A stretch of DNA of 64,000 bases from a virus. Below the pieces are notes generated by a model. The model was given only the letters and a program-made list of their open reading frames with translations, had not been told where the DNA came from and ran no database searches. The stretch's first letter is position 1. Every line of letters starts with the position of its first letter. The stretch covers positions 103,833 to 167,832 of the IMG/VR virus record IMGVR_UViG_3300023276_001086; one strand, given 5' to 3'. A program made the translations under genes and the position numbers. This document shows positions 1 through 64,000 of the stretch, one piece after another.

Positions 1-141
1 GCGTTGAGATGATCTCACCCTCGAGAGTGTTGAGTCGGTCACTGGTCATGATGTCAAATCGCGCCGGCCCGTCTCCATCGGGGAGCTTGATGTAATCCCC
101 TACGAACCCGCACAAACGCACACTGTTTTCCGTCCGTTTTG

Positions 142-1341
142 TCACCCATCCTCCTTGGCGGGAGCCCCGCCATGCCCGTTCTCACAGGTCACCCCGCCAG
201 GGCTCTCATACTGTGGTTTTCCGCACACTGAGCAGTTTGTGCCAGTCAACCGCATTCCATCGATCTTGTTGTCGAATGTGCGCTTGACACGCTCCCGAAG
301 CTCATGGCCCCAAGCCATCCAGTCGCTAATCTCCTCGAGCAGAGCATCCCTAACCTCCGTCCGACCCCCCGCAGCGCCCCTCTCTAGCATTTCGCACTCG
401 TTACAGACGTACTTCTCGTCGATTGGCACGTCCCGAGCTCGTGTAGCCAGACCCTCGGTCCCGCAAACCGTGCAATCCTCGTAATGCCAGAGCGGCTTCA
501 TCTTCTTCGTCTTCTTCGCCCCCTTTGGTGCCTCCTTCTTCGGGCGGACGGGGAAAACGCCCCTCAAACCCGCCCGAACCAGACCCTTTGCCTCTTCTGA
601 GAACTTCCCGTTCAGTATCCACTGAGCATAGCCAATGTTCTTGGTACAGAGAGTCTGGAGTGTCATCCCGGCGTGCTTGCCAAAATCGATCACAGCGTCC
701 CCACTCTCGTTCCAACAGAACCTTCCGCCCAAGTCGACCTTGTTCAGCACAACCAGGTCGTGCATATCGCCCAAGCAGCTGATCGGGTTACCCTCAGTGC
801 AGCGGTACCGCTCAACCTGCGCCTCGAGGATGGCCGTAGTAGCCATGGTGTCGGCGAAGGCATCGTGCGCGTCGTCTCCGAGCTCTTCCTCGCAGTAATG
901 GCGGAAGGCGTCGGTCAATTTCTTGCCCTTTACGCCCTTTTCGAGCTTCCGAAACACCGCAAAGGCGTCAAAGACCCGCACAGAGCTCACATTCAGCGCC
1001 CGCCCGCACCGCTGAAGCTCAGCCTCCAGCAGTGGGATGTCGAAAGTGATGATGTTGTAGCCCGCCAGGTCGCAGCCGTCGAAGAAGAGGACAACGGCGT
1101 CCGCCACACCCTTGAAGGTCTTGCAATTCCGCACATCCTTGTCGTAGATGCCGTGAACTCGGGATGCGCCTTGCGGGATAGGGACCGTGGGGTTGATGTC
1201 CAACACCAACCGGCCCAATTCCACGAAATTCTCGTCGATTTTCACCGCAGCGAGCTGAACGATGCGGTCTTTCTTGACGTTGACCCCGGTTGTCTCGAGG
1301 TCGAACACTACGGTTTCAGGCATGATTACCTTCTTCATCAT
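142..1341 (-). CDS. DnaQ/DEDDh 3'-5' exonuclease (DNA pol III epsilon-like) with C-terminal FGKH-type domain and CxxC motifs
   Basis: ExoI VFDLETTG, HGI, ExoII GYNIITFD, ExoIII AHDAFADT; IDFGKHAG motif typical of exonuclease X-like C-terminal domains; true start may be near 1323. Confidence 0.9.
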   Translation of the reverse strand: MMKKVIMPETVVFDLETTGVNVKKDRIVQLAAVKIDENFVELGRLVLDINPTVPIPQGASRVHGIYDKDVRNCKTFKGVADAVVLFFDGCDLAGYNIITFDIPLLEAELQRCGRALNVSSVRVFDAFAVFRKLEKGVKGKKLTDAFRHYCEEELGDDAHDAFADTMATTAILEAQVERYRCTEGNPISCLGDMHDLVVLNKVDLGGRFCWNESGDAVIDFGKHAGMTLQTLCTKNIGYAQWILNGKFSEEAKGLVRAGLRGVFPVRPKKEAPKGAKKTKKMKPLWHYEDCTVCGTEGLATRARDVPIDEKYVCNECEMLERGAAGGRTEVRDALLEEISDWMAWGHELRERVKRTFDNKIDGMRLTGTNCSVCGKPQYESPGGVTCENGHGGAPAKEDG

Positions 1342-1724
1342 CCTCCCGGTAGAGCTCGAGCTTTTTCACCGCCTCAGTGTTGACCATTGCCAGCCCCGGA
1401 ACAATGCGGATGGGCACGAAGTCGGGCTCCTCACGGAGATGCTCCAGGTCGATGACCTTGACCTCATTGTCGCCAACGATGGTCGCCGTGCCCTTGGGCT
1501 CGAAACGCACAGTCGGGCAACCGTCGTCCACACCCTCAACCACGCCCAGATCTCCCTCTTCAGCGTGGATGTAGTCTGAGTTGGGGAACTTGGCATCGAG
1601 TCGGCCGCCAAGCCCGCCCTCAGTGATACGCGTAACCGCCATGACCTTCTGCCCCACTTCCCACTCAACTCTCGGTATCGCAGTCTTCTCTGTCATGTTC
1701 CCTCCGCGAACTACCAAAGGACCT

Positions 1725-1997
1725 TCACTCTTCGTCATCTACCTCCCCTTCCCAGCGATCCTCTGTAGTCATACTGCTGATCGACTCTCTGCGAAATGTG
1801 ACCTCCACCTCGTGCCGCATTGCCCTACCGCCAAGTTGAAACGCAGACACGACGGCTCTCTTCATCTCTGGTGTGAACTGCTTTCTGGGGATATCCCAGA
1901 TATTGTAGTGTTTCCCATCAGGCATCTTCACCCACAACGCCACCTTGCCTTCGCGTATTGTTGTGTAGAATTTGGGCTTGTAATCTACCCTTTCCAC
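1725..1997 (-). CDS. hypothetical protein (start re-called at GTG 1997 behind a GAGGGG RBS)
   Basis: In-frame part of ORF 1725..2309 that does not overlap the upstream gene. Confidence 0.55.
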   Translation of the reverse strand: MERVDYKPKFYTTIREGKVALWVKMPDGKHYNIWDIPRKQFTPEMKRAVVSAFQLGGRAMRHEVEVTFRRESISSMTTEDRWEGEVDDEE

Positions 1998-2010
1998 TAG
2001 ATCACCCCTC

Positions 2011-2403
2011 CTACAGGATGGTCCCGTGCCCCTCGCACTCGAGGCAACTCGGATCAATGGGACCGCCGCACTCACCCGGCGCAGTCTCGTTGCCCCACTC
2101 GTCGATGCCTCCCTCGGGGTTGCACTTCTCACACCCGTGAGTCTGATCCCAGGTGTGGCAGCCCTCCTTGTCGGCGTGCTCAACGGCCTCGTTCGCAGCC
2201 TCCTCGGTGAAGGGAAAGGGCAGGCGGTGTACAGCATGCTCCCAGTCAGATCCCTCACAATACCCGGCAACCCAGAATCCCTTCTCGTCGACCCCCGCCG
2301 AGACACCACAGCTGGTGTCCTTGTAGAGCCGCTTGGCGATTGACGCCTCCGTGTCGTGGTAGGCGCTGAAATGGGCTGCCAGATCCTCGATGTTCTTGAT
2401 CAT
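2011..2403 (-). CDS. hypothetical phage protein with C-terminal CxxC motifs
   Basis: ATGA-coupled to upstream ORF; acidic, natural composition. Confidence 0.7.
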   Translation of the reverse strand: MIKNIEDLAAHFSAYHDTEASIAKRLYKDTSCGVSAGVDEKGFWVAGYCEGSDWEHAVHRLPFPFTEEAANEAVEHADKEGCHTWDQTHGCEKCNPEGGIDEWGNETAPGECGGPIDPSCLECEGHGTIL

Positions 2404-2580
2404 GTCCCCTTACCGTCTGCGAGACCATCCTCGTAGCCAGCCTCACGGCCCTTTTCCTCAGCTGCCTCAACGCAGCCTTCGCAGCTGTCAACCTGGAGCT
2501 CCCACATTCTACCGCTACCCGTCAGGTAGTATGTGAGCTCCTTCCCGCAGTCATCACAGATGACCCTGATCTCAATAGGA

Positions 2581-3897
2581 CTAGGCAATTTCCTCTCCTT
2601 CCTGTTTATTGAGCGCACCACGCGAATCAGGGTCCTGGGGAGGTTCAACTGCTGTCACCTTCCCGAACTCCTGATAATCCACATCCAGCTTCCGCAAAGC
2701 CGCCGCCTCAACTTGATGCGGAACACGGGACGGGCACTCACTGTTGAAAACCTCTTCTCTCCAATCCAGCCCCTCGCTATGAAGATCGAGGAGGTACCGG
2801 AGCCAGTGCAGTATGGGGCTCTCCGTGCGCCTACTCAGTGAGCTGGCCCCGAATGTCATCGAGAGCCACTCAGTCCCGTAAACACCGAGATTCTTCGCTC
2901 GAGATTTCAGCTCTGCGGCCGCCGTCCCCCGTTCCGACACAGGGGGCGGCTTTAGCAACCGGCTAGGCTCCGCCCTCGGCCTCGACCTTACCACTGGTAC
3001 GGCCTCGTAATAACTGTCCACCAAACCATGGATCAGTTCGCCCTTGTCGCAGTCAGGTCGACCGCGGAACCACCGGCACTCCTCCTCGTGAGGATCCTCC
3101 AGCATGTTCTTCTCTCGAAACTGGTGCCCGCAGTAGTAGGCAGGGACTATGTAGGTGTTGGTGATATCGCGAGTACAGTAGCTTGTGTACCTCCCCCGTT
3201 CCTGCTTCTCCACAAGGGAAAACTGAGCAGCCAGGCTACTACACAGACTGCATGCTCGCACCTTAGCCGGCCGAGTCCGACTGCTGTAGTGGGGGGCGTG
3301 CTCGACGAAATCCTCCTTCTTGCGCGTGCGCTCATATATCTTGACCATCGCCCTACGCTCGAGCTGCCTCACGCGTTCTTTACTCTTGTGGATGAGCTCA
3401 CCGACCTCCTTCAGACCCAGAGGCCTCCTGCCTAACCCGAATCTGTGCTCGATTATCAGCCTCTCCTGGTCAGTCAGCGACGGCAGTACGGCCATGACGG
3501 AGTCCGTCAGCTCCTTGATCTCGTATTCCTCCTCTGGTGTTGCTGGCGGAAGGGCAGTGACCTCATCACTCCGAAGGAAGCTCTTGAGCTTGTCCGCGCT
3601 TAGCTCTTTGACGGCTGATTTCTCCTTGCCCACCGCATCCACGACGCTGGGCGGGAACAACTCCCAGATGTCCACCTTGAAGAACTCTGCCAGCTTCAGG
3701 GCACTGCTCTTCCAGGCGAGCTTGGCTGTCAGCGGGCTCGCTTTCATCGTCTCGTAGTGCCCCACCGTCTGGACGGGCACACCCGCTGCCCTATCCAGCT
3801 CCTTCTGGTGCAGCCCCAGCGCTTTCCTCCTCTTCTTCAGCTTGTTGTTCCGGATAGATACAGTGACCTCAAACTCGGGGATGTACTCAGACGTCAT
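2581..3897 (-). CDS. XRE-type HTH fused to a sigma70 region-4-like domain, with a long C-terminal extension
   Basis: N-term LKKRRKALGLHQKELDRAAGV..TVGHYE (HTH_XRE); LTDQERLIIEHRFGL..LKEVGELIHKSKERVRQLERRAM closely matches the sigma70 region 4.2 consensus. Confidence 0.8.
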   Translation of the reverse strand: MTSEYIPEFEVTVSIRNNKLKKRRKALGLHQKELDRAAGVPVQTVGHYETMKASPLTAKLAWKSSALKLAEFFKVDIWELFPPSVVDAVGKEKSAVKELSADKLKSFLRSDEVTALPPATPEEEYEIKELTDSVMAVLPSLTDQERLIIEHRFGLGRRPLGLKEVGELIHKSKERVRQLERRAMVKIYERTRKKEDFVEHAPHYSSRTRPAKVRACSLCSSLAAQFSLVEKQERGRYTSYCTRDITNTYIVPAYYCGHQFREKNMLEDPHEEECRWFRGRPDCDKGELIHGLVDSYYEAVPVVRSRPRAEPSRLLKPPPVSERGTAAAELKSRAKNLGVYGTEWLSMTFGASSLSRRTESPILHWLRYLLDLHSEGLDWREEVFNSECPSRVPHQVEAAALRKLDVDYQEFGKVTAVEPPQDPDSRGALNKQEGEEIA

Positions 3898-4540
3898 CTT
3901 TGATTCCCATCAAGCAACCCCGCACATCGAACTCACCCAGTATGTTCTTCCGCACCAACAGCAGTACTGACGGCACGAAGAACGTCTGAGTGATCTCCCC
4001 GGTTTCCGGGTTCGTGAAGGTCTCTGTCTCGCCCGGCCCGAGCAGGAAGAAGAAGCCGAGCTTACGGAAGACGAAGTAGTACTGGGGGTTGATGAGAGCC
4101 ACGTAAGGCTCGTCCATGTTCTCGCGGGTCAGCTCGTAGGTGTTGTCGGTGACCCACGTCACGGGGGTGTGGGCAACAAGAAGAGCTTGATCACCCTCAC
4201 CCGCCACGATGGCCACGTCATCTGCCAAAGCATAGGGCTTGCCGTAGTACATATCCCGGATGTGGGCTTTCACGTCGGTGTCACTGGCGTAGCTCTGCTC
4301 GAGGTCGGCGAGGATGTTGTTCCTGGACTCCTTCCAGTCGATCTTCCCGTTCTTCGCCTTCTTCTCAGCGGCCTTACGGATGATGGACAGATCTGGCGAG
4401 CCCGAGAAGATGGCCCAGTGTCCATTGCTGGCAGATCCGCACGTGCCATTGAGGCACCGAGCATCTTTTTCTGTCCCGAACAGCGCCGTGGGCAAGCTCA
4501 CACTTACACCCTGGATCTTCAGATCATTTCTCTCGCTCAT
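3887..4540 (-). CDS. hypothetical protein
   Basis: 217-aa ORF packed in the minus-strand operon with an RBS. Confidence 0.7.
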   Translation of the reverse strand: MSERNDLKIQGVSVSLPTALFGTEKDARCLNGTCGSASNGHWAIFSGSPDLSIIRKAAEKKAKNGKIDWKESRNNILADLEQSYASDTDVKAHIRDMYYGKPYALADDVAIVAGEGDQALLVAHTPVTWVTDNTYELTRENMDEPYVALINPQYYFVFRKLGFFFLLGPGETETFTNPETGEITQTFFVPSVLLLVRKNILGEFDVRGCLMGIKDDV

Positions 4541-4541
4541 C

Positions 4542-4688
4542 TCACTCTCCCTCTCCCGTCACCATGTCCAATCGCACAGCTTCTCGTAACTTATCTATCG
4601 ACTCATCGGAGTAGACTGCGAAACCGCGGCCCTCCAAGTACGCCTCGAGCTCCGCACGAGTCCACGAGCGCACAGGCTTCTCCTCCAT
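4542..4688 (-). CDS. 48-aa small helical protein (HeH/Rho-N-like pattern), not in the ORF track
   Basis: Own translation MEEKPVRSWTRAELEAYLEGRGFAVYSDESIDKLREAVRLDMVTGEGE; TGATG-coupled to the upstream gene. Confidence 0.55.
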   Translation of the reverse strand: MEEKPVRSWTRAELEAYLEGRGFAVYSDESIDKLREAVRLDMVTGEGE

Positions 4689-4852
4689 CACTCAACCTCC
4701 CCGCTCTGATTGTGGTTGTGCTCCTCGCAGTCGTGCCCGGCCCCGCAGTTGTAGATGAGTATCCCGCTCATCACCAATACGAGCAGGAAGACAGACGTGA
4801 GCAGTATCATGACCAGCAGTTCAATGAGGGTGAATCCCTTCTCACTACGCAT
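4688..4852 (-). CDS. minimal type IV prepilin-like protein (54 aa)
   Basis: MRSEKG|FTLIELLVMILL: class III signal peptide/N-methylation motif G-F-T-L-I-E followed by a hydrophobic helix. Confidence 0.8.
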   Translation of the reverse strand: MRSEKGFTLIELLVMILLTSVFLLVLVMSGILIYNCGAGHDCEEHNHNQSGEVE

Positions 4853-5519
4853 CGTCTTCCCCCGTACCCATGAAGGACAAGAGCAGATGGACGTACTCAC
4901 GCTCCTTCTCGGCGGTCCACGCATGAATCCGCACACTCGAGGAGCCGAACTCCTGGGTGGTGTTCTCGTTTCTGAACGCCTCCTCGGCGTCGCCATGCCA
5001 GCTGATGGCGCCCCCCTCTACGGGGCAGACCTCGATGGATGTGACCCTCCTCCGCATGCCTATCACGAAGAAGAAACCCAGGTCGGGGAGGTCAATCCGG
5101 TACCACGGGCGATTCACGTTTCCCGTGTACTCGTTGGGCACCGAGCGTATCGTGAATCGGACACGAGCAGCCGCGAAGCAGTTGAAGATCGTGTCCCGAT
5201 CACCCAGGGACATGTAGCGGTCGAAGCAGCTGTTGTGGACATGCTCTCCGTAACGACGCCAGAGATAGTGGTCACGCCACGACTCGACCGCCATTTCCCA
5301 CTTCTTCCCGCAGATCGAGCACTTCTCCTCACGAAGGTCGACCGTGAAGGTCTTGACCATGCAATCGTCGTCATCTTTCCATTGTATGACCAGCTGATCA
5401 AAGCCGTCGTAGCCAATGTTTCCATCCTCTGACAAAGGAGCACAGATGTTGTTCTTCGACGCGTTTTCGCCAAAGCCAAACGTCTGAACTGGTCCTGCCA
5501 CAAACCACATCACACTCAC
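4845..5519 (-). CDS. hypothetical protein with CxxC/HxxC motifs
   Basis: 224-aa ORF in operon. Confidence 0.7.
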   Translation of the reverse strand: MSVMWFVAGPVQTFGFGENASKNNICAPLSEDGNIGYDGFDQLVIQWKDDDDCMVKTFTVDLREEKCSICGKKWEMAVESWRDHYLWRRYGEHVHNSCFDRYMSLGDRDTIFNCFAAARVRFTIRSVPNEYTGNVNRPWYRIDLPDLGFFFVIGMRRRVTSIEVCPVEGGAISWHGDAEEAFRNENTTQEFGSSSVRIHAWTAEKEREYVHLLLSFMGTGEDDA

Positions 5520-5582
5520 CTCTCCATCTAAGTCATTCGCACATGCGTGAACCTTATACCCACAGGCTCACCAACCTTGCTG

Positions 5583-5879
5583 TCAGCGACCGTACCCCCC
5601 GTTGGGGTCCTCCTCTTGGATGGCTCGGACGAGCTCGGCCTTCAACTTCCGAATGGTCTTCGCTGCGCAGCTTGTGCAGTACTTCAAGTCACCGCCGACA
5701 TGGACCACATGCCCGGTCCCACTGTAGCCACAACCTGAGCACCATCCCGTCAGGTTGGGGTCCTTCCCCGCATTCGTGGCAATCGTATCGCTGAGAGTTT
5801 GCTCGAGGATGACGACCTTCACAGTCAACTTCGTGACCGCTTCCTCGAGTCGTTGAATACGGTCCAGATTCTCCGTCAT
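5583..5879 (-). CDS. Zn-ribbon protein (GWCxxCGY...CxxCAAxTIRxLK)
   Basis: Two CxxC pairs; domain paralogous to the C-terminal half of 7581..8051. Confidence 0.7.
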   Translation of the reverse strand: MTENLDRIQRLEEAVTKLTVKVVILEQTLSDTIATNAGKDPNLTGWCSGCGYSGTGHVVHVGGDLKYCTSCAAKTIRKLKAELVRAIQEEDPNGGYGR

Positions 5880-6308
5880 CTCACCTCCCTTTCAAATTCG
5901 ATGCCGAGCTCATACTCACCAAGCGCGGAACCCACTCATCCAGGTTCCTCTTGGCGTCCCGCATGTGCCTGATGCACACCGGGCAGTTGATGACCTCTGG
6001 AATGGCGGCAATGCTGTCCTTCCCCAATCTCCCATCGCTGAAACCGAGCCCGCACCAAGTACGAAGCCCCTCACTGAGAGGCCAGGGCACTACGGTTCCG
6101 TGAATCATCTCCTACTCCTCCTCCTCCTCCTCCTCCTCATCGTCGTGTTCCACCACAAGATGCTGCCCGCAACAGTGACTAGGGTGGAGATCGCAAACAA
6201 GATAGCCACAGCCGAAGCAGCGGTTCTCTTCTGTGAGCCCCTTCGTGCTACAGAGGGCGCAGTTGCCATCATCCTTGCCTGGGTTCTTCACCTCCTCCAG
6301 GTACTCCA

Positions 6309-6437
6309 TCACTCCCCTCTCAATCGAAATCCACGGCCCATGATGGGGGTGAACACCCACGTCTCATAGACCCTGAGCACTGCAATGATCACTGTTGCGG
6401 CAACCATGATGCTGGCAGCTACGATGTCGATCACCAT
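6309..6437 (-). CDS. 42-aa single-TM microprotein, paralog of 10880..11008 (not in the ORF track)
   Basis: MVIDIVAASIMVAATVIIAVLRVYETWVFTPIMGRGFRLRGE; stop TGATG-coupled to the next gene. Confidence 0.75.
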   Translation of the reverse strand: MVIDIVAASIMVAATVIIAVLRVYETWVFTPIMGRGFRLRGE

Positions 6438-6817
6438 CAGATCTCCTCCTCCGAGTGCAGGCGGGGCAATAGTCCTTCATCACCCCGCCCGCACTTACTC
6501 TTGACCAGCCTATGGCCTTCAGCTCTCTTCGGATCGCTGGAGCCCGGACACCTGATCGTTGCACCCACTCGGCGCACCCGTCACACCAGACGGTGATCTC
6601 TCGAGTGAGACTCAGGACTTCCTCACCTTGACCAAGGCACGACTCAGATCCATTAAAGCCCTTCTGATCGCCCCCGTCTCCCTTGGGTAGTAGGCCAGGT
6701 ACGGGTTTGACCCTCTGTCCTTCTTGTCTGCTTGGAGGCGAGCGTAGAGATCATTCACGGCCCTCTGGTATCGATCGATCTCTACCTGTATAGCGTCCAG
6801 ATTCTTCGTTGTCACGC

Positions 6818-7249
6818 TCACGTCTTCTCGCCCTCGAACAGAGCCTCGTCTGAGTCCCACTCAGCTCTCATGTGATCTGTTTGCATCTTCCCGTTGCTGA
6901 ACCACCAACGCCAGCGACAACTGTCCTCGCCCTCCATCTCGATGTAGGATCGATCGGTGACAAAGGGGGCGATCACATCAAAGAAGTTCTCGTCGCTCCC
7001 CAGCTTCTCCCCAGCGAACTCGATGTCGGTGAGTCCTTCGTGCTTGGAGAAGTCGACATCCCAGCGCCAAGCCCTGAACACCCCAACGATGTCCTTGCGG
7101 TTGCAAGCGTCGAGCACTTCGTCGGTGCTCACCCACGAGTACGCATTTGGGTAGCTCTCCATCATGTCGCTGACGGCCCTACGACAAGCATCGAAGTGCT
7201 CTCGCTTGATCCCGAACCTCGCCCCCCGCATGTCCATGCAGTATCCCAT
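6818..7249 (-). CDS. conserved-looking hypothetical phage protein
   Basis: MGY start, GEDxxxW motif, strong GGAG RBS. Confidence 0.7.
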   Translation of the reverse strand: MGYCMDMRGARFGIKREHFDACRRAVSDMMESYPNAYSWVSTDEVLDACNRKDIVGVFRAWRWDVDFSKHEGLTDIEFAGEKLGSDENFFDVIAPFVTDRSYIEMEGEDSCRWRWWFSNGKMQTDHMRAEWDSDEALFEGEKT

Positions 7250-7580
7250 ACCTACTCCTCCTCATCTTCCAGGAGACTGATCTTCAGCTGCTTCACTGGG
7301 TAGAGCATCTCCACCTCCCCAAGCCGCTCACCAGGAACGAAGTCCGGTTCCTTCCCTGCGCAGATTGAACAGGGCGTCGGCGTTCTCGGCCACGTCCCAT
7401 GCACGCTGGTCAGGCCGACCTCTCTCACCTCGAGGTCCCAGTGATCCACCACGGCCTCGGATGATCCGTCGGTGAGTAGTCCTTGCTCAACAGCTCGATG
7501 GATGATCTCGTAAAGCCGCCCCCGCATGTCGTCGGGAACAGTGTCCGTGTCGTAGGTGACTCGGATGGTGATGTTGAAGC

Positions 7581-8051
7581 TCATTCTTCCTCCTTCATGA
7601 ATCGTCGGAACTCGTTGAGCGTGCTCCGCATCTCAATCAGCTTCTTGACCTCCTTCACAAGGGGCTTGAAGGCTGGCGGCTCAGTGTACTGGTTGTGGCC
7701 AAGAGCGTCGGCCAGCTGAAACCTTGGCTTCTTCAGCGCCCTGATCGTACTCGCGGCACACCGCACGCAGAGCTTCTCGTCATCTTCAACGAGGATGGGC
7801 TCTCCCGATCCGTTGTAGCCACACTGGGTACACCAGCCTTCTTTGCTCATCACCACAACCACAGCCCTCTTCAAAGATTTGACAGATACTTCGCCCAGCC
7901 TGCCCGTCATACCGCCCAAACAGTAGAGCTGAAGATCGTCCATCCCAACTAGATCCTCAACGTGCTTGATTCCACTGATGGTGATGGCGTTCAGTACTCG
8001 AACCCTCACTGTCTTCTTGAGGTGGGGTCGGAGGTCAGCAATCGGTGTCAT
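7581..8051 (-). CDS. RNA polymerase alpha-CTD-like domain fused to a Zn-ribbon
   Basis: PIADL..VRVLNAITISGIKHVEDLVGMDDLQL..LGEVSVKSLK resembles alpha-CTD (IDELxLSVRxxNxLxxxxIxxIGDLV..LGKKSLxEIK). Confidence 0.55.
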   Translation of the reverse strand: MTPIADLRPHLKKTVRVRVLNAITISGIKHVEDLVGMDDLQLYCLGGMTGRLGEVSVKSLKRAVVVVMSKEGWCTQCGYNGSGEPILVEDDEKLCVRCAASTIRALKKPRFQLADALGHNQYTEPPAFKPLVKEVKKLIEMRSTLNEFRRFMKEEE

Positions 8052-8726
8052 CTACTTCTCCTTATCGAACTCACCCATCCACGCGATGATGGGGCGTTCG
8101 AGAACCAACGTTCCAGCGTTGTCCCACCAGACGCCGCTCCTCGAGACGAGCTTGTAGCTCTGACGCGCCATAGCGGCTTCAAAGTCTGCGAGAGCCTCTT
8201 CCCCAGTCCCCATCCCCCGCATCGACACGACCAGGCGATCTGGGATGAACTCTGCATCGGTTATGCTGGCGAAGTCCCCAATGTCTATGTACAGACGCTC
8301 GTCCCTCATAGCCTCGACGAACCGATCAGGCTCCTGTGTTGGGAACCACGGTTCGGACTTGTCTTTCTCCTCCTCGAGCTCCTGGACAGCGGCCAGGTAT
8401 CGATCAATAGTGATTTGTGCCGACCCCGCATTCTTGACCCGGTCGAGGAGCAGCTCCCGCTCGGCTTGGAGCTTGTTGACCACGCCCAAGGTGCTCTGAT
8501 ACAGCTCGTCGAGGCGCTTCACTCGATACTGAAGGCGCTCGTTCAGCTCCTGGAGCTCCTTGATCAGAGTAGCGGCCTCGTTGATGTCCCACTGTGGGAT
8601 GTCCTCTAACTCGGACCTCTCAATGATGTCCTTTGTCATTTCACTCCTTCGTACTCCCTTCACGTCTGCGCCGCCGGTCTCCGCACTCACAGGTGCAAGA
8701 AGGAAACTGATCCGGACAGTACACAC
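8052..8726 (-). CDS. hypothetical coiled-coil protein (start probably near 8639)
   Basis: Heptad-rich N-terminal half. Confidence 0.65.
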   Translation of the reverse strand: MCTVRISFLLAPVSAETGGADVKGVRRSEMTKDIIERSELEDIPQWDINEAATLIKELQELNERLQYRVKRLDELYQSTLGVVNKLQAERELLLDRVKNAGSAQITIDRYLAAVQELEEEKDKSEPWFPTQEPDRFVEAMRDERLYIDIGDFASITDAEFIPDRLVVSMRGMGTGEEALADFEAAMARQSYKLVSRSGVWWDNAGTLVLERPIIAWMGEFDKEK

Positions 8727-9521
8727 CGAACACCGGTACCGCCCCGCTATTACCGCAGTGTCGGCAGAAGGGGTGCATAGGTGCGATGACCTGGATGCTC
8801 ATGGTGGTGTACCCCTTGTAGCGAAAACCTAGGCCGGAGTTATCGACAGGCTTCGACTGCTTTATGTCGCAGCTTGCATCGGGGTTGATCATGAGTTTCC
8901 TCAACACCCCCAACAGGGTGTCGACTTGAAGCTCACGCTCCTCTTCTGAGAGCTCGTTCCGCCAAGTTGGTTTACTCATCATTCTCCTCTTCTTCGGGCT
9001 TGAGCAAATCAACAGCAGGTTTCCCGGCCTGGTGATACGACATGTGCTTGAACGCCGATGCACACACCTGCACCCTAATCCGACTCACCTCCCGCTCTTG
9101 GCAGTCTGGGCATGTCCCACCATCTAGGTCGGCGACAAGGTGGGGCTCCCCGCATTCCTCACACTCCCCCACCCGCCCCGGGTTGTCGATCAACGCACAG
9201 GACGGATGGGGATCGTTGTCGTACTCAGAGCAGACAACGCACTCTCGCTTCAGTCGCAACGGACACTGTGGGTGCATCAGCTCTCCCTGGTCAGCTCAAC
9301 GTGCGTCTTGGCGATATGGGCAGCTGCTCTTCGTAGCGACTCGTGCACGGAGACTATCGCCTTGGGCCCCGGCCTTCCGTCTTTCGCAGGCCAAGCTCTC
9401 CACTGCTTGGGCCGAAGCTTCGTGATGGATCCAACGTTGGAGCAACCTTGATGGGCTGTGTACGCTGGCGATTTGCCATCACCGATAGGGGTGAACTCGT
9501 AGCCATCAATTCCCTTGAATC

Positions 9522-10253
9522 TCACTTCTCCCCCACTGACTCAGCCATGAGGATGAAGTCGGCAAAGGTCTCCGCGTTATCCTTGATCGCTTCGATGAGG
9601 TACAGGTGCTGGTCGCCACCTTCTACCTGGCCGCTTGTGAGCAAACCAACGGCAATCATCGGTTCCTCGTTATCGTCTGGATTCAGGAAGAGGATCGAAT
9701 GACCCTCTTCTTGTTCCCGCAGTTCCAAGCTGATCCTCTGTCGCCTCACATCCTCTCCTTCCACGCGCAGACAGTCCCACGCATCACTGAGCAGCGGCTT
9801 CCGCAGGCTGCTCATCTTTCGGGAGTCCAAGGTCCAACCACCCGCATGCTTCAAATCCTCGAGGTAGTCCCATACGCGCTCAGTACCGTTATCGATTACG
9901 ACAACCTCACCTTCCCAGACGTATAAGCCGGGCGTGTCGAAACAACCGTAATCGAAGAAGTCCGTTCCGAAGTCGCAGAAGTCCCCCAAGTCCCACGCGA
10001 ACCTGGCCAGCTCACCGCGGACCTCGATGGTAACCGGATCTAGTTCCAACCCCACGGCAACCAAGAGAGCCGTAGCCGCATCGAGATCCCCCACAAATCG
10101 ATCAGTGAGGGGGTTACGGGAGAGCAACTCACCATTGGGCTTCCACACCATTGAGTGCCCGCACCGTGGACACCACAACGTGTCGAAATCGCGGTCCGAC
10201 TGATAGAGGTGGAACTTCACCGCACAGTGGGGGCACTCGAAAAGCATACTCAC
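9522..10253 (-). CDS. hypothetical protein with N-terminal Zn-ribbon (CPHC..CPRC)
   Basis: ORF in operon, CxxC pairs. Confidence 0.7.
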   Translation of the reverse strand: MSMLFECPHCAVKFHLYQSDRDFDTLWCPRCGHSMVWKPNGELLSRNPLTDRFVGDLDAATALLVAVGLELDPVTIEVRGELARFAWDLGDFCDFGTDFFDYGCFDTPGLYVWEGEVVVIDNGTERVWDYLEDLKHAGGWTLDSRKMSSLRKPLLSDAWDCLRVEGEDVRRQRISLELREQEEGHSILFLNPDDNEEPMIAVGLLTSGQVEGGDQHLYLIEAIKDNAETFADFILMAESVGEK

Positions 10254-10879
10254 GGTGTGGCCCTCTTGTACCCCGTGTCCCGCAAATGACCAGCACCTCG
10301 ACCCTCGAGCGCCTTCTCCGCCTCCTTACGGTTCTTGAAGTAGCCGGTCTCCCTCGACCACGGCCCGCACTGGTTGCAGAAGTAGCCGAGGTAGTGCCCA
10401 GCTGCGCTCATCTGCACAGCCAGCTCGAGCTTCACACCGCAACCGCATGTGACTCCCTCGGTCCCACTCAACTCTCCCTCAATCGCCATCCCACCTCCTC
10501 AGCAACAGCAGGGCTTGCTGTCGCACTTCGCGCACCAGACGTAGACTTGATCTCTTCGCACACACTTCGGATGCTTGACCTTGTATTTCTTCTTGGCGAC
10601 GGCCCGAGCCTCAGCGATGTTCTTCGCCTTGACCAGCACGTCACCCTTCAGCGTCTCGATCACGTAGGTGTACTCCTTCACACGTCACCTCCCTCCTCAA
10701 TCACCCGAAACATCGGCGGGTCATCGAACGCGTCGTCCGAAAACTCGGTGGTGACATAGCACTCCGCCGCTGTCTTCGTGTCGAAGACCAGGGGGGTATC
10801 CGTCCCCATCTCTTCGTCGTAATCCTCCCAATCGGGCGGGGTACGGCACATCACGTTTATCTGAAGTACCCAGCCCACC

Positions 10880-11008
10880 TCATTCTCCTCTCAGCCGGAA
10901 GCCCCGGCCCATGATGGGACGGAACACGTACTTCTCGAACGTCCGGAGCACCCCGATCGCCACCGCAGCGACGATCAGGATGCCCGTTACTCGAACGTCT
11001 CTAGTCAC
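10880..11008 (-). CDS. 42-aa single-TM microprotein, paralog of 6309..6437 (not in the ORF track)
   Basis: MTRDVRVTGILIVAAVAIGVLRTFEKYVFRPIMGRGFRLRGE; GTGA-coupled start. Confidence 0.75.
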   Translation of the reverse strand: MTRDVRVTGILIVAAVAIGVLRTFEKYVFRPIMGRGFRLRGE

Positions 11009-11706
11009 TCGGTCGACTCTCCCTCCACGTAAGCCACCCACAGTTCCTCGATAGCGTCATCGGCCTCTCGGCCCCGATGACAGACACTGATACGGACCCC
11101 TGTGTCGCACTCGTAGATGCGCAGGGACAGGGACCTGATACCGAGCCAGATCGCACGCTCTCTTAGCTCGTAATCATCGTCGTCTAGGAGCTTCATCCCA
11201 CTTCTCCTTCTTGAACAGCCGGTCCTTCATCTCCTCAAGTCTCTCCCCCACCTTCTTCCGCTGAAAGTCCAGGGCCTCCAGTCGGCTCTCTGCGAGCTCT
11301 ATCGCCTTCTTCAGCGCAGCCTCCTCCGTACAGAAGTGGTACGCGGACTGAACATGACCGCCCCACCTGATAGCGGGAGGGGCGGGGTCGAAGTAGCAAT
11401 CCCCCACCAGGTCGTGAGGTCTGTAGGGGTTCGAGTGCCCCTCCAGTTCGACGACCCCAAGCGTCTGCCAGTAGAGCGACACCCAACGTCGGATGGCCGC
11501 CTTCACTGCCTCTCCATATTCGCCTCGAACGTTCCGTTGATGTAGTCGAGCTCCAGATCACCGACGGTCGTCCGAAAGACCACTCGATGAGCTCGGCTAC
11601 CCAAGGCCACCTCAACAACAATGGCCCGACACTCCTCGAGAGTGTCCAAGAACACCAGCAACTCCCTCTCCCCCTTCAGCTTCTTTATCGCGTGCATCCT
11701 GTCTCC

Positions 11707-12174
11707 TCAATCTGGCCACGGCTCTCCTGCCTGAATAAGCTTCACGATTTTGAGCTTGCCACCCTTCCAGACGACACTGCTCTCCTCACGGTCCTCCTCA
11801 TACATGTAGGTGCCGAGCCTTACCTCATCCGGTGAACACGAGACGAACTGGGAGAGCCAGTCCAGGAAGTACTGAATCGACCTCTCGTAGTTCTTCACGC
11901 TGAAGGAGAGCTTGAGCTGGTAGACACCAGCCTCGTCCCTCACGAAGTAGGGAGCCGCCCAGACCCCGCACCCGCCGTTGCACCTGAGCATCCAAGCACC
12001 CCGCCACGTATTGAAGAGCGGGTGAGCCAACCCAGGGTGGATCGCCAAGATTGGGTTGATGTCCTCCTGCTTGTGCCCCTGGACCTGACACATAATGTGG
12101 AGGATCTCGATGGCCGCTACCGGTGTGTCCTTGCGCAGCCTCACATCCAGCTGAAGGTGCGTGTACATTCCCAT
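11707..12174 (-). CDS. conserved-looking hypothetical phage protein (MGMYT start)
   Basis: 155-aa ORF with GAGG RBS. Confidence 0.7.
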   Translation of the reverse strand: MGMYTHLQLDVRLRKDTPVAAIEILHIMCQVQGHKQEDINPILAIHPGLAHPLFNTWRGAWMLRCNGGCGVWAAPYFVRDEAGVYQLKLSFSVKNYERSIQYFLDWLSQFVSCSPDEVRLGTYMYEEDREESSVVWKGGKLKIVKLIQAGEPWPD

Positions 12175-12178
12175 CTCA

Positions 12179-13261
12179 CTACCTCTTCTTGCTGGGAAGG
12201 GCGTAGACGAGTCGGGCTACTTGCTTCATCCTCCCCTCCTTGCAGAACCGGTTCCGGAGCTTCTTCCATGAACCGGGCCGGAAGTCCCGAGCCTCTGGGA
12301 ACTTCGCAGCCATAGCCAGCTCCAACTTGTGGAACGGGAGTAGGGAGTTCTCGGAGAGCAACCGGAAGAACTCCGTCTCGATAGCTTCCTCGGGGTACCA
12401 CGCCTTCGGCCACCAGCCGTTGTCGAGTTCCTCGATCTCAGCCGTGTTGCTCGCCAAGCAGACAATGGTGTGCAGGAGAATTGCCCGATCACTCTCATCA
12501 GACTCGATCATGTCCTTGAGTCGGACCCGCACCGAAGACGCATCCTGAAGGAACACGGCCAACGACAAGAGGTCCTTGATGGGAACGTTCTCGAGTAGGT
12601 GCAGCGACTCCCTCACCAGTAGTTTCTTGGCGACAGGATTCAGTCCCTGCATCTGACCCAGAGCGGCTAGCTTCTTGTAGAGGATGAAGCGACCCCCGCT
12701 GAGCACGTTCTCTGAAGACGACTCCGCGTCTTGATCAGTCTCTGGTGTGGAACGGTCCGGAACCTCGACGGGCTCGTCCTCACCCGTGGGCGGTGGGACA
12801 CGTGGGTCTTGAGGCTGCTCACCTCCATAGAGCTTGCTCAAGTGCTCATCACAGAGGGCCAAGCTCGACCCCGCCGCCACATCACACCGTGGCCAAGCAC
12901 ACTCCCCATCGCTAACGCTGGACTTCCACCAGCCATTGGAGAGCTCGACCAGCTCCTCTTCCTGCGACACCTCCTGCCCCCCAACCTTCGCAGTACGCTC
13001 CTCCCGGACTTGGGCCCTCAGCAGTTCAGTGCTCACCCTCACCTGCTCTTGGTGCCGAAGCGCCGCCGCTACCACAGTATCCCTCGGCCGACTCCCATCT
13101 CGAAACAGACCACCTTCAGCACAAGCATCCCCGAATGGGTCAGTCGCCGCACCACCCTCGTCCCAACCTCTCCGAACAGCCGCCGAAACGACTTCGATGA
13201 TGTTTACGTTCTCACCACACCATTTCTTCATCGCATCCAAAACGTCGTAAGTTACCGACAT
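12179..13261 (-). CDS. hypothetical protein, first gene after the 13.3-13.5 kb intergenic region
   Basis: 360-aa ORF. Confidence 0.7.
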   Translation of the reverse strand: MSVTYDVLDAMKKWCGENVNIIEVVSAAVRRGWDEGGAATDPFGDACAEGGLFRDGSRPRDTVVAAALRHQEQVRVSTELLRAQVREERTAKVGGQEVSQEEELVELSNGWWKSSVSDGECAWPRCDVAAGSSLALCDEHLSKLYGGEQPQDPRVPPPTGEDEPVEVPDRSTPETDQDAESSSENVLSGGRFILYKKLAALGQMQGLNPVAKKLLVRESLHLLENVPIKDLLSLAVFLQDASSVRVRLKDMIESDESDRAILLHTIVCLASNTAEIEELDNGWWPKAWYPEEAIETEFFRLLSENSLLPFHKLELAMAAKFPEARDFRPGSWKKLRNRFCKEGRMKQVARLVYALPSKKR

Positions 13262-13503
13262 TACTACACTACCCTTCTTTGATCATGCCCACTTTGATCA
13301 AGTCGACTAATTGCACATAAAAGCCAGCTTGATCCTTTTCCGCACAAAGATCGTTTTACACGGGGGTCTTATGCCCTCCCTAGCCTACTCCCCCACCTTA
13401 CACACTTTGCCAATCCTTGGGACACTAGCCTGTGTAATGTGTGAAACACCTTTGCCAATCTCTGCGACACGAGACGTGTGCAAAAGATGATTGACAACTA
13501 CAC
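13262..13503. promoter_or_regulatory. AT-richer intergenic control region with a direct repeat CTTTGCCAATC-N5-GACAC
   Basis: Only long non-coding gap in the early region; repeat copies near 13405-13425 and 13450-13470; GGGCATAAG on the minus strand near 13368-13376. Confidence 0.55.
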
Positions 13504-14601
13504 TCACCCCTCCTCTGGTAAGTCCTTGGGCATCACCAAGTCGATGACCTTGTCGTCGAACACCTCGTTGAGCACGTTCCTGGTTCGCTGGTACCTCCCG
13601 TACTTCCTATCGTCGTCCCACTTGGTACCGCCGGCTTGCTCGAGGTTCTTCACGAGCTCGCAGGCAAAGAGTCGCGACCGTGTGTGTCCGTCAAGCGGTA
13701 CCATCCCGTTGTGACCATGAAATTTGAGCGTCTTGTCGAGCGCCGTGTACGCCCACTTAGGTGCGTTGACCGCGAAGGACAGGAGCACGAGCATAGCGAG
13801 CTCGATGTGGGGGTCCTCGAAAGGTGTTTGGCAGGTCACGCCCCGCGGGAACGCCACGTCACTCACACGCTTACCATCGAGCACCCCGTGGAATGAGTTC
13901 CAGAAGAGGCTCGCACTTGAGGCAGAGTTGCGGCGGAAGTGGTTACGCTCAATCATCTTCTGGAAGTGCCGACACTCGTACATGAGCTGGGCCCGGTAGG
14001 TGTGGGGGTGGGCGAAGATCTGGCGCACGGCCTTGCACCAGCGCACCGAGTCCTCCCACTCGGGGCCCCCATCGGGTACAGCACCATCAACCGGGGTTAC
14101 CGTATTACGAAACACGTGGACGGGAACAGGGATGTCGTCGTAACCCCTGAGTACACCATCCGGTTGGAAGAACCACCCCTGTTCCTCGAGAAGTCTCGAG
14201 AGGTCGTAGTGGTAAACAGGAAAGACGCAGTCGATGAAAGCCATGAGCTTCCAAAAACCACCCCACTGCATACGCCTGGGCAAGATGGCCACGTGCTGAC
14301 ACAGCCCGGCAGTGATACCGGTGCCGTCAGCCATGAACACGGATCCGTAGAAACCACCACTCTCGACCGTGGCGGTGATATAGACGAGCTTCTCGAGAAA
14401 AGGAGCATCGTCCCACGTTGTGTCCATCTCGATGTCTATCTTGTCGCGCCCGTAGAGCACAGGCCCTGAATACTTCTTGTACTTCTTGTGTTTCGGTTCC
14501 CTCACTTCTCCCTCTCTTTCTTGACGACCGCACTCGATGTCTCCCACATCACCTCCATCGCCGAGAGAACCCCTCTCTGACCGAATTGATCTCATCGGCA
14601 A
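13504..14601 (-). CDS. putative lysozyme-like peptidoglycan hydrolase (start uncertain)
   Basis: ITATVESGG..ADGTGITAGLCQH resembles the lysozyme-fold catalytic Glu plus GxxQ motif. Confidence 0.5.
   Translation of the reverse strand: MPMRSIRSERGSLGDGGDVGDIECGRQEREGEVREPKHKKYKKYSGPVLYGRDKIDIEMDTTWDDAPFLEKLVYITATVESGGFYGSVFMADGTGITAGLCQHVAILPRRMQWGGFWKLMAFIDCVFPVYHYDLSRLLEEQGWFFQPDGVLRGYDDIPVPVHVFRNTVTPVDGAVPDGGPEWEDSVRWCKAVRQIFAHPHTYRAQLMYECRHFQKMIERNHFRRNSASSASLFWNSFHGVLDGKRVSDVAFPRGVTCQTPFEDPHIELAMLVLLSFAVNAPKWAYTALDKTLKFHGHNGMVPLDGHTRSRLFACELVKNLEQAGGTKWDDDRKYGRYQRTRNVLNEVFDDKVIDLVMPKDLPEEG
13888..13932 (+). repeat. 45-bp inverted repeat, copy 1 (partner 15410..15454)
   Basis: GTGGAATGAGTTCCAGAAGAGGCTCGCACTTGAGGCAGAGTTGCG; 44/45 identical to the reverse complement of 15410..15454. 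Confidence 0.95.
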
Positions 14602-14923
14602 GGGCGTGTCGGTTCACCACTACGTTGACCTCAGCGTGCTCGGAGGTCAGCAGCACAATGAACTCCTGCCTGTTCTCGTCCCAGATGGGCAGGTCCCACC
14701 GGTCTAGCGCCCCCTTCAACCTGCTGTGCTCCACCCCAATGCCCCGTAGTGCGATCACCAAAACAATCCGACTAATGTCTTCGTAGGAGTACGAACGCTG
14801 CGACCCACTGCCGTAGGCATCTCGAACAGAAGGCGTCACGATTCCCTTCTCGGCAAGGTAGGTGAGCTGTCTTGGGGTGATGCCTAAGTAGTCCGAAATT
14901 TGCTGATTGGTAAACGACCGCAT
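14549..14923 (-). CDS. MerR-family HTH regulator
   Basis: FTNQQISDYLGITPRQLTYLAEKGIVTPS....GSGSQRSYSYEDI matches the MerR HTH pattern. Confidence 0.85.
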   Translation of the reverse strand: MRSFTNQQISDYLGITPRQLTYLAEKGIVTPSVRDAYGSGSQRSYSYEDISRIVLVIALRGIGVEHSRLKGALDRWDLPIWDENRQEFIVLLTSEHAEVNVVVNRHALADEINSVREGFSRRWR

Positions 14924-15209
14924 CTCACAGGCTCCAGTAGTAGTCGCCGCCCCGACCATCAGTCAGGCAACGTTCAGCAATCGAACGAGGCTCGGTGTCT
15001 CGAGCTCCGAACTCGGGGTACTTCGAGAGACGCTCACTCATGATCTCGATGGCCTTCTCCCGAGTTCGAGCCATGAGCGCCTTCTTGAGTCCGCTTGTCA
15101 GGGACCTGGCCACTTTGCCCACACCCTTCATATCTGAGAAGAGCTCCCACTCATCAGCGGTCTCCGGGATCGAGACCTCTGCTTCCACTCCTGGTACCCT
15201 GATCACCTC

Positions 15210-15389
15210 TCACCACCTCTCCCGCATGACCGCCCACATCTCGGGCAGTGCGCCGCCTCTGCTCATCCACCCGTCGAGCCCATCGATGAGGTCGACGAGC
15301 CTGCTGTGGTCTTCGATGGCGTCAGTGTCATCCGCATCAGCTCTCGCCACGATGCGCCGAATCTCCTCCAATGCAGCATCAGGATCCAT
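15210..15389 (-). CDS. 59-aa hypothetical phage protein (MDPDAAL...LDGWMSRGGALPEMW), not in the ORF track
   Basis: Own translation; GGAGG RBS; fills the gap between neighbours. Confidence 0.65.
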   Translation of the reverse strand: MDPDAALEEIRRIVARADADDTDAIEDHSRLVDLIDGLDGWMSRGGALPEMWAVMRERW

Positions 15390-16092
15390 CCTGCCCCTCC
15401 TTCATCCTTCGCAACTCTGCCTCAAGCGCGAGCCTCTTCTGGAACTCATTCCACCACTTATCGGTGAACTCCGAATCAACCAGAGCGTGCTGGTTGGCCC
15501 TGGCGTTTTCCTCCAAGCGCACGCGGCTGATGATCTCCTCACGCTCCTGCTCCATCACCTTGGCCAACGACTTGGCGCGTACTAGACCGTACCTGCCGAT
15601 GGATCTCTGAGCGGAAGGCTGCCGAAGAACGATCAACGCCGCCTGGTGCAGATCTTCCATGTCCTGTTCGCTTATGCCCAGCTTCGTAGCGACCTCCCCC
15701 TTAGTCATCCTCGGCCCACCGTCAATCCCGTAAAGCCTCGAGATGGCGACCAGTTGTTGGAGGGTCAATCTACGAGACGCATCCTTTACACGACGGGCCA
15801 CTTGAGCTGCGTTGTCCCATTTTGGGATGCTGGGCTTGACGCAAAACACCTCGCACAACAAAAGAGCAGCCCCACGAAGAGTTCTGTGCTCACGCCAGCG
15901 TTCGGGGAGTTCCTTCTCTACAATCTCACGTAGCCGGATGGTGCCCACAGAATACCCCTCAGCATGTTCTCGGAGCTCTCTGCGGTTACGGTGACCCACA
16001 AAATTCACTACCGCGTCTGGTACACCTTCGAGGGAAACACCAAACGTGGCAGCAAGCGCACGTAAACGCACTGGACCTTTGGTCCTTGTCAT
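15379..16092 (-). CDS. protein with a sigma70 region-4-like HTH
   Basis: LTLQQLVAISRLYGIDGGPRMTKGEVATKLGISEQDMEDLHQAALIVLRQP. Confidence 0.65.
   Translation of the reverse strand: MTRTKGPVRLRALAATFGVSLEGVPDAVVNFVGHRNRRELREHAEGYSVGTIRLREIVEKELPERWREHRTLRGAALLLCEVFCVKPSIPKWDNAAQVARRVKDASRRLTLQQLVAISRLYGIDGGPRMTKGEVATKLGISEQDMEDLHQAALIVLRQPSAQRSIGRYGLVRAKSLAKVMEQEREEIISRVRLEENARANQHALVDSEFTDKWWNEFQKRLALEAELRRMKEGQDGS
15410..15454 (-). repeat. 45-bp inverted repeat, copy 2 (partner 13888..13932)
   Basis: CGCAACTCTGCCTCAAGCGCGAGCCTCTTCTGGAACTCATTCCAC. Confidence 0.95.
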
Positions 16093-17831
16093 GTCCGTAC
16101 CCTCTTATGATCCTTCTCCTCCTCGACGATGAAGATGGCCTCATCAATGCTCTTCTGAATCTGATCCTTCTCGACGTAGTTGAACATGTCGTAACTCACC
16201 ATCTTGGCGAAGAGCCGCCGAACGAGCTTGGCGGTCATCAAGAGCAGCCTGAGCTGTGCGGTAGTCACGGTCCCACCTTGTTGTCGCAAACCCCGCCCGT
16301 GAGAACGGCGAGGCTGTTCTGTAGTCGACTGATCTGCGCCAGAGCCTTCTCGCAGAGCTCTGATGTAGACCGGACCTTTTCCTTCAGAGAACTGCACTCG
16401 GCATCGAGCTTGGCGGTGCAGTTCTCGCACGTGTACCTGCGGCCTTCGATGACGCAGCAGATGCAAACGGGCGGCTTCGCTGCCTCGATGGCGTACTCGA
16501 CGGCAGACCAGATGAACTCCCAGTCCTTCCGCTCAACAGCCTCGTCGAACTCCTTCCTGTCGATGTTGTAGCTCATGGCATCTCCGACCCATCAAGACGC
16601 TTCGGAGGCATGATTTGCCGAGCCACCGTCGGCTGATGAATGATGTCCCGCAACTCCGCAGCAGTGAGCAACGCGTTCTGCTGTCCACGCTCGTAGGCGA
16701 TACGGACAGCGTGCTGAATCTCAATCTTGAGCTGGTTCATGTACGGACTGTTCGACCGAATGAGCTTGTCGAGCCCGTTGGCCTCGAGCCAAGTCCGGAC
16801 GAGATCCTTGGCCAACTTCTCGGGGTCGATGAGGTAGTCCCCCGCTCGGAGGGTCTTCGTGGTCAACTCAGCTGAGTCCACACTCCCAGTGATCATACTT
16901 CTCTCCTTTTCTCAATCCCATGACAGCACCATATCGTGATCAATGCTGTGCTTGCCGCACCTCGAGCACGTTGTGGTCGTGACCTGCTCATCCTGATAGA
17001 TGGGGCCATCCCACACATGCTCACAGGACTCCGGACACTTGCACCGACAAGTAGCAGACCCGGGTCCGTAGTTGACATGGACGAATACGGGAAGCTTCTT
17101 CTCGTCACCCACCGTCAATCCTCCCTGTGCCAATTCTTGCTATTTTCTTCCTGCGTGAGGACATGCGTACCCTTGGGCCACGTCGGCACACTGATGGGTA
17201 CCGAGAGGTCCGGCGCATGCTTCCCACCGAGGTACTCAAAGACGACCCAGGCGCCCCACATGCCACGAGGCTGACGCCAAGCAACACCAATCTGTCCGTG
17301 CTCCTTCCCGCAGATGGTGCAGGGCACCTTCGGGTCGAGGTAGCACTCGCTGATCTTCTTGCTGGTGTCTGAGATGTACCTCTCGAACTCGAGGCCTACC
17401 TCACCTCGGCCGGTCTTGGGGTTCTTCCTCGTCTCGCCACCGAACTGCATGAGGCTACTCATCAGCAGCCTCCTCGAGCACCTGGATGCGCTGCTGCAAC
17501 TCCCGAAGCTCCGCCGTCACGACACCCAGCATGACCGCCATACCCAACAGAAAGGGAAGAACGACTGCGGCCAGCATCCGAAGCCGGGAGAGGTGTAGAG
17601 CTGACTTGTGCTCCACAACGTCCAAGACGGCATCACCGGAGCACACCTCCCGGCCCGCAGCAAAGCACTCGAACTCTGTGATGCGGACATCATGCTCCTG
17701 GATGTCCTCGATGGTGGTCCTGAGACCGTCACCGATTATGGCGAGATCGGACACTTCCCGGTACGGAACAGAACCCTCCCCCTCTTCCTCCTCCCCAGGC
17801 AGAAACGTGCCCACATCATCCTCCCAGTTAC

Positions 17832-18290
17832 TCATTTGTTCTCCCTCTCGTCGTGCCCTGCGCGCTTCTCATCGAGCCACCGACCTGTGCCGTGCCACTC
17901 GACCCCATCCGCGGTAATGAAGCAGGCCGAGCCCCCGAAGGCGTCAAGCCGCGGCTTTGAGCAGCTGTGGGACACCTCAATGCCAAAGCAACCGTCCGGC
18001 TTGAACTTGCGCAGGTACGCCTGAGCGATGTACGCCGCGAACTCGTGACCACACGACTCATCGTTGCGCAGCCACAATCCCCTTTCATCGAGGTCACACT
18101 CGGGCGGGTAGACCTCCTCAACTGTCACGCCTTGCTCAGTGAGGACGGCAATGATTTCCTCCGACAAGCCATCGGGGTTCGCCTCTTCGTAGGCATTTGT
18201 GAGTGCCTTCGTTTGTGCGATGAGCCACTCCCGCTCTTCCTTGACCTTCGTCTCAATCATGACGGAGAACATGCTGTAGTAGTCGGCCAT
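17832..18290 (-). CDS. hypothetical phage protein
   Basis: 152-aa acidic ORF with GGAGG RBS; SCSKPRLDAFGG motif. Confidence 0.7.
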   Translation of the reverse strand: MADYYSMFSVMIETKVKEEREWLIAQTKALTNAYEEANPDGLSEEIIAVLTEQGVTVEEVYPPECDLDERGLWLRNDESCGHEFAAYIAQAYLRKFKPDGCFGIEVSHSCSKPRLDAFGGSACFITADGVEWHGTGRWLDEKRAGHDERENK

Positions 18291-18934
18291 CTCACCCTCC
18301 TATCCTGTGAACAGTATCCGAGCATCGGCCATGACCAGCTCGAATGTGTACGGCTTTCGCTCATCACCGGCGTACATGGTGCGCGTTGTCCACGCACCCT
18401 TCTTGGGGTCGTACTCGTAGATGGTAGAGAAGAACCGTTCGTAGTTGTCACAGACAACCCAAAGGCCCTCATCATTGATGCTGGCGTACATCACGTCTTT
18501 GGCGATGGGGCTATCGATACCCCAAGCCTCGAACGCATTGGCCGTAGCAGCCTCCACGAACTTCTTCACTTGCTCAGGTATGTCAGCCACTGTCCTCTAC
18601 CTCCCCTTCGTGCAACAAAAGCAGGTGCTCCAACCGAAGAGCACTCATGTGCTCGCACTCGGTCTCATGGCAACACGCCGCACACAAGGGGTCATGCTTC
18701 GACTTCGGCCTCCGCCAATTACCCAAACCACCATGATCGCACTGCACCTCCCCACGAGGCACCGAGCTCCCGACCCACATCTTCTTCTCTACCGCCACCT
18801 CAATCAGCTCCCGAGCCACTGCTTCGGACCTGCAATCGAACGTATCCGTTGCGACCCACTGCCCATTGGCGAAAAGAGCAGCAAATGTGTAAGCCCTGAT
18901 AGGGCGCTTTAGTCGAAAGACGCCAGCACCCTCT

Positions 18935-19666
18935 TCACTCTCCTTCTTCATCTGTCGCACCTTTCGTCATGATGACGATGACTGGTGGCGGCCCGCAGGC
19001 ATACCCATCAGCGAGGAACCGTCGACCATCAAGTCCGAACTTCACTGCCTCGTCATCCTCCACCTCATCGAGTGGGGTCAGCTCACCCGGTTCCTCATCG
19101 TCATCGAGGTCCTTGCAGCCGAAACTTGGGCAGGTACCGTCTTCGTCGAGCGTGACCGTGCAATAGCACCGCTCGCACCACCGCAACGCCCTGAAACAGT
19201 CAAGGCAGGTGGGCATCGACAGGTAGATGCCGACACCGCCGTTGCCCTGGGAACCGAGGAATTTGGCAATCCCCTGATAGGGCTCACCGCAGCTATGACA
19301 GTGCCAGATTGGTCCCTTGAGATCATGGAGGTCCAAGATGGTTGTCATGGTATTCAGTGTGTTGGGGTTCGGATCGATCTCCTCGATCTCCTCGAGCTCC
19401 CAAGTATCGTAGTTGCCGCCCTCCATCACCTCGACGAACGCAGCAGCAATAGTGCCGTGCAGGACGACGTCGATTGCATTGTCCAGCTTCTTGAAGCCAA
19501 GCCACCCGTAGGCCTTGCCTGACACGTAGATAGGGAACACCTCCCCCTCCTTGAACAGGAAGTAGTTGGGCTCCCACCAGCACCCGTCGTAGGGCACGTG
19601 AGACCTACAGTACAGAATGCAGGGCTCCTCACGTCCCTCCAACAGCTCCTTCAACGTCCTCTCCAT
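18935..19666 (-). CDS. hypothetical acidic Cys-rich protein
   Basis: 243-aa ORF, several CxxC. Confidence 0.7.
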   Translation of the reverse strand: MERTLKELLEGREEPCILYCRSHVPYDGCWWEPNYFLFKEGEVFPIYVSGKAYGWLGFKKLDNAIDVVLHGTIAAAFVEVMEGGNYDTWELEEIEEIDPNPNTLNTMTTILDLHDLKGPIWHCHSCGEPYQGIAKFLGSQGNGGVGIYLSMPTCLDCFRALRWCERCYCTVTLDEDGTCPSFGCKDLDDDEEPGELTPLDEVEDDEAVKFGLDGRRFLADGYACGPPPVIVIMTKGATDEEGE

Positions 19667-20159
19667 CCTCGATCTCCTCTTTCCTCTTGAACTCCAACGA
19701 CCGTTTGTACTCGGTCAGTTCCCTCATCTCGTCGTAGAGCTGCTCCCGAAAGAACTGCACATCGTTAGCCAACTCGTCATCTGTTGGGCGACCGGGCAGT
19801 AGCTTGTGTGCCAACCACCGCCTGGCTATGTCGTGCTGTCGATTGATGATGGTCGGCATGGGCCACACGACCTGATCGAGCAACTCGACAATCTTGGTAG
19901 TGCCCTTGACGGTCCGAACCTCCCAAGTGACGCGGTTGTAGTAGCCCTTCTTCTTCAAGATAAGGCGACCACCGAGGAGGTCGATGAGATCCTGCACCAG
20001 CTCTTTCCTACTGACGTGTATCCTGACAGCGGCACAGAGTAGGTATCTGGTACGCCCCGCAACCGTCTCGCCAGACCTCGTGATGTAGAACGAACCGTTC
20101 GCTGCGAACAGACCACCAACCCAACCGGGGAACTGGTCATAGTCCTCCTGCTCAAGCAA
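19629..20159 (-). CDS. free-standing LAGLIDADG-like homing endonuclease homolog (possibly degenerate)
   Basis: WVGGLFAANGSFYITR resembles a LAGLIDADG motif with the acidic residues changed; downstream LxxLLGGR....W.V strands fit the fold. Confidence 0.6.
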   Translation of the reverse strand: MLEQEDYDQFPGWVGGLFAANGSFYITRSGETVAGRTRYLLCAAVRIHVSRKELVQDLIDLLGGRLILKKKGYYNRVTWEVRTVKGTTKIVELLDQVVWPMPTIINRQHDIARRWLAHKLLPGRPTDDELANDVQFFREQLYDEMRELTEYKRSLEFKRKEEIEDGEDVEGAVGGT

Positions 20160-20197
20160 TCTCGCTCTCCTTTCAGCTTTTACTTCAACTAGGTAAG

Positions 20198-20240
20198 TCT
20201 AGTAAGACCCTCCTATAATATATTAGGGGGTCTTACTAGA
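20198..20240. other. AT-rich palindrome with 13-bp perfect arms (TCTAGTAAGACCC / GGGTCTTACTAGA)
   Basis: Direct reading; the spacer contains TATAATATATTA. Confidence 0.85.
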
Positions 20241-20287
20241 TACCCCTATCTGTAGTAAAACCACCATAGAGAAGGAGCCCTCTCAGA

Positions 20288-20404
20288 TCAAGCACCTTGC
20301 TTGTGCCGCTTCAGCCGCATCTTCAGTCTCCAGAACAAGTAGCCCACGGCAGGAAGTCCGGACAGAAATCCGAGAAGGGCTACGGCAAGGCAGTGAGGGC
20401 ACAT
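20288..20404 (-). CDS. 38-aa membrane microprotein (MCPHCLAVALLGFLSGLPAVGYLFWRLKMRLKRHKQGA)
   Basis: TGATG-coupled to the upstream ORF; hydrophobic segment plus basic tail. Confidence 0.5.
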   Translation of the reverse strand: MCPHCLAVALLGFLSGLPAVGYLFWRLKMRLKRHKQGA

Positions 20405-21000
20405 CAGTTCGATTCCTTGTTGTCTACGAGCTGGAGGTAGCCAACTCTCGCTTCGTCATCAACATCACGCCCCTCCATAGCATCCAAGAAGGTACGGATG
20501 ACGACACGGGCGTCGATACCCCAGGTACTGAGCAAGATGATGGTCTCGAGGATTATGACGGACGTCCCTCGGCACGCTTGCTCGAAGAACCCACTCTCGA
20601 GAGGGTCATGGTGCTCGTTCATGTCCGCCTCCGACACCGTAACCGCTAGATCACCCAAACCAGCCATCAGAGCTGCCAACGTACTGAGCGGGCCCACATC
20701 AGCTCTCCGGCGCCCAGCAGCCTTCCCCTTCGCGTAGCGCACCGCTCTCAGAAAGACTTGGTCCCGCATACTGTCAGCGTGACCTGCCTCGATGAGCTTG
20801 TGCAGATCACCCGCCTCCGTGCGGTCGTTGAGCTCGGCAGCGATTGCCTGAGCTTGCTCCATTTTCATCTTGGGGCTCTCGAGGTCGAAAGCCATACCTC
20901 TGAGCACTACCTTCGCGTACTCTTCTCCAGATTCCGGTGGTGGGGTCACATCAGCGAAGATCTGCGGCTTGTCCATACCATCCCTTTCTTCTATCCTCAT
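20404..21000 (-). CDS. hypothetical protein, possibly a degenerate MazG-like helical domain
   Basis: LAALMAGLGDLAVTV helix pattern lacking the catalytic acidic residues. Confidence 0.4.
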   Translation of the reverse strand: MRIEERDGMDKPQIFADVTPPPESGEEYAKVVLRGMAFDLESPKMKMEQAQAIAAELNDRTEAGDLHKLIEAGHADSMRDQVFLRAVRYAKGKAAGRRRADVGPLSTLAALMAGLGDLAVTVSEADMNEHHDPLESGFFEQACRGTSVIILETIILLSTWGIDARVVIRTFLDAMEGRDVDDEARVGYLQLVDNKESN

Positions 21001-21180
21001 CTCTCACACGCTCCTCAGTGTCTGGGGTTTTGCCTACCCCAACATACATCGGGGTAAATCGGCGTTCTGTAACCGCATCCCAGTGCTGTAGTGCCTCCTT
21101 GATTTCCCTAGTCATTCTCACGAAACCGCCCACACTATCCTCCTACCTATCGCCAGCGAAGTATGTCACTGGCCGTTCAC

Positions 21181-21207
21181 CTTATACCCACATCGTAGCC
21201 CGTATTG
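21181..21207 (-). promoter_or_regulatory. phage promoter motif, variant (CAATA-N17-ATAAG)
   Basis: Same spacing as the other copies; follows a TTTTTAGCA terminator-like end near 21221-21230. Confidence 0.55.
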
Positions 21208-21286
21208 AGGGTAATACCCTGCTAAAAAGAATCTCTCAGTGTCCTGGGTGTGCGGCAGTTTTTTACAAGGATGCCGCCTTGTTTCT

Positions 21287-21541
21287 TCAGATGAGTCGCC
21301 CGCCGTAATGGGAGACCACCAACCACTCGTCGATTGCCACCTCCCCGATACCCCAGGGCGTCATGCCCTGGCTGGTGAGATGCTTGTTGAACTGGGCCTG
21401 CGCCGCATCCTGGTCGCGCGCCTGACAGGCCGCCACCATCTCTGCCGACAGCTCTGTCGGCAGAATTGCGACGAGACCGTCAGACCCGTAGACACCAAAC
21501 GAACCATCATGAATCTCTTTGACCTGCATGAATTTCTCCAT
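21287..21541 (-). CDS. hypothetical protein in a promoter-terminator cassette
   Basis: 84-aa ORF directly after promoter 21560..21603. Confidence 0.6.
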   Translation of the reverse strand: MEKFMQVKEIHDGSFGVYGSDGLVAILPTELSAEMVAACQARDQDAAQAQFNKHLTSQGMTPWGIGEVAIDEWLVVSHYGGRLI

Positions 21542-21559
21542 TCTTCGGGGGTTAGATAT

Positions 21560-21603
21560 CCCGAGTCCACAATACTCTTATCCCCCTTTCCCCCTCTCTT
21601 TTG
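21560..21603 (-). promoter_or_regulatory. phage promoter motif CAAAA-N17-ATAAG-N6-GTGGACTCGGG
   Basis: Matches copies at 22610, 55761, 56322. Confidence 0.8.
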
Positions 21604-21642
21604 CAGCTAAAAACAGCGCCCCCGTGAGGGATTGCTGTTCCA
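21604..21642 (-). terminator. hairpin + U-tract + TTAGCT terminator
   Basis: Minus strand AACAGCAATCCCCTCACGGGGGCGCTGTTTTTAGCTG. Confidence 0.75.
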
Positions 21643-21674
21643 TTTTTCATCGCCGCCCCGGACGGGGCAGCGGA

Positions 21675-22577
21675 TTAGAAGTAGGGGCGGAGGAGGTCGG
21701 CGACCTCATATACCGCATCCATGGTCGCACCCGCGTTGCGCGGGCCGCCAGCACAACCGGCACCACCCCCCGCCTCGGGCCCGAAGGCCTTGCGGACAAA
21801 GTAGAGGGCGGGCTCGCCCCCGAACTCCTCCGCCGAGAACTTCTCGGGCTCCCGGAAGCTTACCGTCACATCCCCCGAGGTGGGGGTGAGAGCCACCACG
21901 CAGTCGGCGTCGTGGCCCTCGTGACGGTAGAGGTGGTTGACAAACTCTTCCGACTTTCGGAGAAGTACCGACCCCCCAAACATCACCTCCTCGATTGAGG
22001 AGGCGGCGAGGACCACCTCGGCCGCCCGCCACTGACGACCAAGGAACAGGAGCTCCTGGTCGCCGGCGAGGATGCGGTCGATGACGCCCACGTAGCTCTC
22101 GACCTCCTCGGTGACATCAGCGACTCCCTCTCGAGGGGGCCACACCTTGTGGCTCTCCTCGTAGGCCCAGACGGAGTCGAGGGCCTCTCCCCAGGTGAAG
22201 GCGCCGTTCGCGGCGCGCTCACCCCACTCGGGGAGATCGCGAGCGGCCCCGGGTCCTCGAACATCGGCCACTGCGGCCAACTTCACGAACGCCGGCGGGA
22301 AGGCATCTCGACCCATGGCGACACCGCACCCCATCATGGCGTCATGGTCCACGTGGCTCAGGCCGACGACGTCGACCACGGGCAGGCTGCCCGCTTCGGC
22401 CTCACACGGGGCGGGGTTGTCTCGATGCTTCTCGTGGTGAACGAGGGTAAATCCAGAGCCCTCAGCTGTGAGGGCTCCCCACTGGGTTTCAATGCCGCCA
22501 GTCTTCTCGCCCCGACCCTCGCAGCTCGCGAAGTAGTCAGTCAGGGCGGATGCGGATGCGGCAAGAATAAACAACAT
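21675..22577 (-). CDS. DHH phosphoesterase-like protein (divergent)
   Basis: TLVHH, SHVDHDA, AVADVRG and C-terminal GGGAGCAGG resemble DHH/DHHA1 motifs. Confidence 0.5.
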   Translation of the reverse strand: MLFILAASASALTDYFASCEGRGEKTGGIETQWGALTAEGSGFTLVHHEKHRDNPAPCEAEAGSLPVVDVVGLSHVDHDAMMGCGVAMGRDAFPPAFVKLAAVADVRGPGAARDLPEWGERAANGAFTWGEALDSVWAYEESHKVWPPREGVADVTEEVESYVGVIDRILAGDQELLFLGRQWRAAEVVLAASSIEEVMFGGSVLLRKSEEFVNHLYRHEGHDADCVVALTPTSGDVTVSFREPEKFSAEEFGGEPALYFVRKAFGPEAGGGAGCAGGPRNAGATMDAVYEVADLLRPYF

Positions 22578-22609
22578 GGTGGTCTCCTTGTTTTTGTTGG
22601 GCGTGATTG

Positions 22610-22654
22610 CCCGAGTCCACTATTAGTCTTATCCCTCCTTTCTGGGACGTTTTG
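22610..22654 (-). promoter_or_regulatory. phage promoter motif CAAAA-N17-ATAAG-N7-GTGGACTCGGG
   Basis: Matches the other copies; upstream of a GGAG RBS and ATG 22577. Confidence 0.8.
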
Positions 22655-22674
22655 CGGGGTTTGGGTCTGACATC

Positions 22675-23063
22675 TCAGCTGCTCTTTGCGGTCTCCTCTG
22701 CGTTCGCAGCAGCCGTCTCGAGGACATCGTCACTGCCGTCGGTCAGGGCATCACGCCAAGTGCGCTCAGGCGGGTCACCATCATCGTAGAAGTGGCCCTG
22801 CCCCTTCGCATCGGTACTCGCCGTCTCGAAGTGGATGGGGCTGCCATTCTTCTCCCAGCACCGCTTGTGCTGGAAATCGACCGGGGTGTGGTAGTCAATC
22901 TCATAGTCGTTGACCCGACCGTAGCCGTCGTAGTCGCCGTAGATGACCGTGCCGTCCTGGAACAGCGCCACGCACTCGTTGAGCCACGCCGTCTCCTTCG
23001 TGATGGCATAGGGGTTCATTATGGAACGCCCGCACCGGGTGCAGTTCCAGCTGAAAAGCCCAT
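22675..23063 (-). pseudogene. hypothetical protein apparently missing 1 nt near its 5' end (would read MGFFSWNCTRCGRSIMNPY...)
   Basis: GGAGG RBS + ATG at 23063 is out of frame by 1 nt with ORF 22675..23019; the intervening sequence encodes FSWNCTRCGRSI in the downstream frame. Confidence 0.55.
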
Positions 23064-23079
23064 GGGGGCCTCCTTTTGT

Positions 23080-23928
23080 CTAGTTCTGTTGGGTTGGTGG
23101 TTCAGGCCGCTCGACGCCCTCGTCGAACTCCTTATCGGCTTGGTCTGCTTCGATCTCTTCGCGGGTCTTGAACAGAGACCGGAGCTTCCACAGCAGGCCG
23201 GTGTACACCACCATAGCGACCTGCCGCTCTTTCGATGTCCAGCTCCTAATCAACGACTCAGGAATGACATCTTTGAGCTCGTGGTCCCCCCTATCGAAGA
23301 AGGCGAGTAGCAGATTGAGCTCGAGGTGAGCGAAGTCTGAGTGAACCAGGTAGGCTGGTGTGAGGCTCTTGGCAATGAGGATGTCCCCCACCTCCTCCTC
23401 ATCTAGTTCACCCAGCAGCCCATCTACACCGTAGTTCTCGACCATCTCTGTCGCTTCTTCTCGGAGCGGGGCCATGAGCATAGATTGCTGGAGCTCTTTG
23501 TCCCCCTCTCGATCCCACCAGTTGAAGATGCTCACCTGACCGGTGCGGTACGCCTTATCGAGAAGACGCAAACCTTCATTGAGCTCGACAATACCGAGCT
23601 TGTACTGGATGGCTATCCGACACAGATAGGTGGGACAGACGTCCGGGCGCGTCTTACCGTAAATTCGGCACGACACGTAGTCCATGGGCCGGCCCAACAA
23701 GAACCGACAAGGCATGGTGAGGACTTCCTCACCGGGATTGGGACCTGTTCCGGTCGGCTCAGTGTGGCAGAACTTCTTCTGAGGGATGTTGTTCTCTTCT
23801 GCGATGATCTCCCTGTTCTCAGAGCTCACCTGGACACTGAGCATGACGCAACAGAGACCGCAGCGTGTGCACAGGGGGTTGGCGGGTCGATCGAGCAGCG
23901 GCTTACCATCCCCAGGTTCCGTCGACAT
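23080..23928 (-). CDS. YkgJ-like cysteine-cluster (Zn/Fe-chelating) protein
   Basis: CTRCGLCC ... PCRFL ... CRIYGKTRPDVCPTYLC. Confidence 0.75.
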   Translation of the reverse strand: MSTEPGDGKPLLDRPANPLCTRCGLCCVMLSVQVSSENREIIAEENNIPQKKFCHTEPTGTGPNPGEEVLTMPCRFLLGRPMDYVSCRIYGKTRPDVCPTYLCRIAIQYKLGIVELNEGLRLLDKAYRTGQVSIFNWWDREGDKELQQSMLMAPLREEATEMVENYGVDGLLGELDEEEVGDILIAKSLTPAYLVHSDFAHLELNLLLAFFDRGDHELKDVIPESLIRSWTSKERQVAMVVYTGLLWKLRSLFKTREEIEADQADKEFDEGVERPEPPTQQN

Positions 23929-24363
23929 TCACACCTCCTTCGCTCGGTAGGCCTCGAGGACCCCCGGGATCTTCCCTTGGCCAAACTCTACCTTCCCCAT
24001 TGCCCGAAGCTTCTTCAGATGACCAATGATGGCTGACTCACCCCAACGCTTGGTCTTGTCGAGGTGTAGGGCACTGATACCTATCTCCCTGAGTGTGTGC
24101 CACCCAGGGTTGGCCTGTAGCCAGTTGGACATCAACATCATGCGCTTCTGCACGGTCAGCCCTTCTTCGGTGGGATGAGCTTGTGCTTGCTGATGTTGCT
24201 GAATCGCATGGGCGGGAGGTTTTGCGACGAGAAGCGCTCGCGTGTCTTGGCGTCGAGGTACTCGGACCCCGACTCGCACAACCCTGTGAGGCCTATGAGT
24301 AGACCGTGTATTGCGTAGAACACGTCCACGATGGCGTCTGTCACTTTCCGATCCATTTCCTCA

Positions 24364-25017
24364 TCACTCTTCTCGGTCATCACACTCCTCTTCCTTCGTT
24401 TCTTCTGGTTGTGCCTCTGGCCGCCTTCTGACGAGGTAAGGTAGGGCATAGGCCCCACCAGCGATGGTGTTCAGTGCCAACGCATCCTCCACACTCAAGC
24501 ACGTCACGTGAATGATCTCCTCATCGTTGTGCCGGAACTTCGACGCCATCTTCCCATCGATCTTGATGGGCTCACCGCACTCAACGCAGCGTGGTCGGGC
24601 CTTGTCGTAACCGGCAGGCTCGTACAACCCCACGAATTCAACCTCGAGCACATCGTTGAACTCCTCCTTGCACAACCAAGGCGGTCCCTCCTCGAGGTAG
24701 GGGTAATTCTCGAGCATGCACAGCACGCACATGCAGGCGTGAATCGTCGGGGCCTTCTCCATGAGCTCCCGAACCTCGGTGCCCTCTGGGTAGTGCTTCT
24801 TGCGCGCGTTGCACCGCCAGAGGGGCGGGGCGTCTTGTCCTAGTGCCATCATGGGTAGAGGTAGGCGCGATTGCATATACCTGACTTCCTCGCTTTCATT
24901 CTGAGAGGAAGTTGATCTTACCACCTTGGCTGCGGGCTGAACGGCCCTCTTGGTGAGATATCCTTCCCCGAAAAGCTCACTCTCCTCCCAGTGCTCCATC
25001 TGCTTTGACTGCACCAC
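24364..25017 (-). CDS. hypothetical Cys/His-rich protein
   Basis: CxCxxC, CxxC, HxxC motifs. Confidence 0.6.
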   Translation of the reverse strand: MVQSKQMEHWEESELFGEGYLTKRAVQPAAKVVRSTSSQNESEEVRYMQSRLPLPMMALGQDAPPLWRCNARKKHYPEGTEVRELMEKAPTIHACMCVLCMLENYPYLEEGPPWLCKEEFNDVLEVEFVGLYEPAGYDKARPRCVECGEPIKIDGKMASKFRHNDEEIIHVTCLSVEDALALNTIAGGAYALPYLVRRRPEAQPEETKEEECDDREE

Positions 25018-25546
25018 TCAGCACCTCCTCGAGCATCTCCCTGATACGAGGCGGCTTCCACCCTTTGGGCTTCAGCTTCTTACCGTCCTCCCTTGTGGGC
25101 CCATCGGCCTTGGCCATGTTGCTCCTGTGGACCTCCTGGAAGAAGGGCTCGATATCGATGCCCATGGCGTTGCTGGTGTTGTGGATGACCACGTCGATGT
25201 CGCAGATGGCGTCGATGACCTCGGCCCATGCCTTGAGCAGCATCCCTTCGTCTTCGAGCTCGAGCGCGTCCTCTATGTCAAGCATGGCTGCATCGAACTC
25301 TCTCGCCTCCTCCTCTACCAGCGCTCTCAGTAGATCGAAGTTGAGGTTGTCCACCCGAGGCATGTCCTCGTTGAGCAGGGGGATAGCAAGGGCCACCATC
25401 ATCTCGTGGACGCGCCCTTGATGAGTAGTCTTGAGCTTATTGATCTCCCGATTCTGCCACCACACGAGATTTTGGAGCTCTTTGGCCTCATCTGTCCAGT
25501 CCTGCAAGGACCACTTACGGACCGGTTTATCCTTTCGACTACTCAT
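24977..25546 (-). CDS. MazG-like / PRA-PH-family NTP pyrophosphohydrolase
   Basis: LVEEEAREF ... EVIDAICD ... EVHRSNMAK ... REDGKKLKPKGWKPP. Confidence 0.85.
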   Translation of the reverse strand: MSSRKDKPVRKWSLQDWTDEAKELQNLVWWQNREINKLKTTHQGRVHEMMVALAIPLLNEDMPRVDNLNFDLLRALVEEEAREFDAAMLDIEDALELEDEGMLLKAWAEVIDAICDIDVVIHNTSNAMGIDIEPFFQEVHRSNMAKADGPTREDGKKLKPKGWKPPRIREMLEEVLSGAVKADGALGGE

Positions 25547-25902
25547 CGCTCTCTCCCCTCGTGCTCCGCCAGGTCATGACGGTAGGCGAGCAGGGCGTAT
25601 CCAGCCACGTCTCTCCAAGGGCTCTCGCCGAAGGCATCCTTGTCGGTGGCAATCCTCGAGAGCTTGTCGAGGACGCTGATCATGCACCGAGCGTCGTGCA
25701 TCTGTTCCGGCTGGATGCCCTCCGGGTACAGGATGCTCATCATCTTGGCAGACTTCTCAGTCGAGTTGCCGTAGGCCTGGTTGGACGTGTCGACAACCTT
25801 GATGAGCTCGGCCCCAAGGTTCGCCCACACAGGGTCATGCACCTTCAGTGCATGACCGACCGCTTCCATCTCTTCACCAGTTGGTTTCATGTTCTTTCCC
25901 AC
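25543..25902 (-). CDS. all-alpha NTP-PPase superfamily / nucleotide-modification-associated domain protein
   Basis: NQAYGNS ... DKLSRI ... ESPWRDVAGYALL. Confidence 0.65.
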   Translation of the reverse strand: MGKNMKPTGEEMEAVGHALKVHDPVWANLGAELIKVVDTSNQAYGNSTEKSAKMMSILYPEGIQPEQMHDARCMISVLDKLSRIATDKDAFGESPWRDVAGYALLAYRHDLAEHEGRER

Positions 25903-25924
25903 GATGTCTCCTTTTCAAAAAAAT

Positions 25925-25980
25925 GAGCCGGCGCAGCACCCCCACGATGATGAGTCAGTAAAGGGAACCACGCCGGCTCG
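25925..25980 (-). terminator. long-loop hairpin (GAGCCGGCG/CGCCGGCTC) followed by a T-tract on the minus strand
   Basis: 9-bp stem, about 37-nt loop, then ATTTTTTT. Confidence 0.5.
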
Positions 25981-26001
25981 TGCCCAACAGGAGGGTGTCG
26001 G

Positions 26002-26559
26002 CTATTTGCCTCTACGACCGGCCACCCGCCACTCAACGAACACATAGTTCCCGCGCGTACTGGAGTGGGCGATGATACCTGCCGCCTTGGGCGAACGGAG
26101 TGCGTTACGGACGATGCGCGTCAAGTCCTTACCGTTCTGCTTGGCCTGTGCGAGCTCCTCCTTCTCCCAAAGCAGGTAACAGAGCTCGAGAACCCCAATC
26201 TCCTCTCTATCCCGGATCCGCTCCACCAGAGCGATCTGGAATGCAGATAGGCCTGTGTTGGGGTCCACCTTGTTGTCACCGAGGGTATCCCGGAAACACT
26301 GATCCACTGAGCTATCTGGCTCCCTAGTGAGTTTGGGGTTCTTCTGCTCCTTGGTGAGCTTCGACGTCTGGGTAGCTTTCCTTCTGGCGGGTTTTGCTGC
26401 TGCCGTAGCTCCGTTCGACTTCTCCTTCTTCGGAGACTCCTCCTCAATCACTCCTTGGTGACGTGCGGTCGCTCGAGCCTTACTCGCAGCAAGCCGCGCC
26501 CCCAAGTTGGCGTACTTCGCCTTCTTCTCCTTGTGAACTGGCACTACTCGTCCTCCCAT
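26002..26559 (-). CDS. basic protein with a probable C-terminal winged-helix
   Basis: K/R-rich N-terminus; IVRNALRS...GII.....RGNY pattern. Confidence 0.6.
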   Translation of the reverse strand: MGGRVVPVHKEKKAKYANLGARLAASKARATARHQGVIEEESPKKEKSNGATAAAKPARRKATQTSKLTKEQKNPKLTREPDSSVDQCFRDTLGDNKVDPNTGLSAFQIALVERIRDREEIGVLELCYLLWEKEELAQAKQNGKDLTRIVRNALRSPKAAGIIAHSSTRGNYVFVEWRVAGRRGK

Positions 26560-26613
26560 TTCCTAGTGTTTAGTGCAGTTAGGGCTCAACAGTGCAGTAG
26601 AATGATCAGGGTG

Positions 26614-26910
26614 TCAACTGGCGTTGAGGGGCGGATGCGGCCACCACTGACCCCCTTCAAGCTTGAGCACAACCTGACCATCGTGGATGGGATAGGGGAA
26701 GAGTTCCCCGCACTTTGGGCAGTTCATTTGCTCTCCATCGACGGGCGCCTTGAAGTCGCCCAGGGGGGTAAAATCGTCAGCTCTAATGGACGCGGATGAG
26801 TAGTCTCTGCCGACGGCTGCGCAGGTGAAAATTCGATCACCACACCTTGCGCACACCACCACGTTTGACACGTTCACCTCCTGTGGTGCTAGGGACAACC
26901 GGTTGTCCAT
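26614..26910 (-). CDS. Zn-ribbon hypothetical protein
   Basis: CARCG, CPKCG. Confidence 0.65.
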   Translation of the reverse strand: MDNRLSLAPQEVNVSNVVVCARCGDRIFTCAAVGRDYSSASIRADDFTPLGDFKAPVDGEQMNCPKCGELFPYPIHDGQVVLKLEGGQWWPHPPLNAS

Positions 26911-27236
26911 GGCCCTTATAGCGTGTAGTACCCGAAACTTACAGCGTGCCTACTGGATCGTTCCCGTGCTATAAAATTCAAAAAGACACGAAGCCGGGGC
27001 ATTTGACGAATGAAAAATCGGATTCGGGTGTTTGGAACCAACGCGTTGCTAACCTTGATCACAGGACGCCAGGGGGATGCCGACGCGGGTCTAGTTCTCC
27101 ATGGCTCTATGCAGTGTTTTGACCTCGCCGAGGCTCTCCTGGATGCCGGTGACCGAATAGCGGACATCGAGCTCGCTACGAAAGTCCCAGCGGACCCCGG
27201 CTTCTACAGCTCACGCAAACACCACAAGGAAAACCG

Positions 27237-27770
27237 ATGACCTTCCTCAAGTACTTCGACAAGCACGTCATCCACATCAAGCTCGTCGACAAGGATGACA
27301 GCTGGTTCATGAAGCTGATCTCCTTCTTCCTCGCCATCGGCAACTTCCTACACATCACCAACATCCAGAACTTCATGGGCGGCTACGGCACCACGATAGG
27401 CCACACCCTCTACGACAACCCAGGGTGGGACTGGGATGCCGAACCCGACACGCACAAGTGCCACGAGCTCTGTCACGCAGTGCAGGCCAGCATCAAGATG
27501 TCCCTTCGCTACCTCTTCCGTCCCGAGTGGCGAATGTTCTACGAGAGTGAGTGCGCGCAATGTGAGATTCTCTGCTTTCCTGACCTGGTGAGAGGCGACA
27601 TCTGGTTCGAACGCCGAGTACGGCAATTTGTGGCTTACGGCATCAAAGAGAAAATCGTTCGGAGAGAGCTCACCAAACGTCTCGATGAGATTGAGAGGGG
27701 AGAACCTAGATCAAGTGCTGCGAGGGTTGCCCACTGCCTCATCGCGTGGCGAAGTGAGCATGGCGCGTAA
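27237..27770 (+). CDS. putative zincin-like metallopeptidase
   Basis: TTIGHTLY ... HELCHAVQ ... ESEC (HExxH plus downstream Glu). Confidence 0.6.
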   Translation: MTFLKYFDKHVIHIKLVDKDDSWFMKLISFFLAIGNFLHITNIQNFMGGYGTTIGHTLYDNPGWDWDAEPDTHKCHELCHAVQASIKMSLRYLFRPEWRMFYESECAQCEILCFPDLVRGDIWFERRVRQFVAYGIKEKIVRRELTKRLDEIERGEPRSSAARVAHCLIAWRSEHGA

Positions 27771-27987
27771 CCACCTCCAATTCGACATCAGTGACGAGCA
27801 GCAGAGAACGCTCGAGCTGGAAATCCAAAGACTGAAAAGCAGAGGACTCCGGGCCAACCGAGCGCAGGTCATTCGTATCTTGATTGAGCAGCATCGATTG
27901 AAGTTACGCCTAGCCTCTGAACAGGACGACGCTGCCGGTATGCTAGCCTGGCTCTGGAGAAAGCGCCATGACGACGAAAAAGACTGA
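27760..27987 (+). CDS. ribbon-helix-helix (CopG-like) DNA-binding protein
   Basis: NHLQFDISDEQQRTLE....NRAQVIRILIEQ: beta-alpha-alpha pattern. Confidence 0.6.
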   Translation: MARNHLQFDISDEQQRTLELEIQRLKSRGLRANRAQVIRILIEQHRLKLRLASEQDDAAGMLAWLWRKRHDDEKD

Positions 27988-28489
27988 CCCGACGTTCTGG
28001 ACAGCAAAACCCTCAGAGGCTCCAGAAAGCTGGGAAGGGATGCTTGCGTACTTCAAGCCGCGCACCACAGAGGAGCTCCACAGCTACTTCGACGCGAAAC
28101 CACCGGCCCCACCAGACCCAAACGAGCGGCCGCCGGAGGTTGAGCACCGCCGACCTACACTGTTCGACCAGCTGCACCTCACCGAGGAGGAGTTTGTCGA
28201 GCTCGCCCTATCCCAGCCCCAGATGTGGGAAGACGAGGAGCTTGACTACCTCCACTTGGCCGCGGAAGAGGGGGAGACCGACGAGCGCCTCGAGGGGCTC
28301 GCCAACATCTATTTCTCAGGGGTACGCCACAGCCAAAAGGCCAAAAGAACTACACCCCCACCTACCCCAAGTCTCAACACGAGTCTTTCCGACATGCCGG
28401 GTATGCCCGGAATAACCACCATTCCTGATCTCGATGTTCTTGAGGGCACGAAAAGCGTCGACCGTTGGTGGGAGAAGCAGAAGGGCTGA
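27968..28489 (+). CDS. hypothetical acidic Pro-rich protein
   Basis: 173-aa ORF, last gene of the plus-strand block. Confidence 0.65.
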   Translation: MTTKKTDPTFWTAKPSEAPESWEGMLAYFKPRTTEELHSYFDAKPPAPPDPNERPPEVEHRRPTLFDQLHLTEEEFVELALSQPQMWEDEELDYLHLAAEEGETDERLEGLANIYFSGVRHSQKAKRTTPPPTPSLNTSLSDMPGMPGITTIPDLDVLEGTKSVDRWWEKQKG

Positions 28490-28516
28490 AAATCACACGA
28501 TCTTGGTGTGATAAGA
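28488..28516 (+). promoter_or_regulatory. phage promoter motif GAAAA-N18-ATAAG (empty cassette)
   Basis: Same bipartite motif; followed directly by a terminator. Confidence 0.6.
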
Positions 28517-28520
28517 CATC

Positions 28521-28560
28521 TGAGCTCCTGTCATGAGGACGCCGAGCTCGTTTTAGCTAG
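28521..28560 (+). terminator. hairpin (GAGCTC...GAGCTC) + TTTTAGCTAG
   Basis: Ends in the same TTAGCT signature as 21604, 53064, 56261, 56701. Confidence 0.65.
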
Positions 28561-30537
28561 TTAGTACGATCCAGGCATCGGAGCCCCACCACCGTAGCGG
28601 TAGGGAGCTCCCGACTGCTGGAGGGCCATGCCTCCGCCAACAGCGAGACCGGCCGCGCCGAGTCCGAGACCACCGGCTATGGCGTGCGGGGCGTACTTTA
28701 TTGGACCAGGAATGCGGCCGGCCAGACCCCTGACCCTACCCAGCATCCCTGGAGCCGCTTCTGTAGCCGCTGCGGGCGCTGCCGCTGCGGGCGCTGCCGC
28801 TGCGGGCGCTGCCGCTGACAGGCCCATACCGGCCCGATCTCCCTCGCGCATGCTTTCCAGCAGCTTATTTCGCTGCTGCATGGCCGAAAGCCGATCATCT
28901 ATTGACGCTGCTGGTGATGCAGCAGCTTGTGGGGTCTGTGCGGCTGGTGCTGTTGCAGGTGCGGGCTGCATCACTGGGTTCGCCCGAGCTTCCGCGGACA
29001 CCATCGCCGGTCGTTGCTGTTGAACAGCCCGAGATGGCGCCATCGGAGGCTGCGTGAGTTGACCTGGACCACGACCGCCAGATGCTAATGGCGGCGGACC
29101 GGCTGCTGCTTGTTGTGCGACAGATGGTGCGGCCCTTGGCGGTCCAGCAGCGAGTTGACCTGGACCCTGACCACCAGACGGTAATGCAGGTGGACCCTTG
29201 ACCGGTAGTGTCGGTGTCATCGAAGCTGCCGGCGCGGGAGACGCCTGCATCAACGTCGGTGGCGGTGGGCCGGCTTGAGCAGGAGCGACGCGAGGTGGGC
29301 CGGCTTGAGCAGGAGCGACGCGAGGTGGACCGGCTTGAGCAGGAACAACGCGCGGCGGGCTAGTTAGGGCATTTGGGGATGCAGGAGCTGCTGGTGCACC
29401 ACCAGCGTTCTTCAGACTACTCTGGGCCATTCGAACGCGCTGTTCTGCTATTTGAACAACTTTGGGCTTTGACCCGTGCTCCTTCAATAGGTTGACCAAG
29501 TCTTTTCGCTTGCCGACCTCGTTAGATAGGGTGCGGGACCCCATCCCCTCGAGCTCCTTGGCGTACCCTTCCAGGCGTTTACCGGCTGGGGTCACTCCCC
29601 TTGGCGTTTCCGCCTTGGGCGGAGTTGGCTTTGGCGCTTTCACACCGCCCAATGGTGAGTTTGCGGCACTGACACTTCTAGGAGTCCCTGCACCGGTAGG
29701 CATACCTGTGCTAGCGGGATTTGGGGTATTCACCCTACCGAGTGTTGGGGTGCGCCCCTTGTGCCCAGTACCGAAGGACGCACTACTGTCCATACCGTAC
29801 AGACTCTTAGCTTGTGCTGCGGCGTCATCAGCCGGCATTCCGCCCGAACGGAGCGCGTCGATGAGTTTCTGCTGCTCGGCGCCTACTGGGGGAGCAGCCG
29901 TCGGTGGGGGAGCAGACACGGGTGTAGGCGCCGCGCTGCCCGCAGAGACTACGGGACGTTGAGCAACACCGGCGGTAGGACTGGGCATCCCCCGAGGAGC
30001 GCCTTCAGCAACTGTAAGAGCCCTTGGCGGCTGAGTCATGCCCTGCGGGGCACCGGATACTTGGGTATTTGCCCTCATTCTTGGTGCAGGGGCGGCGGGA
30101 GGTGTGTAGGGCATGCCTTGCGGGGCACCGGATACCTGAGTCTTCGCCCTTACTCTCGGCGCGGGAGTAGGCATCCGCGGTGGGCCAGATACTTGAGTCT
30201 TCGCCGTCAGCCTGGGCTGAACAGGTGGGGCGGCCTTCGCCACACCCTTGACCCCCTTGGCCAACGTAGTCGCGCCCTTGGCCACATCAGCCGCGGTATC
30301 GACCGCCTTGACCCCGCCTTTCGCCACATTTATCGCCGTGGCAAGGACGGCCGTCTTTGTCAGAGACCGCACGGCACCCAGCTTGGAGATACCGCCTCTC
30401 GGCAGCATTATCCGCCGAGCAGCGATCTTCCCCATTTGCTGGGCGCCTTCAGCTCTCAACGCTAACGAGGCGAGCTTCTGGAAGTGCTGCTGGCTCTCTT
30501 CGAGCAGCCAGTCAGCCCTCGTCACGGGCCGTGCCAT
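28561..30537 (-). CDS. low-complexity Pro/Ala/Gly-rich putative virion protein with N-terminal K-x-A sites and a C-terminal Gly-rich hydrophobic segment
   Basis: QKLAS, GKIAA, TKTAV; internal repeats TQVSG x3, PPRVxPAQAG x3, AAAPA x3; AIAGGLGLGAAGLAVGGGMAL. Confidence 0.75.
   Translation of the reverse strand: MARPVTRADWLLEESQQHFQKLASLALRAEGAQQMGKIAARRIMLPRGGISKLGAVRSLTKTAVLATAINVAKGGVKAVDTAADVAKGATTLAKGVKGVAKAAPPVQPRLTAKTQVSGPPRMPTPAPRVRAKTQVSGAPQGMPYTPPAAPAPRMRANTQVSGAPQGMTQPPRALTVAEGAPRGMPSPTAGVAQRPVVSAGSAAPTPVSAPPPTAAPPVGAEQQKLIDALRSGGMPADDAAAQAKSLYGMDSSASFGTGHKGRTPTLGRVNTPNPASTGMPTGAGTPRSVSAANSPLGGVKAPKPTPPKAETPRGVTPAGKRLEGYAKELEGMGSRTLSNEVGKRKDLVNLLKEHGSKPKVVQIAEQRVRMAQSSLKNAGGAPAAPASPNALTSPPRVVPAQAGPPRVAPAQAGPPRVAPAQAGPPPPTLMQASPAPAASMTPTLPVKGPPALPSGGQGPGQLAAGPPRAAPSVAQQAAAGPPPLASGGRGPGQLTQPPMAPSRAVQQQRPAMVSAEARANPVMQPAPATAPAAQTPQAAASPAASIDDRLSAMQQRNKLLESMREGDRAGMGLSAAAPAAAAPAAAAPAAATEAAPGMLGRVRGLAGRIPGPIKYAPHAIAGGLGLGAAGLAVGGGMALQQSGAPYRYGGGAPMPGSY
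29261..29357. repeat. 30-bp tandem repeat x3 (PPRV(A/V)PAQAG)
   Basis: CCGGCTTGAGCAGGAGCGACGCGAGGTGG recurs with a 30-nt period. Confidence 0.85.
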
Positions 30538-30545
30538 CAGGCCTC

Positions 30546-31274
30546 CTACGCAGCTTCGGCGATGCCACTCACGGCGCTGACGAGACCGCTGACTAGAGCG
30601 ATGCCGCCAACGTTGACTGGGACAACTCGCTCGAACTGGAGACCACAGGACTCCTGAACGATGGTGCCCTGCGCATCCGTGTTGAATGAATGATTCGGGA
30701 TGACACAGGCCTCGAGGTACACAGCACCCATGGTGTCGAGGTTCGAGTTGCGCATGTACACCATCATCCCGATCGGCTGGTTGAACAAATCCGACGCGAG
30801 GTTGATGTACAGGTTCTCGTACCCTGGCGGGATGATCACGTCATGCGGGTTGGCCATGTTGGCCGCACCTTGGTTCGGGAACACCCAAGGTACCTGAACA
30901 TCGCCGACCACATCCTGGTAGTAGGCGTAGAGCACGCGCAGGAGACTCGCCCCGTCGTAGTAGACTCTCGACAGAGAGATCGTGCCTGTGGACCGACCGC
31001 CAATCCAGTAGCTCCGCTCAGAGCCGAGCTCCCAAACACGCATGAACTGCTTGTTTTGTTGGAGATTGACATTCTGGGTGATACCCAAGGGGTACACGAT
31101 GTCCGACTCGCCGGATGAGCTCGCTGCCGACGCACCAACACTAGCAGCAAGTTGGCTGAGCCGTGGAGGCCCCGCCGCCAGCATCGTCAACCCACCCGCC
31201 ATGAACCGTCCGTCCACGAGACCTTTTTGGACGTAATGCTGCATGGGGTTCCAGCCTTCGAAAGGTCCTGCCAT
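30546..31274 (-). CDS. putative tail tube protein
   Basis: Downstream of the sheath; beta-rich; QNKQFMRVWELGSERSYWIGGRSTGTISLSR and YLEACVI..HSF..DAQGTIVQESCGLQFER tube-like pattern. Confidence 0.7.
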   Translation of the reverse strand: MAGPFEGWNPMQHYVQKGLVDGRFMAGGLTMLAAGPPRLSQLAASVGASAASSSGESDIVYPLGITQNVNLQQNKQFMRVWELGSERSYWIGGRSTGTISLSRVYYDGASLLRVLYAYYQDVVGDVQVPWVFPNQGAANMANPHDVIIPPGYENLYINLASDLFNQPIGMMVYMRNSNLDTMGAVYLEACVIPNHSFNTDAQGTIVQESCGLQFERVVPVNVGGIALVSGLVSAVSGIAEAA

Positions 31275-31303
31275 CTTACGGCCTCCTACCTTGTTGTATC
31301 ATA

Positions 31304-31912
31304 TCACGTGACTCTTCTGAATTTGGACTTGAGCCTGACTTGCCCAAGACCGGTTCGAGCCTTTCGATCCAGTGGCGCCAACAACACCCCACCCCTGCTC
31401 TGTAACGTATTCAAGTCTCTTTTGCTCATTGCTTCGCCGTAAGACGTGGTGATGAGCTTGCGCAGAGACTTGTCCCTACCAACCGGCGGCACATAAAGTG
31501 AACCGCCAGGGATAGGTTGTTTGATGGCAAAGATCGGGGTACCGGGTGCGTTAGTCTGCACAATCTTCTTGGCCATCCGGGTGTTCACCCTTGTGCCCAT
31601 CATCGAACTGAAGGAGTCCCACAACTTACCCGCCGCCGGTTTGGTGGCCAGTTGTAGACCAAGTTGAACGAGCGGGTGGATACCCGCCTTGGAGGCCCCG
31701 AGAGTAGCAACACCGGCCAAACGGGAGCCTACAAGGCGTTTGCGGTTATCCGTAGCAAGCCGAACAGCTGTCTGCTTCCAGTCGTTCTTTGACATTTGCT
31801 TGTTCGCGTTAGCGTTGAGCGGGATGCCGACCCCCGAATAGAGCATCCCACCTGCTTGCCGTCTGGCAGCAATTTTCTGAAGCTCATCGGAGAATGCGGC
31901 AAGGTCGATCAA
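31304..31912 (-). CDS. leader-bearing (MIDLAAFSDELQKIA) basic cargo protein
   Basis: Leader shared with 35955..36854 and 36851..37423; inserted between sheath and tube. Confidence 0.75.
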   Translation of the reverse strand: MIDLAAFSDELQKIAARRQAGGMLYSGVGIPLNANANKQMSKNDWKQTAVRLATDNRKRLVGSRLAGVATLGASKAGIHPLVQLGLQLATKPAAGKLWDSFSSMMGTRVNTRMAKKIVQTNAPGTPIFAIKQPIPGGSLYVPPVGRDKSLRKLITTSYGEAMSKRDLNTLQSRGGVLLAPLDRKARTGLGQVRLKSKFRRVT

Positions 31913-31921
31913 GGAGCCCCC

Positions 31922-34900
31922 CTACACCAGGAGGGTGATTTGGATGTAGTTGGCCGGATAAAGCACCGTGATCGAAACATCCGCCAGTACCGTATCCGGC
32001 TGATCCTCGTCCTGGAGCAGGTTGCTCATCTGAGCTCCAGCAACTACCTGACCCTCTTCGACCAGCCAACGACTGAGCCCCTCAACAACCGTGGACAAGG
32101 TGTCCAAGAAACTCTGGGAGATGTTGTAAGAGCCGATGTACTGACGCAGGCTCGTTCGATAGAACTTCGCGCAATAGTCAACGGCTTTGACGATCGACTG
32201 CTCTCGTTCCGCAATAGTACTCATCTTGGTGGTGACCTGCATGCGCGACGTCAGGGCTGCCCCGTCCGTCTCCTGCACGATGAGATCAGCGCCGCCGGCC
32301 GCCATCTGGTTGAGCTGCGAAGAACCGTACCGATCATTGGTACCGGTGACGGCCGTGAAGACCGCAATGGGCCTGTTGGTCATCGGCAGCGCTGGGTTGA
32401 GCCCGGCTACCTGGCCAGCTTTGGCGGCTCCCATGAAGAAACCAGGGATGGCCTGGGTGATACCACCGATTGTGGCGTACAGCTGGTCGAGCTGCATCAT
32501 CCACATCCTCCGGTCAGCGAAACTCTGACCGCGACCGTAGACGGTCTCAACCTCTTCGGTTGTGGTGGTAATCGCCGCACCACGTACGCTCACCGAGAAG
32601 CTGTCGGAGACTACCGTCGGGAAAGTAGCAAGTTCTTCATAGAAAGCATCATCGTTCTGCCCAGGCGAGAATACCTTGTTGATGGTGACCTTCGTACCAT
32701 CGACCAGGGGCCCGACGATGTTCCAGACGTAGGAGTCATCGCTGATGTCGAGGAACACCCCGTCATCGGCATCGAAGGTGGCGGGATCAAGCCCAGCCGC
32801 CAGAAGCTGCGCGGACAGCGTGGGGATCTTGGTGTCGAACTCTGAGCCCGCAACAGACGTGTCCCCATCATTGCCCGACACCATGATGGTGTCCATCTTC
32901 CTTGTCGGCGTGCCGAGGTGGAAGATACCGATACGCTCGGCCTTCTGGTTGGGCGAGCTCATCGTGTTGACGTGCGTTTGGAGGATGGTGGCTACATCAA
33001 GGTCCGATGTCATCGTGGCGCAGGCGTAGACCTCTTTGGCCTTCAGGTAATCGAGGGCCGACTGGAAGGCCACCAACGTCCCATAGGGCTTGTCGGCGGT
33101 GATTGCGTGAACACCAAGACCAAAGACTCGAATACCAGGAGCGTTCGACATAGCGACGAACAATCCGTAAGACAAGGGGTTGTCCTGCGTGATTGGGCCG
33201 AGAGCGCTCTCGAGGTCATCAACGTTGTCGAAGGACAAGAGCGCTTGGTCTGTCGCCTGCGAAGTCACGTCGAGACGAAGCGCGTTGTACATCAGGTAGA
33301 TTGAGACTGCGGCCGTACCAACCGGTGCCCCGACAGTGTCGCGCAAGAAGTCTTGCTTGATGTGAACGTCACCGTTGGTGTCGATGATGAGATCGGGTGT
33401 CGGCACCGTATTGCCGTACTGGGCCGACGGTACCGTCTCGAGGTTCTTGGCGACGATGTACCACGCCGTCTTGCGCAGAGTCAGAAGCTGCTCGGTATCG
33501 ACCTTGACCCGTCCGGTGGTTCCGCCAGAATGCACCTCGGTGATCATGCCGAGATAGGTGCCGTCTCCGTAGATGTAATCACCCACTCGAGCGAGGAAGG
33601 GGGCACCGAAGTAGGTGCCAGCCGTGAGGTCGAGCAGGGCGGTACCCAGCGCCGTCGACAGTGCGTCGATTTCGATCTTCGACTCCGCACCAGACGTGCC
33701 CGCTTCGAGATAGAGGTCAGTACTCACCAGAGTGGCAAAGGGACTCGGGTCGGTGATGAGCGCATTGATCTGGTCCCATACGGCATCCCGGGGACCGAGA
33801 GCGGCAGGCTGGTGTACCTGATTGTAGGGCATGCTGGCGTCGGTGAAGACTTCGTTGTTGTCCGTCCCACCGGTAGCCGTAACCACAATCTTGTTGTCGG
33901 CAGTCGCTGCCGCGGCTGCGGCCGGGTCACCACCGTACACCAAACCGATGTAGTGGAGGGCCGAAGTCCACGGATTCCCGTTGACGTCCGAATCGAACGC
34001 GATATCAATCCCGAACGCTGCCTGCGATGCCACGTTCACCGAAGCGAGGACAGCCGCGAAGTCAGTACCGGCTAGGACGAGTACTGCGCTGACACCGTTG
34101 ACCTCCACTGTGAGCTCGGAGGCGTGCGCGGCGGCATAGTTGAAGGTTGCCCCATCGTTGCTGACGACTGGATCACCAACGAAGGTGACGGTCTGCTTGC
34201 CACCGCCGTTGAGCTGAAGGATGAGCGTCTTGCCGTGGATATCGAGAGTATCCGTAGTCGAGAAATCAACGTTACCGTTGCTGGTGACGTTTGCGGGTCC
34301 AGGGGACGCGAGCAAATCGGCCGCCCCACCGGCCGCGTTCAGCAGATCGATGTATGGCGTGGTTTGATCCCCATCCCCATCGTCGAGCGGAGTGACGCCG
34401 TAAGTCGACGGACCGGAGTAGTAGCTGTCCCGGCGCAGGAACGACTCGGAGTCGAGAATCTCTCGAGTCTCAGTGCCGAGGTCGAGGAACGCCCGGATGG
34501 TCGTCTCTTGGATGTCGAGCTCCGTGAGGTTGCCTCTCGGATCCGGGAAAGCCGACTGCTGGAGGTAGACCCCGTCTTGGATGTAGGAACCCAGACCGTA
34601 GTAGGTCCAGCCGGGGGTCCAGCCGGGGCCAACAACCGGGTTGGCGAGCAGGGTGCCGCCAGTGATCTGGATGCTCTGAAGTGCTCCGGACCCCGTTGTG
34701 CGTAGCTCGAGGTAGTTGACCGACCCATCGTTGTACACGTAGGCCGCGAAGCCCGACGGTGCAGGAGTGGCTCCGTTGATGGCGATAGCAAGCTGCGCCG
34801 CTGTCAACGTCACTATTGTAGTCGGCATCGTGAACGTCTGTTCGACGCCCCCACCGACCCGCAACGTGAGAGTCGTAGCCGACACGCCAGACGTGTAGCT

Positions 34901-35110
34901 AGACTCGTCATTCGGTGCGGTGACCACAACAGGCCCACTCACAAGGATGTCACTGTTGAGAGTGCCATCGTCGTCCTCGAGCTCATGGATCTCGTAGCAA
35001 GCACCGATGACGCAAGGGACCAGCGAAGGGACAACCACGACCGGAGCCGCAGCGGAATATTCCTGGATGACCTTGACCCCGGGCTGCGGAAGTTCAGGGA
35101 TTGCGCTCAT
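31922..35110 (-). CDS. contractile tail sheath protein with insertion domains
   Basis: N-term PQPGVKVIQE; C-term HVNTMS....ERIG, QLNQMAAGG, EQSIVKAVDY, V.YPANYIQITL are sheath signatures. Confidence 0.88.
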   Translation of the reverse strand: MSAIPELPQPGVKVIQEYSAAAPVVVVPSLVPCVIGACYEIHELEDDDGTLNSDILVSGPVVVTAPNDESSYTSGVSATTLTLRVGGGVEQTFTMPTTIVTLTAAQLAIAINGATPAPSGFAAYVYNDGSVNYLELRTTGSGALQSIQITGGTLLANPVVGPGWTPGWTYYGLGSYIQDGVYLQQSAFPDPRGNLTELDIQETTIRAFLDLGTETREILDSESFLRRDSYYSGPSTYGVTPLDDGDGDQTTPYIDLLNAAGGAADLLASPGPANVTSNGNVDFSTTDTLDIHGKTLILQLNGGGKQTVTFVGDPVVSNDGATFNYAAAHASELTVEVNGVSAVLVLAGTDFAAVLASVNVASQAAFGIDIAFDSDVNGNPWTSALHYIGLVYGGDPAAAAAATADNKIVVTATGGTDNNEVFTDASMPYNQVHQPAALGPRDAVWDQINALITDPSPFATLVSTDLYLEAGTSGAESKIEIDALSTALGTALLDLTAGTYFGAPFLARVGDYIYGDGTYLGMITEVHSGGTTGRVKVDTEQLLTLRKTAWYIVAKNLETVPSAQYGNTVPTPDLIIDTNGDVHIKQDFLRDTVGAPVGTAAVSIYLMYNALRLDVTSQATDQALLSFDNVDDLESALGPITQDNPLSYGLFVAMSNAPGIRVFGLGVHAITADKPYGTLVAFQSALDYLKAKEVYACATMTSDLDVATILQTHVNTMSSPNQKAERIGIFHLGTPTRKMDTIMVSGNDGDTSVAGSEFDTKIPTLSAQLLAAGLDPATFDADDGVFLDISDDSYVWNIVGPLVDGTKVTINKVFSPGQNDDAFYEELATFPTVVSDSFSVSVRGAAITTTTEEVETVYGRGQSFADRRMWMMQLDQLYATIGGITQAIPGFFMGAAKAGQVAGLNPALPMTNRPIAVFTAVTGTNDRYGSSQLNQMAAGGADLIVQETDGAALTSRMQVTTKMSTIAEREQSIVKAVDYCAKFYRTSLRQYIGSYNISQSFLDTLSTVVEGLSRWLVEEGQVVAGAQMSNLLQDEDQPDTVLADVSITVLYPANYIQITLLV

Positions 35111-35125
35111 TGTTCATACCCCTCG

Positions 35126-35962
35126 TCAGGTTTTCACGATGACTTCGGCCGGATCGCCCTTTTGGCTACTGAGGACCTCGGTCACTTGGGCCGGACGTCC
35201 TCTAATAGAAGGCGGCCGGACATTGCCCTTTATGTTTTGAAATTCTACAGGATTGCCATCTACTTGCGAAACCCCAGTTCCCCAACCTTCTGACATTCTT
35301 ATGTTCGTCGGTTTGTACGCGTCGCCAACAGCTGCTGTAAGACGAGTCTCAACGGCTTGAAGTACCGGGACGTCTTCTTCGAGCACCTTTGCGCCCCAAC
35401 TGAACTGGAACGGGGTGACTGCGGGAACATTGATCGTTTCCTCTTTCGCAGCACCCTGTACAAGCGATCCCGGTGGAGAAGGGGCGAACACCTGACACCG
35501 TTGACCGATGTCGTGGAACCCGAGCTTGAGTAGTACCCGCCGGAGCAGCCACACATGAGAAGCCACCAACCAGGCGATATCTTCAGCCTCAGACGGTACG
35601 CGTGCGAGGCAGTTGAATGTGAGGTTGCCCGACATCATATCGACGTGTGTACGCTCGCCAGTCCTGACATCCTCGTGGAGAAGCTGATCCATACCCAACC
35701 CACTCCAACCAACGGCTGAGCGGACAAGGGCGATCACAGGTCGCTTCATCACCACGGCCTCTTCGACAGGCACATCCCGGGTAATGATGATCTCGGTCTT
35801 CTCCTCGTCGTCTTCCCAGTGCCAGTATCCTTCGGGTGCGGCCTTGAAGAGCTCACGCAAAAACAGCAGAGTCAACCGCTGAAGATGGCGGAGCGGGCTG
35901 GTAGACCAGCTACTCAAGGCGCCAGGGCTCAGTGGCGCTGAGGGAATGACTTCGTCAGACAT
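35126..35962 (-). CDS. putative tail completion/terminator protein
   Basis: Immediately upstream of the sheath; RPVIALVRS, LTFNCLAR..EAEDIA pattern. Confidence 0.55.
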   Translation of the reverse strand: MSDEVIPSAPLSPGALSSWSTSPLRHLQRLTLLFLRELFKAAPEGYWHWEDDEEKTEIIITRDVPVEEAVVMKRPVIALVRSAVGWSGLGMDQLLHEDVRTGERTHVDMMSGNLTFNCLARVPSEAEDIAWLVASHVWLLRRVLLKLGFHDIGQRCQVFAPSPPGSLVQGAAKEETINVPAVTPFQFSWGAKVLEEDVPVLQAVETRLTAAVGDAYKPTNIRMSEGWGTGVSQVDGNPVEFQNIKGNVRPPSIRGRPAQVTEVLSSQKGDPAEVIVKT

Positions 35963-36854
35963 CCCGTTGACCCTTCGTTACCCCACGCTGGTACGCATCC
36001 TCAAGGCTGCGCTTCTTCTCTTTGTCGAGCTGCCTCTTGTAACCGATCACCGACGCCCCACCGACCATGGGCAACGCGATCGATGCTATTTGGCGGACTT
36101 TGCTACCGGGAGAACCGCGGAACTTCTTCAGACCGTGGCGTACCACTTCGGAGGCGCCGTAGCCGATACCTGTCCCACCAGCGACCAGGGCAGTGTTGCC
36201 GAGGAACTGCTTGATCTTCTCCTTGTTCATCCGCCGGTTCTTATCCTCGGAGGTCTTTGGGAACCCCCGCACCATAGGATCATTCTCGTTAGCTTCCACA
36301 TACTCCTTGGCTGCGGCACGAGCTAATTCATGATGCTTACCCTTAGCAACGGCCCCACCAACCGCCCGGCCACCTGTGTACCCCAGAGCCGCACCAACCG
36401 CACTTGAGAGTAACTTACCAGTTTGCCCCATACCGCCACGGCGCGCTAAAGTATAGCCCAATCCTGCGCCACTCGAGACCCCAGTGATCCCACCAGCAAA
36501 CCGTGCGTGATCCACCCCAGCATCCTGGGCTGCGTTCTTTTGGAGCCTCTTCTTGCGGTATTGCACTGCCGCCGCCATCACTCCCCCGCTTACAAGCGCA
36601 GCTCCTACCGCGGGAGCGACATACCCAGGTGCCCGCAAGTACCGAAGCGTGACACTCTTCTCGCCGGCCTTCACGGCTCGATTTATCTTTCGGCTGTGCC
36701 TGATCGCCTCACCAATACGCATTCCAGTAGGCGCTGCGGCGCCAGAACCGACAGCGGCACCACCAATGACGGCGGCTTTCTCTCCCGTTGAGAGATCCCG
36801 CCCTTTCTCAGCGATCTTGACGAGCTCGTCACTGAATGCGCTGAAGTCGATCAT
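35955..36854 (-). CDS. leader-bearing (MIDFSAFSDELVKIA) multi-glycine-zipper protein
   Basis: Leader, several GxxxG hydrophobic segments, internal QKNA|A site. Confidence 0.8.
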   Translation of the reverse strand: MIDFSAFSDELVKIAEKGRDLSTGEKAAVIGGAAVGSGAAAPTGMRIGEAIRHSRKINRAVKAGEKSVTLRYLRAPGYVAPAVGAALVSGGVMAAAVQYRKKRLQKNAAQDAGVDHARFAGGITGVSSGAGLGYTLARRGGMGQTGKLLSSAVGAALGYTGGRAVGGAVAKGKHHELARAAAKEYVEANENDPMVRGFPKTSEDKNRRMNKEKIKQFLGNTALVAGGTGIGYGASEVVRHGLKKFRGSPGSKVRQIASIALPMVGGASVIGYKRQLDKEKKRSLEDAYQRGVTKGQRDV

Positions 36855-37423
36855 AGATCCCTCAAAAATGCCGGAGTCTCTTCAGGTTTCATGTCCCTAC
36901 CGTAGTTGGCCCTGTAGTAGCGGTTTTCTCGTTCCCACAATGCGTCTCGTACAGGTTTCAGTTCCGCATCTAGCTTCTTGGCGCTCTCAGTCTTCTTTAC
37001 AGCCTTCTCCTTTGCGGCGTCGGCTGTCTCCTTAGCGATGTTGGCCTTTCTCCGCTTGGCGGATTCTTCCATCCGTATCGCTACGTCTTCTTGGTCCGCT
37101 GCTCGCCGCGCTTGGTGCGCCTGATTTGCCTTTGTGCGAGACGCTGCGTCACGAGCCGCCCAGTGACTTCTATCTTTTGCGATACGCGCAGCCCGCGCAC
37201 CACGCTCTTTGAGAACTTGCCCGCCTAAAGCACCACCACCAGCACCAAGAGCCGCACCCCCCAGGCCCCCTATGAGGGCACGTTTCTTCCTACCCTCTTC
37301 GGGACCTGTGAGCCCTCCGATCGCAGCACCCAAACCAGCACCTCCGACACCACCAATGAGCGCCCCTCGGCCGGCGTAAGCAATCTTCTGCATCTCGTCG
37401 GTAAATGCGGAGAAGTCGATCAT
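36851..37423 (-). CDS. leader-bearing (MIDFSAFTDEMQKIA) glycine-zipper 2TM protein
   Basis: GALIGGVGGAGLGAAIGG ... ALIGGLGGAALGAGGGALGG directly after KIA. Confidence 0.8.
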   Translation of the reverse strand: MIDFSAFTDEMQKIAYAGRGALIGGVGGAGLGAAIGGLTGPEEGRKKRALIGGLGGAALGAGGGALGGQVLKERGARAARIAKDRSHWAARDAASRTKANQAHQARRAADQEDVAIRMEESAKRRKANIAKETADAAKEKAVKKTESAKKLDAELKPVRDALWERENRYYRANYGRDMKPEETPAFLRDL

Positions 37424-38304
37424 TGGTCGTACCCGTGTCCTTTGTTACTGAGATCCCACCACTCAGCACCATCTGTCGCCTCGAGGTGGTGAGGGTTCGT
37501 GAACTCCCTATTCGGACTCGTCTCGAGCTCCTCGAGGTCCGCAATGTTGATCGGGAGTCTGAACTCTATATCCGACTCGGGGATTCGATGAATCTGAACC
37601 TCTTGGTGCAAGATCGATCGAAGTCTCCTCGTCGCACTGACCGTGGTCACCGACCATCTGATATTTTCCGCCTCAACCAGTATGTCTCTCGGCTTCAGCG
37701 GCGGAAAATAGGGCAACCTCGCCGTAGCGTTCTGCTGTTGGCTCTCGTTGGTTGCGTGTTGCTGCGTAACGGCCGGGGCCGGGTCAATCTGGATAGGTGC
37801 GGCAATGGGGTCGAGGTAACCCCGAACATAAGTGGTGTCGTAACAGGTCAAACAGTTCGAGCGTATCCTCGCACGGCTGACCGGGTCGTAACAATCGGGG
37901 CAGCGCTGTCCGAAGGTCCGGACTGGGAAGACCCAGCAGACCCGACCAATGTGCTCACGGAAGACCAGCGTCTCGAGACGCCGAACTTCTTCAGCTACCA
38001 AGTCGGGCCGAGCTTCACGCCTGGCCGGCTCGGAGTAGACGATGTTGCTGTCTGACTTCCGAGTGACACGGATGCGGTACCAGTACTGCCTTGTGCGGTG
38101 AAAGAGGTTGGTGAGGACGTCACGGAAGAGGTACTTGTCCGAGAATGGATCACTCACCTGGTCGAATGGCCCCATGGCGGACTCGCTCCGCTCCACGATG
38201 AACGTGTAGTCGTGCGGGCTGTCGTAGGTATCCCCGATCTCCCAGAAGATATCCAGGTGATCCACATCGAGGGACTTCACAGAAACGTTCTTGACTTGAA
38301 GCAC
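37420..38304 (-). CDS. putative head-closure/neck protein (FN3-like N-terminus, CxxC..CxxC)
   Basis: YWYRIRV FN3-like strand; CPDCYD..NCLTCY; PPLKPRDILVE....W.V barrel motif; position between head and tail genes. Confidence 0.55.
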   Translation of the reverse strand: MLQVKNVSVKSLDVDHLDIFWEIGDTYDSPHDYTFIVERSESAMGPFDQVSDPFSDKYLFRDVLTNLFHRTRQYWYRIRVTRKSDSNIVYSEPARREARPDLVAEEVRRLETLVFREHIGRVCWVFPVRTFGQRCPDCYDPVSRARIRSNCLTCYDTTYVRGYLDPIAAPIQIDPAPAVTQQHATNESQQQNATARLPYFPPLKPRDILVEAENIRWSVTTVSATRRLRSILHQEVQIHRIPESDIEFRLPINIADLEELETSPNREFTNPHHLEATDGAEWWDLSNKGHGYDQ

Positions 38305-38308
38305 TGAG

Positions 38309-39112
38309 CTACTTCCTATGCTTCTCCACGAAGTTGTTCATCGCGGCCTCGTATCGGTTCTTGGAAATGCTCCCCGCCATGTACTTGTCGTGCATTGCGT
38401 TGACACGATCTGCCGCCCTACGTGTTCCCGCAGGCACCTTACGCGCCTTGTTCTCGGCGAAAGCCCCTAGACCCGCACGACCCGCGAGCAACCCACCGGC
38501 ACCGCCAACCGCACCACCGATGAGGGCACCTTTCCTTCCTCGAATAGCTCCCCCAGCAGCCGCACCAAGTAACCCACCTGCTCCGGCACCTAGCGTGCCC
38601 CCGAGACGCCTAGCCTCCCGTCCAACATTTGCAACGTACTGATCCTGACTCTCAGCAATCTTGATGGGACGCCACCCATCGAGTGTACGAAGCTGCCCCT
38701 CGGAGCCCAACTTGGCGATGGTATCCGCAAAACCGCCACTGAAATCCTGAACAGGCGGATCAACTTCTTCGAGAGCCGCGGTCTTCATCCGCATCGCAGA
38801 GTTGGGGTCGCCCATCTTGGGGGACCGCATGGAGCTGATGATAGGTGAGGAGTCTCGGTCGACTGAATATCGGAGACTCGGGTGCTTCTCCTCCACCAAT
38901 CTGGTGATCTTCCCTCGGCCGGCACGTCGACTTTCAACAATCCGAAGCCCCGCCTCGAGAGACTTGGCATCCGTGCCACCCGGCTGGTTGTCGCAACCCA
39001 GCGGATTCACCTTGTTGATTACGTTAGCGCCGTCGAGTTCGGCAGCGAGCTTCTCGAATTGATCAGAAGCGGTCGCACCACGCTGGGCATACTCTTGCTC
39101 AAAGATATCCAT
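38309..39112 (-). CDS. K-x-A-site protein with a C-terminal glycine-zipper
   Basis: EKLAA, MKTAA, AKLGS, IKIA then LGGTLGAGAGGLLGAAAGG..GALIGGAVGGAGGLLAG. Confidence 0.75.
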   Translation of the reverse strand: MDIFEQEYAQRGATASDQFEKLAAELDGANVINKVNPLGCDNQPGGTDAKSLEAGLRIVESRRAGRGKITRLVEEKHPSLRYSVDRDSSPIISSMRSPKMGDPNSAMRMKTAALEEVDPPVQDFSGGFADTIAKLGSEGQLRTLDGWRPIKIAESQDQYVANVGREARRLGGTLGAGAGGLLGAAAGGAIRGRKGALIGGAVGGAGGLLAGRAGLGAFAENKARKVPAGTRRAADRVNAMHDKYMAGSISKNRYEAAMNNFVEKHRK

Positions 39113-39121
39113 GACCGCCTC

Positions 39122-40723
39122 CTACTGCGCTTTGGCAGCTTTTGCTGCCGCCTTTGCCGCCGCTTTCCCCGCCGATTGATTCTTGGCCAACGCCTTGACC
39201 CAACCACCGAGACTGTGGGCAGCACCTCCTCCGAGACCACCAATGATGGCACCCTTGGCAGCGCCTCGAGCGATAGCCCCACCGGGATGTTGCCGGTCAG
39301 CTTGCTCGAGGTCAGCTTTGTACCTGGCCGTAGAGTAACGAAGCTTGTTGAGATAAGTCGGGTTCCGCCGACCTTTCGCTAGTGCGGCCGCTTGGTCCGC
39401 TCGACGATCAATCTCGTCGTTGGACGCTTGGTTCTTGTTGAACTTCCTTCGGTGTGTGGCCTGCTCAGCGGCAGCGTGTCCCGCACCAAGAGCGGCCCCA
39501 CCGGCGGTGTAAGCTAACCGACCGCCAATACCCAGCGGAGCTGCGGTCTTCTCGTGAGCGTGCTTCTCTTTTCGTTCTTTCAACTTCTTCGCCGCAAGCG
39601 CTACACCACCAACCCCGACGCCGCCTCCCGCACCCGCCAGATACTTGTTCCGGTGCTTGCCTACGTGGTAGGCGGCCCGAGTTGGAAGAGACAGGCCTTT
39701 CGTGGAGATTTTCTCGGCCTTCACGCCCAACTCTTTTGCCAGCGTCTTGATGCCCGCTTCGACTCTCCCGAGCTTGTACGCGGAACTGACGCTGCCTGCG
39801 CGCTTTTCTAGTATTCGAATAGCAGCTTCGGCTACCGTGTCGGCGCCCTGCTTGGGCATAGGGGCACCAGCGGCACCTTGCTGTTGCTGTTCAGCCTGAG
39901 CAGCCGCAGGATCCTGCGCAGCGGTTGGATCCGCTCCCTGCCCCGGCTGAGCACCCCCTTGCTGCTGCATAGCCGCAGCCTGCTCTTGCTTGGCTGCGTC
40001 CTGCTGTTGAGCAGCTTGGGCCTGCTCACCCTGCACCTGGGCATTGACACCAGCTTGCTGGGCCTCCTGGGCCTCCTGCTGCGCTTTGGCCGAGCCACCT
40101 TGCGGAACTCCACCACCCTGTGCTTCGGCGGCCATGGCCTGTTGCTGCTGTTGCTGAGCCATTGCCTCGTTGGGGCTCGTAGCAGCAACCTGCTTGAGCT
40201 GCATCGCCAGCTGGTCAGCTGTCTGCATAATCTGCTGACGGTGCTGCTGCTGATTGACCACCTCGGTGAGCGCCTGATCCTTAGCCATCACGGCCTGCTC
40301 CATCGCCTGTTGGCGACCGGCGTTGGCCTGCTCGAGCTGTCCTTGGAGGGCCTCGGTGTTGGCGGTCATCTGCTGAACTTGCTGCTCAGCCTGCTGTTGA
40401 GCTTGCGCAGACTGCATGAGCTGCTGTTGCATGCCTTGGACAGTCTGCTGAAGAGCTCCACGCTCAGCAGCCATCTCCTGGTAGTCCATAGCCTGCACAA
40501 CGTTCGGGTCGGTCATAGCCGCCTCTTGCGTCATGCCCTGCATCTCTTCAGGAGTTTGGGCGACCTTACGGATGCGGGCTAGCTTCAGCAGGCCGGCCTT
40601 AGCTTCCTTGGTCAATACAGGCTCAGGGACAGCAACATCCTTGAGCTCTACGAAAAACGCAGCGGCTTGCGCCCAGGGGATGCCGCCCTGTTCTCCGGTG
40701 ATGTAGTCGTCGAAGTTGGACAT
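39122..40723 (-). CDS. Q/A-rich coiled-coil putative inner-head polyprotein with two Gly-rich C-terminal modules
   Basis: TKEA, LKLA, RKVA, PKQG, EKRA, EKHA, EKTA sites separate distinct modules. Confidence 0.75.
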   Translation of the reverse strand: MSNFDDYITGEQGGIPWAQAAAFFVELKDVAVPEPVLTKEAKAGLLKLARIRKVAQTPEEMQGMTQEAAMTDPNVVQAMDYQEMAAERGALQQTVQGMQQQLMQSAQAQQQAEQQVQQMTANTEALQGQLEQANAGRQQAMEQAVMAKDQALTEVVNQQQHRQQIMQTADQLAMQLKQVAATSPNEAMAQQQQQQAMAAEAQGGGVPQGGSAKAQQEAQEAQQAGVNAQVQGEQAQAAQQQDAAKQEQAAAMQQQGGAQPGQGADPTAAQDPAAAQAEQQQQGAAGAPMPKQGADTVAEAAIRILEKRAGSVSSAYKLGRVEAGIKTLAKELGVKAEKISTKGLSLPTRAAYHVGKHRNKYLAGAGGGVGVGGVALAAKKLKERKEKHAHEKTAAPLGIGGRLAYTAGGAALGAGHAAAEQATHRRKFNKNQASNDEIDRRADQAAALAKGRRNPTYLNKLRYSTARYKADLEQADRQHPGGAIARGAAKGAIIGGLGGGAAHSLGGWVKALAKNQSAGKAAAKAAAKAAKAQ

Positions 40724-40735
40724 GCTATCTCCTGC

Positions 40736-41218
40736 CTACGAGTAATGAACGACGGTCCATCGTCGGTTGGGATCAAGTCCCGTGCCCTTGAAGTACGCCA
40801 CAGTGGTGTCGACGATCTTCACCTGCACGGTATCGTTGGCCGGAGTGGCCGGGCCGGCAAAGCCCAAAACGGCGTTGGCCGTTCCGTCACCTCGAACCGT
40901 GTGGTCTGGGTCGCCAAAGATGCGTAGATAGCGAATCGGGGGCCCACCAGCTCTCGAGGTCTTGACGACGGCTGACGCAACATCGCCGAGCACCGCAGTA
41001 GCGTTGATATGGGTGACAATCTCATCCACCGTCCAGTTGCGACTCTTGGGTGGGTTGAAGGTCGTCGTCCGATTGGCCGTACCGTCATGAATGATGAGGG
41101 TGAGACCATCGACGTCCGCCCCGATGGAGTGCAGATTCACGTTGCCGAGCAACGCCCCATTCAGGTAGTCCATCGCCTGGTCGAGCGTTGCGAATTCTCG
41201 TCGTGTCCAAAGCGCCAT
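40736..41218 (-). CDS. putative virion structural protein
   Basis: beta-rich 160-aa ORF in the head-neck block. Confidence 0.55.
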   Translation of the reverse strand: MALWTRREFATLDQAMDYLNGALLGNVNLHSIGADVDGLTLIIHDGTANRTTTFNPPKSRNWTVDEIVTHINATAVLGDVASAVVKTSRAGGPPIRYLRIFGDPDHTVRGDGTANAVLGFAGPATPANDTVQVKIVDTTVAYFKGTGLDPNRRWTVVHYS

Positions 41219-41229
41219 CGCTCATTCTC

Positions 41230-41757
41230 CTAGTAGTACTCGTCGTACCAGTAGCCGTTCACGACGAACAGCTCGCTGTTCACGCCGGACGGGTCGTTGT
41301 TGAGAAGAGACCCGATATTGTCGGCCATCTTCGCCTTTGCCTTGAACTGCTCCCACTTGAAGTCGAAGAGCTGTATCCACGACTGAAGCAGTGGCGTCTT
41401 ATCACTGACGGCCACATTGAGCCCACCATCGGAGAAGGGTAGGTGGTTGCGGGTCTGGAGGATGCCGACCGACTGAAGTAGGCAGACAACGGTCTTCATC
41501 ATCAACGGGTGCATCCAACCCCGCTCAGCGAACTCGGAGAACCCATAGGCGCCCAAGAATGGTGGAGTGGCGTTGAAGTCGGACAGAGCGTCATGGACCG
41601 CAAAAGCGATCAGTCTATCGTTCGACTCCTCCCCCGCCACCAAACGGTTGAGCTCCGGATAGTCCCGCATGAACAGCCGAATTCGCGCCACAAAGTGGTT
41701 GAACGCAGGTGCCGCTCCCGGCAGGTTTGGCTGATCAAGTCCCTGAAGAGCCGTCAT
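41230..41757 (-). CDS. putative head-tail adaptor/neck protein
   Basis: Helical; RIRLFMRD...LSDFNATPP...FSDGGLNV pattern; downstream of the major capsid gene. Confidence 0.6.
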   Translation of the reverse strand: MTALQGLDQPNLPGAAPAFNHFVARIRLFMRDYPELNRLVAGEESNDRLIAFAVHDALSDFNATPPFLGAYGFSEFAERGWMHPLMMKTVVCLLQSVGILQTRNHLPFSDGGLNVAVSDKTPLLQSWIQLFDFKWEQFKAKAKMADNIGSLLNNDPSGVNSELFVVNGYWYDEYY

Positions 41758-42060
41758 CTACTTGCCCTTCTTCTTCTTCTTCTTCTTCTTCTTGGGCTTA
41801 TCCCCAACAAGTTTGGGCTTGGCGTCGGGCACAACCAAGACTGCCCTGGAGTTCGCCTTCTTGATTGCCTTGTACCAAGACGGGATGAGATCCACACTCA
41901 CACGACCGCTGTAAACCCAACCAGAGATCTTGGCCAGAGGACTGTCGTCAGGGAACTCAAGGTGCTCACCCGGTCGCAATACCTTACCGAAGACCCGCAA
42001 GTTGAGGGGATTCAGTGGCTTACGTGGCGGAGCACTATCCGTCAGGTTGAAGACGATCAT
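41758..42060 (-). CDS. small protein with a poly-Lys C-terminal tail
   Basis: Start MIVFNLTD; ends KPKKKKKKKKGK. Confidence 0.65.
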   Translation of the reverse strand: MIVFNLTDSAPPRKPLNPLNLRVFGKVLRPGEHLEFPDDSPLAKISGWVYSGRVSVDLIPSWYKAIKKANSRAVLVVPDAKPKLVGDKPKKKKKKKKKGK

Positions 42061-42569
42061 GTGAGCAGCTCCAGAAGATCTGCTTTCTTCAGCTTCTTGA
42101 GATCCTTCTCGGGCCAATCATCCGAGTGGTCGAGAATGACCTTGATGAGAGCTGCGTTGGTCATCGAGGCGAAGTCTGGTTCGGCTTCCTCTTCGAGGTC
42201 TTCTTGTCCTCCTTCGGAGCTTTCCACTTCGTCACTTGCCGCACCTTTCGACGCATCATCCGACTTCTGGCTGACTGGCTGCGCATTCTCGGCCTCCACC
42301 ATGATCTTCGATTCATCCAGTGTAGCAAACTGAACTACCGGGCCCATAGGGGATCCCTTGCGAACTTCGATAGCCCCGGCAGCTTGCTTCGTAGCCAGCT
42401 CCTCGAGATGTTGCTCGAGTTGCTCGGATGTGATGGGGAAGTGCCGGCCGCGCCGAATCGCAATGGACCCACCGCAGAGCCGTTGGACATACTTCTGGGG
42501 AGTGGGGGCGGCCTTCCGCACCATCTTTGTCCGTCGTTTGCTGACGGTATTGAGCAGGTAGAATTTCAT
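42057..42569 (-). CDS. protein with a C-terminal Rho-N/HeH-like motif
   Basis: DFASMTNAALIKV....LKKADLLELL; GGAGG RBS before MKFYLL. Confidence 0.6.
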   Translation of the reverse strand: MKFYLLNTVSKRRTKMVRKAAPTPQKYVQRLCGGSIAIRRGRHFPITSEQLEQHLEELATKQAAGAIEVRKGSPMGPVVQFATLDESKIMVEAENAQPVSQKSDDASKGAASDEVESSEGGQEDLEEEAEPDFASMTNAALIKVILDHSDDWPEKDLKKLKKADLLELLT

Positions 42570-42582
42570 CGTTCCCTCCAAC

Positions 42583-42622
42583 AAAAACGGGGCACGACGC
42601 CGCATGGACGCCGCGCCCCGGG
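42583..42622 (-). terminator. intrinsic terminator after the major capsid gene
   Basis: CGGGGCGCGGCG-loop-CGTCGTGCCCCG-TTTTTG on the minus strand. Confidence 0.75.
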
Positions 42623-42655
42623 ACAGGACAGCGCGTAAGGCTGCCGTGAGACGGC

Positions 42656-43774
42656 CTAGTAGAAGTTGACAGACGGGAAGAAGACTTCGTCCTCTACCCG
42701 GTTGTTCATCGACCCCAGGTCCTCTTCGTCAGCCGGCGAGACGGCAGCGAGGATACCGTCCGTGTTGGTCGTCGCCGAACCAGAGTAGAGCTCCAGCTTG
42801 CGAACGGCCGCCACGTTGATGATTGACATGGCGATGTCTTCCCACGCTTGCCACGTGATGAGGTTGACCACCTTGTCGATGTAGAACTTGACGTTGTTCA
42901 GGATGTAGAACCGACCCAGGAAGTCGGGGGAGGTGAAGGCGTAGAGGTTTCCGGGGATCAAGATGTCAGTCTTGATCGTCCGAACGAACCCGCGGCCAAC
43001 GAGGGTCTTGTACTTGTAGCCTTCGACCGCAGTCTCAGACTGAAGCTTGGACCCGAAGTCCTCAACCGTCCACTGGTTGACGTCGTCGAAGTCCACCTCG
43101 GTGAGGAGGATTTTCTCGCAGCGAAGTCGGTTGCCATCGAGCAGCTTGTGCAGCTTGATGATGTCCGGACGCTGGAGAGGCCACACGAAGGCGTCGTTGT
43201 TGGTATCCACTCGAGCGAACTCGCCCTTGGCGATGGACGCCTCGACCACGGTGCCGGCAGCGATCGTGGTGTAGTGGAGGTCAGTCGCGCCACCGTTGGC
43301 CTCGACCTGAAGAGCCTGCACCGCAGCTTCGCAGTGGATGAGGAACTCGCGGTCCTCGATCTCCTGGATGTCTTTGATGCTGTTGTCTTCGATGACCTTC
43401 GTGATCTTCATCCTGTACGCCAGGAGCTCCTGCTCGTACTTCTCGAACCTTTCGGACGAGATGGTGAAGAAGGGGACCTCGCAACGAGGCGCGCTGATGA
43501 GTCTGGCGTCGGGCTGACCCCGGAAGTTCATCGCCATCGCACGCGACTCGGGCTCGATCTCCTCAACCATCACGAGGGTGTCGTGGTGGATCGAAGGCTT
43601 CGCATCGTTCTTCGTGACGTTGCGAGGGGGGATGATGTTCCGACAGAAGGCCACTTCACGGAGGTGGTCACGGATGTACTCACCACCGAAAGCGGCAACT
43701 TTCTCTTTGCCCTCAGTCGAGTCGAGCTTGTCGAGGAACATACCGTTGAATACGTCTGCGGGTACTGCTGACAT
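42656..43774 (-). CDS. major capsid protein (HK97-fold)
   Basis: 372 aa; strongly biased codons; downstream of protease/scaffold/decoration genes and followed by a terminator; IRDHLRE..F.R.I.PP and KDIQEIEDREF helix pattern. Confidence 0.8.
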   Translation of the reverse strand: MSAVPADVFNGMFLDKLDSTEGKEKVAAFGGEYIRDHLREVAFCRNIIPPRNVTKNDAKPSIHHDTLVMVEEIEPESRAMAMNFRGQPDARLISAPRCEVPFFTISSERFEKYEQELLAYRMKITKVIEDNSIKDIQEIEDREFLIHCEAAVQALQVEANGGATDLHYTTIAAGTVVEASIAKGEFARVDTNNDAFVWPLQRPDIIKLHKLLDGNRLRCEKILLTEVDFDDVNQWTVEDFGSKLQSETAVEGYKYKTLVGRGFVRTIKTDILIPGNLYAFTSPDFLGRFYILNNVKFYIDKVVNLITWQAWEDIAMSIINVAAVRKLELYSGSATTNTDGILAAVSPADEEDLGSMNNRVEDEVFFPSVNFY

Positions 43775-43789
43775 GGTCTGATTCCTTTC

Positions 43790-44248
43790 CTAGCTCGCCG
43801 TGTACAAGAAGCGCAGCCAACCATTGTTGGCGGCGGCAGTCTTGAGCACGTGCCCAATGCCTGTGCCCGACGTGTAGGCCTGAAGGCCTGACTTCGTGAG
43901 CGTGAGATAGGTGACGTCTGCGGCTTCGAGTGCGGCGCCGAGAGCGGGAGTGCCCTCGAAAATCTTTGTCTCGCCGACGAACGTGCCGCCCATGATGACC
44001 GTGGTCATACCACGACCGCCAATGCCCTGCGTATCGCTTCGACCCTTTTCGTTGTAAACAACGAAGGGACCGGGAGTTACACCTGGATCTGCGCATCGAG
44101 CCAGCTCTTCGCTGGCGTTGAGAGTGACCCACTCCCCCATTTCGAGGGGGTTGGCTGCTGTGAAGTCAAGGAGGTCGGCATCCGACACCTTGTAGGACTT
44201 CATGAGCAGGCCAACGTGAGTGGACTTCAGTCTGAAAGTCTTGACCAT
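43790..44248 (-). CDS. putative capsid decoration/cement protein
   Basis: 152-aa beta/Gly-rich ORF immediately upstream of the major capsid gene. Confidence 0.6.
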   Translation of the reverse strand: MVKTFRLKSTHVGLLMKSYKVSDADLLDFTAANPLEMGEWVTLNASEELARCADPGVTPGPFVVYNEKGRSDTQGIGGRGMTTVIMGGTFVGETKIFEGTPALGAALEAADVTYLTLTKSGLQAYTSGTGIGHVLKTAAANNGWLRFLYTAS

Positions 44249-44284
44249 TTTCCTTACTCCGTTTGTGCCAAGTTGGCGTCCCGA

Positions 44285-44647
44285 CTAGCTGAGAACGAAC
44301 TCCTCCAAGGAGGTATCGCCCGCTGGCTTGTCACCCAAGTAACCGAGAGGAGACTGCGCCGCAGTCATCCCAACCGCTTGCTCAACAACGTCGAGCTCAT
44401 TCGATGCCGCCTTCTGAAGCAGGAACTCCCGAGTTTCGTCGGGTGTACGCCCCTGTTCGATTCCCTTGGCATGCACTTCGTGTGCGATCTTCTCGACCCG
44501 CTCGTTCAGTTGGTACTGACCGAGGGCGTTCTCGAGGGCGATTGCTCGCTCTCTCCACGCATCTCGTTCCGACGCCAACTTCCTAAGCGTCCCTGGGACC
44601 TCGCCGAGGACAGCATGAACTTGAGCTGCACTGAGCTTTTCCATCAT
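44285..44647 (-). CDS. scaffold-like helical protein with K-x-A sites
   Basis: EKLSA, RKLAS, EKIA, QKAAS. Confidence 0.6.
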   Translation of the reverse strand: MMEKLSAAQVHAVLGEVPGTLRKLASERDAWRERAIALENALGQYQLNERVEKIAHEVHAKGIEQGRTPDETREFLLQKAASNELDVVEQAVGMTAAQSPLGYLGDKPAGDTSLEEFVLS

Positions 44648-44655
44648 GTCCTCCG

Positions 44656-45762
44656 CTACCGGGCCGCGCCCGATGTGCCCTGAGCAAATCCAGCACCGGC
44701 GCCAGCCCGCCTCTGCGTCATTTGCCCCATCTTGGAAGCGATTTTGCAGTAGTCACACGCACTTTTCTCCAGGCCGTCCCTGTTACAGGTACAACCCTCA
44801 GACGCGATCTTCTGCACGAGGTGCCGAGCAGAGGCAATCTTTGCCCCGCCCCGCGCCACGAGTTCCGCACCCAGAGCGTCTTGGAGGGCGCTATCGCCCG
44901 CCTTACTCTGAGCCGGCTCGTTGAGAACCTCACCCATCCGCTTCTTCGGCACTGCCTTGGCGTCACGTTTCGTGAAATTGATGGCCGCATCGTTAGAGGC
45001 GATCATCCGCTCTTGGCCAGTGACCTCCGCAGGACGCGCTACCTGAGAAGGCTGATCCTCGGGTAGTGCTGAGGTCTTGGGAGTTGTGATTGTTGCTGCG
45101 GTACCATCGGCCGGGGACTCCCCAGCAGCGGCGGCTTTCCGCAACATAGCTTCTTTCATCTTGGCGACAGGGCCGCCAGATTGAACCATGACGCCGGGCT
45201 TCGAACCGAGGAGTCCGTTTCCGGGAACCTCGTTACCGCCGGGGCGCCTGGTCGCGTCCGTCCCCATTGAGCTCGGTGCTGCCTTGGGGTTGGCACCTGC
45301 CTCTTGGGGAGGGGAAGTCGGAATAGATACCGATGTCGCCCCAGACCCGCCAATGCTGTCGGGCATCCGCTCGGTGTGGGGGGCATTGATGTCGTTGGGC
45401 AGCGTGTTCGGGCCGATCCCGATACCTGCTGTCTGTCCCGGTTCGGCAGTCTTGATACGACCGGTCGGTACACGACCCATGCTCAACGCATGATCAATGT
45501 ACTCCACGGCCGACGCAAGTTTCTCGATACGAGCAGAGGATGTCTTCTCTGGACCGGATTCGGCACCGGTATCCGCCGCTACTTCTTCCTTGGCAGCTGC
45601 CTTGTCCGCGCAGGCCTTGCAGAGCTCAGAACCTTGAATCGCAGGACGACCGCATGTCTGACATGCCGACTCACCCTCCGTCTCCGCAGCGAGCTTTTGC
45701 ATCGCTCCAGCCTGCCCGTCCAGGAGCGCAGCTTCGATAAGCTGATTCAGCTTGAGCTCCAT
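44656..45762 (-). CDS. scaffold/inner-head protein with many K-x-A sites
   Basis: QKLAA, EKTSS, EKLAS, IKTA, AKIAS, QKIAS, EKSA, CKIAS; disordered core. Confidence 0.65.
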   Translation of the reverse strand: MELKLNQLIEAALLDGQAGAMQKLAAETEGESACQTCGRPAIQGSELCKACADKAAAKEEVAADTGAESGPEKTSSARIEKLASAVEYIDHALSMGRVPTGRIKTAEPGQTAGIGIGPNTLPNDINAPHTERMPDSIGGSGATSVSIPTSPPQEAGANPKAAPSSMGTDATRRPGGNEVPGNGLLGSKPGVMVQSGGPVAKMKEAMLRKAAAAGESPADGTAATITTPKTSALPEDQPSQVARPAEVTGQERMIASNDAAINFTKRDAKAVPKKRMGEVLNEPAQSKAGDSALQDALGAELVARGGAKIASARHLVQKIASEGCTCNRDGLEKSACDYCKIASKMGQMTQRRAGAGAGFAQGTSGAAR

Positions 45763-45777
45763 TGGGTTACCTCCCTT

Positions 45778-46092
45778 TCATCTGACCACAGGTGGCGGCA
45801 GAGCTTTCTGCGCAGAGGTCAGACTCACATTTGGCGTTGGTGGTGTGGTGCCGACCGACGAGTAGTCGGTCTTCTGTAGATTGGTACTCCGAAGACCCTT
45901 TGAGATGATCTTCGAAGGGGGCACGGGGGATTGGGGAGTGGCCTTCATCTGCCCCGTCATCCCGCCCGGCGCCGGTGGCGCGTTGATGGCAGGTACAGTC
46001 GGAGCATTGACAGCAGCCATGTTCGCGCTGATTTTGATCAGCTCGTCTACCATGGCTCTCATCGCCGTCGACCCGCATCCCCAGTCTCCCAT
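45778..46092 (-). CDS. small leader-bearing protein (RAMVDELIKIS)
   Basis: Leader variant followed by Pro-rich cargo; start uncertain. Confidence 0.55.
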   Translation of the reverse strand: MGDWGCGSTAMRAMVDELIKISANMAAVNAPTVPAINAPPAPGGMTGQMKATPQSPVPPSKIISKGLRSTNLQKTDYSSVGTTPPTPNVSLTSAQKALPPPVVR

Positions 46093-46113
46093 GACCCAAC
46101 ACTAGGCCTCAGC

Positions 46114-47079
46114 CTAGTACCACTCCACGTCAAAGCCGTTGGCTGAGAGAACCTCGAGGGCGGCCCGGTCTACCATGGTCTCGAAATCGTCTTCTTCGGC
46201 AGCTTCTTTCTGAATGAGTCCGGCAGCCTCGAGATGCTCGTTGGCTCGCTCAGCGACGAGTTGCTCAAAGGCCGTATCCGCAGACCGCTTGTCACGCAAT
46301 GCGTAACCGCCCGCCGCACCAGCACCGGCTAGAGCAAGACCACCCGCAGCGTAAGGAGCCGCACGCCTACCAGCCTTCAGCGCTCTCGACCCGTAGTGCC
46401 GCGCCAAGTTCGGGGCGGATTTGCGGGTGTGCGCTGCGATATTTTTGGCTCTGTCGACCGCAGCAGCGACACGGGTCGAACCCTTCCCGGCGGCAATATC
46501 AGAACCGGCTGCAACTCTTTGCTGCTTGGTGAACTCATCGAGCTCCGCTGCTGTCGGAACGGAAGCGCCACTGGCGCCCGAGCCGGCCATACTGCGACCG
46601 CCACCGGAGCTCGCTCGGGTCTGCTTTTGCTTTTTGCCGAATGCCTCAACCTCTGCCGCCGTCGGAACGGAAGCTCCACTGGCGCCCGAACCGGGGTTGG
46701 GGGCATTCCTCGCCTCTCTGGCGAGTGCCTTATCACGGAAAGCCGTGACGCTCTCCCTGGTGGCCCGCTCAGCTTGCTTGACGATCTCGTCCGACTCCTG
46801 ATGGAAGGAGTGCGCCATAACGCGTCCGAGGAAATCGGCTTCCTCGAACTTCGCGGCGGCCTCTTTCTCCATCAAGTCGTCGCCGTACCCAGTGCCGCCA
46901 TAAAGATCGTCGGCCATCTCGAGCAGCTCGTAGTCATTGAACTCGGACAGATCGACACCTTCGGCGGCTGCCTCTTTGGTGAGGAGGGTCAGCTGCGCCA
47001 TCTTCTCGATGTCGTCATCCATCACGCCATTGTCGGCGAGCTCATCGGTTCCGTAGTACTCTGCGAGGAATTGATCCAT
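46114..47079 (-). CDS. acidic scaffold-like protein with a basic Gly-rich insert
   Basis: EKMA, TKEAA, EKEAA, VKQA, DKRS, QKEAA; internal repeat GSGASGASVPTAAE x2. Confidence 0.7.
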   Translation of the reverse strand: MDQFLAEYYGTDELADNGVMDDDIEKMAQLTLLTKEAAAEGVDLSEFNDYELLEMADDLYGGTGYGDDLMEKEAAAKFEEADFLGRVMAHSFHQESDEIVKQAERATRESVTAFRDKALAREARNAPNPGSGASGASVPTAAEVEAFGKKQKQTRASSGGGRSMAGSGASGASVPTAAELDEFTKQQRVAAGSDIAAGKGSTRVAAAVDRAKNIAAHTRKSAPNLARHYGSRALKAGRRAAPYAAGGLALAGAGAAGGYALRDKRSADTAFEQLVAERANEHLEAAGLIQKEAAEEDDFETMVDRAALEVLSANGFDVEWY

Positions 47080-47152
47080 TGTGTTTCCTAATCCTTTGCC
47101 TGCGTTGTGGTCAACATTGGCAGAGTCAAGCGATCATTGAGACCGCAGGGCC

Positions 47153-49330
47153 CTACGCTACCCCGCCAAGCACAGCAAGACCGGAGGCCCTCTCCAGTCC
47201 CGCCAAATTACAGTTTGACTCCACGAACTCCGAAACCGGTTCGCCTAGGTAGGCTTCATTGAGATAGGTGGAGGTCAACATTCCGATGACTGATTCCAAC
47301 ACATCCGCCCCTTCTTTGACAAGACCCTCTTCGAGGACACTGTCGCCGCGGAGCGCATGGTGGATCTCTGGGTGAGTAAATACTGCCTGCTTGATCAAGC
47401 CAGCAGATTTGTAGAGTAGATCCCGCCGGTACGCCGAATAGGCCGACGAAACCTTGCTCATCAGTGGGTGATCGAGCTTAGCACAACCGTGCTCTTCTTC
47501 GATATCCGACTTGGGGCCACACTTGATCATGATAATTGTGCGCTTCCCAATAGACGGAGTCATCGCACTCCTCGATCCCATCATGGGGAGTAGTGCAGAG
47601 AGAATCTTCGGGACAATACTGCTGGACAACCGAAAGTCATCCGACGGGGCCGCCCCTGTGCGGAACATGAGCTTCTTGTCGTCGAGCTCGTCCGCCAGGC
47701 CGGGCCGCCCGATGGCCCTGATGTACATGCGCTGGAACTCGCGCGGCTTCGCGACGATCCCCAGGCCCCCTGCTGTGCTCAGGCCGTCGGACATCCGCTC
47801 GGACAACCTGTCCTGAAGGTCTCGAGGCATGTCTGGCTCTTCCCGTTGGAGAGTGGGAAGGCTGCGCCGGAAGCTGGACTGTATCTGCTTGATGATCTCC
47901 GAGCGCTTGTCGAGCGAGCTGGTCTTGATGCGACCGACCGACATCCGCTTGCGCTTCAGGTACTCACCGATGCGCTGCTCGGTTTTGGGGTCCTCCCACT
48001 CGAGGTCACCCAAATCCGAAGCGTTCTTGGTCTTCTCCCAAGCCTGCTCTGCCTTCTTGAGGTCGGCCTGCTGCTGTCGAGTCTTTTCGACGACACCCTC
48101 GGGATCGAGCTTGGCCAGGATGCTCTTCTTGGCCTGATCGATCTGCGCTTTGCTCTTCGGCTTCGCTTGCACACTCGGGCGTGGAAGGCTCCTCGCGATC
48201 TCCTTGATGTTCCTGCTCTCAGCCTTGGCCGCAGCCCGACCGAGACTCAGGCCAAGAGCCCCGCCACCAAGAGCCCCCGTAGCTGCTCCGATGCCCATGT
48301 TGCGGAGGCGGTCCTTCTTCTCACCGACCAACTCACCAAGAGCCGCCCCGGCGGCGCCTCCCCCAAGAACACCAGTGACTACCCCACCCGCTGATGCCAT
48401 CTTCTCCACCCCTCGACCCCACACCTCAGCAACGTGAGCCGAGGGCACACAGTCCGTGTGGTGACAGTTGCCGCAGGCCCTGGTGCCCGGCTGGATAGGG
48501 CACTCGCCAGCGAGCTTGGCCAGGACGAACGAGGTCTTATCTGCCCCGATGAACACCACCGACAGGTCGAAAAACCTGGGGTGCATGTTCTTCATCATGA
48601 CCTTTTTGCCGTCAGGGTAGATCTTGTTGAGCTCGTTCTTCAGGTGGTGACAGTAGTCACCCGTCTCAGTACTCAGACCCGTAATAGGTCGACGCCTGTG
48701 CTCGGCGATGTCCGCTGATGGGTTGAGTGTGATCCTCGACCAATCTGCGCAGTATGAGCAAACGTCGTAGGGAACACGGCAACCCATGCTGACCGAAGGG
48801 AACTCACCGTTCTCCACCCGGTCGATCACACCCGTTGAACCGAACTTGGCCGCTCGAGCGTGGTCGAAGGACACAATGAGGAGAACCCGCTTCATGTGCG
48901 AGTCCCACATCACGTACTCGATGTTGCCGAAAGCCCTGTTCGGATCCTTGTTCTGGTGGTGAGCGAAGGCGTGAGCGTTGTAGAAGGTGGGGTAGCCCCA
49001 CTGCCACTTCCTACCTACGATGATCTGCTGCTCGTGAGGTAGGTCGTTCCAACCTGGTGGTACGTGGAGCAGTGGCTCCTCTGGAAACTCGTCGGCGTTG
49101 GAGTTAGAGCCCCAGTACTCACCAGCCCCGAGGGCGCTGATCAGTGTGTAGAGCTTACCGTTGGTTCGGGGCAACCTCTTCATGAACCGTTGAACAACAC
49201 CAAGCTGCGGTGGGGCGGCGACAGCAGCGGCTTCCTTGATCAAGCCACCATTATCGTACCCAGCCCGCAAGAGCTGGATGTACTCACCGTTCGTGTCTCG
49301 CCCGGCGAACTGACACTGTTTGATAATCAT
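47153..49330 (-). CDS. prohead maturation protease (SH-clan/assemblin-like) with C-terminal extension and embedded glycine-zipper
   Basis: NSNADEF, AHHQNKD (His), SVSMGC (Ser), CSYC..C.H Zn motif, FFDLSVV..GAD; upstream of scaffold and capsid genes. Confidence 0.8.
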   Translation of the reverse strand: MIIKQCQFAGRDTNGEYIQLLRAGYDNGGLIKEAAAVAAPPQLGVVQRFMKRLPRTNGKLYTLISALGAGEYWGSNSNADEFPEEPLLHVPPGWNDLPHEQQIIVGRKWQWGYPTFYNAHAFAHHQNKDPNRAFGNIEYVMWDSHMKRVLLIVSFDHARAAKFGSTGVIDRVENGEFPSVSMGCRVPYDVCSYCADWSRITLNPSADIAEHRRRPITGLSTETGDYCHHLKNELNKIYPDGKKVMMKNMHPRFFDLSVVFIGADKTSFVLAKLAGECPIQPGTRACGNCHHTDCVPSAHVAEVWGRGVEKMASAGGVVTGVLGGGAAGAALGELVGEKKDRLRNMGIGAATGALGGGALGLSLGRAAAKAESRNIKEIARSLPRPSVQAKPKSKAQIDQAKKSILAKLDPEGVVEKTRQQQADLKKAEQAWEKTKNASDLGDLEWEDPKTEQRIGEYLKRKRMSVGRIKTSSLDKRSEIIKQIQSSFRRSLPTLQREEPDMPRDLQDRLSERMSDGLSTAGGLGIVAKPREFQRMYIRAIGRPGLADELDDKKLMFRTGAAPSDDFRLSSSIVPKILSALLPMMGSRSAMTPSIGKRTIIMIKCGPKSDIEEEHGCAKLDHPLMSKVSSAYSAYRRDLLYKSAGLIKQAVFTHPEIHHALRGDSVLEEGLVKEGADVLESVIGMLTSTYLNEAYLGEPVSEFVESNCNLAGLERASGLAVLGGVA

Positions 49331-49343
49331 GTGAGCTGCCTGT

Positions 49344-49985
49344 TCAGGTCCTGTTCAGATGCTCAGCGAACCCCATGGCACCCTTCGCGTTTTCACGGGT
49401 CTCCTTACGGTCAGCGATGAGATTCTTGATCTTATCTTGCTCCTGATCGTACTTGAACTTCTCGCGATTCAGTCCGAGTGTCGCCGCACTATCAGCAGAG
49501 CGGGCCTGGCGGTCCAGTTGCTTATGGGCAGGGTCACCAGCATTCGTCATCATGCCCGCCGTGAACTGCGCGATCGGGAAGTCCAAACCTGGTCGTTGGA
49601 CCTTCTGCTGGGCGCTGCCGAGATCGGCCAATGTGCGCGGATCGACATAGTCATCCTGAAGGGCCATACGGTTGACGAAGGAACTTGCGACTACCGGGTC
49701 TCTTGCGAGATCTGGTGCGGCGTTGTGCAGCGTGTTGAACATCGCCCTCGTCTTGGTAGCTGGCAGTTTCTTCAACTGCGGATTGTGGTCCATCATCCGC
49801 TTGAACCCACGAGAGCGACCCACCAGGCTCTTGATCTCCTGGTAACCTTCGTGGGCCGCCATAATGGCGAGAGGCGCAGCAACGCCGAAACCCGCCTGCA
49901 CCGCGTGACTTTTCCAGTTGACCTCGGCCGTCTTTTCCGTGGTCGGGGGTGTTTCTTCTGCGAGGAATGTCTCTACAGGGTTCAT
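49344..49985 (-). CDS. putative inner-head protein (EKTA site, hydrophobic segment)
   Basis: EKTA|EV..AGFGVAAPLAIMAA; in the head operon. Confidence 0.65.
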   Translation of the reverse strand: MNPVETFLAEETPPTTEKTAEVNWKSHAVQAGFGVAAPLAIMAAHEGYQEIKSLVGRSRGFKRMMDHNPQLKKLPATKTRAMFNTLHNAAPDLARDPVVASSFVNRMALQDDYVDPRTLADLGSAQQKVQRPGLDFPIAQFTAGMMTNAGDPAHKQLDRQARSADSAATLGLNREKFKYDQEQDKIKNLIADRKETRENAKGAMGFAEHLNRT

Positions 49986-50353
49986 CAGTACATGACTCCT
50001 GTTCTTGGGTTATAGGTGGCTCGATGTTGCGCGGCCCGAGCTCGGAGACGCGACTTCTGCAACTGTACCTGCTTGCCTATGGGGTTGCCAAGCGCATCAT
50101 TCGCGACGTAACCAGCGGCAGCATAGGGCGCCACCTTAGCCGCCCCGTGGGCCGCGTAACCAAGCGGAGTTCGAATAAGGCCTTTGCCTATGACACCGCG
50201 AGCGGCCTGGCCAACGGCTGAAGTGGTCTCACCCATCACCTTGGTCGCGGCCTTGCCCGCCCCCACAATACCACCACTGATGGCACCAAGGGCCGCCACC
50301 TTCTCGAGACGAACCAGGAACGCGGCGACCTGGAGCTCTCTTCGTGTCGTCAC
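49985..50353 (-). CDS. leader-bearing (AAFLVRLEKVA) Gly/Ala-rich basic protein
   Basis: Leader variant, then ALGAISGGIVGAG. Confidence 0.65.
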   Translation of the reverse strand: MTTRRELQVAAFLVRLEKVAALGAISGGIVGAGKAATKVMGETTSAVGQAARGVIGKGLIRTPLGYAAHGAAKVAPYAAAGYVANDALGNPIGKQVQLQKSRLRARAAQHRATYNPRTGVMY

Positions 50354-51276
50354 TGGATTACCGACTTGACCTGATTGTTGACGTGCTCGAACCGCTCATC
50401 GAGACTCTCGGATGCAGCGAGGGTAGCGAACAGTCCGGTAGCGACCTTGGCGAAGTGATCGAAGGTCGTACAGACGGGATGCGCCGGGTTGATAACCTGG
50501 TTGGCCGAGGCCTGCTTGGTCATCACCACAGCTGGTACGTCCCCCACTTGCCGGCTGACAGTTTTGAGAGCCAACTTGGTGAGGTTGTGGTGCGGCGACC
50601 GATCGGTGTAGATGCGCGCCACCTCGGCTGGGGAGTGTCCCTCGAGGATAAGCTCACGAGCTACCTTGCACATCGCGTCCGCAGCTTCGTCGTACACAAC
50701 CTGATTCGTCATCAGCCTGGCGTGCATCTGGTCTCGAGCAGTCTTCACCATATCGCGCAACTCAAAGAGCTCACGATAAGGGTTGAGGTGGGGGTAGTCC
50801 GGCTGCGTCGCAGCGGCAGTCTTCGTCATACCCCTGTTGCGTGCGCGGGCACCATCCGCCCCAGGAAGAAAGCGCTCCGAGGCATGGAGCCGTGCCCCGG
50901 CCGTCTTGGTGATAGCCATACCACTATCCGATCCCGAACGGAGTTCCTGAAGTACCCTAGCGCCATCGGCCGGACCACCAGAAAAATCAATCACTCGATG
51001 GTCCGCTGCGCTTTTCGTGAACTCCTGCTCGAACGCGTAGTTGTTTGCAAACTCAGCCACCCTCCGAACATGATCCGGGTTGAGTCCGCTTTCATCACGA
51101 AGAACTGACACGACTGCGTCGGTGAGGTCAACTCCACCCTCAACATATTTGGCACTCGCAGTTTTGCCAAGCAACCGAAGACGTTCCGGATCAACTCCCC
51201 TTGAGGAACGATCCGACACCGTGTAAGACTCCGTTCCCAGCATTTGCTTGTTCCCCATGGCCGACCTCCTTACCAA
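50350..51276 (-). CDS. head-module protein with K-x-A sites
   Basis: TKSAA, TKTAG, TKTAA, TKQAS; first gene of the head operon. Confidence 0.7.
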   Translation of the reverse strand: MVRRSAMGNKQMLGTESYTVSDRSSRGVDPERLRLLGKTASAKYVEGGVDLTDAVVSVLRDESGLNPDHVRRVAEFANNYAFEQEFTKSAADHRVIDFSGGPADGARVLQELRSGSDSGMAITKTAGARLHASERFLPGADGARARNRGMTKTAAATQPDYPHLNPYRELFELRDMVKTARDQMHARLMTNQVVYDEAADAMCKVARELILEGHSPAEVARIYTDRSPHHNLTKLALKTVSRQVGDVPAVVMTKQASANQVINPAHPVCTTFDHFAKVATGLFATLAASESLDERFEHVNNQVKSVIQ

Positions 51277-51325
51277 GAGTTCGGCTACACTTCTGCTAGT
51301 ATCAAGTTAGCATACGGGTGATCTG

Positions 51326-52069
51326 ATGGGAAGCGACCCTATTTACGTACCAATATCCAAAGCATCCAAGATCCTTGACTGTGAGGAGAGCAAGGTCCAC
51401 GAGCTCTGCGATCAGGGTCTTGTGCGCCGAAAACTCGAGGGGGATGTTGCCTCTGTCCGAAGAGAGGATATCGAGGAAGTCTACCGCTTGCAGCTCGTCG
51501 GTGAGCTTCGACCGGGAGAGCTCATTCGAAGACTGCTGTTCGCAGAACGCAAAATCGCCAAGCTCGAGGGCGCGGTCAACATGCTGTACGAGATCAACGG
51601 CCTCGCTGGCTCACGATTCTCCCCAATGGACGACCCAGAGATCCACAACCTCTACGGTGTGGTGGTGGACGCGCTAGGAGAAGACTACTGGACGGTAGAC
51701 CAACTCGTCGTCTTCGGTGAGTATTTTCTCCGCATCACTGAGGTGGAGGTCGAGCGCCTCAATGACCTGCTACAACTCGACAGCTCATGGATGCCCTTCT
51801 ACCGACTCTGCTTGAAGCTCACTAAGTTCGTCGGTCTGTCGGAGGACCTCGACACCAACCTGGAAATGCAGCGAGTACGGGATCTGCTGTACCAAGGTAG
51901 GAAGAATCTCCAAACGATAGGTGTGTTATTTATCGAGCACAAAGCCCAGCTCGGGCCTAGTCGAGAGCTCCTCGCTAAAATGGCGTCCGCCGATATTGAT
52001 GACTTTGACACACTCGCCAAACAGCTCATCACAACCACCCTACCCCGAGCGACCGTAAAGCTACTGTAA
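51326..52069 (+). CDS. N-terminal excisionase/MerR-like HTH protein
   Basis: VPISKASKILDCEESKVHELCDQGLV.......VRREDIEE. Confidence 0.6.
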   Translation: MGSDPIYVPISKASKILDCEESKVHELCDQGLVRRKLEGDVASVRREDIEEVYRLQLVGELRPGELIRRLLFAERKIAKLEGAVNMLYEINGLAGSRFSPMDDPEIHNLYGVVVDALGEDYWTVDQLVVFGEYFLRITEVEVERLNDLLQLDSSWMPFYRLCLKLTKFVGLSEDLDTNLEMQRVRDLLYQGRKNLQTIGVLFIEHKAQLGPSRELLAKMASADIDDFDTLAKQLITTTLPRATVKLL

Positions 52070-52074
52070 CCCTG

Positions 52075-52101
52075 CAAAAACACACATCTTCTCGATATAA
52101 G
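52075..52101 (+). promoter_or_regulatory. phage promoter motif CAAAA-N17-ATAAG
   Basis: Followed by a stem-loop (TGGTTAGC..GCTGACCA) and an AGGAG RBS. Confidence 0.7.
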
Positions 52102-52166
52102 GGGTTTAGTTTCTAGCTGGTTAGCTTTTTGCTGACCACGGGTTGCAACCCCAAAGGAGAGAGAAG

Positions 52167-52733
52167 ATGTCGGAAGAAAACCAGAACAAGCGTCACTCAA
52201 CTACCGCATGGGAAAGCTCGAAAAGTGAAGCCGGACTCGTCGCAGCCGGCGCCGTTCTCGGTGGCGTAGCGGGCGTCGGCGGAGGGTACATCGTAGCTCA
52301 GGCGTTCGGGACACCGCCTGTTCCAACGTACATCATCGGCGGCACCGTAGGTGTGGCGCTTGGCGGGGGGACCGCCGCATACGCCGCATCCCGAATGCAC
52401 GAAGCACGCGCAGAGGCGGCTCGATACGCAGACGTGGCCATCGACGAAGCCATCGTCAAGGCCATCGCTGCCGGTGAGGCAGAAGTCGAGAAGGAAAAGA
52501 AGGCCCGTCTGGCCGCCGCTCCGCGGAGCAACGGAGCCGAGGCCAAGGCCCTCCTGGCCAAAGCCGCGATGCAGCTCGACAACATGCCCGCCGAGATGTC
52601 GTCAGCCATCCAGGACGTGATGGCTACCTCGTTGGACGAGGTCACTGGGCACTTCAACGCCGCAGCTGAACAGCAGCAGCAGTTCAATCAGGCGATACTG
52701 GCGCAGATCACCGCCCTCCAGCCAAAGGCGTAA
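52167..52733 (+). CDS. glycine-zipper 2TM membrane protein with a coiled-coil tail
   Basis: GLVAAGAVLGGVAGVGGGYIVA ... IIGGTVGVALGGGTAAYAA. Confidence 0.75.
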   Translation: MSEENQNKRHSTTAWESSKSEAGLVAAGAVLGGVAGVGGGYIVAQAFGTPPVPTYIIGGTVGVALGGGTAAYAASRMHEARAEAARYADVAIDEAIVKAIAAGEAEVEKEKKARLAAAPRSNGAEAKALLAKAAMQLDNMPAEMSSAIQDVMATSLDEVTGHFNAAAEQQQQFNQAILAQITALQPKA

Positions 52734-52787
52734 TCGCGCCACCTCCAGGCGCTCGACGGTCGTATCTTCGACCGTAAGGAGTCAAAT

Positions 52788-53063
52788 GTGGAGGATCTCA
52801 ACTGTACCAGCCATGACGGTGATCACATTTCAGTACGCACCGTCGACGGGGAGATGGTCGTCGGAACGATGAATGGGGATGAGTTTCACGAGAAGCTCGT
52901 ACTCAATCAACCGTTCCGGCGCGCCATCGCCTCCGTGTACCGCCTGCACCAGCACCTCGAGGGGAAGAACATCGACCACCGCATTCAGGAGCTTTGCTCC
53001 TACGCGATGGATGATCTTCTCATGACGGCACTGGAGCTCGCGCTGTCCCCACCTAGAAGATAG
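52788..53063 (+). CDS. hypothetical protein
   Basis: AAGGAG RBS, 91 aa. Confidence 0.65.
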   Translation: MEDLNCTSHDGDHISVRTVDGEMVVGTMNGDEFHEKLVLNQPFRRAIASVYRLHQHLEGKNIDHRIQELCSYAMDDLLMTALELALSPPRR

Positions 53064-53101
53064 GAGCCCCGACATCCGTCGGGCGCTTCTTCCTTAGCTA
53101 G
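53064..53101 (+). terminator. hairpin + TTCTTCCTTAGCTAG terminator
   Basis: CCCGAC-ATCC-GTCGGG stem, TTAGCT signature; convergent with the terminase stop. Confidence 0.7.
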
Positions 53102-54960
53102 TCATTGGTGAAGTCGACATGGTCGGCACTGGTCGGTACCAGGATGTCTGGTCGGGCCTTGATGAACATCGAAGCGAGGAAGCAGTAGAGGATGGAGTGG
53201 AACGAGTCGTCACTCTTGCCGGGGCTGAGCTTGTACTGGGTCATGTGAATCTGGTGATTGAACTCCGAGAATATATTGAGCATGTCGCTACCGTAGGGCG
53301 TTCGGAACTCCTCGTTCTTAGGGAACCAGATCTTCTGAGCTCGGATAGCGTTGAAGACATCAGCCATGACCTCTGTGCGGTGGAGCATGAAGCGCCCCAG
53401 GTTCGGCTCCCAACTCACCTTCTTCTTGGGCGCCGAGGCGTACTGATACTTCATGACCTTGTTGGCCCCGAAGTTACGCATCAGCCAATCGTTGCGGTCA
53501 AAGCCGCCACCGTAGTCAGAGCCCAGGACAACGAAGTTCACCTGGTTGAGCAACGCCGCGATCTTCTGAAGCTGAAGCTGTGGGTTGAGATCCTCACCCG
53601 TGAACCGGTGGATGTAGAAGATCTGGAACTGCCCGCCCATGTAACCACCCAGAGAGAGGACGGAGTAAGACTCGTTCTCCCCAGTCCCGTGGTCGAGCCC
53701 GGCCGCCACACCGCCGTAACATTTCTTGGCGTTCTCCAGGACGGCGTCCATCTCGTACATACGGATGGTGTCCTGGCAACACACCTCCACCTGCTTCTTC
53801 GTCAGAGGGCGCTGGCCGCTATCGAAGGACAGGCCGAGAACCTCGTTGTTGAACTTGGCGGTCTCGTAGTTCTCGAGTGGGAACAGCACACTGTCGTGCC
53901 AGCCGTCAGGGTCATTGATGATCCAGGGAACCATCAGCTGGTTGACCCGATAACCCTCAAACGCTACGCGGTGGGAATTGTCTTCGGTGACAGGTTGACC
54001 GGCGGCCCACTGAGCCAGGGGGTGCGCTGGGTTGATGGCCCGCTTACACTTCGAACAAACGGGGCCCCTCTTCCCGATGTTGCGCGCACCAAGCACGTTC
54101 CAATACCACGTCTCGGGTTTCGACCCCCCGCAGGCCTCGCACGGAACCAGCCACTCGTTCTGCGTAGAGAACTCCGACCAGTAGGTCTCGATGGTGTTGT
54201 CCATCGACTTCGGCGTGCCCGAGTAACAGAAAATCTTCCAGGGTGAGTGAGACGCGCACTGCTCGATGACCGGCACGTTGGCGAAGATGATGTCCTGAAT
54301 CTCATCAATCAGGATCATGTCCGCTGGGATACCGCGCGTTCGGTCAGCGTTGAGGAACGCGTACCTGATACGGACCTGAGACCGGTTCTTGAACTGCTTG
54401 AACAGCACGTTCTGACTGAGCCCGGAGTCAATGAGGTACGAGAGCTCGGGGCTGATATCGATGGGTTCCTTCAACCGGTCAACTGAGAAGACCGTCGCCT
54501 GGGTAGCAGTGGCGCTGACATACAGCACCTTGAAGCCGTAGTTGATGCCGCAGTAGGCGATGGCCTTGTTGCCCAGCATCGTAGACTTCTCAGTCTGCCG
54601 GGCACACTTCAGGAGCAACCGCCGAGCTGGCGTGTTGTAGGGCGCACGCAGGTAGCGGCGACCATCGAAGCTGAAACGTTGGACATCCCCGCCAACTGGG
54701 ATTCGAATAGAGAACTCAGTGAACTCAGAGGGCGTGGAGAATGTCTTGAGCTTATGGCTGACGACGGCGTCCTCGCCGAACATCACGTTCTCAACTTCAG
54801 CAGCCTCTAGCGCATCGTCCTCGTCACCCATTACGAGGTCGAGCTCATCCTCGAGACCCTGGTTGAGCTCTCCCGCCTCGAGAGCCTCCTTTGCCCGAAC
54901 ATAGAACCCGAGGTCGGTGGCCGGTGAGGAAACGTTGACTGCTGCGCCCATTGTGATCAC
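53098..54960 (-). CDS. terL: terminase large subunit (GpA-like)
   Basis: Walker A KCARQTEKST, Walker B ILIDEIQD, coupling motif SGTP, Zn CxxC pairs, nuclease GLDHG and SDDSFH. Confidence 0.92.
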   Translation of the reverse strand: MITMGAAVNVSSPATDLGFYVRAKEALEAGELNQGLEDELDLVMGDEDDALEAAEVENVMFGEDAVVSHKLKTFSTPSEFTEFSIRIPVGGDVQRFSFDGRRYLRAPYNTPARRLLLKCARQTEKSTMLGNKAIAYCGINYGFKVLYVSATATQATVFSVDRLKEPIDISPELSYLIDSGLSQNVLFKQFKNRSQVRIRYAFLNADRTRGIPADMILIDEIQDIIFANVPVIEQCASHSPWKIFCYSGTPKSMDNTIETYWSEFSTQNEWLVPCEACGGSKPETWYWNVLGARNIGKRGPVCSKCKRAINPAHPLAQWAAGQPVTEDNSHRVAFEGYRVNQLMVPWIINDPDGWHDSVLFPLENYETAKFNNEVLGLSFDSGQRPLTKKQVEVCCQDTIRMYEMDAVLENAKKCYGGVAAGLDHGTGENESYSVLSLGGYMGGQFQIFYIHRFTGEDLNPQLQLQKIAALLNQVNFVVLGSDYGGGFDRNDWLMRNFGANKVMKYQYASAPKKKVSWEPNLGRFMLHRTEVMADVFNAIRAQKIWFPKNEEFRTPYGSDMLNIFSEFNHQIHMTQYKLSPGKSDDSFHSILYCFLASMFIKARPDILVPTSADHVDFTND

Positions 54961-54970
54961 CGTAACAGAC

Positions 54971-54998
54971 GAAAAGGTTCGGGTCCAAGCGGTATAAG
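54971..54998 (+). promoter_or_regulatory. phage promoter motif GAAAA-N18-ATAAG
   Basis: Followed by a stem-loop (AGGTGGGTA..TATCCGCCT) and an AGGAG RBS. Confidence 0.7.
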
Positions 54999-55046
54999 GG
55001 GAGCACGAAGGTGGGTACGTTATCCGCCTATTAAAAAGGAGAGAGT

Positions 55047-55406
55047 GTGCCGAACGAAATGAAAACCCAACTGGTGAAGAATCTTCAAGCCGAGCGGGGC
55101 TGCTTTTGGATGAACAAGAACCTAGTCATCTGGGACGGTCCCAACAACAAGGGGACAGTCATGTTGAGCAAGACATCGGTTGCCCCGTTCGAGCTCGATC
55201 CGGAGCTCGAGGGCGCTCTGCTCATGCGGTTCACCACCCGACGCATGAAGAAGGCGTTCGTCCGACAGTGCAGCCGTCACATCGGCAAGGCCTTCTGCCT
55301 GGGAGGCGGCTTTGTTGACCTCCCCGCTGCCGCATTCGATGAAGAGACGCCCGACCTGTCATCAGTCCAGGACAAGGAGTTGCTGTCGTGGCTGATGTTG
55401 CTGTGA
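55047..55406 (+). CDS. hypothetical protein (cassette gene)
   Basis: Follows promoter 54971. Confidence 0.65.
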   Translation: MPNEMKTQLVKNLQAERGCFWMNKNLVIWDGPNNKGTVMLSKTSVAPFELDPELEGALLMRFTTRRMKKAFVRQCSRHIGKAFCLGGGFVDLPAAAFDEETPDLSSVQDKELLSWLMLL

Positions 55407-55738
55407 GCTACGCGTGGCTGGATGAGGTGATGGTGAAGATCAGCCGGGTCTACCAAGACGAATTCCTACTCGTCCCGGCCGGCAAAGAGGAGAGCTACGA
55501 GGAGAAGCATGGCAGCTGTATCAAATGCACCTACCGCTTCGTCTTCGCAGAGAACGCCCAACAAGTCCTTCCCAACGAGGAGGGTATGCAGCTCATGAGG
55601 CTCATCAAGAGCGCGGCCCGAGCAGCTCAAGCTAATCCGCCGCTCGTCAGTACCCGGATCAAGAGCAAGCATGATTTTGGGGACTGGTTCTGGGATGAGC
55701 GCGGTGCCCTCATGGTGGTATTTCTTTGTGCACGGTAA
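55388..55738 (+). CDS. hypothetical protein (cassette gene)
   Basis: AAGGAG RBS, overlaps the upstream ORF end. Confidence 0.6.
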   Translation: MADVAVSYAWLDEVMVKISRVYQDEFLLVPAGKEESYEEKHGSCIKCTYRFVFAENAQQVLPNEEGMQLMRLIKSAARAAQANPPLVSTRIKSKHDFGDWFWDERGALMVVFLCAR

Positions 55739-55760
55739 AACATGGGGCTACCTCGGCCCG

Positions 55761-55804
55761 GAAAAACGGGCCTGAACAGGGCATAAGACTATTGTGGACT
55801 CGGG
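55761..55804 (+). promoter_or_regulatory. phage promoter motif GAAAA-N17-ATAAG-N6-GTGGACTCGGG
   Basis: Matches 21560, 22610, 56322. Confidence 0.8.
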
Positions 55805-55833
55805 ATTCATAGCTCCCGAAAAGGAGGACCACA

Positions 55834-56046
55834 ATGGCAAAGAAGGAATGCCCATACGGAATGGGTAGCTGTTCCGCCCACCAACCCGTCTTCAACCAGT
55901 GCGTCGCGGACGCGCTGGATGGGGGGGACGCATTCGACTGTAGCTACTCAAGCTACTTCGATTGCGACACCGACGTGATGGCGTCGGTGTTGGCTGGGAC
56001 CAAGACGCCTGAAGAGGCGGAGAATTGGCTGAACTCGGATGACTAA
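55834..56046 (+). CDS. small Cys/Asp-rich hypothetical protein (cassette gene)
   Basis: AGGAGG RBS. Confidence 0.7.
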   Translation: MAKKECPYGMGSCSAHQPVFNQCVADALDGGDAFDCSYSSYFDCDTDVMASVLAGTKTPEEAENWLNSDD

Positions 56047-56263
56047 GAGGGAAGAAACCCAAAAACTCCTCGAGGAGCTCGATTGCACAATTCGTCAACT
56101 AACGGGGGCGCAGCCTGTTGCGTCCCTACTGATCGGAGGAGCCCCCGGCTGCTGTGGGGCGTATTACGTTGCTCACCAGATAAGCCAAGCAAGAGAGGAG
56201 GCCAGCAAACAAACTGACGAAGCAATTCGTCAGGCACTCGCTAAGTACTCCAACTCCAAGTAG
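56039..56263 (+). CDS. small hypothetical protein (cassette gene)
   Basis: Overlapping start; ends at the repeated terminator. Confidence 0.6.
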   Translation: MTKREETQKLLEELDCTIRQLTGAQPVASLLIGGAPGCCGAYYVAHQISQAREEASKQTDEAIRQALAKYSNSK

Positions 56264-56309
56264 CCAAGAGCCCCGTTCGGGGAATCCTACCTTGGCTCTT
56301 TTCTTAGCT
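56261..56309 (+). terminator. repeated terminator, copy 1
   Basis: TAGCCAAGAGCCCCGTTCGGGGAATCCTACCTTGGCTCTTTTCTTAGCT. Confidence 0.85.
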
Positions 56310-56321
56310 AGCTATGTACCC

Positions 56322-56366
56322 GAAAAGCATGGGCTAAATGGGGCATAAGAATCATGTGGACTCGGG
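56322..56366 (+). promoter_or_regulatory. phage promoter motif GAAAA-N18-ATAAG-N6-GTGGACTCGGG
   Basis: Matches 21560, 22610, 55761. Confidence 0.8.
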
Positions 56367-56394
56367 GAAACTAGCCTCGAGAGAAAGGACCCCC

Positions 56395-56703
56395 ATGACT
56401 CTTTCAGACATAGTCGCCCGTTGCGAAAAGTTCTCCGGCTACGAGCTCGAGGCCGAAACGCAGGAGCGGTCCTACGGCCGCTGCCTCGTCATCAGAGCCG
56501 TCGGCGAGGCCGGGCGGAAGCATCCCTACTCCCTCGCGCTGATGCTGCTCCACCCGGACATGTCCGTCCTCAAGGAGCTGAACGGCCGCCTGCGCCACTG
56601 GGGCATTTCCCTCGAGGAGCAGCGAGTGATCGCGGCGCACCTGGGTGCGCCCGAGCCGACGCCCGAGCCCATCTTGGACCCGTTCGCGGTCGTCAACTTC
56701 TAG
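56395..56703 (+). CDS. hypothetical protein (single-gene cassette)
   Basis: AAGGA RBS before MTLSDIV; flanked by two near-identical terminators. Confidence 0.7.
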   Translation: MTLSDIVARCEKFSGYELEAETQERSYGRCLVIRAVGEAGRKHPYSLALMLLHPDMSVLKELNGRLRHWGISLEEQRVIAAHLGAPEPTPEPILDPFAVVNF

Positions 56704-56748
56704 CCAAGGCCCCGTTCGGGGAATCCTACCTTGGCTCTTTTCTTAGCT
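56701..56748 (+). terminator. repeated terminator, copy 2
   Basis: Identical to 56261..56309 except for a 1-nt indel. Confidence 0.85.
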
Positions 56749-56750
56749 GG

Positions 56751-58163
56751 TTATGCCCGAATGGGATCGGGGTGACCGGAGAGTGTCTGAAAGATGTCTT
56801 CCCTTGATCGTTTCTTGGCGGGTCCGCGCACACGCCCCACAGGGGACGTACCAGAGAACCGTTTGGCATAAGGTGCCTCTTTGAACCCGACCTTCTTTGC
56901 GGCACCCCGCACAACCTCCAACAACCCAGTCGCTTTCTGTCCAGCAAAACGTGGATGAAGGAGCTTAGAATCCCAGGCTTCTTTCTTGATGAGTGCTTTC
57001 TTCGCACGCCGTTTTTCAAGAAGGGCCATCTGCTCTTTGAGCTTAGATGGGTACTTGACCGCAGTGCCGATACCCATACCGGCACCCATGCCCAGCATTC
57101 CGCCAAGAACCCCACCGCCTAGAGCACCAACGGTACCGAGGTATCTCTCGCCCAAAGAGGCGCCACCAAGACCGCCAGCTATGGCCCCGCCCGTCGAAGC
57201 TATAAGGCCGCCACTACCCAAAGCCCTACCAAATGCCTGGTTCTTAGCGAAGTCCTCACTCTCTGTATCGAGGCGCTCACCTCGGGCCGGTTTGGCGAGA
57301 AATTCCGGAACCCGCTTACGGAGGGGCGCGGCCATAAACTCTGGAAGACCGCCACCCTGCTTCGGTATCCCAGGCGCCTTCCGTGCACGCCGTTTTTCGA
57401 GAAGAGCCATTTGCTCTCTGAGCTTGGCTGGGTACGCGGCCCCTGTTCCGACAGCGCCCCCGGCCAGAGCACCTAAAGCCGCACCACCAACAGCCCCCGG
57501 CACCATGGCCAGGGGATCATGTGCGGTACGACCCGCGATTTGGAAACCGGCTACTCCACCAGCAAGGGCACCTGCTGCGGCACCCGGAAGACCGCCACGC
57601 TCAATGCTTTGGGCACGGGCGTGGCTCTTAGCGAAGTCGTCGCTCTTGCTATCGAGACCCCTACCAGGCTGAAGAAGGTGTTTTGGCCAAGTCAGGTGCG
57701 ACAACGCGGTTGATGTACCCTGCTTCGGCATCCCACCAGCTGACACTGTAGGAGCAGGCGGGGCAGCTGGTGAGGAGACTGGGGTAATCCCCATAGCGGG
57801 GGTCCCCTTCGGCGCTGCCTGTGCGACGCTAGCGGGGTTCGTGATTGCCGGTGGAGGAGGAACCTGCATAGGCGTCGCTGCGCCGGGTCCGGCACCCAGC
57901 ATGGCGTTGGCGCGCTTGTCCAGCCGCACCAAAGCCGCCGCCTTTTTCACCCGATCTGCTGTCTTGCGGTACGACTTGCGTGGCATGGTGTACTTCTCCT
58001 TGGCAGCAGCTTTACCCTCAGGCGTGCCGTAGTTCTTTGGGGTCTTGCCCAGCTTGTGGGCCATTTGCGTAGCGATGGCGAAGGATTGGCTCACGGACAT
58101 GTTCGGGTTCTTGCCCCGAATATGCTGCGCCCTATCATGTATCCAGGCTGGCATTCGTCCCAA
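56751..58163 (-). CDS. polyprotein-like virion protein with two duplicated glycine-zipper modules
   Basis: Modules bounded by KKAA/DKRA, PKQG, PKQG, KKEA; repeat ...S.DFAK..A...GG..G-zipper...YP.KL.EQMALLEKRRA.KA x2. Confidence 0.8.
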   Translation of the reverse strand: MGRMPAWIHDRAQHIRGKNPNMSVSQSFAIATQMAHKLGKTPKNYGTPEGKAAAKEKYTMPRKSYRKTADRVKKAAALVRLDKRANAMLGAGPGAATPMQVPPPPAITNPASVAQAAPKGTPAMGITPVSSPAAPPAPTVSAGGMPKQGTSTALSHLTWPKHLLQPGRGLDSKSDDFAKSHARAQSIERGGLPGAAAGALAGGVAGFQIAGRTAHDPLAMVPGAVGGAALGALAGGAVGTGAAYPAKLREQMALLEKRRARKAPGIPKQGGGLPEFMAAPLRKRVPEFLAKPARGERLDTESEDFAKNQAFGRALGSGGLIASTGGAIAGGLGGASLGERYLGTVGALGGGVLGGMLGMGAGMGIGTAVKYPSKLKEQMALLEKRRAKKALIKKEAWDSKLLHPRFAGQKATGLLEVVRGAAKKVGFKEAPYAKRFSGTSPVGRVRGPAKKRSREDIFQTLSGHPDPIRA

Positions 58164-58527
58164 CCTTCTTGGCGTCGATGGCCATTAGGGCCTTGTGGAT
58201 TTTCTCGTGAGAGGGCGGCATGATCACAGCAATCTTCTCGATGGTTATGCACCAGCTGTAGAGCTCAGGGATGAACTCAACAGTGAGCTGGTTCTCCCGT
58301 CCCTTGAGACCGAAGGACTCAACCATTGCTTCCCAGATGAGCTGCGCGTCCTCATAGGTCCAGTAGGTGCCGTCATCCTTGCGGTAGAGGTGGATGATCA
58401 GGTTGGGTGGGCGGACGACGTATTCAGCCCCGAAAGTACTGAGCTCGATTGGTGTCAACTCCACCGCCTCTGGCGCGGGTATTGTGGCGTCGGTATTGAA
58501 GATTTTCGGGGGTCGCGCTGCCACCAT
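58135..58527 (-). CDS. hypothetical protein (start re-called at ATG 58527)
   Basis: TGATG-coupled to 58527..59393. Confidence 0.6.
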   Translation of the reverse strand: MVAARPPKIFNTDATIPAPEAVELTPIELSTFGAEYVVRPPNLIIHLYRKDDGTYWTYEDAQLIWEAMVESFGLKGRENQLTVEFIPELYSWCITIEKIAVIMPPSHEKIHKALMAIDAKKVGTNASLDT

Positions 58528-59393
58528 CAGTAGTCCATCCCGTCTTCCCCATCCTCGGCGTTCTCCGCTGGGGAGTAGTTGCCCCCCGTCAACTCTTTGA
58601 TTGACGGTGTATTGCTTTCTTCGTGCCGTAACCTGAACGAGTTGAACGACTCTACCACGTCCTGCACAGCGCTCCCGCTGGCATCCACGGCTTCCTGACA
58701 CATCTTGGCGGCCCGGATGTAGTTGAGCCACATCTCCGAGTGGTGCCTGCTAGGCTCGAGCATGGCAATCTGCTGGATCATCATGAACGAAATATTACGA
58801 GCGTCGGTGAACCCGCGGTTCGCCTCCATCTGACGGAGCCCGCCCATCCCCATTTTCCAGAGGAGGAGCTGAGCACCATTCGCACCACGGGAGTCGACAG
58901 CGAGTTGGAGGAGCTGCCGGTTGGCCGCATCCCGAGTCTGGATGAAGTCGCCCCACTCGAGTCCCGTTAGGAGATCGCTGTTCCAGAAGTAGTGCCTGTA
59001 CAGGTCGTAGGCCCTGACCGAGATGTAGGATTCTAGCTTTTGCTGAATCTTCCGCACAGCCTGTTCGGGCTTGACGGGCGATAGGATGAAGGTCTCGACA
59101 GCCTGCCGCAGCGCGTTCGATTCCAGCACCTGCTTGGCCTGTCGCATATCCGGACCGTCACGCCAGGCATCGTAAACTCCCTCTTTGCGCAGAAAACGCT
59201 GACTGGCACCATGTGTCGGAACATGTGGGCGGTACGGTATCGGGTAAACCATCTCATCGTTGATGGCCTCAATCTCTTCGACGGATAGTCCGCCAAGATC
59301 GTTGACCTGTAGCAAGCCCTGAATCTGCTCTGGAGAGTGCGTCCGTCGCGATAGGTAGAACTTGGCCCAGTATGTAGCTGGGTGTGGTCTCAC
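58527..59393 (-). CDS. conserved-looking hypothetical protein (candidate terminase small subunit, unproven)
   Basis: Helical 288 aa, upstream of terL on the same strand. Confidence 0.45.
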   Translation of the reverse strand: MRPHPATYWAKFYLSRRTHSPEQIQGLLQVNDLGGLSVEEIEAINDEMVYPIPYRPHVPTHGASQRFLRKEGVYDAWRDGPDMRQAKQVLESNALRQAVETFILSPVKPEQAVRKIQQKLESYISVRAYDLYRHYFWNSDLLTGLEWGDFIQTRDAANRQLLQLAVDSRGANGAQLLLWKMGMGGLRQMEANRGFTDARNISFMMIQQIAMLEPSRHHSEMWLNYIRAAKMCQEAVDASGSAVQDVVESFNSFRLRHEESNTPSIKELTGGNYSPAENAEDGEDGMDY

Positions 59394-59399
59394 GTTTGC

Positions 59400-61424
59400 C
59401 TACGCCTCGGGTCCCTGTTGCCGGAAGACGAGCTTCTTCAGCCCAATGATGACCTCATCGAGCCGCTCCATGGCACTCTTCACAGAGTCTTCGGGCACAT
59501 CCTCCAACCCGAGACGGGTGGCCATAAGTAGGCCGGCCAAACGACTAAGCGCGTCCTCGAGGTCGGGGAGCCAGCCCACAAAGGTCCCCACGTTCTCTGG
59601 GTTGATGAAACCGAGAGCGAGAACCTTGTCCACGGTGGTCACGTCATCAAGAGCCGCAGCCTCTTTGAGCAGAGGACTGATGCGGGGCAGCTCTGCCCAC
59701 ATACCCCTTGCCTCTTCTCGGGCCTCTGCCACCTTCTCCGCATAGGTTCCGATGGGGCGGCAACCTTCGACTACCACCGAACCGACTTGTGCAGCCTTGA
59801 CGAGTGTGTTGACAGCGAACTCGGGTTCCAAACCCAGCACGGCAGCCATGAAAGTCGCGTCACCACCATGAAGGCTCTCTCGCCACTCATGAGCTACCTT
59901 CTCCAACGGACGGCCACGGAACGACCAAGTGTTTCCGTCAGAGACGATCTGAACAATGGAACCTGCTTGACGGGCTGACGCCTTCTTGACGAACTCCTTG
60001 GCGTCCTCAATGAGAGGGGTGACGGTCTTACCCAACGGGGCCCAACGAACATCTTCCGGCAGCATGGCTTCGCTGTCACCGAGCTTCACTGGGGCTTTGA
60101 GCTTGCTGTCGAACCTAATCGTGACAGGCTCGCCCATCATCGTTTCGCAGAGATAGCCCACTCCCTTTTCATCGCGAATGGTGGAGTTGATCTCCGTGGG
60201 TTGGAAGGCCATCACTCCCCCAGTCGTGGTGACCCGGTAGAAGAAGCCGTAACCCTCAGGCTTGGCCTTGATGATATTGGTGTCGCGGCCCGCAAAGCTA
60301 CCAACAATTTGTGCCTGAACAGCCGAGGCCGAACCGTTGGTGAACAATGCGAAAGGAAGGGTCACCCCATCGTAGTCCAGTACGTTAGGGAACACCCAGC
60401 CCATGACCTCTTTGCCATCCTTGGTCTTGACCCGGTACTGGCCGAAACGTTCAATCGGCCCAATCTCCTCATCTTCAAGAGCTGCGTGGACCACAGGATT
60501 GGAACTGATAGTGGCCGCGCCGGTCTTGTCGGCAATGGTGACGGTATCCTCACCTGCCATATCAACAGCCGTGTTCCTATCGATATCGTCGACAGTGGGT
60601 TCGAACATCTCACCGTTGGCCATCTTCAGCCGATAAAACTCCCCATGCCGCTCAACCTGGAGAACCGTTGGTGGGATGCTAGCCGAAGCCACCTTCTCCA
60701 CATCGGCAGATGTCATTGGCTCGACTTCCCCCAAGAACTGCAAGAAGGGCAACGCCGCCTCGTTATGTACCAACGCTCGAGTGAGGTGCGCGTCCTTCTC
60801 CAACATCTGCTGCATGCGCAGGAGGTCACCTGCATTGATGGTGTGGGCGATGTGCTCGAGCAAGAACTCGGGCTTGAGCGAGCTCAACTTGGTCTGGGCA
60901 GCATCGACTACCTGGCCGCCCGACATGGCGTGTTGCCGACTGGTCGGTGGGTAGAGCTGACCACCCATCCCGGTATCACCAGACGACGTCCGAGCCGCAT
61001 CGAATACTTGCGGACGGAAGAGTGCCGCACGAAGCCGCTCGTCACTCAGGCGGGAAGGGTTGCCCTTGGCGTCGATGAAAACGTCAAAGGGTTGAAGCTT
61101 GCTGCTCTTGATGATGATCGGTATGCGGAGAAAGCGGACACCCTGAGCGGCCATCTGGGCCTTGGTTCCAGGACCCTGAAGTGTCGTGGCCGACTTGTTG
61201 TGTACCTGGAAGTACCCCGTACCGTAGCCGGCCTCCCCGTCTACCTTCTGCATGACGGGGTTCGTCTCGTAGGTCCCGACGTAGGGGTGCTGCTCCATTA
61301 GAGCCTTGAGCGCTTCCCGCGGCCAAGTGTCCGCCGTTTCAGACAAACGAGTCTCAGATGCCAGCTTCTCAACTACAGGCGGGGTTGTATCCAGGTAGAG
61401 ATCGGGGGTCATGAAATCCTCCAA
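59400..61424 (-). CDS. large virion-module protein with K-x-A sites
   Basis: EKLAS, TKLSS, EKVAS, KKAS, EKVA x2, LKEAA. Confidence 0.7.
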   Translation of the reverse strand: MEDFMTPDLYLDTTPPVVEKLASETRLSETADTWPREALKALMEQHPYVGTYETNPVMQKVDGEAGYGTGYFQVHNKSATTLQGPGTKAQMAAQGVRFLRIPIIIKSSKLQPFDVFIDAKGNPSRLSDERLRAALFRPQVFDAARTSSGDTGMGGQLYPPTSRQHAMSGGQVVDAAQTKLSSLKPEFLLEHIAHTINAGDLLRMQQMLEKDAHLTRALVHNEAALPFLQFLGEVEPMTSADVEKVASASIPPTVLQVERHGEFYRLKMANGEMFEPTVDDIDRNTAVDMAGEDTVTIADKTGAATISSNPVVHAALEDEEIGPIERFGQYRVKTKDGKEVMGWVFPNVLDYDGVTLPFALFTNGSASAVQAQIVGSFAGRDTNIIKAKPEGYGFFYRVTTTGGVMAFQPTEINSTIRDEKGVGYLCETMMGEPVTIRFDSKLKAPVKLGDSEAMLPEDVRWAPLGKTVTPLIEDAKEFVKKASARQAGSIVQIVSDGNTWSFRGRPLEKVAHEWRESLHGGDATFMAAVLGLEPEFAVNTLVKAAQVGSVVVEGCRPIGTYAEKVAEAREEARGMWAELPRISPLLKEAAALDDVTTVDKVLALGFINPENVGTFVGWLPDLEDALSRLAGLLMATRLGLEDVPEDSVKSAMERLDEVIIGLKKLVFRQQGPEA

Positions 61425-61705
61425 GTACCGGCCGGCGTTCCAGCCGAGCCACTGTCGCCGACTTCGGCATTCGCCGTAATGTGTTGTACCACTGCCTGAG
61501 CAATGGCACGAGCCAACGGAACCACTATGGTCCGGTCGAACGGCGGCGTGCCGCGCTCAAACTCTATCGTCGATTCAAGCGTACCATCCTCTTTCGGTGT
61601 CTGGACAATCTCTGCCCCAATCACCTCATCGGTATTGATCGCGTTGTGTTCTCGTTCCAGGATATCGATAATGCTGATCTCGAGCTCGCCCGCATTCATC
61701 GCCAT
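61409..61705 (-). CDS. small baseplate-associated protein
   Basis: Directly after the spike gene; LARAIAQAVVQHITANAEV. Confidence 0.5.
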   Translation of the reverse strand: MAMNAGELEISIIDILEREHNAINTDEVIGAEIVQTPKEDGTLESTIEFERGTPPFDRTIVVPLARAIAQAVVQHITANAEVGDSGSAGTPAGTWRIS

Positions 61706-61707
61706 AG

Positions 61708-62859
61708 CTACTCCCCCAAAGACTTGGTGGTCTGCCCAGACGGTGCGACCACGTTCGGTTTAGGGATGCCGGTAACGCCAGCAGAAGTGGTGTGGGTGTG
61801 CGCCGCCATGAACAGCATGACGTCCGGCGTAGCTAGCACGAAGGGGGTGCTCGCACTGCCACCAATCTTAGTCATGGGACTGTCGATCACCTTCTGCCCG
61901 CTGATGGTGTCTTTGCTGTTGTTGGCTGTGAGCTCGTGATTGCCCTCAACGGACACGGTCTGGTTACCGCTGATGGTCGTCTCAGTCGCCCCATACTGCT
62001 GAGTGACCGTCCCGTCTACCGTGTCCTCGAGGGTGCCCTCGATGTGCCGAGTGTAGTCACCCTTCACCGTAACATCGACATCGCCATCAGCATTGACCGC
62101 GAAATCGTAGACCGCTGACCCGTCATCCAGAGTACGGGCCGTCGAATCGATAGAGTTGGGTGCCACCACGCAACGTAGCCTAGTCTCGTCGTCCACGTGA
62201 CCGGCCGTGATCATTACAGTGTTCTTCTCCTCTTGGGCGTGGTCTCGCGCAGCCAGTGTGAAGACGGTCTTGGCCTCGCTGTCGGGATCCGTGTCGCTCT
62301 TTGTGGTAGTCCAGAGCATCTCCCCACCGAAGTTGAGCATCTGGTAGTTCTCGCAGACGTCACGGATCATGTTGGTGATGGGGATGTAGACTCGCTTAGC
62401 GACAGCAGTGGCTTCGATTTCAATGACCCCGCCTCGGTGCAACCAGATCTGGTTACCGTCCCGACACCGCATCATCAGATCACCCTGCTGGAGCTTGGGG
62501 CGTCCGGAGGCGAAAGTTACGTCAGCTTCCTCCCCGTCCCCGGTGTCGGGTTGTGTCGTCCCGTCTCCGGTAGCACCGCGCTCAAAGGTAGTGGTGAAGC
62601 AGAGAACAAAAGGCCTGTCGTCGGTGGGTGTGCAGACCTGTACCTTGGCGGCCACCTCCGGCATGACAAAGATGCCCTCACCGGAATGGAAGTGAAGGTA
62701 CGGAGCACCAACCTGAACATCAAGCAAGAGACGGTGAGAGCTGACTGTACGAACGTCGATGGTCCAGTGTGCCATATCGACATTGATGATCTGCCCACAC
62801 TCAATGCGGACGGGGTTACCACCCCGCTGAGCCATCCCAGTATCTTGCGAGTAGGACAT
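61708..62859 (-). CDS. baseplate central spike/puncturing protein (gpV/Gp138/VgrG-like)
   Basis: N-terminal OB-fold (GIFVMPE..AKV.V), beta-helix repeats (V.G....I.G....V.G), C-terminal metal-binding HTH motif AAHTH. Confidence 0.8.
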   Translation of the reverse strand: MSYSQDTGMAQRGGNPVRIECGQIINVDMAHWTIDVRTVSSHRLLLDVQVGAPYLHFHSGEGIFVMPEVAAKVQVCTPTDDRPFVLCFTTTFERGATGDGTTQPDTGDGEEADVTFASGRPKLQQGDLMMRCRDGNQIWLHRGGVIEIEATAVAKRVYIPITNMIRDVCENYQMLNFGGEMLWTTTKSDTDPDSEAKTVFTLAARDHAQEEKNTVMITAGHVDDETRLRCVVAPNSIDSTARTLDDGSAVYDFAVNADGDVDVTVKGDYTRHIEGTLEDTVDGTVTQQYGATETTISGNQTVSVEGNHELTANNSKDTISGQKVIDSPMTKIGGSASTPFVLATPDVMLFMAAHTHTTSAGVTGIPKPNVVAPSGQTTKSLGE

Positions 62860-63279
62860 CTAGTTCGGGGCGGCCGAAGAGCGACCGGCCAGGTAACCCG
62901 CACCGCCGAGAGCACCCACTCCGAGAGCTGCCGCGCCCACAGCCTTACCGGTGTTGCTCCTCGCCACTCCGCGCAGACCACCGGAAACGTGATCCCAAGT
63001 ACCCATGTCCCCAACGCCCTTGCCCAGGCTCTTCGCACCGGACTGAACCGGGCCCTGGATCGGGGTCAGCGCACCCACGCGTTTGGCCTGTGCGCGGACA
63101 CCGCCCTGCCACGCCTTGCCTAGCCGGCCGAGAACTCCTCCCCCAGCTTTGGAGCCAGTGAGCATCATCTTGGTTCCCTTGGCTGCGCCACCGAGGAACG
63201 CTACCTTTGTCAATATCCTTCGTTTTTCGATTTCCCCAAGTTCGTCGAAGAACGCAGAGTAGGTCGTTTCCTCGATCAT
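62860..63279 (-). CDS. leader-bearing (YSAFFDELGEIEK..TKVA) basic Gly-rich protein with a C-terminal hydrophobic segment
   Basis: Leader variant; GKAVGAAALGVGALGGAGYLAG. Confidence 0.75.
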   Translation of the reverse strand: MIEETTYSAFFDELGEIEKRRILTKVAFLGGAAKGTKMMLTGSKAGGGVLGRLGKAWQGGVRAQAKRVGALTPIQGPVQSGAKSLGKGVGDMGTWDHVSGGLRGVARSNTGKAVGAAALGVGALGGAGYLAGRSSAAPN

Positions 63280-63280
63280 C

Positions 63281-64000
63281 TCAGTACCTCCACGGTTTTT
63301 CTTTAGTACCCTTACCGAATTCTACACCATGCACCAGAGGCGGTATCGGGTTCAACCCATGAAGATCCGAGGACCAGCCACGCTGCGATGCCTCTATGAC
63401 CGTACTCCGGAGGTGCTCGTGATTCAACCGGGCCATCCAGTCCTCCTGCACATCAAGGGGTATCTGCTTGACGCCCCTAAGCACGGGAGAATGTTTCACA
63501 GGAGCGCCCTTTTTGTTCTTCTTGTTCCAATCGTAGACTTGCGTAGTGCTGGTAAAATCTCCCGGTAGGAGATCTGAGTTACCGCCGGGGTCCTCAACCT
63601 TGGTCACGCCAGAAAGCGCACGCACCATGACCTCGGAGTTACGTCGACGAACACCGTACTGCCCGTAGATGCCGTGGAGCTCACCGGCGAGGTGGCCTTG
63701 GGTCTTGCTTATGCCAACCAGCGGCAGCAGATCATGGGGATTGACTGGTCCTTTGGTGAGTGGGGCGCCCTTACGCACAGACTGACCAACGCGAACCCCA
63801 GACAGGCGAACTCGATCAGCGGGGATATAATCCTCAGTGTCGCCAATCTTCACCCTAAAGCCGCCAGCTGGATCCTTTTTGACACGCTTGATCTTCCCGC
63901 TCGAGGTGGCGAGGGTCGCTGATCCCTTGACCTTCTTCTTGAGATAGAGGAGTTCGGTGGCTTGATTGAGACCACCAGATGTCAACGACTTTTCGCCCTT
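63281..64000 (-). CDS. rpoC: phage-encoded multisubunit RNA polymerase beta' subunit, C-terminal part (5' end outside the window)
   Basis: TSGGL...ELL, PLTKGPVNPHDLL, RRNSEVMVRAL...VEDPG, PVLRGV...DWMARLNHEH..VIEA...G..DLHG align with the RpoC C-terminus; frame open to position 64000. Confidence 0.85.
   Translation of the reverse strand, partial: KGEKSLTSGGLNQATELLYLKKKVKGSATLATSSGKIKRVKKDPAGGFRVKIGDTEDYIPADRVRLSGVRVGQSVRKGAPLTKGPVNPHDLLPLVGISKTQGHLAGELHGIYGQYGVRRRNSEVMVRALSGVTKVEDPGGNSDLLPGDFTSTTQVYDWNKKNKKGAPVKHSPVLRGVKQIPLDVQEDWMARLNHEHLRSTVIEASQRGWSSDLHGLNPIPPLVHGVEFGKGTKEKPWRY

Follow-up and report, generated by a model that had tools for sequence, protein, structure and literature searches.

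A K-x-A-bordered putative passenger slot in the predicted prohead protease precursor of an uncultured phage

Results

A candidate protease precursor with a variable slot

In the genome of an uncultured 168-kb phage, of which a stretch of 64,000 nucleotides was analysed (hereafter the window), one gene (P0001; 47153..49330, minus strand, as given by the list of open reading frames and the translation) encodes a 725-aa protein that is best explained, from its sequence and modelled fold, as a prohead (head-maturation) serine protease made as a self-processing precursor. Between its protease domain and its C-terminal domain lies a slot whose content varies among relatives and which here holds a glycine-zipper/basic module; that this module is a passenger, released at K-x-A sites and kept in the head, is a reading to which we give an even chance. 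Since differing inserts, enzymes included, are found at the same spot in related proteins, the protease probably doubles, judging by these sequences, as a carrier whose passengers are brought into the capsid and then cut free.

Within the head-assembly block the gene follows that for the large terminase (53098..54960) and precedes that for the major capsid protein (42656..43774), and this order of terminase, protease and capsid protein is common to the window and four related contigs. All parts of the precursor described below are encoded on the minus strand. The protein opens with an N-terminal tail (residues 1-34; 49229..49330) that ends at K32-E-A34|A and is a candidate propeptide; K32 and A34 are invariant in 48/48 N-domain sequences, and in the AF2 model the tail is mostly below pLDDT 50 (segments 1-7, 15-26 and 28-38).

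Identity of the protease domain

The domain that follows (residues 35-312; 48395..49228), with H124-H125, S181-M-G and a Cys/His cluster, is predicted to adopt the assemblin/T4 gp21 fold. Its AF2 model (pLDDT 82.7) was aligned by VIA-align with T4 gp21 (5jbl_A; Z 9.5, rmsd 3.1 A, 133/165 residues aligned) and with herpesvirus proteases (Z 8.9 for that of VZV, then 6.5 and 5.3), and Foldseek against BFVD gave 114 matches at E<=1e-3, many of them named prohead protease and including phage G gp19, which was annotated as a head maturation protease in a 2025 study. H125 and S181, the candidate catalytic pair, are invariant in the 48 N-domain sequences and stand 56 residues apart here, the spacing of the catalytic His and Ser in this fold family being about 50-70. 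Nine relatives carry inteins, inserted two residues past S181, between G183 and C184.

The Pfam search of the N-domain returned no family, S78 and S77 included, for any of the 48 members, and PHROG gave a weak match to phrog_18299, head maturation protease (E 4e-4; 3.3e-8 for the best member). The S78 and S77 models had no match elsewhere in the genome, the S77 search having also matched 0/14 control genomes. Sequence searches of the PDB yielded chance matches only, and Foldseek of the N-domain against the PDB found nothing at E<=0.001, with the EBV protease as the best hit (E 0.019); the fold was seen through VIA-align and BFVD, not through these two PDB searches. Since no curated family matched more than weakly, we regard the protein as a separate, unmodelled branch of the prohead proteases.

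The glycine-zipper/basic module

A sequence-only reading of this DNA had proposed a basic module of roughly 125 aa, opening after VEKMA|S and closing at TKNA|S, and such a module exists (residues 313-437; 48394..48020; 125 aa, 12.7 kDa, pI 10.2, 22 K+R against 12 D+E). It is not nested inside the protease domain but sits in the linker between that domain and the conserved C-terminal domain. Its start follows site 1 (K310-M-A312 then S313, within residues 308-313; 48395..48403), placed by the homolog alignment, and its end is site 2 (K435-N-A437 then S438; 48020..48028), placed by the alignment of close homologs. No tandem repeat was found in the module's DNA, so slippage is not its origin.

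The first 57 residues form a putative glycine-zipper hairpin (residues 313-369; 48224..48394), recognised by weak Pfam matches, GxxxG motifs and hydrophobicity. Two Gly/Ala-rich segments with 9 GxxxG motifs are separated by the charged 8-residue loop EKKDRLRN, and these segments are the most hydrophobic 19-residue windows of the whole protein (KD 1.52 and 1.29), at values below the usual transmembrane threshold. The weak matches, to PF13441, PF05433 and PF13488, cover residues 316-360: Gly-zipper_YMGG (PF13441) scored E 8.4e-5 and 22.6 bits, under its 28.9-bit cut-off, and a second glycine-zipper match reached 17.8 bits against a cut-off of 24.2. AF2 confidence is low in the zipper region. The glycine zipper 2TM and YMGG-like families (PF05433, PF13441) have, as the module does, two GxxxG-rich helices of small residues and a short charged loop, although their setting is that of bacterial outer-membrane lipoproteins whereas the module is part of a phage head protein and scores below the Pfam cut-offs. 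Our literature search on glycine zippers in virions found nothing.

The remainder is a basic helical tail (residues 370-437; 48020..48223), defined by composition (16 K+R against 9 D+E, pI 10.0) and by AF2, which places helices at 366-381, 394-407 and 410-437, the last stopping exactly at A437. The module lacks a T4-type leader of its own, and when searched alone against 5.8 billion proteins (68-219 aa) it gave no match at E<=0.01 and no stand-alone twin.

Its best match among all window proteins and 255 homologs is the product of a nearby gene (36851..37423, minus strand), which does have the layout that had been described for it, with a leader ending in K-I-A, the order zipper - GPEEGRKKR - zipper and a basic tail, and which matches PF13441 at E 0.0034. 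The sequence likeness between the two is weak, amounting to 43.1 bits over 130 columns without composition correction, where 30 shuffled modules reached at most 34.7 bits, and to nothing by BLASTP with composition correction (E 44). Leaders ending in K-I-A are present on three window genes (31304..31912, 35955..36854 and 36851..37423), and the leader similarity among paralogs breaks off sharply at that motif. Several other head-module proteins have zipper segments directly after K-x-A sites.

Beyond site 2 there is a low-confidence loop in the AF2 model (438-446), at the start of a short conserved linker (residues 438-474; 47909..48019) that is alignable among close homologs and ends at K475-R-S477, where K-x-A or K-x-S stands in 41/41 homologs. 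The helical C-terminal domain (residues ~475-725; 47156..47908), delimited from homologs and AF2, is likewise conserved in 41/41, with pLDDT mostly >90. Fold searches, which hardly covered this domain in isolation, gave no clear match to a solved structure, the matches being coiled coils along the long helix and one uncharacterised family member; the domain presumably serves capsid or scaffold docking.

Slot contents in relatives

The slot was compared in 41 aligned homologs (A1), in 10 close homologs (A2) and, for linkers, in 155 family members. The protease and C-terminal domains are conserved, but the part that pairs with residues 296-490 in the alignment is between 59 and 333 aa long among the 41 homologs; the distance from FIGADK to KPREFQR spans 92-918 aa in the 155. 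Most homologs have short, featureless linkers, and a zipper segment is found in only 20/155. The closest intein-free homolog (P0005, 77% identity) is without the module and has the two bordering K-x-A sites five residues apart, while a different homolog has an unrelated insert in the slot with the same K-N-A at its end.

In more distant relatives the slot contains InPase, RRM, GNAT or DUF5661 domains or further zipper hairpins, and some carry two kinds of passenger (RRM and InPase in P0076, GNAT and InPase in P0223, DUF5661 and InPase in P0173). The window's own protein has a single, non-enzymatic zipper/basic passenger. A literature search for a protease fused to a pyrophosphatase found nothing.

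Alignment of the protease homologs therefore bore out the expectation that the module is a lineage-variable insert, with both its ends on K-x-A sites that module-less homologs keep. A variable insert with K-x-A ends, in a slot that elsewhere holds folded domains, gives good comparative support for an excisable insert. What comparison shows of the earlier proposal, an excisable insert carried by an essential head protein, is that the slot varies and has K-x-A borders; cleavage, release and a role as cargo would belong to the proposed reading.

K-x-A as the putative cleavage motif

K-x-A, sometimes K-x-S, is the candidate cleavage motif of this protease family. At site 1, which falls in a segment with pLDDT <50, K-x-A is present in 37/41 homologs (A1) and in 10/10 close homologs (A2). 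Site 2, whose K-N-A is without the usual Glu at P4, persists as K-N-A, K-V-A or K-K-A where homologs lack an insert or have another one: P0002 has K-N-A|Q, both P0003 and P0005 have K-V-A|F, and P0004 has K-K-A|Q, always just ahead of a conserved D/E-rich W-E-D-P block.

The motif is enriched both in the 155 linkers (834 occurrences vs 330 expected) and near passenger domain borders, 22/24 of which have a K-x-A no more than 20 residues away (9.9 expected; 0/5000 permutations), counts that are not of independent events because the homologs are related to each other. R-, E-, Q-, D-, T-, S- or L-x-A showed no enrichment in the same linkers. Among the head-module proteins E-K-x-A occurs 13 times against 2.5 expected, a value reached in 0/1000 shuffles, and in the capsid protein and about ten others a K-x-A falls within residues 15-34. 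Near-N-terminal K-x-A is also found in head-module proteins of the cultured phages Arash, D69 and G, and that of the capsid protein is conserved in three related contigs (L004, L005 and L007), Arash and D69. Since one conserved K-x-A, K272-L-A274, lies on a predicted strand inside the protease fold, not every occurrence can be a cleavage site.

Discussion

Proposed course and alternatives

The precursor would be ordered as N-terminal tail, assemblin-fold protease, passenger slot, short linker and C-terminal domain, and its conserved parts would build it into the prohead. The 125-residue module would enter as an in-frame passenger, be freed by cuts after A312 and A437, and remain inside the head, where it would be an internal protein, small, basic and membrane-active, akin to the nearby leader-bearing zipper proteins. 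We infer the cutting at K-x-A, the retention of the 12.7-kDa piece and its function as injected cargo from the comparisons above.

A wider version, which is possible although we would sooner doubt it than rely on it, makes the slot a general cargo slot of this very large protease family (2214 cluster representatives): any module flanked by K-x-A would be packaged at the copy number of the protease and freed, the K-x-A code would predict which proteins are packaged or injected, and zipper hairpins would supply the membrane-active or packing component of the cargo. Should K-x-A prove to be the cleavage code, one could predict from sequence both where the mature capsid protein and many head proteins end and which proteins are packaged, throughout a large group of mostly uncultured phages to which Arash, Vibrio phage D69 and megaphage G belong. 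If an essential protease does serve as a swappable carrier, proteins would have a new way into capsids, among them pyrophosphatase-like, acetyltransferase and RNA-binding domains, and engineered protein delivery by phage heads would have a natural template.

The module may instead be a disposable spacer, an unconstrained linker whose zipper/basic piece fills or organises the prohead core and is afterwards excised, to be degraded or expelled, with no role after assembly. In T4 and HK97, fragments of protease and scaffold do leave the head, and free drift in the length and content of the linker, its short and featureless form in most homologs and the lack of detectable relatives of the module at database scale would all fit. 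The module, however, runs for 113 residues without a K-x-A, against 6-11 sites in each scaffold-like neighbour, a 12.7-kDa piece would probably be large for exit through capsid pores, and the same slot holds folded enzymes in relatives. Moreover, the Arash homolog gp222 is retained in purified virions, with 84.9% sequence coverage, a whole-protein figure without peptide positions. On balance we consider a spacer unlikely.

Less probable still is that nothing is excised, K-x-A being a structural or docking motif, such as a helix-end signature or binding peptide, and the module remaining in an uncut multidomain protein. The conserved K272-L-A274 within the fold points that way, and the high coverage of gp222 fits an uncut protein too. 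Against this, many head proteins, the capsid protein among them, carry the motif 15-34 residues from the N-terminus, the usual cut zone of prohead proteases; the similarity of paralog leaders stops sharply at K-I-A; the models put the sites at the ends of helices or in loops of low confidence; and having Ala in P1 and Ser in P1' follows the pattern of herpesvirus assemblins. That the hairpin tethers the prohead core to the inner membrane until K-x-A cuts release the head at maturation is the most improbable alternative, since a zipper present in only 20/155 linkers cannot be a core assembly feature and its hydrophobicity is under the transmembrane threshold, even though the two segments are the protein's most hydrophobic, zippers directly follow K-x-A sites in other head-module proteins and protease-deficient SPN3US proheads remain on the inner membrane.

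Relation to known systems

The general idea of a released passenger is not wholly new, with precedents in T4 capsid-targeting leaders, the herpesvirus protease-scaffold precursor and polyvalent proteins (Iyer et al. 2017). In polyvalent proteins, which phages and conjugative elements encode, several unrelated effector domains share one virion-packaged chain and a peptidase is proposed to separate them (PMC5512222), and the InPase and GNAT domains of our relatives are typical of that domain set (PMC5512222). Assemblin-like peptidases are rare in those proteins and always C-terminal (PMC5512222), whereas here the protease is N-terminal, the passengers lie between it and the C-terminal domain, and K-x-A is a defined candidate separator.

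For the giant-phage prohead proteases phiKZ gp175 and SPN3US gp245, many head and ejection proteins lose propeptides by cleavage at a short motif, and the protease also cuts itself. The cleavages identified for gp245 all yield N-terminal propeptides, save the propeptide from its own self-cleavage; for gp245 no passenger excised from within the protease is described, such as we propose here.

The precursors of HSV UL26 and CMV UL80a, which have release and maturation sites, show the order that we predict for the protein studied here: an N-terminal assemblin-fold protease, then a release site (Ala in P1, Ser in P1') and a C-terminal assembly domain, all within one chain. Sequence similarity between them and this protein is not detectable. 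The part past the release site is scaffold in the herpesvirus precursor, whereas here it would be a swappable passenger.

T4 capsid targeting (IPI-III, Alt, gp21) involves the same protease fold and short N-terminal leaders, common to several proteins, that end at the cleavage motif before unrelated basic cargo. The T4 head protease recognises (L/I)-x-E|, in contrast to the putative K-x-A| of this family. The three window genes with leaders ending in K-I-A resemble the leader-bearing cargo of T4, whereas the passenger in the slot is leaderless, lies inside the protease precursor and would need two cuts.

Architecture of the prohead protease precursor

The prohead protease precursor is a 725-aa protein by ORF translation (47153..49330, minus strand), in which the module occupies residues 313-437 (48394..48020, minus strand). 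The sequence-only reading had placed a basic module of about 125 aa inside the protease, between K-x-A sites. Both borders were found (V-E-K-M-A/S at residues 308-313, and K-N-A/S at the module end, the slash marking the border), and the module measures 125 aa and 12.7 kDa, with a pI of 10.2.

When 41 intein-free homologs were aligned, residues 1-312 and about 475-725 were conserved, while the stretch aligned to residues 296-490 was unrelated in content and anywhere between 59 and 333 aa long. Across 155 family members the spacing of two anchor motifs ranged from 92 to 918 aa, and only 20 of these carried a zipper segment between the motifs. Three relatives with 77-81% identity (P0003, P0004 and P0005) lack the module and have two K-x-A sites five residues apart (S-K-T-A, then G-K-E-K-V-A, followed by F...L-E-D-L-E-W-E-D-P). 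Another, P0002, has an unrelated insert of ~100 aa ending in L-L-K-N-A/Q-G-L-E-D-L-E-W-E-D-P, with the second site as in the window's protein. Of the 41 homologs, 37 retain the site K310-x-A312, and every one has a third site, K-x-A or K-x-S, where the C-domain begins (K475). K32-x-A34, close to the N-terminus, occurs in all 48 sequences compared.

The ortholog alignment thus bears out a variable insertion whose ends coincide with K-x-A sites that are conserved without it. Given this variability and the conserved bordering sites in the closest relatives, the module is not nested in the protease fold, as had been proposed, but lies outside it, in a slot that separates the protease domain from a conserved C-domain. 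We are highly confident that the architecture is that of a variable slot between conserved sites.

The host protein as a head protease

On one side of the protease gene lies that for the large terminase (53098..54960; phrog_675, E 1e-50), on the other that for the major capsid protein (42656..43774; phrog_2522), an order kept in four related metagenomic contigs. The viral record is 167,832 bp long, with a completeness rating of 95%, and the window is its final 64 kb. In one related contig of 198 kb (L004), a TnpB/IS605 OrfB-type (Cas12f-like) gene (2547-3758) lies directly upstream of the large terminase gene, with a small overlap.

The N-domain had no Pfam match in 48 family members and matched phrog_18299 (head maturation protease) weakly. 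Residues 1-318 were modelled with AlphaFold2 (pLDDT 82.7), and the best structural match of the model was gp21, the capsid assembly protease of T4 (5jbl; Z 9.5, rmsd 3.1 Å, 133 residues), followed by the herpesvirus proteases of VZV (Z 8.9), HCMV (6.5) and KSHV (5.3). Among predicted viral structures (BFVD) there were 114 matches at E<=1e-3, including many entries named prohead protease and gp19 of Bacillus phage G, which is listed as a head maturation protease in a 2025 study. Judged by its predicted fold, the host protein of the module is a head protease. H125 and S181 are invariant in the family. In all nine intein-bearing relatives aligned (including P0002-P0004, P0009, P0010, P0014, P0015 and P0033), a Hint and LAGLIDADG intein of about 370-395 aa interrupts the chain precisely at the G183-C184 junction, two residues past the presumed catalytic S181, at a site aligned to 48780..48790; the window's own gene has no intein. 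Active sites are typical insertion places of inteins. Searches of the rest of the genome with S78 or S77 protease models gave no match, the S77 search also returning none in control genomes.

K-x-A as a putative cleavage code

The motif E-K-x-A occurred 13 times in the window's head-module proteins against 2.5 expected, a count reached in 0 of 1000 shuffles. In 155 family linkers we counted 834 K-x-A against 330 expected, with no enrichment of R-, E-, Q-, D-, T-, S- or L-x-A; the favoured context was Leu/Met at P5, Glu at P4 and Ser/Glu/Ala/Gly at P1'. The capsid protein (K-E-K-V-A/A, residue 27) and about ten more head-module proteins carry K-x-A 15-34 residues from the N-terminus, and the capsid site is conserved in the related contigs L004, L005 and L007. 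Head-module proteins of Salmonella phage Arash, Vibrio phage D69 and phage G have K-x-A ~20-30 residues from the N-terminus, the Arash and D69 capsid proteins among them, which makes the putative code testable in culturable systems.

In AlphaFold2 models the sites at 32-34 and 310-312 fall in segments with pLDDT below 50, and A437 ends a helix directly followed by a disordered loop. The exception is the conserved K272-L-A274, on a predicted strand within the protease fold, so the context of K-x-A must matter. From these motif patterns, K-x-A is likely to be a cleavage code. E-K-x-A appears five times, once at residue 19, in a 674-aa protein without a PHROG match (59400..61424, minus strand); this could be a processed head protein, perhaps the portal.

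The module and other zipper proteins

Residues 1-57 of the module comprise two Gly/Ala-rich segments, the most hydrophobic of the entire protein, with nine GxxxG motifs and a charged loop (EKKDRLRN) between them; Pfam glycine-zipper matches to both were sub-threshold. Helices are predicted in the other 68 residues, which are basic. No tandem repeat was found in the module DNA, and the module alone had no match among 5.8 billion proteins.

The module had been likened to a stand-alone gene (36851..37423, minus strand) encoding, in order, a K-I-A leader, a zipper, a GPEEGRKKR loop, a second zipper and a basic tail. The shared layout is real. Composition-corrected BLASTP found no similarity between the two; without correction, no other window protein and none of 255 homologs matched the module as well as this gene, which scored 43.1 bits over 130 columns (almost the entire module) against a mean of 26.5 and a maximum of 34.7 bits for 30 shuffled modules. 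Common descent is no more than suggested. Together with 31304..31912 and 35955..36854 (both minus strand), the gene has a near-identical 15-residue leader, M-I-D-x-x-A-F-x-D-E-x-x-K-I-A, also found in L005 (21143-21454); similarity among the three stops at K-I-A, beyond which the bodies are unrelated Gly-zipper or basic sequences.

Zipper hairpins are common among the window's structural genes (35955, 38309, 39122, 46114, 49985, twice in 56751, and C-terminally in 28561). The 470-aa product of 56751..58163 (minus strand), among the module's best matches, is internally duplicated, each copy having a Gly-zipper hairpin and then an L-K-E-Q-M-A-L-L-E-K-R-R-A block. The 658-aa product of 28561..30537 (minus strand; no PHROG match) is extremely rich in Pro/Ala/Gln, with P-P-R-V-A-P-A-Q-A-G repeats; K-x-A occurs several times in its N-terminal part, and a zipper segment lies at the C-terminus.

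Fate of the module and passengers in relatives

The conserved parts of the precursor would bring it into the prohead, where the protease would then cleave at K-x-A to yield an N-terminal tail, the protease domain, the module, a 40-residue linker and the C-domain. Release of the module is moderately probable, the rival reading being that it is not excised whatsoever. Alternatively, the module may be a membrane tether severed at maturation, which we compare with the SPN3US protease mutants. That it is a disposable spacer is disfavoured, and retention favoured, because the module has a stretch of 113 residues free of K-x-A whereas scaffold-like neighbours have 6-11 sites each, because the Arash homolog of the protease, gp222, was found in purified virions (84.9% coverage), and because the slot holds enzymes in relatives. 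That the retained module works as injected or membrane-active cargo is a tentative proposal.

In distant members, folded domains directly follow the protease domain (InPase; RRM and InPase; DUF5661 and InPase; GNAT and InPase), often alternating with zipper hairpins ending in K-N-A or K-D-A. Pfam domain borders lay within 20 residues of K-x-A in 22 of 24 cases against 9.9 expected (22 reached in 0 of 5000 permutations), although the proteins are mutually related and independence is thus overstated. Virion-packaged polyvalent proteins have InPase and GNAT among their hallmark domains; assemblin-like peptidases are reported to be rare in them and always C-terminal (Iyer et al. 2017, PMC5512222), unlike the N-terminal protease here. 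The ingredients are already known, from T4 leaders, the herpesvirus protease-scaffold precursor with its Ala-Ser sites, giant-phage propeptide removal and polyvalent proteins; we found no description in the literature of an N-terminal head protease, a swappable internal slot and a bracketing K-x-A separator combined in so large a family (at least 2214 cluster representatives). The protease fold was also matched by two BFVD entries from uncultured phages, A0A6J5N5R9 and A0A6J5RFH1 (622-679 aa, annotated as Dps/ferritin-domain proteins), which may be more examples of a passenger fused to a head protease.
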